Source: Longimicrobiales bacterium
GTDB lineage: Bacteria > Gemmatimonadota > Gemmatimonadetes > Longimicrobiales > Gaopeijiaceae
Reading direction: 5' to 3'
DNA length: 64,000 nucleotides
Assembly (NCBI GenBank): GCA_965203485.1
Contig: OZ241892.1
Coordinates: 2,304,001-2,368,000, forward strand
Shown here: in pieces, positions 1-64,000 of the stretch
Layout of the letters: each line of letters opens with the position of its first letter
Numbering within the stretch: position 1 is the first letter of the stretch
Program-made: the position numbers and the translations under genes
The notes under the pieces: generated by a model
Databases searched by the model: none
Told to the model about the DNA's origin: nothing
The model's input: the letters and a program-made list of their open reading frames with translations, nothing else

Positions 1-15
1 CGCGAGCGCGAAGGC

Positions 16-640
16 CTATGTCTTCCCGAAGGGAAACCCACGGAACGAGAAGGTCCCGCCGCTCGCGCGCGCGAACAACTCGCTGCCCGGCAACGCCGCG
101 ATGGTGTCCAGCAACACGGCCGACCGAGCCGAGCAACGAAGCGCCAGCAATGAATGTCGCTGACGCCCGTATCCCGCTCCATAGACCGAAGCGAGGTCAA
201 GTCCGTTGGTAAGCACGAACGTGCCATCTCGCGGCATGCCGACGATCCGAACCAAGTGGCCGTAGGTGGGACGCGGCTCCAATGCGCGTGCCACGTCGCC
301 GCTGGAGCTCAAGATCGTCCGCCGTTCGTTGCCCGTGTCCCAAAGCGCAACCGAGTCCGATCCGAGCGGCAGCACAAGCTGAATCTGACGGAAATCACCC
401 GGTCCGTTCTCTCTCGGTCCACTGAATTCCTGACCCGTCCGCCCCGGTCGAAGAACGAGACGGTGGTGCGCTGCGCCACGATGATGCAGCCTCCGGCGAG
501 CGACGAAGCTCTGCACGATGAGCACGCCCGCGCTGTCCGCAGCCACGAACCCGTCGCCTGGTCCGTCGGCGCCCTCGCAAGTTGCCGAGTGCGCCACCAA
601 CAGGACGCTGGCCAGCAAGAAGTCGCCTCTCTCATCGGTT
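16..640 (-). pseudogene. 6-bladed beta-propeller protein, frameshifted
   Basis: Typical motifs are split across frames: 'DSAGVLIV', 'IIVAQRTTVSFFDRGG' (309..818 frame) and 'GPGDFRQI...DSVALWD' (16..618 frame). Confidence 0.55.
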
Positions 641-779
641 CACCCTCCAAGGCAAGAGCCATGCTTGCAACAGGTCCCCGTCCGCGTCGTACAACTCGAC
701 GGATTGGTGGCCGTCGGCGTTGGCATCCAATGCACCCAAAGTCAGCACTTGTCTCGTACTCAGGATCGTGAAGTCCACT

Positions 780-1255
780 AGCGCGCCTGGTAGCATGGGT
801 CGCATTCGGCACGGACAACGGACATGATTTCAGGTGGCAACCCCGCTATGGCTTTCGGTCTCGTCGCGTGCGCCTGGACATGCGCGGTCCTTCGCCGCGA
901 CGGCCCCAGCGTGCGACTTCGTCCAGGCGATCGTCCAACTCCAGCACCTGTCCGTCGTATCGTACACAAGCCATCCGCCCGGCACTCGCTCCGCCATGCT
1001 AGGACTGAAGGCGAGATTGATTGAGATTTCCTTGACGACGAGCGGAGAGCGATCCAAGGCACAAGCCGTGGTGAGTTCCTCGGGCATCGCCAGCATCTCC
1101 GCCGTGCCCCGAAACGAAGTAGGGAATTCGTCCTGCGCTCCGAGTTCGGTGCCTGGTGAAGCCGGGAGCACAGATCCAACGAGCACCGTCAATACAACTT
1201 GGGCGGCTTCGCGGATACGAGCGAACGGATTGCCAGTGCGACGCATCATCATTCC
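780..1255 (-). pseudogene. 6-bladed beta-propeller protein fragment, frameshifted
   Basis: Signal-peptide-like start and 'GGWLVYD'; a shifted frame reads 'VLELDDRLDEVARWGRRGEGP' (GxxGEGP motif). Confidence 0.45.
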
Positions 1256-1870
1256 GGCGAGACCGGAAAACACCTCGTGCGTTAACGCGAAAACAGTTCG
1301 GTTCGTCCATGGAAGACGGCCGCTCCGGCTCCTGCACGCCGCGTTCGGGCGTCGCCAACACGGGCACGAGCGGTGCGCTCACGGGAATCCAAAGGTGCAG
1401 GACAGCCCGACCATGCGCACCAGCGAGCCGACGTCGCCGGGGGCGCCGCGAGACGATCCGCCGGTCGGACGGCTCCCACTTCGGGCGCCGGGGCTAGGGC
1501 GAGCAAACAGCGCGCGCGGCTCTACGTTCCTCGTGGCACGTTCGCAGGCGCGACTCGTCCTGCAACTTGAAGAGCGCCCGCCTCGTCAGGCCGCGCTACC
1601 GTGCGCGGCTCAGCGTTGCCGCCTCACGCTCTCGGTCCGGCAACCGGTCTGGGGCCTTGTAGACGGCGTCCGGGCGTGGAGGAGCTCCAGGTCGACATCG
1701 AGACTGGGAAGACTCTCCATCGGTTCGGCGTTCCGAGCAGGTGGCGGCTACTACTTCCCTCGGCGCAACATAGTCCGGCTCCTGACGCCGAGCAAAGGAC
1801 CTGCGGGCCGCACTGTCGCGTTCGCTGGTTGGGTCGGAGGGCAGTCTCGTCGCCCGGTGCGGCGTTCCGT

Positions 1871-2173
1871 TCAGCGGGCGGTGGAATCGGCTTCGGGAAG
1901 CGGTTCCGAGATGCGGTACAGGAGTTCGCCGTCGCGGATGAATCCGTAGCGCTCGCGGGCCAAGCGCTCCAGCGCCTCGTCGTGGTTCTGGAGGGAATCT
2001 ATGCGCGCCCGCAACGAGTCGATCTCCCGCCGGGCCAGCGGCAGGCGTGTGCGTTGCGCCTCCAGGTCGGCGCGCGCGCGGCGGGCTTCGATCTCCGAGT
2101 ACTCGCCGCCCGCGACCGCGATGTACAGGGCCAGCGCGAGCGCGCACGGCAGAAACAGTCGTCTCACGGCCAC
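1871..2173 (-). CDS. ftsB: Septum formation initiator FtsB/DivIC
   Basis: TM helix plus coiled coil, '[16 protein letters not shown]', directly downstream of eno. Confidence 0.85.
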
Positions 2174-3441
2174 AGGCTCCTTCCCGGGTAGCGCGAGCGG
2201 GCTCCGAGCGCTTCCTCGATTCGCAACAGCTGGTTGTACTTGGCGACGCGATCCGTGCGGCTGGGCGCGCCCGTCTTGATTTGGCCTCCGCCGAGAGCCA
2301 CGGCCAAGTCTGCGATCAGCGTGTCCTCGGTCTCTCCCGACCGATGAGAGACGACGACGCCGAAGCCGGCTTCGCGGGCCGCGCGGGCCGCCTCGACCGC
2401 TTCAGTGAGCGTGCCCGCCTGGTTGACCTTGACGAGGATGGCGTTCGCGGCCCTCTCGCGGATGCAGCGATCCAGTCGCCCGCGGTTGGTCGCCAGCAAG
2501 TCGTCGCCCACGATCTGGCACCGCCCGCCCAGCTTCGCCGTCAGCGCCGCCCAGCCGTCCCAGTCGTCCTCCGCCAGCGGGTCCTCGATGCTCGCGATGG
2601 GGAAGCGGCGCGCCAGGGCATCCCAGAATTCGATCATCTCGTCGCGGTCCAGCGGCGGCCTCGAAGACTTGCGAAACTCGTAGCGCCCGCCTTGGAGCAG
2701 TTCGGAAGCGGCCGCGTCGATCGTCACCACCACGTCTTCTCCCGGCCGGTACCCCGCCTCGTCCGTCGCGGCGAGGATCGCCTCGATCGCCTCGGCGTCG
2801 GAACCCTGGTCCGGCGCGAACCCGCCCTCGTCGCCCACTGCCGTGCTCCGGCCCGCCCGCGCCAGCACCCGCTTAAGCGCGTGGAAGATCTCGGCGCCCA
2901 TGCGCAGCGCCGCTCCGAAGGTGTCCGCCCCCACCGGCATCACCATGAACTCCTGCACGTCGAGGTTGTTGGACGCGTGAGCGCCGCCGTTGAGGACGTT
3001 CATCATGGGGACGGGAAGCGTGCACGCTTCGGGGCCGCCGACGTGCTCGAAGAGCGGGACTCCTGCGTCCTCGGCGGCGGCGCGCGCAACGGCCACCGAG
3101 ACGGCGAGGATCGCGTTGGCGCCGAGGCGGCGCTTGGCCGCCGAGCCGTCGAGCTCGATCATCGCGGCGTCGATCCGGCTCTGCTCGTTCGCGTCCATGC
3201 CGCGCAGCGCGGGCAGGATCTCGTCGCGGACGTGGGCGACGGCTCTGCGCACGCCGCGCCCGCCGTAGCGCCGGGGGTCGCCGTCGCGAAGCTCCACGGC
3301 CTCGTGGGCACCGGTGGACGCGCCGCTCGGGACGGAAGCGCGCGCCCGCGAGCCGGTGTCGAGCACGACTTCGGCTTCGACGGTTGGGTTGCCGCGCGAA
3401 TCGAGGATTTCGCGCGCGGTCATGTCGGCGACGGCGGGCAC
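2164..3441 (-). CDS. eno: Enolase
   Basis: '[14 protein letters not shown]', 'SHRSGETED', 'QIKTG'. Confidence 0.98.
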
Positions 3442-3460
3442 GTGGACGCGCCGTGCCGGC

Positions 3461-4297
3461 TCAGCGGCCGCCCGCTGGTGAGAGCCCGGCCCCGGACGCG
3501 GGAGACGCCGCCGCGGGCTCGGGGATGGTTGCCGGGCGTTCGGCCGACCTGACGACGCCGGTGTCCGGTTCGGCGGCGTCCGCGCAGGAGTCGGCCCCGA
3601 GCAGCTCGGCGACCGAATCCCGCGCCCTTCGGGCCAGGGCCTGGCGGTCCGAGCGGCGGAGCCCCGTCGTGGAAATGGGCTCGCCGACGCGGACTTGGAC
3701 CCGGCCGCGCCGGATCGCCCAGCTGCCCTTCGGCATGACGCGGCGCGTTCCGACGAGCGCGACCGGCACGACAGGGACCTGGGCCTTGATGGCGATCAGG
3801 AACGCACCCGTCTTGAAGTCGCCCATGCGATCCGAGTCGGAGCGCGTGCCCTCGGGGAACACCACGACCGTCGCCGTGTCGGCGGCGATCCGCTTCCCCA
3901 CTTTTCCGAGGGCGGCGGCGGCGGCCTTGCCGTCGCTCCGGTCCACCGCGTAGTGGCCGATCTTCTGCCACGCGGCGCCGAAGACGGGGATGCGCGTGAG
4001 CTCCTTCTTGCCGACGATGCTGTACTTGACCGGCAGCGTGGCGGCCAGCACGAAGATGTCGAACCAGCTCGCGTGGTTGGCCACGAGGATCTGCGCTCGC
4101 TCGCGGAGCCTGTCGGAGTTGGCCCACTTCACGCGCACGTCGGCGGCGCGCAGGATCGCGGCGCCCCAGCGGGTCGGTCCCGCTTGCGCGTAGGACTCCA
4201 GCGTCCTCGGCCGCAACGCCGCGCGCACGATGACCATGACGCTCACCCGCGCCGTCCAGAAGGCTCCGACGAGGTAGGTGCGGAGGGCCCGCGTCAC
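3461..4297 (-). CDS. plsC: 1-acyl-sn-glycerol-3-phosphate acyltransferase
   Basis: 'NHASWFD' (HX4D) and 'FPEGTRS'. Confidence 0.9.
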
Positions 4298-5370
4298 GTC
4301 CCGCCCTCCGAGGACTCCGAGTCTCCCCGAGCGGCAACCGGAACGACCGAGACGGACGAGGCGAAGTGATCGTGTCCGCCGGGGTCGTCGATGGTCCGCC
4401 GAATTCCGTTGCCCTCCATGACGACGCCCTCTCCACGCTCGACGAGGCCGATCCGGTTAAGCGGCACCGACAGCGCCCGCGAAAGCGGCGGAAGGCGCGA
4501 TTCCGCGCCGACGGGCACAGTAAACATCAGTTCATAATCTTCGCCCCCTCGCAGGGCGGAATTCAAGTCGGCGCCGGCGGACGAGTCCACCGGCACGCGC
4601 GCCTCTTCGACGCACAGGCGCGCCCCGGACCGCTCCGCGACTTGGCCGGCGTCCGCCAGGAGACCGTCCGAGAGATCGACGAGCGCGGTGGCCAAGCCTT
4701 CCGACGCCAAGGCCCGGCCGAGCGGAACGCGGTCGGGCGGAGCGGCGAACCGAGAACGGGCCGCAGGGAGGGGCTCGCGGTTTCGGTCCCAAGCGGCCAC
4801 GGCCGCAGCCGCGCCGCCCAGCGATCCCGAGACCCAAAGCGAGTCGCCCGGCCGGGCGCCGCTGCGCTCGATCGGCCGTGCTGCTCGGCCCAACGCCGCC
4901 ACGTCCACCACAAGCGGTCCCGGCGACCGCGAGACGTCCCCGCCGGCGATGGGAACGCCCACGCGGTCGCCCGCGGCCGCGGCGCCCCGCTGCACGCGCT
5001 CGGCAACCCCGAACGCCGCCGCGGTTCCGGCGGTGGCGTCCGTCCCGCTGGTTCCGCCTCCGCTCGCGGCCAACGCAATCGAGACCAGGAGGCACGCGGG
5101 CTCGGCTCCCATGGCCGCGATGTCGCTCAGCGCGGCGGCCGCCGCCCGGAAGCCGACCTCCTGCGCCGAGATCCAGCCAAGGCGAAAGTGCACCCCTTCA
5201 ACGCTCATGTCCGTGCTGGCGACCAAGCCGCCCCGAAGCACGGCCGCGTCGTCGCCCGGTCCCAAGAGCACGCCTCGGTGGCCCTTCCAACCGATTGCCG
5301 CGAGCCGGCGCACCAACGCGCGTTCGCTGAGGGCTCCGGCCGGCAGGGCCGCCGCCGCGCCGTCCCTCAT
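4294..5370 (-). CDS. thiL: Thiamine-monophosphate kinase
   Basis: 'GPGDDAAV', 'SDIAAMG', 'DLSDGL', 'GGEDYEL', 'HDHF'. Confidence 0.93.
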   Translation of the reverse strand: MRDGAAAALPAGALSERALVRRLAAIGWKGHRGVLLGPGDDAAVLRGGLVASTDMSVEGVHFRLGWISAQEVGFRAAAAALSDIAAMGAEPACLLVSIALAASGGGTSGTDATAGTAAAFGVAERVQRGAAAAGDRVGVPIAGGDVSRSPGPLVVDVAALGRAARPIERSGARPGDSLWVSGSLGGAAAAVAAWDRNREPLPAARSRFAAPPDRVPLGRALASEGLATALVDLSDGLLADAGQVAERSGARLCVEEARVPVDSSAGADLNSALRGGEDYELMFTVPVGAESRLPPLSRALSVPLNRIGLVERGEGVVMEGNGIRRTIDDPGGHDHFASSVSVVPVAARGDSESSEGGT

Positions 5371-6956
5371 CGCGGTGCGAACTGGTCGAAGACGACGAAG
5401 GGAAACGGCAACCTTTCCGGCCCCGGCCCCCGCTCCGCCAGCGCCGCGGGCAACGCCTCCACGACGTCGGAGGGCGAGAGCGACGGGCCGAGGCTCAAGG
5501 CCGCGGCCGCCCGATCCGTCGCTCCCAGAGCCAGTCCCGCCGCCTCGAACGCGGGCACGCCCTGGGCGAGAAACGCGCCCACCGCGCCGGCGAGCACGTC
5601 CCCCATCCCGGCCACCGCCAAGTCCGACGGCGCCTCGCAGGTGGAGACCAGCAGGCCCCCGCCGGGGTCGGCCACCAGGGTGGGAGCCCCCTTGAGCAGC
5701 ACGACGACCCGAGCCGACTCCGCCAGCGAGCGCGCCGCGCCGACCCGGTCGCGCTGCACCTCGGCCACGCTCGCGCCGGCCAGCCGCGCCATTTCGCCGG
5801 GGTGCGGCGTGATCACGATTTCGCCGCCGCCGGCCCCGCGGAGCGTCGCGAGCCCATCCGCCGGGCCCGCCGCCGCGGCCAGCGTGAGCGCGTCCGCGTC
5901 CAGCACGGCCGGCCGGCTCCCGCGGGCCCGCATCGCCCACTCCAACTCGCGCGCCGCCCGCGGTCCCGTGCCCAGCCCGGGCCCAGCCGCGAGCGCCGCG
6001 CTGGCCTCGGCCGCATCCGCCACCGCCCTCTCGTCCTCGGCCGCCACGAAGATCGCCTCCGGCAGGGCCGCGACCAGCTCCGCGCCCGGCGGAGCCGCGC
6101 AGACCCGCACCAGGCCCGCGCCGCACCGAAACGCGCTGCGGGCCGCCAGCGCCGCCGCGCCCGGCATCGCCGAGCCGGCCACGACAGCGAGCGCGCCCAC
6201 CTCGGTCTTGTGCGTGGCGGCCGGGCGGCTCGGCAACCGCTGCGAGACCCAACCGGGCGTGACGAGCCGCGCCCATTCGCGGTCCGGCGGCGGCAAGCCG
6301 ATCTCGACCGCCACGATACGCCCGCACCAAGCCCGCGCGGGCCGCAGCAGCGTCCCCAGCTTCGGGCCGCCGAACGCCACGGTCACCTCGGCCGAGATGC
6401 TCGTTCCCGGCAGGGCGCCCGTGTTCCCGTCCACGCCGGACGGCGCGTCCAGCGCCACAACGGGGGCAGGCGCGTCGTTGGCGGCCTCTATCGCGTGGGC
6501 GAACGGACCCCGCGGAGCGCCCCGCGCGCCCGTGCCCAGCAGTCCGTCCACGATCACCGAGGCGCCGGAAAGCATGCGAGCCAAGTCCTCCTCGGCCTCC
6601 GGCTTGTCCGCTTCGAAGACGGTCCGGGGCAAGTCCCATGCGTGGAGCGGCGGGTCCGGCTCGGCTCGGCGCCCCACGACGACCGCGGCCACTTCCCGCC
6701 CCCACGCCGCCAGCGAACGAAGACAAACCAGCGCGTCGCCGCCGTTGTTGCCGCCGCCGGCCAGCCCGACGACTCGCCCTTCGGGATAGAGGCGCTGCAC
6801 GAGAAGCGCCGCCTGGCGGCCCGCGTTTTCCATGAGGGCCGGACCCGGCACGGCGCGATCGCGGATCGCGTCGTCGTCGAAGCGCGCCGCCTGATCAGCT
6901 GTCGGGGCTGCCGCTCCGGGCCTTCCGAACGCCCCCCGGGGGCTGTCCGGGCCCAC
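5367..6956 (-). CDS. nnr: Bifunctional NAD(P)H-hydrate epimerase/dehydratase
   Basis: 'LMENAG', 'GNNGGD', 'DAPSG', 'ITPHPGE', 'AGMGDVLAG'; start codon approximate. Confidence 0.92.
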   Translation of the reverse strand: MGPDSPRGAFGRPGAAAPTADQAARFDDDAIRDRAVPGPALMENAGRQAALLVQRLYPEGRVVGLAGGGNNGGDALVCLRSLAAWGREVAAVVVGRRAEPDPPLHAWDLPRTVFEADKPEAEEDLARMLSGASVIVDGLLGTGARGAPRGPFAHAIEAANDAPAPVVALDAPSGVDGNTGALPGTSISAEVTVAFGGPKLGTLLRPARAWCGRIVAVEIGLPPPDREWARLVTPGWVSQRLPSRPAATHKTEVGALAVVAGSAMPGAAALAARSAFRCGAGLVRVCAAPPGAELVAALPEAIFVAAEDERAVADAAEASAALAAGPGLGTGPRAARELEWAMRARGSRPAVLDADALTLAAAAGPADGLATLRGAGGGEIVITPHPGEMARLAGASVAEVQRDRVGAARSLAESARVVVLLKGAPTLVADPGGGLLVSTCEAPSDLAVAGMGDVLAGAVGAFLAQGVPAFEAAGLALGATDRAAAALSLGPSLSPSDVVEALPAALAERGPGPERLPFPFVVFDQFAPR

Positions 6957-6958
6957 CG

Positions 6959-7159
6959 CTACTTGGCGCTCTGTCCGATCGAACGGCCGAAGGTGATCTC
7001 GCCGTTGTCGATGCGGATGTTGAATCCGCAGTCGGGGTGGGAGCAGACCCACGCCTTGTAGCGAATGGCCGCGCCCTGCCGCCCGTAGTCCGAGAGCGGC
7101 AACATGACTCCTTCGTTGCACTTTCTGCAGGCGGTCAAGCTCGCTTCGGCCGTGTTCAT
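6959..7159 (-). CDS. Small Cys-rich (zinc-ribbon-like) hypothetical protein, 66 aa
   Basis: CxxC...CxxxxC pattern; fits tightly in the operon. Confidence 0.7.
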   Translation of the reverse strand: MNTAEASLTACRKCNEGVMLPLSDYGRQGAAIRYKAWVCSHPDCGFNIRIDNGEITFGRSIGQSAK

Positions 7160-7172
7160 CCGATCGCCCCCG

Positions 7173-7553
7173 TCACGTAGCCACGGTCCATGGATAGTTG
7201 CGGTCGAAGACCTCCTCGAAGTCGAACAGGTCCTTGAAGTCGTCCGGGCAGTCTTCGTCCCGCTTGACGAGCACGCCCACATCCACCAGCGCGAAGACCA
7301 TCCGGCCCAGATCGTCGGTGGAGTGGATCCCCCAATGCTCCAGCACCGCCCTGGCCAGCGGACCGTAGCGCCGCATCGCCAAGCTGCGCGCGCCGTCGAC
7401 CAGCTCCTGGCCGGACACATGGCGTCTCGCGCCCACCCCACCGCGGACCACGTGCAAAGCCTCGATCACGAAGCCGTAGGCATCGTCGTGATAGCGCGGA
7501 TGCCGCCGCCGAAGTCGTTCCAGCATCTCTTCGAAGGTCCGAGGTGGGCTCAT
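7173..7553 (-). CDS. Minf_1886-like conserved protein
   Basis: '[11 protein letters not shown]', 'HVSGQEL', '[10 protein letters not shown]'. Confidence 0.75.
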
Positions 7554-8875
7554 GACGCCCCAATCTTGCACGCCGTCGCGGATTGCGCCAGTTCGGCCGC
7601 GCCGGACCGCGCGTCAGGGGAGGCCGCTTCGGCGGCCGTTTCGCGAAACAGCGGGAAGGCCGCGCACAGCTCGGTCGTCGCGTCGCGCACGCGCGCGATT
7701 TGGGCTTCGTCGCCGGGCCGCTCCAGCACGTCGGCGATCCACGTGCCTACGAGCTCCATCTCGGCCGGCCCCATGCCGCGCGTGGCGAGCGCGGGCGTGC
7801 CGATGCGCAGGCCGGACGTGACGAACGGCGACCGCGTCTCGCCGGGCACCGTGTTCTTGTTCGCCGTGACGCCGGCCCGCTCGAGGCTCTCCTCCGCGTC
7901 CTTGCCGGTGAGATCGCGGTCGCGCAGGTCCACGAGAACCAAGTGCGTGTCGGTGCCGCCGGACACGAGCGGCACGCCGCGCTCGGTCAACGTTCGCGCC
8001 AGTGCGCGGGCGTTCTCCACGACGCGGGCGGCGTAGGCGCGAAACGACGGGCGCGACGCCTCGCCGAAGGCCACCGCCTTGGCCGCGACGACGTGCATGA
8101 GCGGCCCTCCCTGCACGCACGGAAACACCGCGCGATCGACCGACCCGGCCAGCTCCGCCCGGCACATGACGAGTCCTCCGCGCGGCCCGCGCAACGTCTT
8201 GTGGGTCGTCGTGGTGACCACCGGCGCGTGCGGGACGGGGTTGGGGTGCTGTCCGCCCGCCACCAAGCCCGCGATGTGCGCGATGTCGGCGACCAGAACC
8301 GCGCCGGCCTCCTCGGCGATGCGGCCGAACGCCTCGAAGTCGAGCGTCCGAGGATAGGCGGTGGCGCCGGCCACGATCACCTGCGGGCGCGTCCGCAGGG
8401 CCCGGTCGCGCAACTCGTCGTAGTCGAGTCGCCCGTCTTCGGTGCGCACGCCGTAGGCGGCGAAGTCGTAAAGCTGCCCGCTGAAGTTGACGGGCGACCC
8501 GTGCGTCAAGTGGCCGCCGTGGCTGAGGTCCATCCCCAGCACGCGGTCGCCCGGCTTCAGAAGCGCGAAGTAGGCCGCCATGTTGGCCTGCGCCCCCGAA
8601 TGAGGCTGGACGTTGGCGTGCTCCGCCCCGAAGAGCTCCTTCGCGCGGGTTCGGGCCGTCTCTTCGACGGCGTCGGCGACCCCGCAACCGCCGTAGTAGC
8701 GGCGGCCGGGCAGTCCTTCGGCGTACTTATGCGTGAAGACCGTTCCCAGCGCTTCTCTCACCGCGGGGGACGCGAAGTTCTCGCTTGCGATCATCGTCAG
8801 GCCCGCTCGCTGCCTGCGCTCCTCCTCGCGCACCGCCTCGTACACCAGCGCGTCTTCCGTCTTGAGGTGGTCCAT
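7550..8875 (-). CDS. glyA: Serine hydroxymethyltransferase
   Basis: 'IASEN', '[15 protein letters not shown]', '[13 protein letters not shown]'. Confidence 0.98.
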
Positions 8876-10028
8876 TCGGCTCCTGGCTCCCGTTCTCGCC
8901 CGCGCCGTCGTCTTCGGTCGCCGGCTTTCGAACGCGGCCGGCCTCCAAGAGCCGGGCCCGCCCCAAGCGGTCGGCCGCGAGGCTCGTGGCCACGTCCTGG
9001 TTCTTGGACAGCTGGAAGATACGCAGAAGAGTGTCGAAGATCTCCGCGACCTTCTGCTTGCCCTGGTCGGCGTCCCATCCTTGGAGTTCGCCGTAGACGT
9101 TGACCAGGCCGCCGGCGTTGATGACGTAGTCCGGGGCATAGAGAATCTCGCGGGCGTGCAGCACCTCGCCGTGGTGGCTCTCGGCGAGCTGGTTGTTGGC
9201 CGCGCCCGCGATGATGTCCACGGCGAGCACGCGCAACGTGTGGTCGTTGACGACCGATCCCAGCGCGCAGGGCGCGAAGATGTCCGCCTTGACGGCGTAG
9301 ATCTCGTCCGGCGCCACAGTCTCCGCTTGCGGCAGCTGGCGCGCCACGTCGTTCACTTTGTCGGGGCGGATGTCGGTGACCACGAGCCGCGCGCCCGCAT
9401 CGGCCAAGTAGCGGCACAGATGCCGTCCGACGTTGCCGAGCCCCTGCACGGCCACGCGCTTGTCCTCCAGCGACTCGCTGCCGTAGCGCTCCATGGCGCA
9501 CGCCTTCATTCCGACGAAGACTCCGTACGCGGTGACGGGCGACGGATCGCCGGACCGGCCCAGGAGTCCCACGACGTGCTCCGTCTGCTCGCGGACGTAC
9601 TCCATGTCGTGCACGGACGTCCCCACGTCCTCCGCCGTGATGTAGCGCCCTCCCAGCGACTCGACGGCTCGCCCGTGGGCGCGGAAGAGCTCCCTGCGGT
9701 CGATCACGCGGTTGTCGCCGATGATCACCGACTTGCCGCCGCCCAGGTCGACCCCGCAGATCGCCGCCTTGTACGTCATCCCGCGGGACAGGCGCAAGGC
9801 GTCGACGATCGCGTCCGCGTCCGCGTCGTAGTTCCAGAAGCGCGTGCCGCCCAACGCCGGGCCCAACATCGTGTTGTGGATGGCGATGATGCCCCGGTAG
9901 CCGCACGCCGGCTCGCTCCACAGAGCCAGCTGCTCGTGGCGAAACTGCGTCATGAGCCCGAACAGGCCCGTCTCCGCCGCGGCCTCGGCCGCGGAAGTCA
10001 CTGCTACGTTCATGCCGCTGCTCTCCAT
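8727..10028 (-). CDS. Leucine (Glu/Leu/Phe/Val) dehydrogenase
   Basis: 'LGPALGGTR', 'GMTYK', 'GGGK', 'GLGNVG', 'GAANNQL'; C-terminal extension overlaps the glyA start. Confidence 0.92.
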
Positions 10029-10050
10029 TGCCCCAAGACAAGGGCGGTTG

Positions 10051-11232
10051 TCAAGTCTCTTCTTCGCCGTCGCGTTCGATCAGGCTCCGTCCGATCACGA
10101 GCCTCATCGTCTCGCTGGTGCCTTCGAAGATCTCGGTTCCCTTGGCGTCTCTCATCAGCTTCTCCACGGGAAACTCCTTCATGTAGCCGTTGCCTCCCAG
10201 CACGTGCACGGCCTGCTCGGCGACCCAAGCGGCCGTGTCGCTGGCCACCAGCTTCGCCATCGCGGCGCGGGCCGCGCGGTCCCGACGCGCCGCGGCGCCG
10301 CCCTCGCAACGCCACCGCCGGGCGGCGTCCATTACCAGCGCGCGGGACGCCGCCGTTCGCGCCGCCATCCAAGCCAGCTTGGCCCGCACTGCGCCGAACT
10401 TGGCCAGCGCGCGGCCGAACTGCCGCCGCCCGATCGCGTACGCCGTGGCATGCTCCATCGCCGCCTGCGCGATGCCCACGGCCTGCGCGCCGATCCCCAA
10501 CCGCCCCAGGTCGAGCGCGCCCAGCACGCCGTCCGCGCCGCCGTCCGGATCGCCCAGCACGCGGCCGGGACCGAGCCGCACGCCGTCCAGGCGTAACGGC
10601 GCCGTGCCCGACGCCCGGTACCCCATTGTGGCCTCGCGCCGCCCGAGACGGCAACCCTCCGCCGCCGCATCCACCAAGAAAGCGGCCACGCGGGCTCGCG
10701 CGCCGGGCGCCTCCGTTCGCGCCAAGACCGCCACGACGCCGGCCGCGGCGCCTCCCGCCACCCACGGCTCCGTGCCGGAGAGCGTCCAGCCGCCGTCGTC
10801 CCCGCGGCGCGCCGCCGTGCTCAGGCCGGACGCGTCCGCCTCGTCGATCGCGGCGCCGTCCTCGGGCAACGCGAACGCGGCCGAGATCTCGCCCGCCGCG
10901 AGCCGGGGCAACCACCGCTCCCTCTGCTCCTCGGTGCCCAGCTCCAGGAGCAGGTGCGGGACCGGCCCGTTCTGGATCGCGACGACCAGCGCCACCGAAG
11001 CGTCCGCGCGCGCGATCTCCTCGAGGGCGACCAAGTACGTGGGCACGTCCAGCCCGAGGCCGCCGTACTGCTCCGGGACGAGCATGCCGAGGAAGCCGAG
11101 CGCGGCGAGCTGGTCGAGCACTGTCCGGTCGAAGGCCCGGTCGCGATCCCATGCCGCGGCCCGCGGAGCGATTTCCTGCTCGGCGAAGTCGCGGGCCAGC
11201 CGCTGCACGTCGCGCTGCTCGGCGGTCAGCAC
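10051..11232 (-). CDS. Acyl-CoA dehydrogenase
   Basis: 'VPEQYGGLG', 'RRQFG', 'GGNGY..EFPVE', 'IFEGTSE'. Confidence 0.93.
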   Translation of the reverse strand: MLTAEQRDVQRLARDFAEQEIAPRAAAWDRDRAFDRTVLDQLAALGFLGMLVPEQYGGLGLDVPTYLVALEEIARADASVALVVAIQNGPVPHLLLELGTEEQRERWLPRLAAGEISAAFALPEDGAAIDEADASGLSTAARRGDDGGWTLSGTEPWVAGGAAAGVVAVLARTEAPGARARVAAFLVDAAAEGCRLGRREATMGYRASGTAPLRLDGVRLGPGRVLGDPDGGADGVLGALDLGRLGIGAQAVGIAQAAMEHATAYAIGRRQFGRALAKFGAVRAKLAWMAARTAASRALVMDAARRWRCEGGAAARRDRAARAAMAKLVASDTAAWVAEQAVHVLGGNGYMKEFPVEKLMRDAKGTEIFEGTSETMRLVIGRSLIERDGEEET

Positions 11233-11268
11233 GACGCGCCCGTCCGCCAGCCGTGAAGCGGGCCCGCG

Positions 11269-12129
11269 CTAGGCCGCATCGTCGTAGGCGAAGAAGCCGC
11301 GGCCCGCCTTGCGGCCGAGCCATCCCGCGGCCACGTACTGGCGCAGGAGCGGACAGGGGCGGTAGCGATCGTTGCCCAGCTCGCGGTGCAGCACCTCGAG
11401 GATCGACAGGCACGTGTCCAAGCCGATGAGGTCGGCCAGGGCGAGCGGTCCCATCGGGTGGTTCATGCCCAGGGTCATCACTTGGTCGATCGCCTCGGCG
11501 TCGGCGACCCCCTCCATCAGCGCGAAGACGGCCTCGTTGATCATCGGGGTCAGGACGCGGTTGGAAACGAAGCCGGGAAAGTCGCGCACCTCCACGGGCG
11601 TCTTGCCGAGCGTCCGGGCGAAGTCGGCCACCACGCGCGCCGTCCGGTCGCTGGTGGCCAGCCCTCGGATCACCTCGACGAGCTTCATGACCGGAACCGG
11701 ATTCATGAAGTGCATTCCGATTACCTGCTGCGGGCGCCGCGTGCGGGCCGCAATCGCGGTAATGGAGATCGAGGAGGTGTTGGACGCGAGGATCGCGGCC
11801 GCCTGCGCAATGCCGTCGAGGGCCGCGAAGACCTTGAACTTGAGGTCCGCCGACTCCGGGACGGCTTCCACGACCAAGTCGGCAGCCGACGCGGCGCCCA
11901 TGTCGGTGGACGGCGCGATCCGCTCGAGGGCGGCCGAGCGCTGGCCGCGCGTGATCGCGTCCTTGGCCAGCTGCCTGCCGAGGTTGCGCCCCACGGCGTC
12001 GATGCCGCGGGCGACGGCCTGCTCCGACACGTCGATCAGGTCCACCCGCGCCCCCGCCAGCGCGCACACGTGGGCGATGCCGTGGCCCATGGCGCCCGCG
12101 CCGACGACGGCGATCCGGCCGATGCTCAC
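11269..12129 (-). CDS. 3-hydroxybutyryl-CoA dehydrogenase
   Basis: 'GAGAMG', 'ASNTSS', 'GMHFMNP', 'HPMGP'. Confidence 0.95.
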   Translation of the reverse strand: MSIGRIAVVGAGAMGHGIAHVCALAGARVDLIDVSEQAVARGIDAVGRNLGRQLAKDAITRGQRSAALERIAPSTDMGAASAADLVVEAVPESADLKFKVFAALDGIAQAAAILASNTSSISITAIAARTRRPQQVIGMHFMNPVPVMKLVEVIRGLATSDRTARVVADFARTLGKTPVEVRDFPGFVSNRVLTPMINEAVFALMEGVADAEAIDQVMTLGMNHPMGPLALADLIGLDTCLSILEVLHRELGNDRYRPCPLLRQYVAAGWLGRKAGRGFFAYDDAA

Positions 12130-12163
12130 GGGCGCGCGCGTCCGCCCGCCCCCGGCCCGGCGC

Positions 12164-12757
12164 TCAGCGGGCCCCTCCCCGGACCGCCCGGATCACCGCC
12201 AAGGCGATCGCGGCCTTGATCGCCGCGCCCAGCAGGAACGGCTGCACGGCCAGCGCGAATATCTCGGCCGGGGCGCGATCGCTGACCACCGCGATCCACG
12301 AAGCGCCGAGCGCGAAGACCGCCGCGGTGCCCGCCGCGAGCCCCGCGGCCGGGCGCGCGAGGCCCTTCGACTCGCCGGAAATCCAGCCGACCAGCGCCGA
12401 AGCGAGCGGAAACGCCAGGAGATAGCCGCCGGTGGGCCCGAGCAGCCACGGCCACCCACCGCCGCCCATGGCGAACACCGGAACGCCCGAGACGCCCAGC
12501 GCCAAGTAGAGCAGTTGCGACGCCGCGCCTCCGACCGGCCCGAGCACGCCGCCCGACAGAAGGACGAACAGCGTCTGCCACGTCATCGGCACGGGCGTGA
12601 AGCCCAGCGGGACGGCGAAGTGGGCCCCGGCCGCGGTCAGCACGGAAAAGCAAAGCGTCCACGCGGCGATCCCCAGGGGGCGGCTGCGGGAGAACGCCTG
12701 CGCGGCCTCCCAGGCGGGCGGGCGGGCGGCCAAGCCGGCCGTCTTCGGTTCGATCAT
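12164..12757 (-). CDS. bioY: Biotin transporter BioY
   Basis: 'TPVPMTWQT', 'GPTGGYL.AF'; hydrophobic; start approximate. Confidence 0.88.
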
Positions 12758-12863
12758 TCGTCTGGTCCTCTTCCTTTTCGGATCGCTGCTTTCCGGTTCG
12801 TCCCGCACTGCGTAGTCCGGGCGCGCGTCCGCGTCCGCCTCGGACCCCTTCACGAGCCCCCGC

Positions 12864-14072
12864 CTACGCCTGCCGGACCGAGAGCGCGACCGCGGCGCCG
12901 CCTCCCAAGCAGAGGGCGGCCAAGCCGCGCTCCTCGTCCCTGTCCGCCATCGCGTGGAGCAAGGTCACCAAGATCCGCGCGCCCGACGCCCCGATCGGAT
13001 GGCCGAGGGCCACTGCGCCGCCTCTCACGTTCATGCGCTCGGGATCCAGCTCGAGCTCGCGGGCGTTGGCGACCGCCTGCACCGCGAACGCCTCGTTGAT
13101 CTCGGCCAGCCCGTAGTCGCCCACCTCGGACCGCTCGCTCCGCGCCAGCCTGCGCACCGCGCGCACCGGCGCGAAGAACAGATCGCGGGGCTCGGCGCCC
13201 GCGGCCGCGTAGCCGGTCACCACGGCGCGCCAGCGCAGTCCGTGGGCCTCGGCGTACTCCTTGCTGGCGACGACCAGCGCCGCGGCCCCGTCGTTGAGTC
13301 CCGGGGCGTTGCCGGCCGTCACCACCAGCTCCTCGACTCCCGCGGGAGCGTCGCGCTCGAACGCCGGGCGCAAGCGGGCCAGGGCATCGATCGACGTGTC
13401 CCTCCGCGGGCATTCGTCGGCCTCCACGACGGCAGCGCCCTTGCGCGTCTCGACCGGCACGGGCACGGTCTCGCGCTGGAATTCCCCCGCGTCGAGGGCC
13501 GCCACCGCTCGCCGGTGCGACTCCGCGGCGAAGGCGTCGGCGTCGGCGCGCGTCACGCCGGCCCGGGCGGCCGTGTACTCCGCGTGCCCTCCCATGTGGC
13601 GGTTCTCGAAGGCGCACCACAGGCCGTCGTGCACCAGTCCGTCCTCCAAGGTCCGGTCGCCGAACTTGACGCCGCCGCGCAGGCCCCGCGCGTAGTGCGG
13701 CGCGTTGGACATCGACTCGAAGCCGCCCGCCGCCACCAGGCGCGCGTCGCCCGCGCGAACGGCCTGGGCGGCCAGCATGACCGCCTTGAGCCCCGACCCG
13801 CAAACCTTGTTGACCGTGAGCGCGGGCACGTCGGCCGGCACGCCGCCGGCGATCGCCGCCTGCCGGGCCGGCGCCTGCCCCGCCCCCGCGCTCACCACGT
13901 TGCCCAGCACGACTTCGTCGAGCTCCGCCGGGTCCGCCCCCGCTCTCTCGATCGCGGCGCGCACCGCCACGGCCCCAAGCTGCGGTCCCGAGAGCGGAGC
14001 GAGCCCGCCCAGGAAGCGCCCGACGGGCGTTCTGGCCCCGTCCAATATGACGGGCGTCGTCGCTGGATTCAC
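12864..14072 (-). CDS. Acetyl-CoA C-acetyltransferase (thiolase)
   Basis: 'NKVCGSG', 'NEAFA', 'GHPIGASG', 'CLGGG'. Confidence 0.96.
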
Positions 14073-14280
14073 GCTGTGCTCCTCGCTCTTTCGCCGTAGT
14101 GGCCGGAGGGAAACCGCAAGGCCTCAAATGTACCAGGAAGCAGGTCGCGAGGGGCCGCTGGGGACGTGGGCAGCGGGGTGGCCCGCGGCCGAGACCGCCG
14201 CCGGGGGGCGGTCAGCGCCGCCGAGACGCCCCGCCCGCGCTGCAGGTCGAAACGGACCCGCCGACGGACGTCGCAGACGT

Positions 14281-15144
14281 TCAGCCGCTGCCGAGGACTG
14301 GCCGGTCCGCCTCCCTGAACAGGTCGCGCTGCCGCCTGGAGCGGCGCGGCGGGCGGTGCCTCCTGAGGGCGCGCAGGTCGCCTACGCCCAGCGACTCGGC
14401 CCTGTCCAAAAGGCGGAGCAGAACGCGCGCCGTCGCGAGCGCGTCGCCGCCCGCGCGGTGCCGACGGTGGACGCCGATGCGAAAGTGCTCCGCCAGCGCG
14501 TCCAGGTTGCGCCGCCCCAGCTCCGGCGCGAAACGGCGGGCCAAGCTCATCGTGCAGACCCGTGGCACGGCGGGGGCGTCGCCGCGAGCGTCGTGGAGCT
14601 GGGCGCGCACCCACCCCCAGTCGAACCCAGCGTTGTGGGCGGCGAACACGCGTCCCTCGATGCGCCCGAATATCTCGTCGGCGATCTCGTCGAACGTGGG
14701 CGCCCCGGCCACCATGCGATCGTCGATGCCGGTCAGCCGCGCCGCCCATCGCGGAATCCGCCGGCCCGGATTCACGAGCGTTTCGAACACGTCCTGCACC
14801 GCCCCGCCGTCCACCTCCACGACCGCGATCTCCGTGATGCGGTGCCCCGCCGCGTGCGTGCCTCCGGTCGTCTCGACATCCACCACCGAGTAACGCAGCG
14901 CCGACACCGGCGTCCCCGGCCCGCGCGCCCCCGGCCGGGCGCTCCACACGCCCTCGCCGTCCACGACGAAGCGGTCGTCGCCGCCCAGCAGGGCGAACAC
15001 GGCGGCCGCGGCCGCTCTCCGTCCGCCCCGAAGCCGCAGCACGTCCGCCGCCAGCTCGGTCGTGTGCAACGGGCCGTCCTGCAACGCGGCCCACGCCTCC
15101 TGCAGCAACGAGACCCGCGCAGCCGGCATCCTCACGAACCGCAT
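14281..15144 (-). CDS. DEDDh 3'-5' exonuclease (DnaQ/PolC-like)
   Basis: 'VVDVETTG', 'AHNAGFD', 'HRAGGDA'. Confidence 0.9.
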   Translation of the reverse strand: MRFVRMPAARVSLLQEAWAALQDGPLHTTELAADVLRLRGGRRAAAAAVFALLGGDDRFVVDGEGVWSARPGARGPGTPVSALRYSVVDVETTGGTHAAGHRITEIAVVEVDGGAVQDVFETLVNPGRRIPRWAARLTGIDDRMVAGAPTFDEIADEIFGRIEGRVFAAHNAGFDWGWVRAQLHDARGDAPAVPRVCTMSLARRFAPELGRRNLDALAEHFRIGVHRRHRAGGDALATARVLLRLLDRAESLGVGDLRALRRHRPPRRSRRQRDLFREADRPVLGSG

Positions 15145-15247
15145 GCGGCGCCGGTCCCGAACCGGTCCGCGACGGCCTGCCTACGCGTCCCGCCGCCGAG
15201 CCCGTCCCCGAGCCGTCGAGCCGTCGCCCAAGGCCGGAGCGCCGGGC

Positions 15248-15931
15248 TCATCCGGGACGGCCGCCCCGCCCCCGGACCAGCGCGTGCGACAGGCTCTCCA
15301 GCTCGACGAGCATGCTCACGTTGCGCAACGTCACTTCGTCGGGAACCCGCAACTGCACGGGCGCGTAGTTGAGCACCGCCTTGACGCCCGCGTCCACGAC
15401 CCGGTCCGCCACTTCCTGCGTCGCGGCCGCCGGCACCGCGAGGATCGCCAAGTCGGTTCGGTCCTCCTCGACGACCCTCTCCAGCTCCCGGACACCGCGG
15501 ATCCGCACGTCGCCGAGGCGCGTCCCCACCTTGGCCGGGTCGGCGTCCACCACCGCAGTGATCACGAACCCCCGCTTTCGGAACAGCTCGTACTCGAAGA
15601 GCGCCGTGCCGATGCGGCCCGCCCCCACCAGCGCAACGCGCCACTTCGTGTCCAAGCCCAGCGTTCGGCGCAACGCCCGCACGAGATCCGGCACCGAGTA
15701 GCCCAGGCCGCGCTTCCCCATGGAACCCAAGTGCTGGAGGTCCTTGCGCACCTGCGCAGCGGTGGCCCCAGTGTGCTCCGCCAGCGCCATGCTGGCCGTC
15801 GTGGTTCTGCCCGCCCGCTCGAACTCCTCCAGGAACCGCAAGTACAAGGAAAACCGGCGCACTGTGGCGTCCGGAATGCGGTTTGAAGGGGTTTTCACAA
15901 GGGCCAAGCTAACATGGCGCGGGACGGTCAA
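15248..15931 (-). CDS. rex: Redox-sensing transcriptional repressor Rex
   Basis: 'IPDATVRRFSLY', 'QVRKDL', 'GKRGLGY', 'GAGRIG'; start may be about 40 bp downstream. Confidence 0.93.
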   Translation of the reverse strand: MTVPRHVSLALVKTPSNRIPDATVRRFSLYLRFLEEFERAGRTTTASMALAEHTGATAAQVRKDLQHLGSMGKRGLGYSVPDLVRALRRTLGLDTKWRVALVGAGRIGTALFEYELFRKRGFVITAVVDADPAKVGTRLGDVRIRGVRELERVVEEDRTDLAILAVPAAATQEVADRVVDAGVKAVLNYAPVQLRVPDEVTLRNVSMLVELESLSHALVRGRGGRPG

Positions 15932-15988
15932 ATCCGGCTCGGCCGGCTGTCGGGGCGCCCTGCGGCGGGGCCGCGCGGGCGTTGCGCG

Positions 15989-16843
15989 TCACGCCGGTCC
16001 CGGCCGGCCGCCGGCCCTTTCCGCCGGGTGCGGCGGGCCGGCGTCCGCGAGGGCCGCGCTCAGCGCCGCGAAGTCGTCCGGGGCCAGCTGTTCGGGCCGC
16101 GCGGCCGGATCGATCGAACGGGCCTCCAGCGCCTCCATGCCCGCCCGCCGGGCCGCGCGCAATTCCGGGTGAGTCCGGAGGATCGTGCCGATCTGCTTGC
16201 GCCGCCACGAGAACGCCGCACGCACCAGCCTGCGGGCGCGCGCGGCTTCGGCCGGCCCCATCGCCGGCGGCGACCGCGGCGTGAGGCGAACCACCGCCGA
16301 GTCGACCCGGGGCTTCGGCCAAAACGCGCTTCGCGGCACGGAGAACAAGCGTTCGGCCCGGGCGCGCAAGGCCACGCCGACCGAGAGCGCGCCGTACGTC
16401 TTGCCGCCCGGGCCGGCCAGCATCCGCCGGGCCACCTCCGCCTGCACCATCAGCACGATCTCGGCCGGGCAGGGCGGCTCCAGCAGGCTAAACACGATCG
16501 GCGTCGTGATGTTGTAGGGGATGTTTCCCACCACGCGGGTGCGCGCCCAAGAGTCCGTCAGCCCTGCCAAGTCCTGCTCGAGCACGTCGCCGTGAACGAC
16601 CGCCACGCTCGGCCGGTCCTCGAACGCCGCGCGGAGCCGCTCGGCCAGCACGTCGTCGAGTTCGACCGCCACCACCCGCGCCCCGCGGTCCGCCAAGCGC
16701 CGGGTCAGCTCGCCCCGTCCAGGGCCGATCTCCAGTACCTGCTCGCCCTCGCTCGCCCCGCAGGCCGCCGCGATCCGCCGTTGCGCCGCCTCCGAGACGA
16801 GGAAGTTCTGCCCCAGCGAGCGCTTCGGCCGGTGCGCCCTCAC
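15989..16843 (-). CDS. rsmA: 16S rRNA dimethyltransferase
   Basis: 'LGQNFL', 'EIGPGRG', 'GNIPYNI'. Confidence 0.95.
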   Translation of the reverse strand: MRAHRPKRSLGQNFLVSEAAQRRIAAACGASEGEQVLEIGPGRGELTRRLADRGARVVAVELDDVLAERLRAAFEDRPSVAVVHGDVLEQDLAGLTDSWARTRVVGNIPYNITTPIVFSLLEPPCPAEIVLMVQAEVARRMLAGPGGKTYGALSVGVALRARAERLFSVPRSAFWPKPRVDSAVVRLTPRSPPAMGPAEAARARRLVRAAFSWRRKQIGTILRTHPELRAARRAGMEALEARSIDPAARPEQLAPDDFAALSAALADAGPPHPAERAGGRPGPA

Positions 16844-16972
16844 CGAACCGGCTTCGGCGGGGCCGCGCGCGCTGGGACGGCGGCTCGACGCCGTCGGGGA
16901 CGGCGGCTTCGGCGGGGCTCGGCTACGCGCACGAGGACGACCAGGACGGCAGGGCGGCCTGCGCCACCATGG

Positions 16973-18064
16973 TCACGGCTCGGCCGTGCGCACGAGGACG
17001 GCGGTGCGATCGTCCGCCAGCAGAGAACGGGCGGGGGCGCGCATGGCGAAGAGCCGTTGCAGGACGAACGCGGGCGGGCGGGCGCGGTGCCGGGCCGCCA
17101 TCGCGACGACGCGGCCCTCGCCGTCTTGGCGGCGGCGCGAAGCGAGCGTGTCGGAGAGGCCGTCGGTGAAGAGCAGGAGCAGGTCCTCGCCCGAGCGCCA
17201 GGGGACGGCGGCCTCGGCGAAGGGCGGGGACGCGATGCCCATGGGTGGCTCGGTGGCGCCGAGGCGTTTCTGCGCGCCGGCGCCCGCGACCAGGAACGCG
17301 TGCGCATGGCCCGCGTTGGAGTAGACCAGCCGGGCCCGAGCGGCGGGGCCGCCCGTTGCACCGGGCTCGCCGGGCGAAAGGACGCCGTAGAAGAGCGTCA
17401 CGAACATTTCGGTGGACTCGAGCTCGTCGCCGATGGCGTTGTGGATGCGCTCCATCACGGTGGCCGGCCGGTCGCCGCCCTCGGCGGAGATGACGGCGGC
17501 GCTGACGGCGTGCGCCATGACGAGAGCGGCCGGCAGCCCGTGCCCGGACACGTCGCCGATCATCACTCCGGCTCGGCCGCCCGACAGGGCCACCACCTGG
17601 TAGAAGTCGCCGCCGACGGACGCCGCCGGCACGACGCGGGCAGCCGCCTCCACGCCGGGGATCGGCGGGATCGGCGGGATGAGCTTGAGTTGCAGGTCGT
17701 GGGCCAGTTGCATCTCGCGCGACACCTGGTCGCCCGCGACGCGGGCCAGCCCGCAGGTGCGCCGAAGCGTGTCCTCGAGCAGGTCCGCTTCGGGACGACG
17801 GCCGTCGGGGCATGCGACCTCGACGTGAAGCACGGACCGGTCGTCCACATCGACCTGGAACGACTTCGCGGCGGAGGACAGGCCGGCCCCGGCGTTCGGC
17901 GGCCCCGCAGCCGCCGCGTCCGCCGAGGACGACGGCGCCACGGGCACGCGGCCCGATTCGGTCACGTGCCAAGCTCGCACGTCCAGGCCCAGCGCGTCGC
18001 GGAAGCCCCCGACGACGGCCGCCGCTTCCTCGAGCGGGCGGGGCGGCGAACCGTTCTCCGTCAC
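16973..18064 (-). CDS. PP2C/SpoIIE-type Ser/Thr phosphatase
   Basis: 'VGGDFY', 'GDVSGHG', 'NAGH', 'FTDG', 'DDRT'. Confidence 0.9.
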   Translation of the reverse strand: MTENGSPPRPLEEAAAVVGGFRDALGLDVRAWHVTESGRVPVAPSSSADAAAAGPPNAGAGLSSAAKSFQVDVDDRSVLHVEVACPDGRRPEADLLEDTLRRTCGLARVAGDQVSREMQLAHDLQLKLIPPIPPIPGVEAAARVVPAASVGGDFYQVVALSGGRAGVMIGDVSGHGLPAALVMAHAVSAAVISAEGGDRPATVMERIHNAIGDELESTEMFVTLFYGVLSPGEPGATGGPAARARLVYSNAGHAHAFLVAGAGAQKRLGATEPPMGIASPPFAEAAVPWRSGEDLLLLFTDGLSDTLASRRRQDGEGRVVAMAARHRARPPAFVLQRLFAMRAPARSLLADDRTAVLVRTAEP

Positions 18065-18549
18065 GGCGACGGCGGCGGATCGCGCAGAACCAGCGTCACG
18101 GCGCTGCCCTCGCCGCTGTAGGCCACCTCGTCCATCAACGCTCGCATGATGAAGATGCCGCGGCCCGTGGACTTGGAGATGTTCGCGGGCAATCGGGGGT
18201 CCGGCACGCCGGCCGGGTCGAAGCCCGCTCCCGAATCGCTGACGCGCACCCGTATCTCGCCCGGCTCGGCCCGGAGTTCGACGCGGACCCGCTTGTCGCC
18301 GCCGGATCCGCCGTAGAGCACCGCGTTGGCGAGCGCCTCGGTCACCCCGAGGCGGAAGTTGAAGCGCAACCGCTGGGGATCGCGCCACGTCCCGGCGCAA
18401 CGATCCATCAGCAGGTCCACCGTGGGTTCGATGTCGTCGACGCCTTCGACGAACTGCACCATGTCCGCCGAGGGGCCGGGCGCTCCGGACGCCCCCGCGT
18501 CTCCGCCGCGAACGCCGCCCGCCGCCGGCGTTGCCTGCTCGCCCTCCAT
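18061..18549 (-). CDS. Anti-sigma factor kinase (RsbW-like)
   Basis: 'EALANAV.YG', 'DSGAGFD', 'GRGIFIM'. Confidence 0.88.
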   Translation of the reverse strand: MEGEQATPAAGGVRGGDAGASGAPGPSADMVQFVEGVDDIEPTVDLLMDRCAGTWRDPQRLRFNFRLGVTEALANAVLYGGSGGDKRVRVELRAEPGEIRVRVSDSGAGFDPAGVPDPRLPANISKSTGRGIFIMRALMDEVAYSGEGSAVTLVLRDPPPSP

Positions 18550-18881
18550 CACAACTCCGCCAGCGAGTCCTCCAACGCGGAATCGATGTGGAAGAGGGTG
18601 TCCAGCTTCGTGAGTTCGAAAAGGGAGCGCAGGTCGTCGTCCAAGCCGCAGAGGCGCAACTCGCCGCCCTCGTAGCGAATCTTCTTGGAGAGGCTCACGA
18701 GCACGCCCAGGCCCGAGGAGTCGACGTAGGTCGCGGCGGAGAAGTCCATCGCGAACTTGCGCGCGCCGTCTTCCACCGCCGCGAGCACCTTGTCCTTGAG
18801 GTCCTGCCGGTTGGCCACGATGAGCTTGTCCGCCACCCGAACGACCGCAACGCCGTCCTGCAAGTGGACGCTGAATGCCAT
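18549..18881 (-). CDS. Anti-anti-sigma factor (STAS, RsbV-like)
   Basis: 'YVDSSGLGVL', 'LFELTKL'. Confidence 0.9.
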   Translation of the reverse strand: MAFSVHLQDGVAVVRVADKLIVANRQDLKDKVLAAVEDGARKFAMDFSAATYVDSSGLGVLVSLSKKIRYEGGELRLCGLDDDLRSLFELTKLDTLFHIDSALEDSLAEL

Positions 18882-18974
18882 GAAGCGAGTCCTTCCACGC
18901 CTTGAACGGCTGCACGAGGAAACGGAGGACGCTTGGCCAAGTTGCACCGGAACGGCGCGCGGGTCAAGCCGTCG

Positions 18975-19889
18975 TCAGCCCGCCTTCGCGAGCGGGGGGT
19001 CCCGGAAGATCCGCCGGCGATGCCATGCGACGAACACGGGCGACGGCGCGAGCTCGGGCGTTGTCGGCGGCCGGACGGCCTTGCCGTGCAAGTCGAGCAG
19101 CTGCCTCGTCGCCGGACTCGCGCCTTCGACTTCGCCCGACACCAGCACGCGGAGGCGCCGTTCCACGGGCTCGAGGCCCAGCGCGCCCCGGTCCAGCGCC
19201 CTGCGGTGAGGCAGACAGAGCGCGAGCGCGTTCGAGACCTCGCTGGGCCCCCCGCGAGAACGCCACTTGATCCGCGCCGCCCGCAGTCCGAACACCCACT
19301 CGTCCGCCCGGCTGGCCGGATCGCACACGGCGCAACGGCGGCGGTACTCCTCGAGCACTTTCGCCTCGAAGGACGCGTCGCGCGCGCCCGCGCGCCGATC
19401 CGGCCGCAGCAGACCCCAGTCCCAGCTGATTCCGGCGGCGGCCTTGACGTCGTCGTGGACCGACGGCGGAAAGTGCTCGTCCAAAAGCTGCTCGGCCGCC
19501 GCCACGACCAACGCTGGATCGGACGCCAGCAACTCGTGAACCCGCGCCGGAAAGCCTCCCATCGCCCCGCGCTCGCGCAACTCCTTCGGCCGCAGGTCCC
19601 CGCTGGCGCTCGTCGAGAAGTCCTCGTCTCCCGGAATCTCCCATAGGCCGTCCCGCCGGAGCCGTCCGAAGGGAAACTCCGGGTGCACGACGCTCCTCGA
19701 CGGACCGAAGCGCGCCAGCAAGTCGCCGAGCTCCCGCTCCACGTTCGCATACGCGACCAGCCGCGGCCGACCCCGCGTCACGCGCCCCAGCGCCAGCAAC
19801 AGCAGGAGCGGCTTGTGCGGCGCGCGTCGGCCGTGCCGCTTCCCAGTTCTGATCGCCTCGACGCGGCGGAGGAACTCGGCCTTAGTCAT
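18975..19889 (-). CDS. SBD-HNH phosphorothioate-dependent restriction endonuclease family protein
   Basis: 'RAPHKPLLLL', 'PEFPFGRL', C-terminal 'CAVC...NALALC..H...DRG'. Confidence 0.75.
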   Translation of the reverse strand: MTKAEFLRRVEAIRTGKRHGRRAPHKPLLLLLALGRVTRGRPRLVAYANVERELGDLLARFGPSRSVVHPEFPFGRLRRDGLWEIPGDEDFSTSASGDLRPKELRERGAMGGFPARVHELLASDPALVVAAAEQLLDEHFPPSVHDDVKAAAGISWDWGLLRPDRRAGARDASFEAKVLEEYRRRCAVCDPASRADEWVFGLRAARIKWRSRGGPSEVSNALALCLPHRRALDRGALGLEPVERRLRVLVSGEVEGASPATRQLLDLHGKAVRPPTTPELAPSPVFVAWHRRRIFRDPPLAKAG

Positions 19890-20022
19890 CGATCGGACGT
19901 TGTCTTCATGGCCGCCAATGTGGGCCGACGACGACTGGGACGCCAGCCGGTCCCGACTCGGGGTCGGATTGTTCCAATCGACGCATCCAACCCCAGCAGG
20001 CGCGGGGCCGACGCGCCCCGAA

Positions 20023-20980
20023 TCAGGGCCGCGCTCGTCGTAGAACGCCACGCTGAGCACAAGGCTCGCCAGACGCGGGCCGAACCGGCCGCACGAAGAT
20101 GTGCGTCTCCGTTGGGTCGAACACGGGGACTTGCCTGCCGTTCACCCTTCTCCTCGTCGGTTGCCGACTGCTCTCCAGCGTCACGACGCTGTCGCCGAAC
20201 ATCCCGACATAGCTCAGGCCGCCTGGGGAGCGCCTGTCCTTCAGCAAAGCGTAGCAACCCGTCGCCCGCTCCACGACGGCCCCCGCGAGTCCGTCCTTTG
20301 GCGACGTTATGACGACAAGCCGACCATCGTCGGCCAGGAAAAGGTTGTGGTACCCGTCTTGTACTCCGTGAGGACGTGGTGCATGCCGTACAGCACATAT
20401 GCGGCCGAATCAGTACACGTCATCAAGGTTTCAAAGTAGCTGCTCACGTCATCCATGGAGACCGGTGTCCGAGCCCGAGCTTCGCCGCCCAACGCAACGC
20501 TTTCGCCGTCTTCGCCACGGAACACCACGCCCTTCCGCAGCGCCGGGACGGCGGGGCGGCCGTTCAACGCGCAAAGAGCCAACGTTCCCGGCACGGGCAA
20601 CCTCCATTGATGGAAAAGGTCACCCGACCAACTCCAGTAGAGCACCCTGCCCGGGCCCGAAACGAAGACCCCGTCCGGTCCCACGGCCGTCGCGTTCACT
20701 TGCGTGAGTTCGCCCGGCCCGTCGCCCGGCCGACCGCCTCCGAAGACGCCCAGCGCCGAACCGTCGTCCAGCGAGTAGGCCGTCACCGCCAGCGGATCGG
20801 CGGCCTCCGAGACGACCACCAGCCGACGGCCGTAGTCCACGGCGACCGCCGGGCCGAACGATATTCTGCGCCGCCGGCGATCTCGCGCCCCGAGTCCAGG
20901 TCCACTTCCAGAACTTGTTGCGTCGCCGCTTCCGTCGCGGCCGCCGCAACGGCGGCTACGACGCTGGTCCAACGGCGCAT
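20023..20980 (-). pseudogene. Secreted 6-bladed beta-propeller protein, disrupted
   Basis: Signal peptide 'MRRWTSVVAAV' in one frame, 'GGRPGDGPGEL' in a second, tail in a third. Confidence 0.6.
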
Positions 20981-21019
20981 GTCCGGTTCCCGCCGCACTT
21001 GCGGGCGGTGGAAGGCGCG

Positions 21020-21170
21020 CGCCGGCGCTGGTGAGGGGGCCGCTGGTTGCCGTGGGCGAAGACGGCGCGACGACGCAGGGACGCAAGGGCGCCTTGTGCA
21101 GGTGCGGCGCATCGTTGTCCAGCCGTTCTGCGACGGGGCCCACCGGGAGTGCGGCTTCGAGGCGGGGTGG
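21020..21170 (+). pseudogene. CDGSH iron-sulfur domain fragment
   Basis: 'LCRCGAS' and 'PFCDGAH..CGF' lie in different frames. Confidence 0.65.
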
Positions 21171-21250
21171 ATTCAACGCCTTCCGATGCGCCCCTCCACG
21201 AATCGAAGAGCGATCCCTTCACCGTGAAGCGTCCGAGCCCATGGCAGGCG

Positions 21251-22150
21251 TCAACACACGTAGTCCCGAAGGTCGTACCCCAGCTCCGTCATGACCTGTC
21301 CGTGAGCGTCCACGAGCCGCCGCGCTTGCGCCGCGGTCAAGTGGCGCCGCCATCCGCCCACCTTGCCGGAGCGAAAGAACCGGCGGCCCTGTTGCAGGTA
21401 GTTGCGGTACCCGTCTTGTTCTTCGGCACTCCGCAAGTTCGCGAAGCTCGCAAGGCCGACCGCGCGCCGCAGCCGAGCTTGGTCGGCGGCGCCTTCGAGC
21501 CCGAGGAACCGCGCCATCCTGCCCAGTTCGCCCGCTGGATTCGCCAGCATGTCCTCGTAGCGCACCGTCAGCACTGGAAAGGGCGCCGCCTGCCAGCTCG
21601 TCACGTGGCTCGACCAGTCGCTCACGATCTCCCTCAGGCGAGGCCATTCGGCATGTCCAATCTGGTGATTGGGATTGCAGAGATTGTTGACGGCGCTCTC
21701 GAAGTCGCCGCCCAGATAGAACGCCCACGAGACCGCCACGTCAAGAGGATTGCGCACCGCGTACAACGCCCCGCAAGTCGCGTCGTCCGGGAACAGCGGC
21801 TCGCCCGCCGCCGTGTCGACGAAGGTCTCGTGGGCCGGACAGTACAGGCGCACTCCGGAAGAGTCGGGTGGTTGCGCGGCCAGAACCCGGTAGACGGCGG
21901 GCCGGAGCGCGTCGGCTTCGTCCTGCGTCAAGTCCGACGCCACGAGCCCCGTGAGCCGCTCGAAGAGCGCCGGGTCGCAAGAACGCCGCCCGGGCAGCGC
22001 CTCGTCGATGTCGTTGATCGCGACGGCAGGCCCGCAGCGATCCGCCAGGAAGTTGGCCAGCAACGCCTCTCGCCACGTGGTGCCCGACCGCACGTAGCCC
22101 GCCAGCCAAACGAGCCGCCGCCCGCCGGCAACGCGACGCGACTGGATCAA
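21251..22150 (-). CDS. Sulfotransferase 1 (lasso cluster)
   Basis: 'WLAGYVRSGTTW', 'RNPLDVAVS', 'RYED', 'FFRSGKVGGW'; TTG start overlaps the kinase A stop. Confidence 0.88.
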   Translation of the reverse strand: MIQSRRVAGGRRLVWLAGYVRSGTTWREALLANFLADRCGPAVAINDIDEALPGRRSCDPALFERLTGLVASDLTQDEADALRPAVYRVLAAQPPDSSGVRLYCPAHETFVDTAAGEPLFPDDATCGALYAVRNPLDVAVSWAFYLGGDFESAVNNLCNPNHQIGHAEWPRLREIVSDWSSHVTSWQAAPFPVLTVRYEDMLANPAGELGRMARFLGLEGAADQARLRRAVGLASFANLRSAEEQDGYRNYLQQGRRFFRSGKVGGWRRHLTAAQARRLVDAHGQVMTELGYDLRDYVC

Positions 22151-23082
22151 ACCGGGTCCGGAGCCAACAGTCGCTCGGCCACGGCGTTCACGCACTGGGG
22201 CAGCCACGCGGCGTCGTTGGACAGGGGGAATCCGAAACGATGCACTTGAACACGGCGGGCAAGCGCAATCACGCGGCGGAACAGCTCCTCTTGCCCCAGA
22301 ACCGCGACGGCAACGCGCGCCTGGAAGACCACCGTCCAGATGATCCTCATCATTTCCGGGCCGGTCACGCGCTTGAAGTCCATGCGGTCCTCGTCGTCCG
22401 GTGGACAGATGTGCGATCCAAGAAAATGCATCGTTCGCAACAACCCCGACACCCGGGGCGAGCGCGTGCGCGGGGCGACATGCCACTTTTCGTAGCCTTC
22501 GACCGACCGCACCGGCTTGCGTTCCTGACCGTCGAGGCCGACGGCCGCCAATGCCCGCGGGCCCAGCCTCAGGTCGTCGCAACGCCAGCACCGCACATCG
22601 TCCCCGCTTCGGGCCGGATCGACGATCAGTACATTGTCGGCGAAGAAGGAACAACCCCGTCCGGCCAGCCCCGCCGCCAGCGTCGACTTGCCCCAAAATG
22701 GGCTGGAGCCAAAGGCGTGCACAACTGCCTCCAACGCCACGGCGCTGGCGCGGAGCGCAAGCAGTCCGCGATGCAAGACCAGAGCCGGCAGCGCGGCCTC
22801 CAGCACGAACAGCCGAACGTCCGCTTCCGCAAGCTCCGGCTTGGCTGCCCAGCGGATGCGCTCCCCGCCTTCCACCAGCAACCGCAGGCCGCACGGCAAG
22901 CGGAACAGCAGGCGGTCTCGTGCACGGGCCCAGGCCACGCCCTCGCTCTCGGGGTTCGCAAGCGCGTCCGGCACCTCGCCGCGCCGAATCGTCACGTCGG
23001 CTCCGTGGCGGCGCACCCAAGGCTGAGCCCCGGCCCCAAGGTCGATGTCGGCGTCCATCGTGAACGGAGGCGCGTCGGTCAA
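22147..23082 (-). CDS. HPr-kinase-like protein A (degenerate motifs)
   Basis: 'LRASAV', 'GKSTLAAGL..RG', 'FFADN'; paralog of kinases B and C. Confidence 0.75.
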   Translation of the reverse strand: MTDAPPFTMDADIDLGAGAQPWVRRHGADVTIRRGEVPDALANPESEGVAWARARDRLLFRLPCGLRLLVEGGERIRWAAKPELAEADVRLFVLEAALPALVLHRGLLALRASAVALEAVVHAFGSSPFWGKSTLAAGLAGRGCSFFADNVLIVDPARSGDDVRCWRCDDLRLGPRALAAVGLDGQERKPVRSVEGYEKWHVAPRTRSPRVSGLLRTMHFLGSHICPPDDEDRMDFKRVTGPEMMRIIWTVVFQARVAVAVLGQEELFRRVIALARRVQVHRFGFPLSNDAAWLPQCVNAVAERLLAPDPV

Positions 23083-23593
23083 GGCGGGCCAGCCCCAGCA
23101 GGGTCGGCCTCGCCGAACGAAGCCGGATCGAGGGCCAAGATGTCGTCGGCAAAACGATATCCGTGTGCCGCCAGTCCCGCGGCCAACGTGGACTTGCCCG
23201 CCCCCGGCGGCCCCGTGAAGGCATGGACGTCGTCTCCCGCGCGGGCCGTGTTGGCACTGGCATGCATGGGAAGCAACCTCCCAATGAGCATCCCATACGG
23301 GACCCACGATCGCGTCTTCTCCGCCATTCGCCTCATTGTTGCGGCGTCCCGGCCGGACGGCCATGCGTCAGCGAACGGTCCGGCCATCCTCCAGCGGGAA
23401 GCGGCTGCCGTTCCATGTGGTGAACGGCAAGCGGCCTTCCACGCACTGGCGCCGTGGCGCGTTCCACGCCGGCTTCGGCAAGGACTCCGGCGCCGGTCCG
23501 CGCCAGACGGTCACGTCGCTGCCATGGTCGCGCAACCAAGGCGACCCCGCCCGCTCCAAGTCCGGGTCGGCGTCGACGGTGAACGGTGCCAGC

Positions 23594-23597
<4 letters not shown>
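23079..23597 (-). pseudogene. Truncated, frameshifted copy of kinase C
   Basis: DNA and protein match to 33376-33900 ('PFTVDADPDLERAG', 'GPPGAGKSTLAAGL', 'FADDIL'); no start codon, internal stop. Confidence 0.85.
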
Positions 23598-23803
<206 letters not shown>

Positions 23804-23862
23804 GCATGGAGTTCTTTCCTTTGCCGAAGAGGTCCGAAATGCCCGAAGAAGCCAGCGGCGTC

Positions 23863-23891
23863 AAGGTAGCTCGGGCCGTCAAGGGAGGCAA
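23863..23891 (-). promoter_or_regulatory. Putative sigma70-like promoter TTGCCT-N17-TACCTT, present in the cassettes
   Basis: Partial consensus with 17-bp spacing, about 60 bp upstream of the precursor ATG. Confidence 0.35.
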
Positions 23892-24518
23892 GGAAGCGGC
23901 CCCGGAGATTGTCGCAGGCTCTTCGCTGAACCTGGTGGTTCGCGGTCTACCGCCCAGGCGCGGGAAGCGGTCGAACGCCGTCTTCAGCTCCGCGCCCGGC
24001 ACCCACTCCCCCGTCGCCGCCATGTGGGACCCCACATGTCCAATCGACACGCTCCCCAACGCGGCCAGCCAGCCCCCGGACCTGTTCCGCCTTTCGGCGC
24101 TCGAGCTCCCGGCGCACCGCCGGCTCCGTGATGCCGCTCACGGCGTTTCCCAGCTCATCTCATGCGCTTCGACCCCCCCCCCCCCCCCCCCCGAGGATGC
24201 TGCCTCCCCGACTGAGCATCCCACACGGGACCCACGATCGCGTCTTCTCCGCCATTCGCCTCATTGTTGCGGCGTCCCGGCCGGCCATGCGTCAGCGAAA
24301 CGGTCCGGCCATCCTCCAGCAGGAAGCGGCTGCCGTTCCATGTGGTGAACGGCAAGCGGCCTTCCACGCACTGGCGCCGTGGCATGTTCCACGCCGGCTT
24401 CGGCAAGGACTCCGGCGCCGGTCCGCGCCAGACGGTCACGTCGCTGCCATGGTCGCGCAACCAAGGCGACCCCGCCCGCTCCAAGTCCGGGTCGGCGTCG
24501 ACAGTGAACGGTGCCAGC

Positions 24519-24737
24519 CTAGCAGTTCATGGGTGTGGCGGCATCATCGGAGTTGGTCTTGTCAGTTGGGCTCCCGGGTTCGTAGCAACCGCCGCCGGGG
24601 TAGAAGGAGCCGATGCGGTCGAAGGGGGAACAGTCGAGCTTGGGGGGCGTCCACGGCCGTCTGGCCCCCTTGGCCGATCGTTCCTCGGTCTGCGCGCTCA
24701 ACAGGGGGGGGGGGGGGGGGGGGGGGGAGAGAGACAT
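24519..24737 (-). CDS. Lasso-type precursor A2 (GSFYPGGGCYEPGSPTDKTNSDDAATPMNC)
   Basis: Same leader; in frame through TC repeat plus C24. Confidence 0.85.
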   Translation of the reverse strand: MSLSPPPPPPPLLSAQTEERSAKGARRPWTPPKLDCSPFDRIGSFYPGGGCYEPGSPTDKTNSDDAATPMNC

Positions 24738-25443
24738 GATGGAGTTCTTTCCTTTTGCCGAACAGGTCCGAAATGCCCGAAGAAGCCAGCGGCGTCAAGG
24801 TAGCTCGGGCCGTCAAGGGAGGCAAGCAAGCGGCCCCGGAGATTGTCGCAGGCTCTTCGCTGAACCTGATGGTTCGCGGTCTACCGCCCAGCCGCGGGAA
24901 GCGGTCGAACGCCGTCTTCAGCTCCGCGCCCGGCACCACTCCCCCGTCGCCGCCATGTAGGGACCCCACATGTCCAATCGACACGCTCCCCAACGCGGCC
25001 AGCCAGCCCCCGGACCTGCTCCGCCTTCCGGCGCTCGAGCTCCCGGCGCGCCGCCGGCATCCATGATGCCGCTCACGGCGTTTCCCAGCTCATCTCATAC
25101 GCTTCGACCCCCTGAGGATGCTGGCCTCCCCGACTGAGCATCCCACACGGGACCCACGATCGCGTCTTCTCCGCCATTCGCCTCATTGTTGCGGCGTCCC
25201 GGCCGGACGGCCATGCGTCAGCGAAACGGTCCGGCCATCCTCCAGCAGGAAGCGGCTGCCGTTCCATGTGGTGAACGGCAAGCGGCCTTCCACGCACTGG
25301 CGCCGTGGCATGTTCCACGCCGGCTTCGGCAAGGACTCCGGCGCCGGTCCGCGCCAGAGGTCACGTCGCTGCCATGGTCGCGCAACCAGTGCGACCCCGC
25401 CCGCTCCAAGTCCGGGTCGGCGTCGACAGTGAACGGTGCCAGC

Positions 25444-25666
25444 CTAGCAGTTCATGGGTGTGGCGGCATCATCGGAGTTGGTCTTGTCAGTTGGGCTCCC
25501 GGGTTCGTAGCAACCGCCGCCGGGGTAGAAGGAGCCGATGCGGTCGAAGGGGGAACAGTCGAGCTTGGGGGGCGTCCACGGCCGTCTGGGCCCCTTGGCC
25601 GATCGTTCCTCGGTCTGCGCGCTCAACAGGGGGGGGGGGGGGGGGGGGGGGGAGAGAGAGAGACAT
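25444..25666 (-). CDS. Lasso-type precursor A3 (core identical to A2); ATG out of frame, in frame from TTG 25626
   Basis: 37 nt between ATG and TTG (+1 shift). Confidence 0.75.
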
Positions 25667-26375
25667 GATGGAGTTCTTCCTTTTGCCGAACAGGTCCGAA
25701 ATGCCCGAAGAAGCCAGCGGCGTCAAGGTAGCTCGGGCCGTCAAGGGAGGCAAGGAAGCGGCCCCGGAGATTGTCGCAGGCTCTTCGCTGAACTTGATGG
25801 TTCGCGGTTTGCCGCCCAAGCGCGGGCGGTCCGGTCCACGTTCTTGCGCAACGCCGCGAACAGCCTCTCGACACGAATCGTCTTGCCGCGTCCGGTCAGC
25901 CACCGGTCCATCGACACGCTCCCCAACGCGGCCAGCCAGCCCCCGGACCTGCTCCGCCTTCCGGCGCTCGAGCTCCCGGCGCGCCGCCGACTCCATGATG
26001 CCGCTCACGGCGTTTCCCAGCTCATCTCATGCGCTTCGACCCCCCGAGGATGCTGGCCTCCCCGACTGAGCATCCCACACGGGACCCACGATCGCGTCTT
26101 CTCCGCCATTCGCCTCATTGTTGCGGCGTCCCCGCCGGACGGCCATGCGTCAGCGAACGGTCCGGCCATCCTCCAGCAGGAAGCGGCTGCCGTTCCATGT
26201 GGTGAACGGCAAGCGGCCTTCCACGCACTGGCGCCGTGGCATGTTCCACGCCGGCTTCGGCAAGGACTCCGGCGCCGGTCCGCGCCAGACGGTCACGTCG
26301 CTGCCATGGTCGCGCAACCAAGGCGACCCCGCCCGCTCCAAGTCCGGGTCGGCGTCGACGGTGAACGGTGCCAGC

Positions 26376-26587
26376 CTAGCAGGTAACGCCTCCGGAAGGC
26401 TGGGAGTTGGTCTTGTATTTGGTGCTCCCGGGTTCGAAGCAGTTGCTACCGGGGTAGAAGGAGCCGATGCGGTCGAAGGGGGAACAGTCGAGCTTCGGGG
26501 GCGTCCACGGCCGTCTGGGCCCCTTGGCCGTTCCTCGGTCTGCGCGCTCAACAGGGGGGGGGGGGGGGGGGGGGGGGAGAGAGACAT
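26376..26587 (-). pseudogene. Lasso-type precursor A4 (GSFYPGSNCFEPGSTKYKTNSQPSGGVTC) with a 4-bp leader deletion
   Basis: GGCCGTTCC at ~26526 versus GGCCGATCGTTCC in the other units. Confidence 0.75.
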
Positions 26588-27296
26588 GATGGAGTTCTTT
26601 CCTTTGCCGAAGAGGTCCGAAATGCCCGAAGAAGCCAGCGGCGTCAAGGTAGCTCGGGCCGTCAAGGGAGGCAAGGAAGCGGCCCCGGAGATTGTCGCAG
26701 GCTCTTCGCTGAACTTGATGGTTCGCGGTTTGCCGCCCAAGCGCGGGCGGTCCGGTCCACGTTCTTGCGCAACGCCGCGAACAGCCTCTCGACACGAATC
26801 GTCTTGCCGCGTCCGGTCAGCCACCGGTCCATCGACACGCTCCCCAACGCGGCCAGCCAGCCCCCGGACCTGCTCCGCCTTCCGGCGCTCGAGCTCCCGG
26901 CGCGCCGCCGACTCCATGATGCCGCTCACGGCGTTTCCCAGCTCATCTCATGCGCTTCGACCCCCCGAGGATGCTGGCCTCCCCGACTGAGCATCCCACA
27001 CGGGACCCACGATCGCGTCTTCTCCGCCATTCGCCTCATTGTTGCGGCGTCCCCGCCGGACGGCCATGCGTCAGCGAACGGTCCGGCCATCCTCCAGCAG
27101 GAAGCGGCTGCCGTTCCATGTGGTGAACGGCAAGCGGCCTTCCACGCACTGGCGCCGTGGCATGTTCCACGCCGGCTTCGGCAAGGACTCCGGCGCCGGT
27201 CCGCGCCAGACGGTCACGTCGCTGCCATGGTCGCGCAACCAAGGCGACCCCGCCCGCTCCAAGTCCGGGTCGGCGTCGACGGTGAACGGTGCCAGC

Positions 27297-27513
27297 CTAG
27301 CAGGTAACGCCTCCGGAAGGCTGGGAGTTGGTCTTGTATTTGGTGCTCCCGGGTTCGAAGCAGTTGCTACCGGGGTAGAAGGAGCCGATGCGGTCGAAGG
27401 GGGAACAGTCGAGCTTCGGGGGCGTCCACGGCCGTCTGGGCCCCTTGGCCGATCGTTCCTCGGTCTGCGCGCTCAACAAGGGGGGGGGGGGGGGGGGGGG
27501 GGGAGAGAGACAT
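27297..27513 (-). CDS. Lasso-type precursor A5 (core identical to A4); ATG out of frame, in frame from TTG 27479
   Basis: 34 nt between ATG and the conserved TTG (+1 shift). Confidence 0.75.
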
Positions 27514-27625
27514 GATGGAGTTCTTTCCTTTGCCGAAGAGGTCCGAAATGCCCGAAGAAGCCAGCGGCGTCAAGGTAGCTCGGGCCGTCAAAGAAGGCAA
27601 GGAAGCGGCCCCGGAGATTGTCGCA

Positions 27626-28100
27626 GGCTCTTCGCTGAACCTGATGGTTCGCGGTCTACCGCCCAGGCGCGGGCGGTCCGGTCCACGTTCTTGCGCAACG
27701 CCGCGAACGCCAGCTTCTCGGCACGAGTCTTGCCGCGTCCGGTCGGCCACCGGCAACGCGTCCTCGCGAGCGCGGCGCTGTCCTGGGCCAGCAGCTCGCG
27801 GTGTTCGGCGTGCCGCGCCTTGTCCACCGCGTCCGCCTGGTGCTCGGCCACATGGAAGCGGTCGAACGCCGTCTTCAGCTCCGCGCCCGCCACCCACTCC
27901 CCCGTCGCCGCCATGTTAGGGATACCACATGTCCATCGACACGCTCTCCAACGCGGCCAGCCAGCCCCCGGACCTGCTCCGCCTTCCGGCACTCGAGCCC
28001 CCGGCGCACCGCCGACTCCATGATGCCGCTCACGGCGTTTCCCAGCTCATCTCATGCCCCCCCCCCCCCCCCCCCCCCCCCGAGGATGCTGCCTCCCCGA
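27626..28100 (-). mobile_element. Longest internal ISL3 transposase fragment (unit 5)
   Basis: 'AFDRFHVAEH..DAVDKAR..EHRELL' and 'RTARAWAV' are ISL3 transposase signatures; GGCTCTTCG IR at 27626. Confidence 0.85.
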
Positions 28101-28410
28101 CTGAGCATCCCACACGGGACCCACGATCGCGTCTTCTCCGCCATTCGCCTCATTGTTGCGGCGTCCCGGCCGGACGGCCATGCGTCAGCGAACGGTCCGG
28201 CCATCCTCCAGCAGGAAGCGGTTGCCGTTCCATGTGGTGAACAGCAAGCGGCCTTCCACGCACTGGCGCCGTGGCGCGTTCCACGCCGGCTTCGGCAAGG
28301 ACTCCGGCGCCGGTCCGCGCCAGACGGTCACGTCGCTGCCATGGTCGCGCAACCAGTGCGACCCCGCCCGCTCCAAGTCCGGGTCGGCGTCGACGGTGAA
28401 CGGTGCCAGC

Positions 28411-28629
28411 CTAGCAGTTCAAAGGGATTCCTCCTAGATTAGTGGAGTTGGTCTTGTCAGTTGGGCTCCCGGGTTCGTAGCAACCGCTGCCGGGATAGAA
28501 GGAGCCGATGCGGTCGAAGGGGGAACAGTCGAGCTTGGGGGGCGTCCACGGCCGTCTGGGCCCCTTGGCCGATCGTTCCTCGGTCTGCACGCTCAACAGG
28601 GGGGGGGGGGGGGGGGGGGGGGGAGACAT
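28411..28629 (-). CDS. Lasso-type precursor A6 (GSFYPGSGCYEPGSPTDKTNSTNLGGIPLNC)
   Basis: Same leader; in frame through C25. Confidence 0.85.
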   Translation of the reverse strand: MSPPPPPPPPLLSVQTEERSAKGPRRPWTPPKLDCSPFDRIGSFYPGSGCYEPGSPTDKTNSTNLGGIPLNC

Positions 28630-28743
28630 GCTTTGGAGTTCTTTCCTTTGCCGAAGAGGTCCGAAATGCCCGAAGAAGCCAGCGGCATCAAGGTAGCTCG
28701 GGCCGTCAAAGAAGGCAAGGAAGCGGCCCCGGAGATTGTCGCA

Positions 28744-29394
28744 GGCTCTTCGCTGAGCCTGGTGGTTCGCGGTCCACCGCCCAGGCGTGGGCGGTCCGGT
28801 CCACATTCTTGCGCAACGCCGCGAACAGCCTCTCGGCACGAATCGTCTTGCCGCGTCCGGTCAGCCACCGGTCCATCGACACGCTCTCCAACGCGGCCAG
28901 CCAGCCCCTGGACCTGCTCCGCCTTCCGGCGCTCGAGCTCCCGGCGCACCGCCGGCTCCATGATGCCGCTCACGGCGTTTTCCAGCTCATCTCATGCGCT
29001 TCGACCCCCCGAGGATGCGGGCCTCCCCGAGCCACGCCGCCACCTCGTCCTCGAACGCCGCCGTGTACCTCGACCTGTCCGCCGCCCAGGGCATGGAGAC
29101 CGTTCTTCACCCCGTGCTCTGGAGACTCGACCAGATGCCACCACTCCCGCTCCCGAGCGTCGTAGCCCGGACACGGCTGGCCGCGCTCGGGACACGTCAG
29201 AGGCTCGCCCGACCGCCTCGCCGCGCACACGCGCCTCCTTTCAGCACCGGGTCCCCCTCGACCCCCTCCACCTTCCAGCCCGGCCCCAACGCCATCAAGC
29301 TCCTGCACCCACTTCGCATCTCCAACCTCGCCTCCTCGGTTCATGGTCCATGTCGCCCCCGATCCCACCCAGCCACACCAATATGGGAAGCGCC
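28744..29394 (-). mobile_element. Internally deleted ISL3-family IS relic retaining both ends
   Basis: IRs GGCTCTTCGC (28744) and GGCGCTTCCC (reverse complement ending 29394); flanks TTGTCGCA/TGTTCGCA resemble an 8-bp TSD; frameshifted 'WKVEGVE', 'CPGYD.RER.W.HL', 'PEHGV', 'MPWA...YTAAFE', 'GIME.AVRR'. Confidence 0.85.
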
Positions 29395-29497
29395 TGTTCG
29401 CAGTGGCCCAGCACCGGGCGGACCGAGTAGCTTTGCGTGTCTCTCGCATCAGATTCCGCCGGACGGACGTCCGGCAAGGCATCCGGCAGGCATTGTC

Positions 29498-30442
29498 ATG
29501 CAAGCTCCCTTCACGGTCGACGCCGACATCGACTTGGGCGTGCGAGCCGCTCCCTGGATCCGCGCCCACGGCGCCGACGTGGTCGTCCGGCGCGGGCCGG
29601 TGCCGACGGTCCTCCCCAACCCGGCGCGGTGCAGTGTCGCGTGTCAGTGCGCTGAAAACCAAGTGCTGATCACGGTCCCTTGCGGCATCCGCTTCTTGGT
29701 GGAGGGCGGCGAGTCGATTCGCTACGCCGTGGACGAAGGCCGAGGGGCGGCAGAGGTGGACTTGCGGACATTCCTCGTCGGCGCCGCTTGGCCGGCCCTG
29801 GCGCTGCAACGGGGCTTCTTGCCACTGCACGCAAGCGCAGTGAGCCGCCGCGGCAACGTGCATGGCTTCGCCGCCGGGGCGGGCGGCGGCAAGTCCACGA
29901 TGGCAGCGGCTCTCGCCGGGCGGGGCTGGTCGTTCTTCGCCGACGACGTGCTGCTCATTGCTCCCGCACCGCCCGGACAGGAAGTCCTTTGCCATTCGCT
30001 TGGCGACCTCAAGCTTCCGCGCGAGGGACTGGCCGCCGTCGGAGCGTCCGCCCGGGGGCCGGTCCGAGATGTCGACAGTGGGATCGCCTTGCACGCCAGC
30101 TTCAAGGTGTATGCTGAACCACGCCAGTGGTCGTCGGGAATCGGCGGCCGACTCGCGACGCTCCATGGATTGGAAGGGTGGGGCTTTCCGGAGGCCGATC
30201 CAACCCGAATTGAGCGGTTGACCGGCCGCCGTGCCGCAGAGTTCATGTGGGGAGCGGTGTACAACTCTACCCTGGCGCACGAGATCGCGAGACAACGGCG
30301 GTTGTACCAAGCGGTCGCGGCCACCAGCCGACAGGTCGTTATGTCAAAGTTCCATTTCAGCCGCGTTGCCAATCGTTTCGAGGAGATCGTGGAGAGGCTG
30401 GCTCGGGACTTGTCCGCCGTCGCGGCCGCGGGGCCCCAGTGA
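29498..30442 (+). CDS. HPr-kinase-like protein B (lasso peptide kinase type)
   Basis: 'LPLHASAV', 'GGGKST', 'FFADD'. Confidence 0.85.
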   Translation: MQAPFTVDADIDLGVRAAPWIRAHGADVVVRRGPVPTVLPNPARCSVACQCAENQVLITVPCGIRFLVEGGESIRYAVDEGRGAAEVDLRTFLVGAAWPALALQRGFLPLHASAVSRRGNVHGFAAGAGGGKSTMAAALAGRGWSFFADDVLLIAPAPPGQEVLCHSLGDLKLPREGLAAVGASARGPVRDVDSGIALHASFKVYAEPRQWSSGIGGRLATLHGLEGWGFPEADPTRIERLTGRRAAEFMWGAVYNSTLAHEIARQRRLYQAVAATSRQVVMSKFHFSRVANRFEEIVERLARDLSAVAAAGPQ

Positions 30443-31332
30443 CGACGGCGGCACGTGCCACGCGACGCGGTGCGCAATTGGCGGGCAAAGACGGCATCGT
30501 GTGGCTGGCGTCGTATCCCAGGTCCGGCAATACGTGGACCAGAATCCTCCTGGCCAATTTCCTATCCCGGTCGGACGAACCCATACCCGCCAATGCCTTG
30601 CCGCAGGCGTTGTCGAGGTCCGCAAGCAGCCGTGCTAGGTTCGAGCGTCTTGTCGGGCTGGAATCCTTCGACCTTGCCGACGCCGAAATCGAGTCGTTGC
30701 TTCCCGCCGCCTGCCGAGCGGAGGCCGAGCGCGCCGCGCGCCTCGGGACACGGTCGTTCCGCAAAGTTCACGACGCCCGCCGCGACACGTTGGTCGGCGA
30801 GTCGCTGTTTCCGGCCGCCGCGACGGCTGGAGCGATCTATCTCGTGCGCAACCCGCTGGACGTCGCGGTGTCGTGGACTTTTTACATGGGCCGACTGAAC
30901 TTCGGCGCAGCCGTAAGGATGCTGAACGAGGGCAACGTTATCGGTGGGAGCCCGTATCAGTTTCCGCAACAGTTGCTGAACTGGTCGAGCCATGTGGAGA
31001 GCTGGACGGACGCGCCGTTTCCAGTGCTGGCGGTGCGGTACGAGGACCTGTTGGCCGATACGGCCGGGCAACTGGCCGCCATGGTGCGCTTCTTGGGGCT
31101 TGAAGGCAACGCCGACGGAGACCGGATCCGGCGGGCGGTCTCCTTCTCGGCATTTGAGCAATTGCAGGAGGACGAGGCGAACAACGGGTTCAGGAACCGC
31201 GCTCGCTCGTGTCGGACGTTCTTTCGTTCCGGCAAGGCCGGGCAGTGGCGGCAACACCTGACTTCGAAGCAGGTGGCGGAAGTCGTCCGCGCAAATGAGC
31301 GGGTCATGAAGGAATGGGGATACTGGGACTGA
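30439..31332 (+). CDS. Sulfotransferase 2
   Basis: 'WLASYPRSGNTW', 'KVH', 'RNPLDVAVS', 'FFRSGKAGQW'; GTGA overlap with kinase B. Confidence 0.92.
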   Translation: MTTAARATRRGAQLAGKDGIVWLASYPRSGNTWTRILLANFLSRSDEPIPANALPQALSRSASSRARFERLVGLESFDLADAEIESLLPAACRAEAERAARLGTRSFRKVHDARRDTLVGESLFPAAATAGAIYLVRNPLDVAVSWTFYMGRLNFGAAVRMLNEGNVIGGSPYQFPQQLLNWSSHVESWTDAPFPVLAVRYEDLLADTAGQLAAMVRFLGLEGNADGDRIRRAVSFSAFEQLQEDEANNGFRNRARSCRTFFRSGKAGQWRQHLTSKQVAEVVRANERVMKEWGYWD

Positions 31333-31377
31333 CGCGGCCCGGGCGACGTGAGCCGCTTCCGGCATGGTCCCGGCGCG

Positions 31378-31500
31378 GTCCAAGGGCTGGAGACCACGAC
31401 GCCGCGCGAATGTCCAAGTGTTTGAGTCGCGCGGGCGTCGCCGTTGGACGCGGGAACCTCCGCGAAGCATCCTGCCAATCAGAATCTCCAAGGGCCCCCG
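31378..31500 (-). pseudogene. Inverted remnant of a P450 3' end
   Basis: 'LKHLDIRAASWSPAL' versus P450 'LKHLDVRVAPRPPAF'; DNA similarity to ~32900-32950. Confidence 0.7.
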
Positions 31501-31696
31501 AACACCCAAACCTACCACGCCCGCCCGCTCTTCGGTACCTTCCGACCTTCAATCCCCGGTCAGATCAACAGAGTCGGCCTTCTCTGGCAGACTCTAGGCT
31601 AGGATTTGTTCCAAGTGGAGCGCCACGATCCCGTCATCGACTGATCCGTCTACGCCCAGCGTTCCCGCTCTGGTTCGGGCACGCCTAGCTGAAGAC

Positions 31697-32992
31697 ATGA
31701 GCCGCGCAGGGGTCGCCTGGTGGCCGCTTGGCCGCCGGTACCTCGCCGATCCCTACCCCGCGCTGCGCCGTTTGCGGGAAGCGGATCCCTGCCACTGCAG
31801 CGCTCTGGCCCAGCATTTCCTGGTGTCGCGCTACAGCGATGTCGACCGCGTCCTCCGGGATCACGAGCACTTCCGCAACGGCGAACGCCGGAGCCCGCCG
31901 GGCACGCCGGCACGTATTCGCCCAATGCACCACACGGACCCACCGGTCCACACGCGCTTGCGCCGTTTGGCCAACCAAGCGTTCAGCACGCGTCATCAAA
32001 TGGACATGGAGGACTACGTTCGCGCGACGGCGCACAAGTTGTTGGATCAAGCGGTTGCGGCGGGCGCATGTTTCGACTTGATGTCCACGTTCGCCAGACC
32101 ATTGCCCGTGCGGGTCATCGGAGGCATGGTCGGCTGGCCCGAGAGCGACTTCGCGGTCCTCCAGGGCTGGCTCGACAGCCGCCGCGCATACCACGAGAGC
32201 GGCGGCGCGGCGATGCGCACCATGTCGATAGCTCGGTTTCCTCCTCCGGCGGGCAGGTGCGCAAGGGAAGAATGGCGTGACATGATTCGCGTTGAGATCC
32301 GGTTCAGGCGGCGCCTCGCGGAACTTGTTGAACGGCGGCAAGCCGAGCCCCGGGACGACGTGGTCTCCAGGCTCGTCCGCGCAGGAAGCGAAGACGCCCA
32401 ACTCGACCTCCGCGAGACGCACGTCATGTTGCAGATGTTGCTCGAGATCGGCAACACGACAACCACGAACCTGATCGGCAACGGCCTGCTGGCTCTCTTG
32501 CGCCACCCGGAGCAAATGCAGCTGCTGCGCCAACGGCCAGCCTCCTCCCGGAACGCGGTCGAAGAGCTGTTGCGTTACGACGCGCCGGTACATGTGGACC
32601 TGCGCGTTTGCCGCGGAGACGCCGAAATCGCAGGCCGGCGCGTTCCGTCTGGTTCGCGGGTGGCCTTGCTCTTGGGCGGCGCCAACCACGATCCCGACAG
32701 GTTCGACCGGCCGGACGAACTGGACCTGACACGCCCTGCCAAGCGTCACGTCTCCTTCGGGCGCGGCATGCACCACTGCCTGGGCGCCCCGCTGGCGAGG
32801 TTGCAGGGCCGAATCGCCTTCGAAGTCTTGCTGGAGCGATTCGCCGACATCCGCCTGGCCGCCCGCCCGCCGATCTTCAGGCGCAACGTCATTTCGCGTG
32901 GCCTCAAGCACTTGGACGTTCGCGTGGCGCCGCGGCCTCCGGCCTTTCCGAAGAGCCGATCAGGAAAGTCTTCTCGGCCGCCCAGCGGCTGA
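31697..32992 (+). CDS. Cytochrome P450
   Basis: 'DPPVHTRLR', 'EELLRY' (ExxR), 'FGRGMHHCLG'. Confidence 0.96.
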   Translation: MSRAGVAWWPLGRRYLADPYPALRRLREADPCHCSALAQHFLVSRYSDVDRVLRDHEHFRNGERRSPPGTPARIRPMHHTDPPVHTRLRRLANQAFSTRHQMDMEDYVRATAHKLLDQAVAAGACFDLMSTFARPLPVRVIGGMVGWPESDFAVLQGWLDSRRAYHESGGAAMRTMSIARFPPPAGRCAREEWRDMIRVEIRFRRRLAELVERRQAEPRDDVVSRLVRAGSEDAQLDLRETHVMLQMLLEIGNTTTTNLIGNGLLALLRHPEQMQLLRQRPASSRNAVEELLRYDAPVHVDLRVCRGDAEIAGRRVPSGSRVALLLGGANHDPDRFDRPDELDLTRPAKRHVSFGRGMHHCLGAPLARLQGRIAFEVLLERFADIRLAARPPIFRRNVISRGLKHLDVRVAPRPPAFPKSRSGKSSRPPSG

Positions 32993-33249
32993 AGCTTGCC
33001 GGCCCTTGCCCGCAACTTCGCCGAGGCGGTGGCCATGGGTACGCAATGATTCGGCATCGGCACCTTCTAGCCCCGCGATGGTTGCTATGAGCCGGGCAGC
33101 GGCACGACCAAGCCCGGTCGTTGGCGTTTGGTGTTACGTTCCTGGTCATGTACACCCGATGCCAAACAGGGCCTGATGAACGTCGTCTCCCGCCAAGTTC
33201 CGTCGCGCAGGCGCCAAATCCGTTTGTCCGCGGGCTGCTAGGTGCGCAC

Positions 33250-33330
33250 CGCGACTGACGCGCCTCCCTTCACGATGGACGCCGACATCGGCCTTGGTGC
33301 CGGGGCCGCGCCACGCGTGCGCCGTCACGT
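33250..33330 (+). pseudogene. 5' remnant of a kinase A paralog
   Basis: 'TDAPPFTMDADIGLGAGA.P.VRRH' matches the kinase A N-terminus. Confidence 0.7.
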
Positions 33331-33348
33331 CATGCGCCAACTTTCACC

Positions 33349-34311
33349 GTGAACACCAAGGTCGGGACGCAGTGCGTGGCTAGGCCGGTGCCGTTCACCG
33401 TCGGCGCCGACCTCGACTTGGAGCGGGCGGGGCCGCATTGGTTGCGCGACCATGGCAGCGACGTGGCCATCCGGCACGGACCGGTACCCGAATCCTTGCC
33501 GAAGCCGACCTGGACCACTCCGCGGTGCCAGGGCGTCGAAGGCCGCTTGCTCTTCACCACGTGGAACGGCAGCCGCTTCCTGCTGGAGGGCGGCCGGAGC
33601 GTTCGCTACGCATGGCCGCCCGGCCAGGACGCCGCAACAATGAGGCGAATGGCGGAGAACACGATCTTGGGTCCCGTGTGGGCGATGCTAGCCATGCAAA
33701 GGGGTCTGCTTCCGATGCATGCCGGCGCCAACACGGCCCGCGCGGGAGACGAAGTCCATGCCTTCGCGGGGCCGTCCGGGGCGGGAAAGTCCACGATGGC
33801 CGCGGGACTGGCGGCACGCGGACATCCTTTTTTTTCCGACGACGTCTTGATCCTCGACCCGGCCTCGTTCAGCGAGTCCGCCCTCTGCTGGGGCCTTCCG
33901 CGACTGAGGTTGTGGCCCAGCGCCCTGACCATGCTCGGCGGGATCGAATCCGGCCCCCGCGTACGCTCGTTCAGCCCCGCCAAGAAGGCGGACGCCGACC
34001 CGCGACACGTGTCGGCCGTGCCGACCGGCCGCCTGCGAAGCTTGTTCGTGCTGGCAAACCGCGGCGGTGAGGCCGAGGCGAAGGCGATAAACGTTGAACC
34101 CCTACGCGGCGGCCGCGCCATCGGGGCGTGGATGGGCGCCGTCATGAGGCGACCGGTGGCGCGCGCGATGCTGGAACAGCGACAGTTGCTGGAATGGGCG
34201 GCGTCGGCGGTCAAGCAAGTGGACGTGTTTGCTTTGCGCCGCTCGATGGCGCACGAGCGCTTCGCCGACGACACCCGTTTCTTGGTGCAGATGCTGGATG
34301 GCGCCGCTTGA
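33349..34311 (+). CDS. HPr-kinase-like protein C (intact homolog of the cassette fragments)
   Basis: 'LPMHAGA', 'GPSGAGKST', 'FFSDD'; start may be GTG 33376. Confidence 0.88.
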   Translation: MNTKVGTQCVARPVPFTVGADLDLERAGPHWLRDHGSDVAIRHGPVPESLPKPTWTTPRCQGVEGRLLFTTWNGSRFLLEGGRSVRYAWPPGQDAATMRRMAENTILGPVWAMLAMQRGLLPMHAGANTARAGDEVHAFAGPSGAGKSTMAAGLAARGHPFFSDDVLILDPASFSESALCWGLPRLRLWPSALTMLGGIESGPRVRSFSPAKKADADPRHVSAVPTGRLRSLFVLANRGGEAEAKAINVEPLRGGRAIGAWMGAVMRRPVARAMLEQRQLLEWAASAVKQVDVFALRRSMAHERFADDTRFLVQMLDGAA

Positions 34312-34329
34312 ATCGACTCCAGCGGCAAC

Positions 34330-34745
34330 TGCGCGTCTGCATGCCCTAAGCCCCACAGGGCTCCGTTCCGCTTGCGGTGCGGTCTTCGGCTGGTGGTGGA
34401 TGGCGTTGGGGCAAGTCGACGCTGGCGGCGGCGTTGTCCGGGCGGGTTGTCCGCTTCGGCGACAGCGTCCCGATCGTCGACCAGGCCCGTGCGGAGGCGA
34501 TGCGCTGCGCTGACGTTGCTACGACCTGAAGCTGGGCCCGCGGGGCTTGGCGGCCGGCGGCCTCGGCGATCGGGAACGCAAGCCGGTGCGGGAGGCCGAG
34601 GACTGCGGGAAGTGGCATGTCGCACCGCATGCGCGGTCGCCTCGCGTGTCGGGGTTGTTGCGGACAGTGTAATTTCTTGAGTCGCACAGCTACCCGTCGA
34701 ACCAGGAGGACCGCATGAAATTCGAGCGCGTGGCTGCCAGCGCGG
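34330..34745 (+). pseudogene. Decayed central part of a kinase A paralog
   Basis: Frameshifted matches 'FRLRCGLRLVV', 'GKSTLAA', 'LKLGPRGLAA', 'KWHVAPHARSPRVSGLLRT'. Confidence 0.8.
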
Positions 34746-34764
34746 GCGGTTGCACCGACTCGAA

Positions 34765-36687
34765 ATGGCAGCGATAGCAGGCGTCTTTCAGCGCGACGGT
34801 TCGCCCGTGAAGGCCGACCGGTTCGCGAGAGTCGCGGACGCCTTGGCGCTGTTCGGTCCGCGACTGGACCAATGGCGCGAAGGACCGTCCGGCCTTCTCT
34901 GCCGAAGCGCGCCGGGCGTCCGGGCCGACCTGGGCGACTGCCGCCTTGTTAGGTGCGCGGGGGACGGCGTCGTGCTGTTCCACGGCCGTCTCCAAGCCCG
35001 CGACGAGCTGGCGGACGCGGTGCAGGCGAGCCGTGGGGCGGACGAGCTGGCGGACGCCGAGCTCTTCGCCCTGGCCTGGGATCGTTGGGATGAAGAGGCG
35101 CTCGAGAGAGCGCTGGGGAACTTCGCGGCCGTGGCCTGGGTTCCCGGTCGGCGCCGACTCCTGGCCTCCTGTTCGTCGATCGAGCCGCCGCCGCTCTACT
35201 ACTGGGTGGGCCGCGATTCGGCGGTCGTAGCCACGGCGCCACGAGGAGTGCTGGCGTGGAACGGACGCCCGCGCCGCTTGAACGACGAACACTTGGCCGC
35301 CTGTCTGGGCGGCGACCTGAGCGACGTGTCCGGAACCTGCTGGCACGACGTCGATTCTCTGCCTCCGGGCGAGACGCTGAGCGTGACTCCCACCGCGCAC
35401 AGGATCCGCCGCTGGCACGTCCTGGACGAGCTGGACGGCGGCCGCCCGAGCACTGTTTCGTCTGCCGACTGCGTCGAGGCGACCTGGGCGATGCTGCGCC
35501 GGGTGGTCGGCGACGCGGCGGCGGCCCCCGAGGCGACGGCGATCATGCTGAGCGGCGGCCTCGACTCGGCGGCCGTCGCCCTGGCGGCGCTCGACGTTCT
35601 GGCAGGGCCGGGCGCGGCGCCGCTCCTGTCGGTCACGATGCGTCCTGCGCCCGGGTGGGACAAGGCCGCGTTCCCGGGCGCGCTGACGGACGAGTGGCCC
35701 CTGGTTCGCGCGCTGGCGGAGATGCATCCGCGACTGGACGCGCGCTTTGCGGATGCCGCGAGCACGAGATGGGACTGCGGGTTGGAGCGCCGCTTCGAGC
35801 TCGCCGAAGCGCCGCCGGTGCGGTACATGGGCATCGCGTTTGACGGCGTTTGCCGCGAACTCGCCCGCGAGGAGGGCCGGCGCGTCCTCTTGGACGGCAG
35901 CGCCGGCAACGCCACGTTCAGCTTCGACGGCTGGCGGCGCCTGGCGGAGCTGTTGAGGGCCCGTAGCGCTCTCTCCCTCTGGAAGGAAGCGCGTGCCGCG
36001 CCCCGGCTGCTTTGGGGCCAAGCGCTCCTGCCGTTGTTGCCGACCGCAGTCCAGCGGTGGTTTCCGCATCGGCGTCATGGCCACCTGATAATGGGGGAGC
36101 GGACTGCCCTGCATCCGGCCTTCGCCCGTCGTGTCGACTTGGCCGAGGCGGCTAACGAGAGGCGCCAGCGCGCGCTGGCGAAGTCGGTCCGGGAGGCGCA
36201 GTGGGTCATGGTCAACGGATTCGCCGCGCAGTCGTGCGAAATCCGCTCGAACCTCTTGGCCTCGCAAGCCGCCCTGGGCGTTGCCAGGCGCGCGCCGTTG
36301 CGCGATCGCCGCTTCGTCGAATGGTGCCTGAGCCTTCCGTCCGCGCAGTACATGGAGAACGGCGTGACGCGGTTGCTGGCGAAGCGGATGTTGCGGGGCC
36401 GCGTGCCCGACGAGGCGCTCTCCGAGCGAAGAAGGGGGGTCCAGGACGCGGATTGGCATATGCGGCTGACTCCGGACATTCCCGCCATCCGAGAGGAGAT
36501 ACGGGAATGGAGGCGCGACCCGGCCGTGGCCGAACGACTAGACGTCGGGCGGCTGGCGCGGGTCTTGGAAAGGTGGCCGGATTGGGCTTCTTGGTTGCGG
36601 CGAGACCACCCGGACTGGCGGCTCGCCCGCAACCTGGCCGAGGCGGTGGCCATGGGCCGTTTCGTCCGGTGGGCGGAACGGACGTGA
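34765..36687 (+). CDS. Lasso cyclase (asparagine synthetase-like, C protein)
   Basis: N-terminal 'MAAIAG' without catalytic Cys, 'LSGGLDS', 'PLRDRRFVEWCL', 'RGVQDADW'; near B1/B2. Confidence 0.92.
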   Translation: MAAIAGVFQRDGSPVKADRFARVADALALFGPRLDQWREGPSGLLCRSAPGVRADLGDCRLVRCAGDGVVLFHGRLQARDELADAVQASRGADELADAELFALAWDRWDEEALERALGNFAAVAWVPGRRRLLASCSSIEPPPLYYWVGRDSAVVATAPRGVLAWNGRPRRLNDEHLAACLGGDLSDVSGTCWHDVDSLPPGETLSVTPTAHRIRRWHVLDELDGGRPSTVSSADCVEATWAMLRRVVGDAAAAPEATAIMLSGGLDSAAVALAALDVLAGPGAAPLLSVTMRPAPGWDKAAFPGALTDEWPLVRALAEMHPRLDARFADAASTRWDCGLERRFELAEAPPVRYMGIAFDGVCRELAREEGRRVLLDGSAGNATFSFDGWRRLAELLRARSALSLWKEARAAPRLLWGQALLPLLPTAVQRWFPHRRHGHLIMGERTALHPAFARRVDLAEAANERRQRALAKSVREAQWVMVNGFAAQSCEIRSNLLASQAALGVARRAPLRDRRFVEWCLSLPSAQYMENGVTRLLAKRMLRGRVPDEALSERRRGVQDADWHMRLTPDIPAIREEIREWRRDPAVAERLDVGRLARVLERWPDWASWLRRDHPDWRLARNLAEAVAMGRFVRWAERT

Positions 36688-36747
36688 GTTCGTTGACGCG
36701 GCGCTAGTTCGCCGCAACCACGACGTGGCGTCGCCCGCCAAGCCGAC

Positions 36748-36999
36748 TTGGATGCCCACGTCAAGCCCTGCTGGGCGACATGCCGCGGAAGGAACGCGGC
36801 GTTGCAGGAGGCCAGCACGGCCAAGTTGCCGCTGGTGCACGCCTACCCCGCCTACGGGCGCGTCAGGGCCGATCCGCAGGGACGCTTGTGGGTGGAGGAC
36901 TATCGCTTGCCCGGAGACGAAGCGCGGACATGGACGGTCTACGACGGCCAGGGATGCGTTCGCGAGGTGGTCGAGTTGCCGGAGGGCCTGGAGGTCTAC
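36748..36999 (+). pseudogene. C-terminal fragment of a 6-bladed beta-propeller protein
   Basis: 'YPAY..VRADPQGRLWV', 'WTVYDGQG', 'VELPEGLEV'. Confidence 0.6.
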
Positions 37000-37242
37000 C
37001 TAGTTGCAGAAAGGGCCTATTGTGTTGTCGGACGCCGTCTTGTTCGTGGCGCTGCCCGGCTCGAAGCAACCATCGCCAGGATACATGGCGCCGACGCCGA
37101 TTATCACGTGGCTGCGATTCAGCTTGGGCGGCGTCCGCCGGCGCTCTAGGATCCTTGGACGATCGGTCCCTCTGGGTCTGCACGCTCGCGTGACGCCAGA
37201 CCGCTCGACGAGCAGCTTGACGCCCCTGCTCGCCTTCCCCAT
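37000..37242 (-). CDS. Divergent lasso-type precursor A7 (GAMYPGDGCFEPGSATNKTASDNTIGPFCN)
   Basis: 'TPPKL', 'YPGxGCxEPGS..xKTxS', near-terminal Cys; AGGA SD before the ATG. Confidence 0.75.
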   Translation of the reverse strand: MGKASRGVKLLVERSGVTRACRPRGTDRPRILERRRTPPKLNRSHVIIGVGAMYPGDGCFEPGSATNKTASDNTIGPFCN

Positions 37243-37283
37243 TTTTTCCTGTGATCCCGTAGCCGTTGCCCGTCACCGCATCC

Positions 37284-37577
37284 ATGCCGATCACCGCCAA
37301 CACCAAGGTGCGACGCACGACCGACGACTTCGTGCAAGCGGAAGTGGACGACGAGCTCGTGCTGATGGACGTGGAGCGCGGCTTGTTCTACGGCCTCAAG
37401 GAGACGGGGCGGGCGGCGTGGGACTTGATGGACGAAGGTGCCGGTTGGCATTCGGTGGGCGCATTGGTCTCGTCGCTGTGTGGGGAATTCGAGGTGGACG
37501 AGGAAACATGCCTTCGGGACTTGGCCGCCTTGGTCGACGAGCTGGAAGAGGCGGGGCTCGTCGAAGTCGCCGAATAG
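37284..37577 (+). CDS. PqqD-family RRE (lasso B1)
   Basis: 'EVDDELVLMDVERGLFYGL.ETG..W', 'L..AGLV'. Confidence 0.92.
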   Translation: MPITANTKVRRTTDDFVQAEVDDELVLMDVERGLFYGLKETGRAAWDLMDEGAGWHSVGALVSSLCGEFEVDEETCLRDLAALVDELEEAGLVEVAE

Positions 37578-37618
37578 GACCCGCGGCTCGGGGTTCCGGC
37601 GTGGGGCAGGCGGGAGAG

Positions 37619-38725
37619 ATGGCGGCTCTCCTTGCGGGCGTGCGGCTGGGCTTTGCGTCGATGGCCCACGCCCGCATCCGAATGGACGCCGGCAGCTTCG
37701 AGCGAAACGCCGAAGCGCTGCAGCGAACGAGGGAATGGACGGCGCTGGCTTCCTTGGCCCAGCTCCATGGGGTGGCGGGCTTCGTATGGCAGGGCGTGCG
37801 CGCCGCTGGCGAGCTTGTTCCACCGTCCGCCGCGCGGCCGCTTCAAGTGGTTCGCGACCGGTTGGTGCGGCGCTCGGGGCGGCAACTGCACCAGTTGAAG
37901 CGGGCCGTGGACGTCCTTCGCGACCACGAGATTCCGTGTCTGGTCCTCAAGGGCCTGCCCCTGAGCCAGAGACTCTACGCGCACCCGTGGATCCGCGGGT
38001 CCGTGGACATCGACTTGATGATCCCGTCCGGCAGCATTCTGGCCGCGGACCGGGCGTTGGGGGCAGCCGGCTGGAACAGGAAGTACCCGGTGGTGCCGGA
38101 CCGCATGATTCGGAACCGCTGGCACCGCCGGTACGGACAGCACCTGGAGCTTCGGGGTCCGGCGGGCATGCTCGAACTGCACTGGCGGTATTCCCACCCT
38201 TCCTACCATCCGGCGACCTTCGAGACGCTTCATGCCCGTAGCCGCTCCGTGCGCGTGGGCAACGCGGCGTTCCCGGTGCTGGAGGACGACGACGACTTCA
38301 TGTTTCTGGCCGCCCACGGCGCGCGCCACTTCTGGAGCCGGCTAGTGTGGTTGTGCGACGTGGTCTTGGCGCTCGCCGGCATGGAACCGGACGGGGCCCG
38401 GCGCGCCTTCGCGAAGTGTGCCGACGCGGGCCTGGACGGAGCTCCGGCAACGGCGCTTCGGCTTGCCGGCGATTGGCTGGGCACGACGATTCCCGGCGTC
38501 CGTCCGGCCTCCCTGCGTGCCGGTCCGCGCCTCGTCGTCCGCCACGCGCCGCGGGGGTGGACCGGGACGCCGGAATCCAGGCTGAAACGACGGCTCCGGC
38601 GGAAGTTCGGCGCCCTGGCGGTCAAGCGAAACGCACGTGCGACCATGGAAGAGCTGGGGGCGTGGACGGCCAACTCGATCGTGCGATTCGCGCACCGCCG
38701 GGGCCAGAAAGGCCCGAGCGCATGA
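37619..38725 (+). CDS. Nucleotidyltransferase family protein (lasso-associated)
   Basis: 'LVLKG..L...LY', 'R.SVDIDL', 'LELHW', 'H..RL.WL.D'. Confidence 0.88.
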   Translation: MAALLAGVRLGFASMAHARIRMDAGSFERNAEALQRTREWTALASLAQLHGVAGFVWQGVRAAGELVPPSAARPLQVVRDRLVRRSGRQLHQLKRAVDVLRDHEIPCLVLKGLPLSQRLYAHPWIRGSVDIDLMIPSGSILAADRALGAAGWNRKYPVVPDRMIRNRWHRRYGQHLELRGPAGMLELHWRYSHPSYHPATFETLHARSRSVRVGNAAFPVLEDDDDFMFLAAHGARHFWSRLVWLCDVVLALAGMEPDGARRAFAKCADAGLDGAPATALRLAGDWLGTTIPGVRPASLRAGPRLVVRHAPRGWTGTPESRLKRRLRRKFGALAVKRNARATMEELGAWTANSIVRFAHRRGQKGPSA

Positions 38726-39213
38726 CGAGCCCGCCGCCAGCGAGCAACCGGCGTTGCCGCCTTGTCCGAACGTTCCTTCGCGCGCCGGCCGGCTTCAGCG
38801 TTGCGATCCTCGAGGCGGCGCTGTTCCTCTCAGTCGCCCGCGTCCTCGTCAAGTGGGTGCCCTTCGGCCGCTGGCGCCGCACCGTGGCCATGCGGGACGC
38901 GGCGCCCATGTCCAACGGCAACGCCCGCGCGGCCGACGCTCAGTCGATCGCCCGCGCTCGCAGGCTCGCTCGGGTCGTGCGCCGAGTCGCCCGCCTGATG
39001 CCCTTCGAGGCCGCTTGTCTTCCCCGGGCCGTCGCGCTTCAGTGGATGCTCCGCCGCAGGGGCGTCGCCAGCCGGCTGGTCCTCGGAGCCCGCCGCAATT
39101 TGGAGAACGACGAGCTTCAGTTGCACGCATGGCTCACGTCGCCCGGCGGCGTGGGGCTGATCGGCGCCCGCCAAGCAAGCCAGTACACGGCGCTCCCGAG
39201 CTTCGGCGACTGA
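38722..39213 (+). CDS. Lasso leader peptidase B2 (transglutaminase-like)
   Basis: 'CLPRAVAL..MLRRRG', 'LVLG', 'HAW'. Confidence 0.92.
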   Translation: MTSPPPASNRRCRLVRTFLRAPAGFSVAILEAALFLSVARVLVKWVPFGRWRRTVAMRDAAPMSNGNARAADAQSIARARRLARVVRRVARLMPFEAACLPRAVALQWMLRRRGVASRLVLGARRNLENDELQLHAWLTSPGGVGLIGARQASQYTALPSFGD

Positions 39214-39271
39214 CCCCGGAACCCCGGCCGGGCGACCAAGCCATCTTGCGCACCTGTCCTCAACCAAGAAT

Positions 39272-40168
39272 CTAGGCTTGGGGGCCAGCCCCCGCCATCA
39301 GCGCCGTGATGACCGCAACGGCGGCGACGTCTTGCTCGGACGCCCCGCGGGAGAGGTCGTTCGCGGGGGCGGCCAGGCCTTGCAGGATCGGCCCGAACGC
39401 CGCGGCGCCCGCGAGTCGCTGGACGAGCTTGTAGGCAATGTTGGCCGCGTCCAGGGTGGGGAAGACTAGGATGTTGGCTTCGCCGCGGACGGTCGAGCCG
39501 GGCCATTTCGAGCGGGCGACGGCGGGCGCCAGCGCCACGTCGGCCTGCATCTCGCCGCCGGAGGGGACGCCGGGGTGCGAATCGCGGAAGAGTCGGGCGG
39601 CCGCGCGCATCTTGTCGACGAAGGGACCTGCCGCGCTGCCTCGGGTCGCGTAGGACAGGAAGGCCACGACGGGGTCGTCGCCGACGACCAGGCGGCGCAG
39701 GCGCACGGCCTCGGCGGCGATCTCGGCGAGTTGGCCGGGACGGGGGTCGGGGACGACGGCGGGATCCGCGAAGGTGAGCACTTCGCGCCCGCGCCCGCGG
39801 AAGTCGTGCAGGTCGAGGAAGAAGCACGACGACAGCGTGCGCGCGCCTGCGCGCAGTCCAACATGGCGAAGCGCGGCCCGCGCGACCGCGGCCGTCGGGT
39901 GAACGGCTCCCGCCACGACTCCGTCCACTGCGCCGTCCGCCAGCATCCGCATGGCCTTGGCGAGCGTGTCCTCGGCGGAGGCGGAGCCGCTCTCGGCGTC
40001 GCCCAGCGCGTTCAGGAGGACAGGTTCCACGATGCCGCGGCGCTTCAAGGCGGCGGCGGCGCGGCGCACGCGCGGATCGGCGGCCTCGGGGAAGCCGATC
40101 CTGCGCCGGAGCGGAGCCGCCCGGGCCGCCAGGATCTCCGCAAACGACCGGGAGGCGCGTGCGGTCAC
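39272..40168 (-). CDS. pta: Phosphate acetyltransferase
   Basis: 'GEMQAD.AL', 'FPTLDAANIAYK', 'NDLSRG'. Confidence 0.9.
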   Translation of the reverse strand: MTARASRSFAEILAARAAPLRRRIGFPEAADPRVRRAAAALKRRGIVEPVLLNALGDAESGSASAEDTLAKAMRMLADGAVDGVVAGAVHPTAAVARAALRHVGLRAGARTLSSCFFLDLHDFRGRGREVLTFADPAVVPDPRPGQLAEIAAEAVRLRRLVVGDDPVVAFLSYATRGSAAGPFVDKMRAAARLFRDSHPGVPSGGEMQADVALAPAVARSKWPGSTVRGEANILVFPTLDAANIAYKLVQRLAGAAAFGPILQGLAAPANDLSRGASEQDVAAVAVITALMAGAGPQA

Positions 40169-40671
40169 CCCGGTTCGGACTTGGGCGATCCGCGCAGGCG
40201 GTCGAGCACGGGGGCGGACACGAAGCGGCTCACGTCGCCCCCCAGGGCCGCGACCTCGCGCACAAGCGACGCGGACAGGAAGGAATGCTCCACTTCGGGC
40301 GCGAGGAAGAGCGTCTCCATGTCGTTGCGCAGTTCGCGGTTCATCTGGGCCATCTGGAACTCGTACTCGAAGTCGGAGACCGCGCGCAGCCCGCGGATGA
40401 TGAAGCGGGCGCCGGCCCGTTCGGCGAAGTCCACCAGGAGACCCGAGAACGACACGCACTCGATGCGCGGCTCGGCGGCGAAGACCTGTTCCAGGAGCTC
40501 GAGGCGCTCGGCGATCGGAAAGAGCGGATTCTTCGCCTGCGACGACGATCCGGCCACGGCCACGACGAGGCGGTCGCAGAACCTGAGCGTCCGGCGGGCG
40601 ACGTCTTCGTGTCCCAGCGTCACCGGGTCGAAGGAGCCCGGATAGACGGCGACGATGGGGCGCACCGTCAT
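40165..40671 (-). CDS. coaD: Phosphopantetheine adenylyltransferase
   Basis: 'YPGSFDPVTLGH', 'RGLRAVSDFEYE'. Confidence 0.97.
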   Translation of the reverse strand: MTVRPIVAVYPGSFDPVTLGHEDVARRTLRFCDRLVVAVAGSSSQAKNPLFPIAERLELLEQVFAAEPRIECVSFSGLLVDFAERAGARFIIRGLRAVSDFEYEFQMAQMNRELRNDMETLFLAPEVEHSFLSASLVREVAALGGDVSRFVSAPVLDRLRGSPKSEPG

Positions 40672-40747
40672 GGCCCGGCGACGCGGCGGAGGAGTGCCCG
40701 CAGGCTGGCGGGGCGGCCGGACGCGGGCGGGGCGGCGTGCGCAGCGG

Positions 40748-41281
40748 TCATGGCGGGACGGCGAAGGAGCCGGTCAGGGCGGTGCGGCCGTACCGGCGGC
40801 GGACGGCGCGGGGGTCGTCCGGCAGGGCCTCCGCGGCGTCGTGCTCGATCCAAAGCTCGGAAGCGAAGGGCGCCCGCCGGTAGAGCGCGAGAAGTTGCGC
40901 GGCGAAGCCTCGCCCGTACGGGGGATCGGCGAGAGCCAGCTGGTAGCGGGGCGCGTCCCCGAGGCCGCGAAGATGCGCAACCGCGTCTCCGCGAATCACC
41001 GCGCAAGCGCCGCCTGCGCCCAAACGCCGGATGTTGCGCTCCAAAGCTCGCGCCGCGAAGGAGCTGCGCTCGACGAACGTGACGTGCGACGCGCCCCGGC
41101 TGAGCGCCTCCAGCCCCAGGGCGCCCGATCCGGCGAACAAGTCGGCGACGGCGGCGCCCGCCAAACGCGCGCCGAGGATCGACATCCACGCCTCGCGCAC
41201 GCGGTCCGCGGTCGGCCGCACGCGAACGCCGACGGCGGGCCGGATCCGCCGACCCTTCCATTTTCCTGCGATGATCCGCAC
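40748..41281 (-). CDS. rsmD: 16S rRNA m2G966 methyltransferase
   Basis: 'RIIAGKWKGR', 'RPTADRVRE', 'DLFAGSGALGLEALSRG', 'DPPY'. Confidence 0.95.
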   Translation of the reverse strand: MRIIAGKWKGRRIRPAVGVRVRPTADRVREAWMSILGARLAGAAVADLFAGSGALGLEALSRGASHVTFVERSSFAARALERNIRRLGAGGACAVIRGDAVAHLRGLGDAPRYQLALADPPYGRGFAAQLLALYRRAPFASELWIEHDAAEALPDDPRAVRRRYGRTALTGSFAVPP

Positions 41282-41363
41282 GTGCGGCTCCTGTGCAAGC
41301 GGCGCGGGCGCAACGGACGGCCGTTCCGGACGGCGGTCCACCGCGAACGACGGGAAGTGGCGG

Positions 41364-43397
41364 TCAGCGGGCGGCGGCGTCCCGCCTGCGGGCGCGACGG
41401 ACGCCGACGGCCCTCGCTTCCATCGTAGGGTAAGGCCCACGGCGGTCCTGAGCCAACGTGAAGGCGACGTCCAGGGAGCTGGACGCCAGGTCCTCGGGCG
41501 AGAAGCGCTCGCCCAGGCCGAAGCCGACCGCGGGCAGGCCGAAGCGGTCCTCGGCGATGCGAAACCTGACGTGCGCCCCGTCTCCGAGGCGGCGCGGTTG
41601 CCGGGCGCGCACGTTCCTGACCGCGAAGACGGGCTCCGGATTGCCGCGGCCGAACGGCGCCAGGTAGCTGCACCAGTGGGCGAAGCGCCCGCGCAGGTCC
41701 TCGACGGCGACCTCCAGGTCCACATCGATGGAAGGACGGAGGTCGGCGGCGGCCAGCCGCGCTCGGGCATGGGCGTGGAAGGCTTCGCTGAACGCCGCGA
41801 CGCGGTCCGCCCGGATGTCCATTCCCGCCGCCATCGGATGTCCGCCGAACCGGCCGAGGTGCTCGGCGCACGCCTCGAGCGCCTCATGGACGTCGAAGCA
41901 CGGCACCGAGCGCGCGCTGCCCCGCCCGCTGTCGCCGTCGAGCGCGAACAACAGCACGGGCCGGCACACCCGTTCCACCAGCTGAGACGCCACGATGCCG
42001 ATGACGCCCGCCGGCCAACCCGTCCGCGCAAGGACGACGGCCCGGTCGCGCTCCAGATCGCGACCGCGCAACTCGGCCAGCGCCTCGTTCAAGGTCCGCT
42101 TCTGGAGCGCCTTGCGCGTCGCGTTGTCGCGCTCCAGCGTCTCCGCCAAGCTTCGGGCTCGGGCTGGACCGTCGGCGAGAAGAAGCGCGAGCGCCGTCGC
42201 GGGATCGCCCACTCGGCCCGCCGCGTTGAGGCGAGGAGCGATGCGAAACACCGCATCCTCCCAGTCGGGCCGCCCAGCGCCGGGATCGCCGCACGCGTTG
42301 CGGACCAGCTGGAGCAAGCCCGGCCGCGCGGTGGCGCCCACGGCCTGCAATCCCAGCCTCGCCAGAACCCGGTTCTCGCCCACGAGCGAGACTTGGTCGG
42401 CCAACGTGGCCAGTCCGACCAAGTCCAGCCGCCGCCACGCCTCGGCGGCGGGACGGCCGAGCATTCGCGCGGCCAACTGCACGACCTTGAAGGCGACGCC
42501 GGCGCCGCAGAGCCCCTTGTTCGCGTAGGTGCAGTCCCGCTGGTTCGGGTCGACGACGGCAAGCGCTTCGGCGGGAGGCGAGCGGCCGGGGCGATGGTGG
42601 TCGGTCACCAGCACGTCGACGCCCTGCTCCGCTGCGCGGCGCACCCAGTCGTGAGCACGAATGCCGCAGTCCACCGTCATCAGCACCCGCGCGCCGACCG
42701 CTTCGGCGCGCTCCAGTCCCGGGCGCGAGAGATCGTAGCCGTCGCGTCGCGTCGGCACGAAGCCCTCCGCCTTGCCGCCCAAGCCGCGGAGCCAATGAAC
42801 CACCAGCGCCGTTCCGGCGATTCCGTCGACGTCGTAGTCGCCGTGAACAAGCACCGTCTCTCCGCGCTCGACGGCCTGGGCCAGCCTACGGGCCGCCTCG
42901 GGCGCGCCGTGCAGGTCCGCAGGCTCCAGCAGGTGGGACACCTGCGGGCGCAGAAAGCACTTCGCATCGTCCGGAGACCGGAGGCCCCGCGCCGCAAGCA
43001 GGCGGCAGAAAGCCGGCGGCAGGCGAAGTGCGGCCTGCAACCGTCTCACGTCGCCGGGTTGCGGCTCGGAGGCGAGGTTCCACCGCGGCTCCGGCGCCTG
43101 AAGGCCGTCGCGCGGCCTTGCCCGCTCGCGGACCCGGCCCTCTGGAGCGGAGTTCCCCGGCGGCCCCGGCGCCCCAAGGGCGCTCGAACGTGGGTCTTCG
43201 CCAAGGGGGACCCGAGCGGAGTTCCCCGGCTCCGCCGCCTGTGGGGCGCGCGGATGGGACGTCGCGTCGCCGGCCCGCGCCCGCTCGCCTGTTCGCGCCT
43301 TCTTCGGCCGCGCGGCCCCGGGCGGGGCGGTGAACAGATCTAGGGACGGCGGCAAGAGAGCGGCGCGGGTCTCGTCAGGTCCCCGCGCGTCTCCCAC
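41364..43397 (-). CDS. recJ: ssDNA exonuclease RecJ
   Basis: 'GDYDVDG', 'TDHH', 'PRLNAAGR', 'GGHPMAAG'; start uncertain. Confidence 0.93.
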   Translation of the reverse strand: MGDARGPDETRAALLPPSLDLFTAPPGAARPKKARTGERARAGDATSHPRAPQAAEPGNSARVPLGEDPRSSALGAPGPPGNSAPEGRVRERARPRDGLQAPEPRWNLASEPQPGDVRRLQAALRLPPAFCRLLAARGLRSPDDAKCFLRPQVSHLLEPADLHGAPEAARRLAQAVERGETVLVHGDYDVDGIAGTALVVHWLRGLGGKAEGFVPTRRDGYDLSRPGLERAEAVGARVLMTVDCGIRAHDWVRRAAEQGVDVLVTDHHRPGRSPPAEALAVVDPNQRDCTYANKGLCGAGVAFKVVQLAARMLGRPAAEAWRRLDLVGLATLADQVSLVGENRVLARLGLQAVGATARPGLLQLVRNACGDPGAGRPDWEDAVFRIAPRLNAAGRVGDPATALALLLADGPARARSLAETLERDNATRKALQKRTLNEALAELRGRDLERDRAVVLARTGWPAGVIGIVASQLVERVCRPVLLFALDGDSGRGSARSVPCFDVHEALEACAEHLGRFGGHPMAAGMDIRADRVAAFSEAFHAHARARLAAADLRPSIDVDLEVAVEDLRGRFAHWCSYLAPFGRGNPEPVFAVRNVRARQPRRLGDGAHVRFRIAEDRFGLPAVGFGLGERFSPEDLASSSLDVAFTLAQDRRGPYPTMEARAVGVRRARRRDAAAR

Positions 43398-44207
43398 TCA
43401 TTCGCCGGTCGCCGTCTGCTCGTCGCCGCCGGGGTCGCCGGTCTCCGGCGCCGTAACGATGACGCCGCAAGCCTCGCAGATGACGAGCGGCGTCGATGCG
43501 CGCCCATGGTCCGGACCGGCTGGCGAGTCCCGCCCGCCCGCGGCCGCCCTGATCTCGTGCTGCACCTGGAGCGGGATCACGGAGAAGCACACGCCGCAAG
43601 CGCCGTCCTCCGACATCGGGGCCACCGCGGACTCGCGCCCGCTGCGGATGAGGCTGTCGTACACGCGGAGCCAGCGCGGATCGACGCCCATGGCCGCCGT
43701 CTTCCGCTCGTCGCCCAGGGCGGCAAGCTCGACCGCGGCCGCTTCCTTCTCGGCGAGGATCTCGCGGCGGCTCGGCTCGGCGGCCGACCGCGCCTCCTCC
43801 AGCGCGGCCTGCTGGTCGGCCAGCCGCGCGTCCAGCCGCTCGATCTGCTCCAGCAAGCCCATCGCCTCCTGCTCCTCGGACTCGAGGACGCGTCTCACGA
43901 GGCCCGTTTCCGTCTGGACGGCCGCCTCCTCGCGAGCCGTCTTCACTTCGCGAAGCCGCTCGTCGAGCTTCTGCAGGCGGAGCCGCTTGTCGCTGGAGGA
44001 CCGCTGCAGCCGCCGCTCCTCGGCCCGCAGTTCCTCGACGCGGCCCGACGTGGTCTCGGCCTGCGCCTCCAACTGCTCCACGGTCGCGCCGACTTCGGCC
44101 AGCCTGGGATCGCAAGAACCGATGCGGACTTGCACTTCGCGGACCCTCAAGTCGACCGCCTGGAGCCGTTGCAGAGCGGCCGACACGGGCATGGTCTCGG
44201 TGGTCAC
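43398..44207 (-). CDS. Coiled-coil C4 zinc-ribbon protein
   Basis: 'LQAVD', coiled coil, 'CGVC...CEACG'. Confidence 0.8.
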   Translation of the reverse strand: MTTETMPVSAALQRLQAVDLRVREVQVRIGSCDPRLAEVGATVEQLEAQAETTSGRVEELRAEERRLQRSSSDKRLRLQKLDERLREVKTAREEAAVQTETGLVRRVLESEEQEAMGLLEQIERLDARLADQQAALEEARSAAEPSRREILAEKEAAAVELAALGDERKTAAMGVDPRWLRVYDSLIRSGRESAVAPMSEDGACGVCFSVIPLQVQHEIRAAAGGRDSPAGPDHGRASTPLVICEACGVIVTAPETGDPGGDEQTATGE

Positions 44208-46003
44208 CTCGCGCCGAACCTCTCTTGGCGGACGTCCCCGGCGACGCGGGCAACCTTCCCCCAGTCGGGGCACACCGCATTCTTCTGCTTCACCAACTCC
44301 TCCTTTTCCTTGGCGAGCCTCGCCTTCTCGGCGTCGTCGGCGCAACTCGGAACGGTGACGTTGCGGCGGTCGAGCTCGCGTGTCCGGATCTTCGCGACGA
44401 CATCGTGGAAGACCCGGCTCGCCGGAACCAGCTCTTCCGCATCGGCCATCAACTCCTCGAACCGCCGCCCGGCTTCGGGGTCGGCTCCCTGCGGCCACGC
44501 CTTGAGTTCCGGGTCGTCGATCAGCGTCTCGAAGATGGCACGGCAGGCGCGATCTTCCAAGTCGGCGGCGCTCACCATCTCGGCCGCCCTGTCGATCCAC
44601 GTGCGGTCGCGCAGCAAGAGCAGCAGCAGGGTTCGGTCGGGCCCGCGTCCATGGAGCCGGCCGGCCGGCCGACGGCGGGTCCGGGGCGCCGGCCGAGCAG
44701 GGACGCGCGCAATCTCGCGGGAGCGCTCTATCTCGGCCGCCAGCGTCTTGGGCGCCACGCCGGTCAGCTCGGAGACCTTGCCCAGGTACATGTCGCGCAA
44801 CGCGGGATCGCGAACGGCGCGCAACGTGGGCAGGAGGCGGTCCAGGGCCGCGCGCCGCTTCTCGATCGACGAGAAGTAGTCGCGTTGCTGGAGGATGGCG
44901 ACCTTCCTGTCCAGAACGTCCACCGCTTGGCCGACGAACTCCTTCACCGCGGCCGCTCCGCCGGCTCGGGCCACGGAGTCGGGGTCCTCGCCGTCGGGCA
45001 ACGTCGCCACCGAGGGATGAACGCCGTGGGCCAGCAGCACGTCGGCGGCCCGGAACGTCGCGCGCAGTCCGGCCGGGTCGCTGTCGAAGAGGATGCGGGT
45101 CTCCTTCGCGTAGCGCGACAGGAGCGCCGCGTGCGCTTCGGTGAGCGCGGTCCCGAGGGGCGCCACAGCGTGCGAGACGCCCACGGCGTCCAGCGCCACC
45201 ACATCCATGAATCCCTCGACGAGCAAGGCGCACTCCTCGCGGCGGACGTGGTTCTTGGCGCGATCCAGCCCGTAGAGGACCTCGCCCTTGTGAAAGACAG
45301 GACTGTCGGGCGAGTTGAGGTACTTGGGCGCGCCCTTGCCTTCCTTGCCGAGGAGGCGGCCGCCGAAGCCGGCCACGCGGCCTCCCACGGTCTTGATCGG
45401 GAAGACTACGCGGTTGCGCAGCGCGTCGTACGCGTCTTCGCGGCCCTCGCTCTTCTTGAGGAGACCGATTTCCAGCAACAGGCTCTCGTCGAGGCCGTGC
45501 ACGGCGACGGCTTCGCGAAACGCGCTCCAGCCGTCCGGAGCGAACCCCAGGTCCCAGCGCTCCGCAACCCGGCGGTCGATCCCCCGGCGTTCCAGGTAGG
45601 CACGGGCTTCCCGGCCCTCGGCGGAGAGCAGGCTCTCGCGGAAGAAGCCCGCCGCGAAGGCGAGCGTCTCGTGGTAGGGGCGCAGCACGTCCTCGGCGTC
45701 CGCGCCGCGTCTCTGTTCGACGACCTTCACGCCGCAACGGGCGCCGACGTGCTTGACGGCGTCCACGAAGGACATCCCCTGGTGCTTCATCAGGAACTTG
45801 AAGACGTCGCCGGACTCGCCGGACGAGAAGTCGTGGAAGAACGCCTTGGACGGCACGACGCAGAACGACGGCGTGCGCTCTTGCTTGAAGGGACTCAGGC
45901 CCTTGTACTCCTTGCCGGCCTTCTTGAGGTGCACGAACTGGCCGATGACCTCCACGATGTCCGCGCGGGCCCGCACCTCCTCGACGATGCGGTCCGGGAT
46001 CAC
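44204..46003 (-). CDS. dnaG: DNA primase
   Basis: 'ERTPSF', 'KYLNSP', 'VEGFMDV', 'FDSDPAG'. Confidence 0.96.
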   Translation of the reverse strand: MIPDRIVEEVRARADIVEVIGQFVHLKKAGKEYKGLSPFKQERTPSFCVVPSKAFFHDFSSGESGDVFKFLMKHQGMSFVDAVKHVGARCGVKVVEQRRGADAEDVLRPYHETLAFAAGFFRESLLSAEGREARAYLERRGIDRRVAERWDLGFAPDGWSAFREAVAVHGLDESLLLEIGLLKKSEGREDAYDALRNRVVFPIKTVGGRVAGFGGRLLGKEGKGAPKYLNSPDSPVFHKGEVLYGLDRAKNHVRREECALLVEGFMDVVALDAVGVSHAVAPLGTALTEAHAALLSRYAKETRILFDSDPAGLRATFRAADVLLAHGVHPSVATLPDGEDPDSVARAGGAAAVKEFVGQAVDVLDRKVAILQQRDYFSSIEKRRAALDRLLPTLRAVRDPALRDMYLGKVSELTGVAPKTLAAEIERSREIARVPARPAPRTRRRPAGRLHGRGPDRTLLLLLLRDRTWIDRAAEMVSAADLEDRACRAIFETLIDDPELKAWPQGADPEAGRRFEELMADAEELVPASRVFHDVVAKIRTRELDRRNVTVPSCADDAEKARLAKEKEELVKQKNAVCPDWGKVARVAGDVRQERFGAR

Positions 46004-48369
46004 GCCACTCGGCCCGCGCCGCCGGCGCTCCGGCGCCCGCCGCTCACGGCCCCGGGACGCGAGCCGGCGCGCGAGACACGGGAAACGGCGCCCTTCTTGG
46101 CCGACAGGACCCTGCGCGCAACCGGCCGGCTCGGTCCCGCGTGCGAGGGCTGCAACCGGTCGAGCGGCACCGTGATGCGCAGGCCGGCCGCGTCCACGAC
46201 GGCGCGGCCGCCCTCGACGGCCACAACGCATCCCCTCGCGCCGGAGCCCGCCACCGTCACCCAGTCGCCGGGCTCGGGAGCTTCGCCGGACCACGCCTGG
46301 GCCGGGCTCGGGACGTCTGCGAGCAACTCCCGGGCGGCGCTTTCCACCGACTGCCGCGCCTCTCGCGCCGCCGATTCCAGCGCCTGTCCGGCGTCCACCC
46401 GCGCCTCCAGACCCGCGATGGCCTTCTCCACGTCGCGCCTGGCCTCCAGCAACAGGCGGCGAGCTTCGACGCGCGCCTCGGCCAGCCGCGCCTCCTCGGC
46501 CTCCCGGAGGGCCGTCTCGCGCCGCTCCAGCTCCTCGCGCAGGCTCCGGGCGCCGGCGCGTTCGCGTTCCAGCTCGGCCGCCAGCCGCGACGCGCGCCGT
46601 TCCTGGCGTTGCAGGCTCGACAGCAAGTCGTCCAAGCGGGCGTCGGCGCCGTCCCGGCAACGCTCGGCGCGGTCGAGCACCGCCGCCGGAAAGCCCAGGG
46701 CGCGTGCCATGGCGAGTCCGTAGCTGCGGCCCGGGCGCCCCCAAAGAAACCTGTAGGTGGGGCTCATCCGTTCGGCGTCGAACTCCAGCGAGGCGTTCGC
46801 GATGCGGTTCCCAGGCGCGGCCAGGCGCTTGAGCCCTCCCAGGTGCGACGTGATCACGGCCGCGCAGCCGCGCTCCGCCAGCGTCTCGACGAGAGCTCGC
46901 GCCAGCGCCTCGCCTTCTCGGGGGTCGGTGCCCGCTCCGGGCTCGTCGACCAGTACCAGCGCGTCGCCGGCGGCGCCGGCCAGCACGTCCCGCAGGTTGC
47001 GCAGGTGGGCCGAGAACGTCGAGAGGTTGTCGGATATGGACTGCTGGTCGCCAATGTCCGCGAAGAGGGAACGAAAGGCCGGCAACCGAGTGCCGGGGCC
47101 CACCGGGGGAACGATCCCCGCTTGCGCCATGGCCGAGATCAGGCCGACCGACTTGAGGAAGACGGTCTTGCCCCCCGCATTCGGCCCGGTAACCACCACG
47201 ACAGCGCCCTGCGGCGGCAGGTCGAGGTCGAACGGCACGGGATCGGCGCCCGCGGCGACGAGCAGCGGATGGCGGCCGCTCCGGACGGTCAGGCCGGCGC
47301 CGGCGGCGACTTCCGGCGCGTGCCCGTCCCACTCGTTCGCGGCGGCTGCCAGCGCGACCCGCCGGTCCATCTCCACCAACGCGGCCAGCGAATCGGACAG
47401 CGCGGCGCGAAACGGCCGGCACCGCCCGGTCAGGCCGCGCAACACGCGCTGGACCTCGCGCGCCTCCGCGCGTTCCGTCTCGCGCAACGCGTTCGTCATC
47501 GCGATCGCCGAGGGCGGCTCCACGAAGACCGTCGCGCCCGAGGCGGACTCGTCGTGGACGTAGCCGCCGACGGTCCGCCTGCCTTCCCGCCGCACGGGGA
47601 TCACGTAGCGGCCGTCGCGCACCGCCACCGACGCGTCGGCCACCCTGTACCGCTCGGAGAGGCCCCCGAGCACGGACTCCAGGTGCGCGACAACTCGCTG
47701 GTGCGCGCCCGCCAGCCGCGACCGCAGGCGGACCAGCTCCTTGCTGGCCGTGTCGAGCACGCGACCGTCCCCGCCCACCGCCCGGGCCAGCGCCGCGGCC
47801 AGGCCGGCGTCGGCGAACAACCGGTCCCGCAACGCCGCCAAGCCCGGCAGGTCTTCGCCGCCGTCGGCCAACGCGCGGCGCAGGGAGCGGGACGCGGCCA
47901 CCAGCGCCGCCAGCCGCGCCAAGTCCGCCCCCGCGAGCACGGACCCGTCGAGCGCCAAGCGGGCCAGGGCCGAGGCGGGGTCGGCGAAGGCGTCGAGGCT
48001 CCACTGGGGGCTCAGGGCCAGGAAGCGCCGCGCCTCCGTCACGTCGCGCAGGCGAGCCGCGGCCTCGCGGGCGTCGGCGGCGGGCCGAATCGCGAGCACC
48101 GCGTCCCGGCCGGCGCCGGTCGTCGCGAACGACGCCAAGTGTTGCAGGACGCTGGGAAACTCGAGCGCCGACAACGCTCGCGCGGTGGGCCCGCTCCCGG
48201 CCGACGCCGCGCCCAGCCGGCCGGTCGGCGAGGATCGGGCGGCGGCGCAGGCGCGAAGGGGCGCCCCGCTCCGAGCCGGCGCCCCGGCGAGCCGACGTTC
48301 CGGAGCCCCGGCGCCCGGCGCGGACGAGCCGCCGCCCGACGCTCCGGCCGGGGACGGCTCGCTAGCCAA
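46000..48369 (-). CDS. mutS2: MutS2 family protein
   Basis: 'LEF', 'SASGATVFVEP', 'TGPNAGGKT', 'DIGDQQSI..NLSTFS', 'DE.GAGTDP'; start uncertain. Confidence 0.92.
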   Translation of the reverse strand: MASEPSPAGASGGGSSAPGAGAPERRLAGAPARSGAPLRACAAARSSPTGRLGAASAGSGPTARALSALEFPSVLQHLASFATTGAGRDAVLAIRPAADAREAAARLRDVTEARRFLALSPQWSLDAFADPASALARLALDGSVLAGADLARLAALVAASRSLRRALADGGEDLPGLAALRDRLFADAGLAAALARAVGGDGRVLDTASKELVRLRSRLAGAHQRVVAHLESVLGGLSERYRVADASVAVRDGRYVIPVRREGRRTVGGYVHDESASGATVFVEPPSAIAMTNALRETERAEAREVQRVLRGLTGRCRPFRAALSDSLAALVEMDRRVALAAAANEWDGHAPEVAAGAGLTVRSGRHPLLVAAGADPVPFDLDLPPQGAVVVVTGPNAGGKTVFLKSVGLISAMAQAGIVPPVGPGTRLPAFRSLFADIGDQQSISDNLSTFSAHLRNLRDVLAGAAGDALVLVDEPGAGTDPREGEALARALVETLAERGCAAVITSHLGGLKRLAAPGNRIANASLEFDAERMSPTYRFLWGRPGRSYGLAMARALGFPAAVLDRAERCRDGADARLDDLLSSLQRQERRASRLAAELERERAGARSLREELERRETALREAEEARLAEARVEARRLLLEARRDVEKAIAGLEARVDAGQALESAAREARQSVESAARELLADVPSPAQAWSGEAPEPGDWVTVAGSGARGCVVAVEGGRAVVDAAGLRITVPLDRLQPSHAGPSRPVARRVLSAKKGAVSRVSRAGSRPGAVSGGRRSAGGAGRVA

Positions 48370-48796
48370 GTTCCTCCTTCGCGATGGCTGCCGCGGCCTT
48401 GCCGTCGAAGCGGCCCCGCACGCGGGGCATCAGCCGACCCATGACCGCTCCCAGGTCGGCGGCTCCCTCGTTCACGATCTCGCGGACGACGGCGCGCACG
48501 TCTGCGGCAGTCAGCGGCGCCGGCAGGTACGCCTGCAACACGGCCGCCTGCTCCTCTTCCTTGCGGGCCAGCTCTTCGCGCCCAGCGGTCCGCATCTGGC
48601 CGGCGGCCTCGCGCCTCTGCTTGACCGCCTTGGCCAACACGGCAACGACCGCGTCCTGGCCGAGTTCGCCCCCGGTCTCGATCTCCCGGTTCCGCACCTC
48701 CGCGAGCGTCGTGGACAGCACGAGGATGCGGGCATGGTCCCTGGCCCGGCGCGCCTCGGCCATGTCGGCGCGCAACCTGTCCTTGAGGGACGGCAT
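48362..48796 (-). CDS. GatB/YqeY domain protein
   Basis: 'KQRRE', 'YLP', 'G.VMG.LMP'. Confidence 0.9.
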   Translation of the reverse strand: MPSLKDRLRADMAEARRARDHARILVLSTTLAEVRNREIETGGELGQDAVVAVLAKAVKQRREAAGQMRTAGREELARKEEEQAAVLQAYLPAPLTAADVRAVVREIVNEGAADLGAVMGRLMPRVRGRFDGKAAAAIAKEELG

Positions 48797-49082
48797 GTTC
48801 GGCGATGACGGATTCTTCGGCCGGGCGCCCATTGTGGCTTCCTCCTGCGCTGGAGCCTCGAAGGCTCCAAATATCGCCGCGCGCGAACCGGCGCCGCAAA
48901 GGAGTGTCCCATGCGGCCATGGGAAACGCCCGCCGGAGAAGATACGCTTAAGCTGGACGGCCCCGCCGTCGCTCGCCCGCCGTCCGACGCGCCGGTTGTG
49001 GACGCGCTCCGCCGGCGTGCCGAAGCCGCCGCCCCGACCCCGTGCAAGACCGCCCATCGTCCATCCACATGTAGAAGAGGCC

Positions 49083-49532
49083 ATGACCAGAAGACTCGAA
49101 GACGTAGTCGAGCTGCTGCGGCGCAGCGGGGCGGGCGCGCTGCCCGTTTGCCAGATCCGAGCGGAGCTGCGGCGCCGCGAGCCGCAGGCGCTCGCCACGA
49201 CGGCAATGCTGCGCGCCCTCGCGGAGCGGTCGAACGGCAGGTTGCTGCTGCTCGAGGCGCACCTGGACACCCCGCCGTCCCGGCAAGACCGTCACAGCCG
49301 GATTCTCGTCGCCTGGATGGTCCTCATGTCGCCCGACGACGAGCCAGACCAAAGCCGGCTCGCCAGCCAGCTCTGGAGGAGCCTCGCCGCACTCGCCTCC
49401 GCCATCGACCCGGTCTCCCGGGGCGACATTTGCCGCTGGGTGCTGCAGGCCCGGCAGGCGCACGCCGCCTTGCGCCGGACGCTCCCGGCGGCCCGCCGCC
49501 GCGGCGCCCACGAGCGGAAGCGGCGGCCCTGA
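49083..49532 (+). CDS. Hypothetical protein
   Basis: ATG with GAGG SD; fills the gap between minus-strand genes. Confidence 0.5.
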   Translation: MTRRLEDVVELLRRSGAGALPVCQIRAELRRREPQALATTAMLRALAERSNGRLLLLEAHLDTPPSRQDRHSRILVAWMVLMSPDDEPDQSRLASQLWRSLAALASAIDPVSRGDICRWVLQARQAHAALRRTLPAARRRGAHERKRRP

Positions 49533-49602
49533 GCGGACCCCGGGCCCCGATCCTTGCGGCGCCGACAATCCCGGCGCGGAACGCCCGGCAACCGACCCCG
49601 GA

Positions 49603-50742
49603 TCAGCCCAGCGCCTCCTTGACCTTCGACCAGAAGCCGCGCCTCCCCTCCCTGTGCGCGGCCCGCGGAGGAGGATCCTCCAGTGCGCCCAGCGTCCGCA
49701 CGGCCTCTTCCTGCTTCGGCGTCAGCCGGTCGGGGACCCACACCAGAATGCGGCACAACAGGTCGCCCCGCCCGCGGCCGTTGAGGCCGGGCACCCCCTC
49801 GCCCGCCAGCCGCAAGACCGCGCCGCTCTGCGTGCCCGCCGGCACGTCCACCGACGACTCGCCGTCCACGGTCGGCACGGCAACGCGCGCGCCCAGCGCG
49901 GCCTGGCTGAACGTGACGGCGACGTCCGTCGTCAGATCGGCGCCGTCCCGCGCGAAGCGCTCGTCTTCCTGCACGTCGAGCAGGACGACGATGTCGCCCC
50001 TGGGGCCGCTGCGCCTTCCCACGTTGCCCTCGCCCCGCAACGTGATGTAGTTCTGCGAGGAAACGCCCGGCGGCACCTCGACGCGCACCTGCCGCTGCAC
50101 CCGCACGCGCCCTTCGCCCCGGCATTCGCGGCACAGGTCGACGACCACCGCGCCCTCGCCCCGGCACCGCGCGCACGTCACCACGGTCACCATGTCGCCG
50201 AAGACCGACCTCTGGACCCGCCGTTGCTGCCCCGAGCCCCGGCAGTCCGGGCAAGCCGCCGGCTGGGCGCCCCCCGCCGCTCCCGTCCCCCGGCACCCCG
50301 CGCAAGAGTCGAGCACGGCGATGCGCACGGCCTTGGTCGCGCCCGAGCACACTTCCTTGAGCGTCACCGGTATCTTGACGCGCAGAGACTGGCCGCGTGC
50401 CGGTTCCCCCGATCGCCTGCGCCGGCCGCCGAAGAGCTCCTCGATGCCTCCGAAGCTGCCGAAGTCGCGCATGAACACCTCGAGCGCGTCGCCGAAGTCG
50501 AAGCCCGCGAATCCGCCCGATCCCTTCACGCCCTCCTTGCCGTACCGGTCGTAGCGGGCCCGCTTCTTGGAGTCGCGCAGGACCTCGTACGCCTCGGTGG
50601 CCTCCTTGAAGCGCTCCTCCGCTTCCTTCGAGCCGGCGTTGCGGTCGGGGTGATGCGCGAGCGCGACCTTCCTGTACGCCTTCTTGATCTCTTCCGGGCC
50701 GGCGTCCCGGGAGACGCCCAGCAACGAATAGTAGTCGGCCAT
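49603..50742 (-). CDS. dnaJ: Chaperone DnaJ
   Basis: J domain with HPD; four CxxCxGxG repeats. Confidence 0.97.
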
Positions 50743-50753
50743 GGCTCGGCTGC

Positions 50754-51812
50754 TCAGGGCTCCAGCATTCGGGTGACCAGCGACGACGTGTAGTCCACGA
50801 TCGCCACGACCTTCTCGTAGGACATCCGCGTGGGTCCCATCACCCCCACGATGCCCCGCTGGCCGCCCAGCCGGTAGCCGGACGTGACGAGCGTGAACCC
50901 CGCGAGTTCGGGACCATGCTCCGCCCCGATCGTCACGCAAGGGCCGCTCGCGGTGGCGCGGTCGCCCAGGATGGCGGCCAGCATCTCCTTGCGTTCGGTG
51001 AGTTCGATCAGGTCCATGAGGCGCTCGCTGCTGGCGAACTCGGGCTGGGTGGCGATCGCCGAGGTCCGGCCCAACACGACGTCGTCGCGCCCGCGCGGCG
51101 TTGCGCCGAACACTTCGTCGCTCGACTGAATGAAGAAATTCAGCATGTCCTGCGTGGCGCGGTCTTCGGCGGCGTCCCGGAGACGCTCCCCGAACGAAGC
51201 GCGTATCTCCCGGAAGGCGAGGCCGCCCAGGCGCTCGTTGAGGACGCGCGCGAGCTCGGCCAGCATGGACGGCGGCGCCGCTCCCGGAAGATCGACGTAC
51301 ACGGTGCGCGCCATGCCGCCCAGCACGGTCACCACCATGAGCACCTTGTTCGACGAGACGGCCACCAGGTCGAGCTTGAGCAGGCGGGCGTCGTCGAGCG
51401 GGGGCACGGAGCCGACGCCGAGGCCGCTGACGAGGACGCCCAGCGCCCGCGTGGCGTTTCGCACGACCCGCTCGACCGACGAATCGCCGAGGCGCACCTC
51501 GTCCTTGATCCGGGCCTGCTCGGAGGGAGTGAGCGCTTCCGGCTGCATGATGCGGTCCACGAAGAAGCGGTAGGCCAAGTCGGTCGGAACCCGCCCTGCG
51601 GACGGGTGAGGGTGGGTCAGGTAGCCCTTCGCCTCCAAGTCGGCCATCGTGTTGCGAATCGTGGCCGCCGAGACGCCGAACGCGTAACGGCGCGCCAACG
51701 TGCGGCTCCCGGCGGGTTCGGCGGTCTCGACGTGCAAGCGGATGACCGCTTCGAGCACGTGCTGCTCGCGCTCCGACAGGGAGCAGTCTGCGGGTTGCTG
51801 CACAAGTTCCAT
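50754..51812 (-). CDS. hrcA: Heat-inducible repressor HrcA
   Basis: 'SAATIRN.MADLE', 'H.SAGRVPT', 'GPTRM.Y'. Confidence 0.96.
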
Positions 51813-51865
51813 GGCTGTGGGCCGCACGCTCGGGCGGGAATGCGTCTTGGCGAAGGCGTCCGGCC

Positions 51866-53074
51866 CTAGAAAAATCGCCGCAGACGCGGGCGCGTCAACG
51901 GGGGCGAGGCCGTGTCGGCCGCGGCGTCCAGTTCAACCGCCAAGCCGTCCAGCTGGAGCCATCCTTCGGGCGAGAGGCGCACCGTGCCGTCGTCCACGCT
52001 CGCCAGTCCGCGGCGCGCCCACCGCTCCGCGGTCCTCGCCGCAACCGGGCCGAGCGAGGCGGCGTCGAATCCGTGCTCCGTGCGAAGTCCGAGCCAGACG
52101 GCTTCCAGGCGCCTCTGCTTCGGGGCGAGGTCTTCCTCGCCCTCTCTGCCGCTTCCATGCCGGTCCACCGACCGGGCGTAGGTCTGCCAATCGCGCTCGT
52201 TCCAGGCGCGGCGCCCGTTCAGGTAGCTGTGGGCTCCGTTGCCCAGGCCCAGGTAGGGAGAGCCGTCCCAATAGGCCCGGTTGTGGCGGGACTCGAAGCC
52301 CGGACGAGCGAAATTCGACACTTCGTAGTGCGCGTAACCCTCGGCGGCGAGCATCTCGGCGGCAACCAAGTACTCGTCTCGGTAGCGCTCGGTGCGCGGG
52401 CGGGCGGCGGCGCCTTCCCCGATGCGGCGGGCGAGCGGGGTGGCCGGTTCCACCGAGAGGCCGTAGATCGAGACGTGAGGAACGCCGAGCGAGAGCGCGC
52501 GCTCCAAGTCGTGCTTCCACGAGCGGCGCACGTCGTCGGGCAACCCGAAGATCAGGTCGACGGAGAGATTGGACAGGCCGGCGGAGCGGGCTGCGGAGAC
52601 GGCGGACAGCGCGTCTTCGGGGCCATGGAGCCGTCCCATCCACTCGAGCGCCGAAGGCGAGAAGCTCTGGACGCCGAGCGAAACGCGGTTGACGCCCTCG
52701 GTTGCCCAGCGGCCCGCCAGCGTTCGGTCGAAGGACTCCGGGTTCGCCTCCATCGTCCACTCGAGCCGGGACGGGACGAGGCGTTTCCTGCCGACCGACT
52801 CCGCGAGCGCGCCCACGACGCTGGGATCGAGGAGCGAGGGGGTGCCGCCTCCGACGTAGAGCGTGTCCAGCGCCGAAGCCAGGGCGGCGCCGCCCGAGCC
52901 GAGGAGCGTGGAGAGCTCGCGGCCGACGGCCGTCGTCCAGCTCCGGTGGTCCGGCGACCGGTCCACCTCGACGGCAAAGTCGCAGTAGACGCAACGGCGC
53001 GCGCAGAAGGGCGCATGCACGTAGACGTTGCGGACGAGCTCCGGCGCGGCGGCGCGCTTTCGCCGACGGCTCAC
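51866..53074 (-). CDS. hemW: Radical SAM heme chaperone HemW
   Basis: '[16 protein letters not shown]', 'GGGTPS', 'YEVSNF', 'HNRAYW'. Confidence 0.92.
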
Positions 53075-54375
53075 GTCCACACTCGCCGCGGCCACCGTTG
53101 CCGCATCGCTCCTGTTCGCCTGCAACCAGGCGCCTCCACGCCGAACAAGCCCGGGGGACGCCGTTCCCGCACCACTCCGTTCCGCCCGGAGCCGGGTGAC
53201 GCCACGGTGGCCGAGGCCGGGCAACGCCGGGGCCGCCGCTCCCGCACCACACCCGGTCGCCCGCCCGGCGTCCGCATGAAGCGGCCGTCACGGGTCGCCG
53301 CCACGAAGCCCTGCAACTGCAGAACGGTGACCGACGCCGCCAGCGTCTCCACCGGCTGGCCGGCCAGCGCGGCGAACTCGTCGAGGGAGACGGGGCCGGC
53401 GGGAAGGGCCGACAAGAGCTCGCGCAACTCCGGGTCGCTGGGCATCGCCTCGTCCGGCGCGGCTCCGGCGCCAAGGGAAGCGTCCAGCACGACCCCGGCG
53501 CCGTCCGCCAGCAGCCGGTTCGTCCCTTGGCTCGTGGGACGGTCGATGGGACCGGGCACGGCATGAACCTCGCGTCCCAGGTCCAGCGCGATCTCGGCGG
53601 TGATGAGAGCGCCGCTCCGGGCGGAAGCCTCCACGACCACGACCTCCGCCGCCAGCGCGGCGATGATCCGGTTGCGGGCGGGAAAGTGGCCGGGCGCGGC
53701 GTCCGTGCCGGGTGCGTACTCCGACGCGACGGCTCCGCTTGCGGCGATTTTGTCGTAGAGGCTCGCGTTTCGGGCGGGCGCGGCGACGTCCACTCCCGAT
53801 CCCAGCACCGCGACCGTCGGCCCCGGCAACGCCCCCCAATGAGCTTCGGCGTCGATCCCCAAGGCCATCCCCGAAATCACGCAACCGCCCCGCTCGACCA
53901 GCGCGGCGCCGAGCCGACGGGCCACGCGGCGGCCGTACGCCGTCGCCCGCCGCGAGCCCACGACGGCGGCGCAGTCCCGGTTCAGCAGCCCGGCCCGCCC
54001 AAGAACGAAGAGGACCGGAGGAGGATCGGGCAGATCGCCGAGACGGGCCGGGTACTCGGGGCCGCCGTATGCGAGGACCCGGGCGCCCAGTTCCGCGCAC
54101 CGCTCGGCGAGCGCGCTCGCTCGGGCGGCGGGCGCGTCCGCCCTGCGCGCATCCGACGCCTCCCGGCCCGCGATCTGCTCGAAGGCGCGGGCGGGCGCGG
54201 CGAGGGCGCCGCTTGGACTGCCGAACCGGTCGACCAGACGGCGGAACCGCACCGCGCCGACGCCCGGAAGGTCCCGGAGCAACAGCGCGTGAAAGGTCTC
54301 GGACGCGGCGTCCGCCGAGGAGCCGCCCGTCGCCGCGTCCCCGGGCGCTCGCGTTCGCCCGCCCCGCACCGTCAC
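53071..54375 (-). CDS. dprA: DNA-processing protein DprA
   Basis: 'VGSR.AT.YG', '[10 protein letters not shown]', 'FPARNRII', 'SGALITA'. Confidence 0.93.
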
Positions 54376-55373
54376 GCGCACTCCCCGGCGCCGTCGCGCG
54401 CGGCCTCCACTTGCCGCCAGCACCCCTCGAGCATCTCCGCTACGCCTCGGCCGGTCGCCGCGCTCGCCGCATAGACCGCCCACGCGTCCGAGGCATCCAC
54501 GCGCGGCGGAGGCGCCCCGCCCCGCAAGTCCATCTTCGAGATCATCACGGCGAACGGAAGGCGGGCCAGCTCCTCCGAGTACTGCCGGAGCTCGGCGCGC
54601 AGACCAGCCAGCGTCGCCGTCGGATCGGGCGCGTCCGCCGGGACAAGCAACAGGAGCGCCCGCGTGCGCTCGATGTGGCGCAGGAAGCGATGGCCGAGTC
54701 CCTTGCCCCGGTGCGCGCCCTCGATGATGCCGGGGATGTCCGCCGCAACGAACGACCTGAAGTCGGGCAGGTCGACCACGCCCAGCACCGGCGACAGCGT
54801 CGTGAACGGATAGCCCGCGACCTTCGGACGCGCGTCGCTGATGCGCGCCAGCAAGGTGGACTTTCCCGCGTTGGGCTCGCCGACCAGGCCGATGTCCGCG
54901 AGCAGCTTGAGCTCCAGCCGCAACCGCCGCTGCTCGCCCTCCTGCCCCGGCTCCCAGCGCCGGGGGGCCTGCCGGGTCGGGGAAGCGAAGCGCGCATTGC
55001 CCCGGCCGCCGCGCCCGCCCGTCGCCACGACCAGGCGTTCGCCCGTCGCCATCAGAGCGCCCAGCTTCGCCGAAGTTCCGTCGTCGAACACCTCCGTGCC
55101 CGGCGGCGCGCGGAGCTCCAGGTCCCGGCCGCTCCGTCCCGTGCGATTCGACCCCTCCCCGTGGCGCCCCCTCTCCGCCTCGTGGCGCTTGCGATACCGA
55201 AAGTCGCTCAGCGTCGAGAGCGCGTCGTCGCCGACGAAGACGACGTCGCCTCCGCGGCCCCCGTCGCCTCCCGAAGGCCCGCCCCGCGGCACTCCCTTCT
55301 CGCGCCGAAACGCCTCCGCCCCCGCGCCGCCGTCCCCCGCCCGCACCTCGATTGTCGCAGAATCGACGAACAC
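54372..55373 (-). CDS. obgE: GTPase Obg
   Basis: 'FVDSA.I...G.GG.G', 'GEPNAGKS', 'YPFTT', 'DIPG'. Confidence 0.96.
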
Positions 55374-56461
55374 TCCGCCCTCCCGACCGGAACGAGGACC
55401 GCGCCGCGGCGGCGCCCGCCCTCCTTGGACCCCGCGGCCCTCGCCCGCGCGGGCCGCCCCCGAAACCTGTGCGAGCGCGCGCGCCGCCGCCATGGCCGGA
55501 TCGGACCCCTGCGGCGCGACTTCGTGGATGGCTCGGCCGACTGTTGCCGGGGCGCTCGACCGACTGTCCGGGAGGATATTTTGAGCGGCACCGGGTCGGC
55601 AGACGCTGATCCCGCAAGCGCAATGCCCCGGTGCCAGCGCGGCCGCGCGGTCACGACCGCGCCCCTCTGCGGCGTGCCGGATATCTTGCTCCGGCGCGCC
55701 GCATCGACACTAGACTAGACTAGATCACTAGGGTAGACGCCCCTGACACTATTGCCCCCGCCAGCATGGCCAGCCACAGGCGCCATGCCAGTTCTCGTCT
55801 CGAGGAAGCGTCAGGCTCGCACTTCCGCGCCCACAAATGGAACACCCGCGACGACCCGGCGACAAGCCCGAAAGCTACGGTCGCGCGGGGCGATATCGAC
55901 TTGGGGGGGACAGGAGGCGCGTCTCCATCCGCATCGAGACCGTCCTCACGGCAACCCCGGCTCGTTCCTAGCGCGACGGCGCATCACATCAAGCGCCAAC
56001 GTCGCAACCGCCGACAGCAACACGCCCGTGATGCCCACCCAACGGACCGCCGGCGCCCAGTGCCAAAGCCAGCCCATGCCCGGCGCGAACGTGGCAGCAA
56101 CCAAGCCGAAGGCGACAGGCGACACCTTGTCGCACGGCACCGCCACTGCCTTCAGAACTACTAAAGCCTGTCGGAGTGTTCAATGTCCGTCCCTCCCGTC
56201 CCCGCCTTCGTCGCGGCGGTTGTCGTCGTCATGGCTTCCGGCTCTCGTGATCCTGCAAAAGGACGATGGGCAAGCCGACGCGCAATGGCAAGTGGCCGAT
56301 GTCCCGAGACGCCCGTGGGGATATTGCGAAGGTGCCAATTCTCCTTGTTGCGCAAGCGTTTTCGACGGCAAGGCTCCGCGAGGGATGTCGGCGGCGGCTG
56401 GCAACGGACCTCCTCGCGGCCCTCTTCCGGCAGTCGGCGCATCGCCTTCGGGCGCCACACC

Positions 56462-58099
56462 CTAGCGTACCCTACCCCCTTCGGCAAGCGGTGTGCCCGC
56501 GGCCGCAAACAGCTCCTCCGGCGAGTTCGCCCCGGCCAGCAGCTCGCGCGCTCGCCGCAAGGGTGCGTCGTAGGCTGCCTGAAGCTCGAAACGGCCCCGG
56601 TCGCCCCAGGCTTGGTGGGCGATTTCACCGGCTAGGCGCAGAAGCAGGTAGCGGCGCGCCGCCACCAAGTCGTCGAGGGCCAGGGTCGCGGTGTCGGCCC
56701 GGGCGGCCAAGGCGGCGTGGAAGTCCTCGAGGTCGCGGTCCGAGAGGGAGAAGCCGGGTGTCAGGCCGGGATGGTCGTGGCGGTAGCGCACGGCCCACTG
56801 GCGGAGTTCGGCCAAGAAGCCCGTGCCGGCGACGTTGAACACGGCGTTCACAGCGGCCGCCTCGCGCTCGGTGAGCGTGTCCGCGGCGGCCCAGAGATCG
56901 GGCTGGACGCCGCCGCCGCCGTACAGGGTGCGGCCTCCCGGCGAACGGAACTGGGGCAGCAACGACAAGTCGGCCGGGGGCTCGGCCCAGCCGCCCAGAA
57001 GCGCCGGCACGCGATGCGGCTCCGTGGAGCGCTCCTCGGCGTCCACGTGAATGCGCCGGCCCGCCGGGGTGTACCAGCGCGCGGTCGTGAGGCGAAGCAC
57101 AGCGCCGCCGGAGAGCGGAAACAGGCTCTGCACCAGCCCCTTGCCGAAGGTGCCCGAGCCGATCAGCAACGCACGGTCGTGGTCCTGCAACGCGCCCGCC
57201 ACGATCTCGGCGGCCGACGCAGTGGCAGGCCCCACCAGCACCGCAACCGGCAGGTCGGGGTAACGCTGGGCAGTCTCGGTCCGGTGGACGGCGGGCTCGA
57301 CGCCGCGGCCCCGTATCTCGACGACTTCGCGGCCTTCGTCGAGGAACACGTCAGCCAGTTCCAGCCCTTCTTCCAACAGGCCACCCCGGTTGCCGCGCAG
57401 ATCGAGCGCCAGCGCGCGCATTCCCACGCCCGCCAGCGAATCGACCGCCGCGCGGACCGCCGCCGCCGCCGTGCCGCCGAACGCCGCCAGCGGGACGTAG
57501 CCCACCCCGTCGTCCAAGAGCGCCGCGAACGGCACCTGCGGCACCTGAACGCGCTCGCGCACGACATCGAACGACAGGACCGGCTCAACGCCCCAACGGC
57601 GCACGCCCATCGTCACCGGCGTCCCAGGCTTGCCTCGAAGCAAGGGTACGGTCCGGTCGGTGCCCCAGCCGTCCACCGACTCGCCGTCCACTTCCACGAT
57701 GCGGTCGCCGGGCAACACGCCCGCCCTGGCCGCAGGCGTTCCGGGAATCGGCGCCAGCACGGTGATGTGGCCGTCCTGATCGACGACCTCCAGCCCGACG
57801 CCCCCGTAGTCGCCCTCGACGCGAATGCGCTGGTCCTCCCAGTCGGACTGCGCGATGAAGCGCGAGTAGGGGTCGCCCAGGCGCCGAACCAGCTCGTTCG
57901 CCGCCGCGCCGTAGAGCTCGTCCAGCTCCACGTCCTCGACGTAGGCGCCCTCGACGCGGTCCAGGACCTCGGCGAGCACCGAAGCTCCCCCGGGCAAGCG
58001 GGCCGCCGCCCCGAACTCGCGGTGCGCCAGCCATCCAGCGCACAGCGCGGCAACCACAAGGAACATCGTGCGGCTTCGGTTGTGTCCGACTTGCGTCAC
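56462..58099 (-). CDS. S41 family C-terminal processing peptidase
   Basis: PDZ domain, 'DLRGN.GG', 'TASAAEI..GALQD', 'TFGKG.VQ'. Confidence 0.93.
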   Translation of the reverse strand: MTQVGHNRSRTMFLVVAALCAGWLAHREFGAAARLPGGASVLAEVLDRVEGAYVEDVELDELYGAAANELVRRLGDPYSRFIAQSDWEDQRIRVEGDYGGVGLEVVDQDGHITVLAPIPGTPAARAGVLPGDRIVEVDGESVDGWGTDRTVPLLRGKPGTPVTMGVRRWGVEPVLSFDVVRERVQVPQVPFAALLDDGVGYVPLAAFGGTAAAAVRAAVDSLAGVGMRALALDLRGNRGGLLEEGLELADVFLDEGREVVEIRGRGVEPAVHRTETAQRYPDLPVAVLVGPATASAAEIVAGALQDHDRALLIGSGTFGKGLVQSLFPLSGGAVLRLTTARWYTPAGRRIHVDAEERSTEPHRVPALLGGWAEPPADLSLLPQFRSPGGRTLYGGGGVQPDLWAAADTLTEREAAAVNAVFNVAGTGFLAELRQWAVRYRHDHPGLTPGFSLSDRDLEDFHAALAARADTATLALDDLVAARRYLLLRLAGEIAHQAWGDRGRFELQAAYDAPLRRARELLAGANSPEELFAAAGTPLAEGGRVR

Positions 58100-58815
58100 T
58101 TGGCTTCCTCGCCCGTCTCGGCGACCGGCGCCCCAGTCGTCGCCCCTTCGCGCACGCCGACTCCCGGCGCATCGCGCGTCTCGGCCAGCCGCGCGCGCAC
58201 AGCCCGGCGCACCCGGCGCTCCACCTCGTCCGGCGGTCCCGCCGCGCTCACGAGCACGGCTCGGTCGTCCGACTCCGCCATCTCAACATACCCGTTTTGC
58301 ACGCGCTGGAGGAACTCCAGGCCGGCGGACTCGATGCGGTCCGGCCGTCCTTCCCCGGCCTTCCGGGCCAAGCCCTGCTCCACCGGCAGGTCCAGCACGA
58401 TGCACAGGTCGGGCTCCAAGGCGTCGGCCGCCCAGCGGTTGAGCGCCTCGATCTCGCCGCGCTCGATGCCCCGCCCGAAGCCCTGGTACGCGAACGTGCT
58501 CATCGCGAAGCGGTCGGAGACCACCCACCGGCCCCGCTTCAGCGCGGGCCTCGCGAGTTCGCGCACGAACGCCGCCCTCGCGGCGAGAACCAGCAGCAGC
58601 TCGGCCGGCGCCCCGATCCGGGAGTCCCGCGCGTGCAGCAGGAGATCGCGAATGCGCTCGCCCACGTCCGTCCCTCCGGGCTCGCGCGCCTCGACCACGC
58701 TCAAGCCGCGCCCGCGCAGCCACGCCGCCAAGCGCGCCGCCTGCGTGGACTTCCCTGCGCCCTCGACGCCTTCGAGGACGACGAGGCGGCCGCGCGCCGC
58801 AACCCCTTCAGCCAC
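58096..58815 (-). CDS. tmk: Thymidylate kinase
   Basis: 'EGVEGAGKSTQ', 'REPGG', 'DRF..ST.AYQG'. Confidence 0.96.
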   Translation of the reverse strand: MAEGVAARGRLVVLEGVEGAGKSTQAARLAAWLRGRGLSVVEAREPGGTDVGERIRDLLLHARDSRIGAPAELLLVLAARAAFVRELARPALKRGRWVVSDRFAMSTFAYQGFGRGIERGEIEALNRWAADALEPDLCIVLDLPVEQGLARKAGEGRPDRIESAGLEFLQRVQNGYVEMAESDDRAVLVSAAGPPDEVERRVRRAVRARLAETRDAPGVGVREGATTGAPVAETGEEAK

Positions 58816-58821
58816 GGGCCG

Positions 58822-60121
<1,300 letters not shown>

Positions 60122-60135
<14 letters not shown>

Positions 60136-60829
60136 TTCGGTCTTCTCCTTGTCCCTTCGCTTCGGGATTCGGCGCGTCGTCCAGGGGCACGCCGGCACCC
60201 CGCCGGAACACCCAAACGATGCGGTGGACGGCAGTCGCGTTGGTCAGCGCGGCCACCACGACGATCAGGACGCTCAGCACCGCCCCGTTCCACGAGAGGC
60301 CGAACAGGAGCGACGCCAAGCCGAGAAGCACGATGCGCTCGGCGCGCTGCATGAGGCCGACGGAGCAGTCGAAGCCGAGGGCTTCGGCCTTTGCCCGAGT
60401 GTAGCTCACCATGAGGGAGCCGCCAAGGGCGAGCGTGATCACGTAGATCATCCAGCGGTCGGCGATCTCGGCGCCGTAGTCGTTGTACAGCGTCATCAAG
60501 CCCAAGTACATGGCGATCTCCGAAATCCGGTCCAGCGTCGAATCGAAGAAGGCGCCGAACTTCGAGGCCAGGCCCGATACCCGAGCCACGCGGCCGTCGA
60601 AGATGTCCAGCAATCCGCCGAGCAGGACGAAGAAGCCGGCAGTGCGGACGTGGTCCTGCGAGTAGAGGACGCCAGCCACCACGGTCGCGACGAATCCGGC
60701 GACGGTCACGAGGTTGGGGTGCACGCCTCTGCGCACGAGCCACTGTGTGACGGGCTCGATCAGGTTGTAGACGGGCCACCGGAGCCCCTTGAGGCCGGCC
60801 TCGCGCTCGGCGGTCTCCGGAGCGGACAA
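60122..60829 (-). CDS. CDP-alcohol phosphatidyltransferase
   Basis: 'D..DG.VAR.....S.FGA..DS..DR', 'SYTRAKAE'. Confidence 0.92.
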
Positions 60830-60843
60830 GAAGGCGTCCCGGG

Positions 60844-61203
60844 TCAGGAAACGACGAGGATCGGGGACGACGCGCCCGCGCGCATGCCCTCCTGCATGGC
60901 CTCGTCGACCTTGGCCATCACCTTCTCGAAGTTGGACTGAGCCGCCACCAGGCTCTGGTACGCCGACAGCGTCTCGAGTCTCTCCATGAGTTGCTGGTGC
61001 CGGCGCTGGTCGTCCGCGGACGGCTCCTGCCCCTGGGCCATCTCCGAGCCCATCGTCTCGAACAGGCGCTCGATCTCGTTCTTGAGCGCCACGAACTCGC
61101 GGTCGTTCTGGGCGGCCTCCATGGCCCGTGCCAGGATGCGGTGCTCGGCCGTGCGCCCGATCGTCCGCCCAAGCGACTCGGCCATTTCAAGGATTTCGGT
61201 CAT
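60844..61203 (-). CDS. YlbF family regulator
   Basis: 'MAESLGRTI'; helical ~119 aa; in operon. Confidence 0.7.
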   Translation of the reverse strand: MTEILEMAESLGRTIGRTAEHRILARAMEAAQNDREFVALKNEIERLFETMGSEMAQGQEPSADDQRRHQQLMERLETLSAYQSLVAAQSNFEKVMAKVDEAMQEGMRAGASSPILVVS

Positions 61204-62192
61204 TCTCGCTCGGTTGTTGCCGCGCAACCGGTCTCCGGGGCGTTGTCCAGCTCGTCCGCCTCGTCGTCCTCGGGCAGTTCCATCTCTCGCTGCGCGAAAA
61301 CATAGCGACGCGTCCCGTTCAGGTCGCGGCGCAAGGCGGGAAGCCCTTTGCCCAGCATGGCGATCAGCATGAGCGCGAAGGCGTTCTGATCCTGGCCGCG
61401 CCCGACTTCGATGCCGACCCACCCCTTCGGCCGCACGAACGAGAGCAGGTTGAGGGTGATCTTCTTCAGCACCGCGTACCCGCTGTAGCCGCCGACCATC
61501 GCCACGTGCGGCTCCCAATTGCGGATCTCCGGCGCCGTGCGCAACCACTGGCGCTCGCTGAGGTACGGCGGGTTGGACAGGATCAGGTCGAACGTCTCCC
61601 CGGCGACGGGCAGCGTGCCCGGACCGCGGCGGAAGTCGATTCCCGGCTGCCCGCACGCCTCGGCGTTGGCGCGCGCGACGTCCAGCGCGTCCTGCGAGAC
61701 GTCGGTCGCGACGACGGACTTGGCCAGGCCTTCGGCCGCCAAGGCAATCGCGATGGCGCCCGATCCCGTGCCGATGTCCAGGGCGGACTCGAAGGGAATC
61801 TCGGACTGCGCCATGTCGATGAGGCAGTCGATGAGCTGCTCCGTCTCCGGCCTGGGGATGGCGACCCGCCGGTCGACGGCCAGTTCGAGATCGCGGAACG
61901 GGGCCAAGCCCAGGACGTACTGAAGCGGCTCGCGGGCGGCGCGCCGGCGCAGCAGGCGCTTGAAGGCGGCCAGCTCGCGCGCGTCGAGCGGCTGGTCGAA
62001 GCGCAGGTACAGGTCCATTCGCTTGAGGCCCAGGACGCTCGCGAGAAGGTGCTCCGCGTCGGCGCGACCCGAGCGGATGCCCTTTTGCTTCAGGTACTGG
62101 CCGCTCCACTTCATCATGTCCACGACGGTCCAGCGGCGGCGCGGACGCGCGGCGGCGGGCGGCGTCTTCGGCTTCGCGGGACGGCGCCTCAA
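61200..62192 (-). CDS. prmC: Release factor glutamine methyltransferase
   Basis: 'EPLQY', 'IPRPETE', 'DIGTGSG', 'SNPPY'; start approximate. Confidence 0.95.
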
Positions 62193-63316
62193 CGGGCCGG
62201 GAACTCTCTCGCGGGGCTGGCCGGGCCGGGCGAACCGCCGGACGGGGCCGCGTCCCAGCGCTCCTCTTCGCGCGCCAAGCGAAGGGCCGCCAGCATCTCG
62301 TCCAGGTCGCCGTTCATCACGTCGGCCAAGCGGTGCACCGACAACCCGATGCGGTGGTCGGTCACCCGGTTCTGGGGAAAGTTGTAGGTCCGGATCTTGG
62401 CCGAGCGGTCGCCGCTTCCCACCTGCGATCGCCGTTCGGCCGCGCGCTCGGCGTCGCGCTCCGCGGTCCTGCGCTCGAGGAGCCGCGAGCGCAGGACCTT
62501 GAGTGCCCTGGCCCTGTTCTTGTGCTGGGACTTCTCGTCCTGGCAACTCACGACGAGGCCGCTGGGCAGGTGCGTGACCCGAACCGCGGAATCGGTGGTG
62601 TTGACGGACTGGCCGCCGGGGCCGGACGAGCGGAACACGTCGATTCGCAGGTGGGCCGGATCGAGGTCGACCTCCACGTCCTCCGCCTCCGGCAGGACGG
62701 CCACCGTGGCGGCCGACGTGTGGACGCGTCCCTGGCTCTCGGTGTCGGGCACCCGCTGCACGCGATGAACGCCGGACTCGAAGCGGAGCTGGCCGTACGC
62801 GCCCTTGCCCCGAACGGTGAACACGACCTCCTTGAGCGCGCCGGGGATCCCTTCGGAGATGCTCGCCACTTCGATCTTCCACCCCCGGCGCTCCGCCAGC
62901 AACCGGTACATGCGCGCCAAGGCGGCGCAGAACAGGGCGGCCTCGTCTCCGCCCGTGCCGGCGCGCACCTCCACGACGGCAGGACGGTCGTCCATGGGGT
63001 CGGCGGGAACGAGGGCGGCGCGGAGCCGCTTGCTCGCCGCGTCCAAGCGCGCCGCCAGCGCCGACGACTCCTCGGCGGCCAGCTCGCGCAACTCGGGGTC
63101 GGGGGAGCCGGCGAGTTCGCGCGCATCCTCCAGTTCGGCCTCGACCCGGCGCACTTCCGCGGCGGCGGCCACGACGGCGGCCAGCGCGGCGCGCTCCCGC
63201 CCCAGCTCCCGCAGACGGTTGGCGTCGCGCACCGTGTCGGGGTGCGCCAGCTCGGCCTCGACGGTCCGGAGCCGGCCTTCGGCCGTGCTCAGCCGGGCGT
63301 CGAGACGGGGATCCAC
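62189..63316 (-). CDS. prfA: Peptide chain release factor 1
   Basis: 'GTGGDEA', '[13 protein letters not shown]', 'GGQ', 'RTYNFPQ'. Confidence 0.97.
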
Positions 63317-63324
63317 GGGGCGGA

Positions 63325-64000
63325 TCAGCCCACGTCCACTTCGCAGCCCTCGCGGGCCGAGCGGTAGCCCGCCTCGACCAGGGCCGCGAGGGTCGCCTGC
63401 TCGCGGGGCGCCACCGCCGCGGCCTCGCCCGAGGCGACCCTCACGAAGTGGTCGATCAGGCGTCGGTAGCCACTGGTGAACAGGTCCTCGCCGCCCCGCG
63501 GAATCGGTTGCCTGGGCGTGACCTCCATCGGCCGGCCCCCGACCTGCCGGTACACGGACAGCGGCCAGAGGCGCGCAGCTCCTTCCGAGCCGGTCACGCA
63601 GACCTCGCGCCGGTCCCGCGCCGCCTGGAAACGCCGGCTGACCGCCAGCGACAGAGTCGCGCCGCCCTCGAGGACCGCCTGCAGGTGCGCCTCGTCCTCG
63701 CCCGCTTCCGAAGCCCCGTAGAGCGTGGCCGCCACCCGCACCGCCCGCGGATACCCCAGCGCCCACAGGCCCAAGTCCAGCACGGGAGCGCCGAGGTCCG
63801 CGAGGACGCCGCCGCGCGCGCGCGCATCCTCCGGCTGCGGGCCCCACGGACTTCCGGGACGGCGCGCCTGCCGGTCGAGCCACGCCGCCCGCACCGCGCT
63901 CGCGGTCCCCACTTGGCCGCTCGCCACGAACGACCGCAGCGCGGCCACGTCCGGCCGAAACCGGTGCGACATGCCGACGACCAAGCCGCGGCCGCTCTCC
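63325..64000 (-). CDS. Gfo/Idh/MocA family oxidoreductase (5' end beyond window)
   Basis: 'VG...RFRP', '[11 protein letters not shown]', 'A.YRSA'. Confidence 0.75.

Follow-up and report, generated by a model that had tools for sequence, protein, structure and literature searches.

The insertion-sequence ends that recur along the lasso-type precursor array of the window, i.e. the whole 64,000-nucleotide stretch analysed, are probably passengers in a tandem amplification of precursor units. The six-fold recurrence of the 13-mer GGCTCTTCGCTGA was borne out by a search of both strands of the entire 3.56-Mb genome, which recovered it at 23917, 24851, 25779, 26700, 27626 and 28744, all within the array, and nowhere else. 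The adjoining DNA had been assigned to the ISL3 family, subject to a significant match, and such a match was found: the frame at 27588-27992 on the minus strand, in the unit-5 remnant, scored 32.4 bits against DDE_Tnp_ISL3 (PF01610; cut-off 23, E 1.1e-7). With the transposase encoded on the minus strand, the repeated ends are right ends (IRR). ISL3 elements terminate in imperfect inverted repeats starting with GG, as do both the IRR and the left inverted repeat (IRL) of the array, each within 2-4 edits in 30 nt of the ends of E, an intact 1,394-bp ISL3 element of another genome (316 bits against NF033550, cut-off 180) that shares its ends with the array and makes 8-bp target duplications. In shared pieces the remnants are 88-93% identical to E at the nucleotide level; they are non-coding, measure 290-650 bp, lack the left end in five cases, and the intact transposase ORF of ~410 aa is absent from the array, with four large deletions and frameshifts. 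The transposase motifs proposed to adjoin each repeat are present, but not in every unit, because each remnant retains different pieces: DRFHV..AVDK is confined to the 27626 remnant, while exact TARAWA occurs in three of six remnants and exact GIME.AVRR in two.

A single ISL3 insertion upstream of a lasso-type precursor gene, accompanied by an 8-bp target duplication, is supported by the flanks. The original prediction held that the last unit alone keeps the left end, and the IRL (29365-29394, minus strand), finishing at 29394, indeed has a single match in the genome. The flanks, described as near-duplicated, are TTGTCGCA on the precursor side (28736-28743, plus strand), a decayed half that is copied before every IRR, and TGTTCGCA on the other (29395-29402, plus strand); they agree at 6/8 positions, as do 1.07% of random genomic 8-mer pairs. 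A mutation of the IRL at position 4 was considered and ruled out, as E likewise begins GGCG, a start that is native to both.

The unit, ~930 bp in length, comprises the right part of the IS, a native promoter-like site, a precursor gene and a 5' fragment of an HPr-kinase-like gene, all on the minus strand. Precursors 1 (23594-23803, 69 aa) and 2 (24519-24737, 72 aa) are in frame, and precursor 6 (28411-28629) is in frame through a C25 tract, with a core ending in SFYPGSGCYEPGSPTDKTNSTNLGGIPLNC. Precursors 3 (25444-25666) and 5 (27297-27513), as assembled here, go out of frame at the poly-C tract, and precursor 4 (26376-26587) is broken by a 4-nt leader deletion; cores 2 and 3 are the same, as are 4 and 5, leaving four distinct cores. 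The kinase fragment (28103-28410, ~310 bp) is joined to the IS interior, recurs at 26989, 26068, 25136 and 24214, and matches a full paralogue at 33349-34311 with 86%. An intact kinase gene following precursor 1 was ruled out, since the DNA there (23091-23593) is a longer fragment, also truncated and frameshifted, with residues 11-111 and 88-177 falling in two frames by tblastn. The promoter-like site, TTGCCT-17-TACCTT (28690-28718), begins 26 bp outside the IS tip, which itself lies ~110 bp upstream of each precursor start codon. By a relaxed scan the site holds the same position in all six units (background 1.2%) and is present in all five IS-free precursor loci of a genome of another genus, whose five related precursor genes share both the motif and the poly-C tract, while a strict sigma-70 scan found no promoters.

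How the remnants decayed can be read against E. The unit-6 remnant (28744-29394, minus strand as for the others, 651 bp) is the only copy with both ends, a MITE-like feature; it is 92% identical to E over 645 aligned nt and has four large internal deletions, at E263-307, 531-673, 712-888 and 990-1362. The unit-5 remnant (27626-28102) keeps the IRR tip and the longest interior (E663-988, the DRFH region), is 91% identical to E over 327 nt by blastn, and bears a C25 run at 28057. Two deletions are common to all six remnants. Deletion X (E790-972) is found in units 1 (23917-24213, with a C20 run at 24173) and 2 (24851-25135), and deletion Y (E712-888) in units 3 (25779-26067), 4 (26700-26988, identical to unit 3) and 6, unit 5 retaining both segments. 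The deletions are nested relative to E, one of them lying at a perfect 10-nt repeat. The proposal that the element decayed and was then co-amplified with the precursor thus holds for the co-amplification, but not for decay solely before copying, as deletions X and Y postdate it; the shared and unit-specific deletions indicate that decay ran both before and after amplification. Further, a run of G5-6 has grown to 20 and 25 in the dead IS DNA. The 31-nt IRR tip is retained directly beside a 373-bp deletion. In its sequence, the tip is no more conserved than the dead IS interior, with 0.062 versus 0.034 substitutions per site and 4/31 versus 10/122 segregating sites (Fisher p 0.48).

All five junctions of the array are one and the same join, linking 29028 in the IS to 28103 in the kinase gene, with a microhomology CCTCCC..GAGC located 367 nt inside the remnant and away from the IS end. 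The matching pairs are staggered by half a unit, since IS remnants 1 and 2 are near-identical and 3 and 4 identical, against the paired cores 2-3 and 4-5; units 3 and 4 share 839 nt exactly, at a shift of 921, and informative sites are mosaic along the unit. From the nested deletions and offset pairs, as read in one assembly, we infer a history of 1-2-4-6 units by unequal recombination. The duplicate of units 3 and 4, recognized by the Y-type remnant, reaches only 1x depth in sequencing run X3. In run X5, an independent metagenome of another study, a junction joins 29147 to 28259, with 108 letters on its short side; it is not nested with the 29028/28103 junction of the source genome, and hence the latter may be a later trimming rather than the first join. 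Run X4 holds a joint of 28407 to 29493 at a depth of 3.65.

The first steps are shown by these observations. One ISL3 copy entered the DNA that separates a lasso-type precursor gene from a divergent HPr-kinase-like gene and generated the 8-bp duplication, and most of its transposase was lost through microhomology deletions, two of them common to all copies, leaving the 31-nt right tip. An illegitimate join that linked the IS interior to the downstream kinase gene over short microhomology may then have duplicated the segment of IS right part, promoter, precursor and kinase 5' part. Unequal homologous recombination, with patchy gene conversion, would have taken the array from one to two, four and six units, while IS decay continued through deletions X and Y and the expansion of G/C runs. 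Duplication followed by RecA amplification is a two-step route described in PMC11721125. The dead IS and kinase DNA would provide homology for recombination, while the precursor cores would be subject to selection or local mutability. The IRR would neither provide a promoter nor be mobilized; its place between the junction and the promoter would be the sole reason that every unit has it. Counted against a passenger role are the survival of the 31-nt tip next to the 373-bp deletion, and the fact that the ISL3 relative of E in the source genome is broken by a single missing G, possibly an assembly error.

That the IS itself started the array is possible, if on balance unlikely: a second copy or one-ended transposition would place an IRL in the kinase gene, the copies would recombine, and the whole IS at the first junction would later be trimmed differently in each lineage by amplicon remodelling. 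The two non-nested junctions both end inside the IS and are both microhomologous, resembling in this the deletions within the IS; IS-flanked tandem amplification (PMC11721125) and IS-aided amplicon remodelling (PMC8763031) have been described; and E occupies seven loci of one MAG contig, where the target duplication is perfect at three, 7/8 at one and unmatched at three. However, no IRL lies at any of the five junctions and no IS piece is found left of 23917. Endpoints within the IS would also be expected of two separate illegitimate duplications, given that the IS is the large piece of dispensable DNA immediately upstream of the promoter. An array that is largely an assembly artefact deserves next to no credence. 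The 839 identical nt of units 3 and 4, long G runs that are difficult to sequence and the 1x depth of the Y-type remnant would speak for it, but distinct deletions and four cores separate the units, and public runs contain X-type and Y-type remnants and the source-genome junction, as a loose end at 29030, along with ~2x depth for the unit-2/3 core.

Functional ends, with the single IRL pairing with any of the six IRRs so that a transposase in trans excises or moves up to five cassettes, are very unlikely. Unit 6 keeps both ends close to those of E, circle formation and passenger genes are described for ISL3-like elements (PMC5559704), and the source genome contains A-type ISL3 derivatives with both ends, of 1,008 and 390 bp. 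The flanks of these two are nevertheless unmatched, the target duplication of the array is decayed, and dispersed copies of its derivative with fresh target duplications are absent outside the array. An intact ISL3 element with the same IR was sought elsewhere in the genome and none was found: no ISL3 match in the source assembly is an intact or cognate ORF, the nearest relative (70% aa to E) carries a frameshift from a single G absent from a G run and its IRs differ after the first 9-10 nt, and the array IRR has just four scattered 3-edit matches outside the array. The suggestion that retained IRs are recognized in trans is consequently unsupported, with no intact ISL3 ORF, the ends nowhere else and the tip unconstrained. 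We regard it as hardly credible that the tip was exapted as an outward promoter for each precursor and was kept in each unit for that reason. Its position ~110 bp upstream of every start codon and the reported activation of silent genes by ISL3 elements (cited in PMC5559704) would agree with such a role, yet the sole promoter-like site is entirely outside the IS and common to IS-free loci of another genus, the strict scan is empty and the tip is not conserved.

An IS-free orthologous locus was looked for and not found in assembled genomes. The DNA search matched 10/61 genomes, with only IS-type or short matches outside the source genome; collection scans gave 0/36 candidates and 1/116, the latter spurious on inspection; and the precursor profile matched none of 400 other genomes. 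ISL3 matches were absent from all nine regions fetched, and the related precursors of the other genus lack the IS. Core variation driven by a diversity-generating retroelement (DGR) was ruled out, with no PF00078 reverse transcriptase match in the source genome (95% complete). Loss of mismatch repair behind the long G/C runs was likewise dismissed, MutS_I and MutL_C being predicted in 5/5 genomes including the source.

As a mobile-element case the locus is ordinary, a dead IS carried along by tandem amplification, its leftovers recording the order of duplications. Its main value is as a neutral yardstick, a built-in control beside the cores in the same six copies. Between copies the IS remnant diverges by 3-6%, versus 14% and ~40% for the peptide cores, which have changed far faster than the adjacent dead DNA. 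With an ordered duplication history beside neutral DNA, one locus suffices to measure how fast and in what mode RiPP cores diversify, and the growth of G runs in dead DNA is the control needed before precursor poly-C tracts are called adaptive switches. It is a tentative and rather improbable reading that the ISL3 insertion seeded a self-shuffling peptide library, with the first duplication via IS DNA, continuing homology, and a promoter and poly-C on/off switch for each unit. If true, strains would differ in how many hypervariable lasso-type cores they have, in how these are ordered and in which of them are expressed, and the poly-C-after-ATG design, common to another genus, would make this a RiPP precursor system subject to phase variation.

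Multi-precursor RiPP libraries such as patE and the prochlorosins combine a conserved leader with hypervariable cores. The array does so as well, but here each unit has its own promoter-like site, IS tip and long poly-C after the start codon. In the literature searched by title and abstract, mostly outside subscription journals, we found no description of a RiPP precursor array in which an IS remnant recurs, nor of lasso precursor peptides linked with phase variation or homopolymeric tracts. The ring-closing Asp or Glu of lasso peptides lies at a distance of 7-9, and the invariant Glu of the array takes position 8 only with a core that begins at Tyr, and position 10 when counted from Ser. The B2 protein matched NF033537 (78.5 bits, cut-off 33), with PqqD above the Pfam cut-off, and the C protein, whose best match is the lasso cyclase NF033535, scores 157 bits where the cut-off is 525. 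Lasso precursors carry a Thr two residues before the core (PMC12670498), whereas no Thr is found near the likely cleavage site of these precursors. Paeninodin-type lasso clusters with a tailoring kinase, as portrayed in PMC9266682, share the split B1/B2, an asparagine-synthase-like C, and kinase-like and nucleotidyltransferase genes, all in the window; unlike them, the array lacks both a Thr at -2 and a C-terminal Ser, Cys is the last residue of its cores, the cluster includes sulfotransferases and a P450, and the cyclase is under its curated cut-off.

Compared with the ISL3 family (PF01610, NF033550), transposase pieces, GG-starting ends and the 8-bp target duplication are alike, while the array holds non-coding remnants and its genome no cognate transposase. 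The fosB ISL3-like transposon (PMC5559704) also links ISL3 ends to several cargo-gene copies, but its gene is enclosed by an intact element whose 25-bp IRs are perfect, the copies occupy separate sites, and circles were demonstrated; the array has its gene beside a dead element, not within it, and repeats it in tandem. Also comparable are the tandem amplification and remodelling described in PMC11721125 and PMC8763031, with one microhomology junction, unequal recombination and trimmed co-amplified DNA. In contrast to those cases, the unit here has been cut to ~930 bp around a 70-codon gene, and the array has lasted long enough for four distinct peptide cores.

The repeated insertion sequence of the array is a new member of the ISL3 family, dead and co-amplified with the precursor genes, and nothing points to a present role for its ends. 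The observation is genuine and the original prediction is right in its core account: the 13-mer GGCTCTTCGCTGA was found at exactly the six array positions it had reported and nowhere else when both strands of the 3,557,016-bp genome (G000) were searched, and the ISL3 similarity it had proposed is borne out by a PF01610 match of 32.4 bits (cut-off 23) in the frame 27588-27992(-). A scan using this remnant as query returned 15 loci, seven of which (L054-L060) lie on one Longimicrobiales MAG contig, share 84% protein identity with the remnant and hold an intact element, E, of 1,393-1,394 bp, with an ORF of about 410 codons and a transposase scoring 316 bits for NF033550 (cut-off 180). Since the closest IS relatives are located there, the host is probably a Longimicrobiales bacterium too. 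The array ends differ from those of E by 2-4 edits in 30 nt, and the unusual GGCG left-end start is common to both. The 8-bp flanks of E are perfect duplicates at three of the seven loci, match at 7/8 in one and are unmatched in three, while those of the array match at 6/8, a level with a frequency of 1.07% among random pairs. Among the copies with unmatched flanks (L055, L056 and L058), L055 has on its left the flank that L056 has on its right, suggesting that a rearrangement took place between E copies.

Each unit of 921-1,114 bp, read on the minus strand, has the right part of the IS followed by an upstream stretch of about 110 bp, then a precursor of 69-73 codons and finally some 310 bp from an HPr-kinase-like gene. 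All five IS/kinase junctions are identical, with IS position 29028 joined to the kinase gene at a CCTCCC..GAGC microhomology. Since the join lies 367 nt from the IS left end and at neither IS end, it is in its present form no product of a transposase. The standard route is a duplication at microhomology and then an amplification driven by RecA (PMC11721125). However, sequencing run X5, from another study, carries a different join, of 29147 to 28259 (short side 108 letters; depth 9.1), which counts against this account of the G000 junction. Because the X5 join retains more of the IS but less of the kinase, neither join can be the ancestor of the other. Two duplication events would explain this, as would the trimming of both joins from a longer unit. 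An IS-initiated version of the trimming account, possibly with the whole IS at the original junction, finds precedent for such trimming in amplicon remodelling (PMC8763031), and we consider it unlikely.

Two segments of E are missing from all six remnants: E531-673, whose deletion sits at a 10-nt perfect repeat, and E990-1362, beyond which a 31-nt tip remains. Unit 5 keeps E663-988, units 1 and 2 additionally lack E790-972, and units 3, 4 and 6 additionally lack E712-888. Thus, some of the IS decay preceded copying and some followed it. The pairs that resemble each other are staggered by half a unit, with remnants 1 and 2 alike, remnants 3 and 4 identical, and identical cores in units 2 and 3 and in units 4 and 5; a stretch of 839 nt is identical at a shift of 921. 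In the simplest history, one unit would have given two (with and without the E712-888 deletion), these would have become four via a two-unit duplication, and two single-unit unequal crossovers would have raised the number to six. Along the unit the shared sites form a mosaic, which points to gene conversion in addition to unequal crossover.

Recognition of the retained inverted repeats in trans, as had been suggested, is shown by nothing here. Five PF01610 matches were detected in G000, the only full-length one (C1:3425619-3426992) being a second element type with a perfect 8-bp duplication, 70% protein identity to E, other inverted repeats and a frameshift of one base within a run of G, which could be an assembly error; the other ISL3 pieces are all fragments. 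This second type is represented by three intact copies in another genome, G001, and by many deleted derivatives in G000. The left repeat of the array occurs once in the genome, and outside the array the right repeat has only four scattered matches, with 3 edits each. Between units, the right tip shows 0.062 substitutions per site versus 0.034 in the shared interior (segregating sites 4/31 versus 10/122, p 0.48), so no constraint on the tip is shown. Trans activity is conceivable, because circle formation and the carriage of genes are both known for ISL3-like elements (PMC5559704).

Genome searches found no assembled orthologue of the locus, and an IS-free version, sought as the original prediction had proposed, is only weakly hinted at by one X5 contig joining 28740 to 29396 without the IS (depth 6.9; 96.6% identity over 974 nt of right flank), whose short side, at an 85% threshold, spans just 20 letters and is of a kind that is often unreliable. 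In run X3 no unit-6-specific letters were found across 28365-28916, and depths were 232.6 for the unit-2/3 core (about 2x), 120.1 for the remnant with the E712-888 deletion (about 1x) and 113.3 for single-copy sequence. Arrays thus seem to vary from sample to sample, in a comparison covering four of the five runs with matching sequence, where contigs show presence, not absence. One run with matching sequence is a sponge metagenome.

Measured against the remnant, the cores diverge strongly. By mean pairwise substitutions, the kinase fragment and the leader stand at 0.015 each and the IS interior at 0.034, against 0.136 for the core middle and about 0.40 for the core tail, where indels occur as well. 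Core middle and IS interior differ at 16/60 versus 10/122 sites (p 0.0014, overstated since the units are related), and changed codons between distinct core types are mostly non-synonymous (e.g. 6 versus 1; one pair 3 versus 4). No reverse transcriptase was found in G000. Judged from these sequence comparisons, diversifying selection combined with homogenisation of the flanks by conversion is the likely cause of this pattern.

A strict sigma-70 scan of the units found no promoter. The relaxed pattern TTGC..-17-TA.CTT, picked after viewing these sequences and present in 1.2% of random 170-nt windows, occurs in 6/6 units, 26 bp outside the IS, and at 5/5 related precursor loci of G125, a genome of another genus, copies that really represent two lineages. 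No ISL3 match was obtained in nine regions fetched from G125 and G172; thus, the IS is not needed for the cassette layout.

The surroundings also encode two sulfotransferases, a P450, an asparagine-synthase-like cyclase, PqqD, a nucleotidyltransferase and a lasso B2 protein. Outside the array lie two further precursor-like sequences, 37003-37242 (-) and 33053-33112 (+): one is next to B1 and has a leader that has lost the Trp, and the other contains an in-frame stop. The regions 22150-23600, 29498-30442 and 33255-34690 hold the two sulfotransferases and no fewer than three complete HPr-kinase-like paralogues, plus several partial ones; modules of the cluster have been duplicated repeatedly. 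A related cluster (L042-L043, G125:C1:146000-168000) contains eight close P450 paralogues spread over about 19 kb, along with two kinases, a sulfotransferase and a cyclase, a tandem amplification of tailoring genes without ISL3.

Poly-C runs of 15-27 nt, lengths being uncertain in assemblies, directly follow the start codons of all six array precursors, at 24-27 C (23773, 24704, 25629, 26554, 27480 and 28599), and of 5/5 G125 precursors, at 15-20 C (L042:19350, L043:1582, L046:1064, L046:12397 and L047:14625). Some tracts are in frame and some are not: in the assembled array, precursors 1, 2 and 6 keep the frame, in 3 and 5 it shifts at the tract, and precursor 4 carries a deletion of 4 nt. 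The tract is possibly a phase-variation switch on RiPP precursors, and a literature search turned up no description of phase variation in such genes. G000 contains 42 G/C runs of at least 14 nt, 8 of them in the array; within the dead IS, a run of 5-6 G has lengthened to 20 in unit 1 and 25 in unit 5; a natural homologue, P0002, has a poly-Pro leader; and an X5 contig crosses the poly-C tract with 19 gap letters. Therefore, the tracts could reflect runaway expansion of a Pro-coding run without selection. G/C homopolymer lengths in G000 are bimodal (none of 12-13 nt, 42 of 14-30 nt). MutS and MutL are present, and a C20 run at G000:C1:2516940, some 130 bp ahead of the MutS_I match (2517068), lies within or adjoining mutS.

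Compared with lasso precursors, those of the array lack the Thr at -2, a rule given in PMC12670498, and because of this they are not classed as classical lasso peptides, whereas they resemble them in the WTPPKL leader and the Gly/Pro/Glu core.
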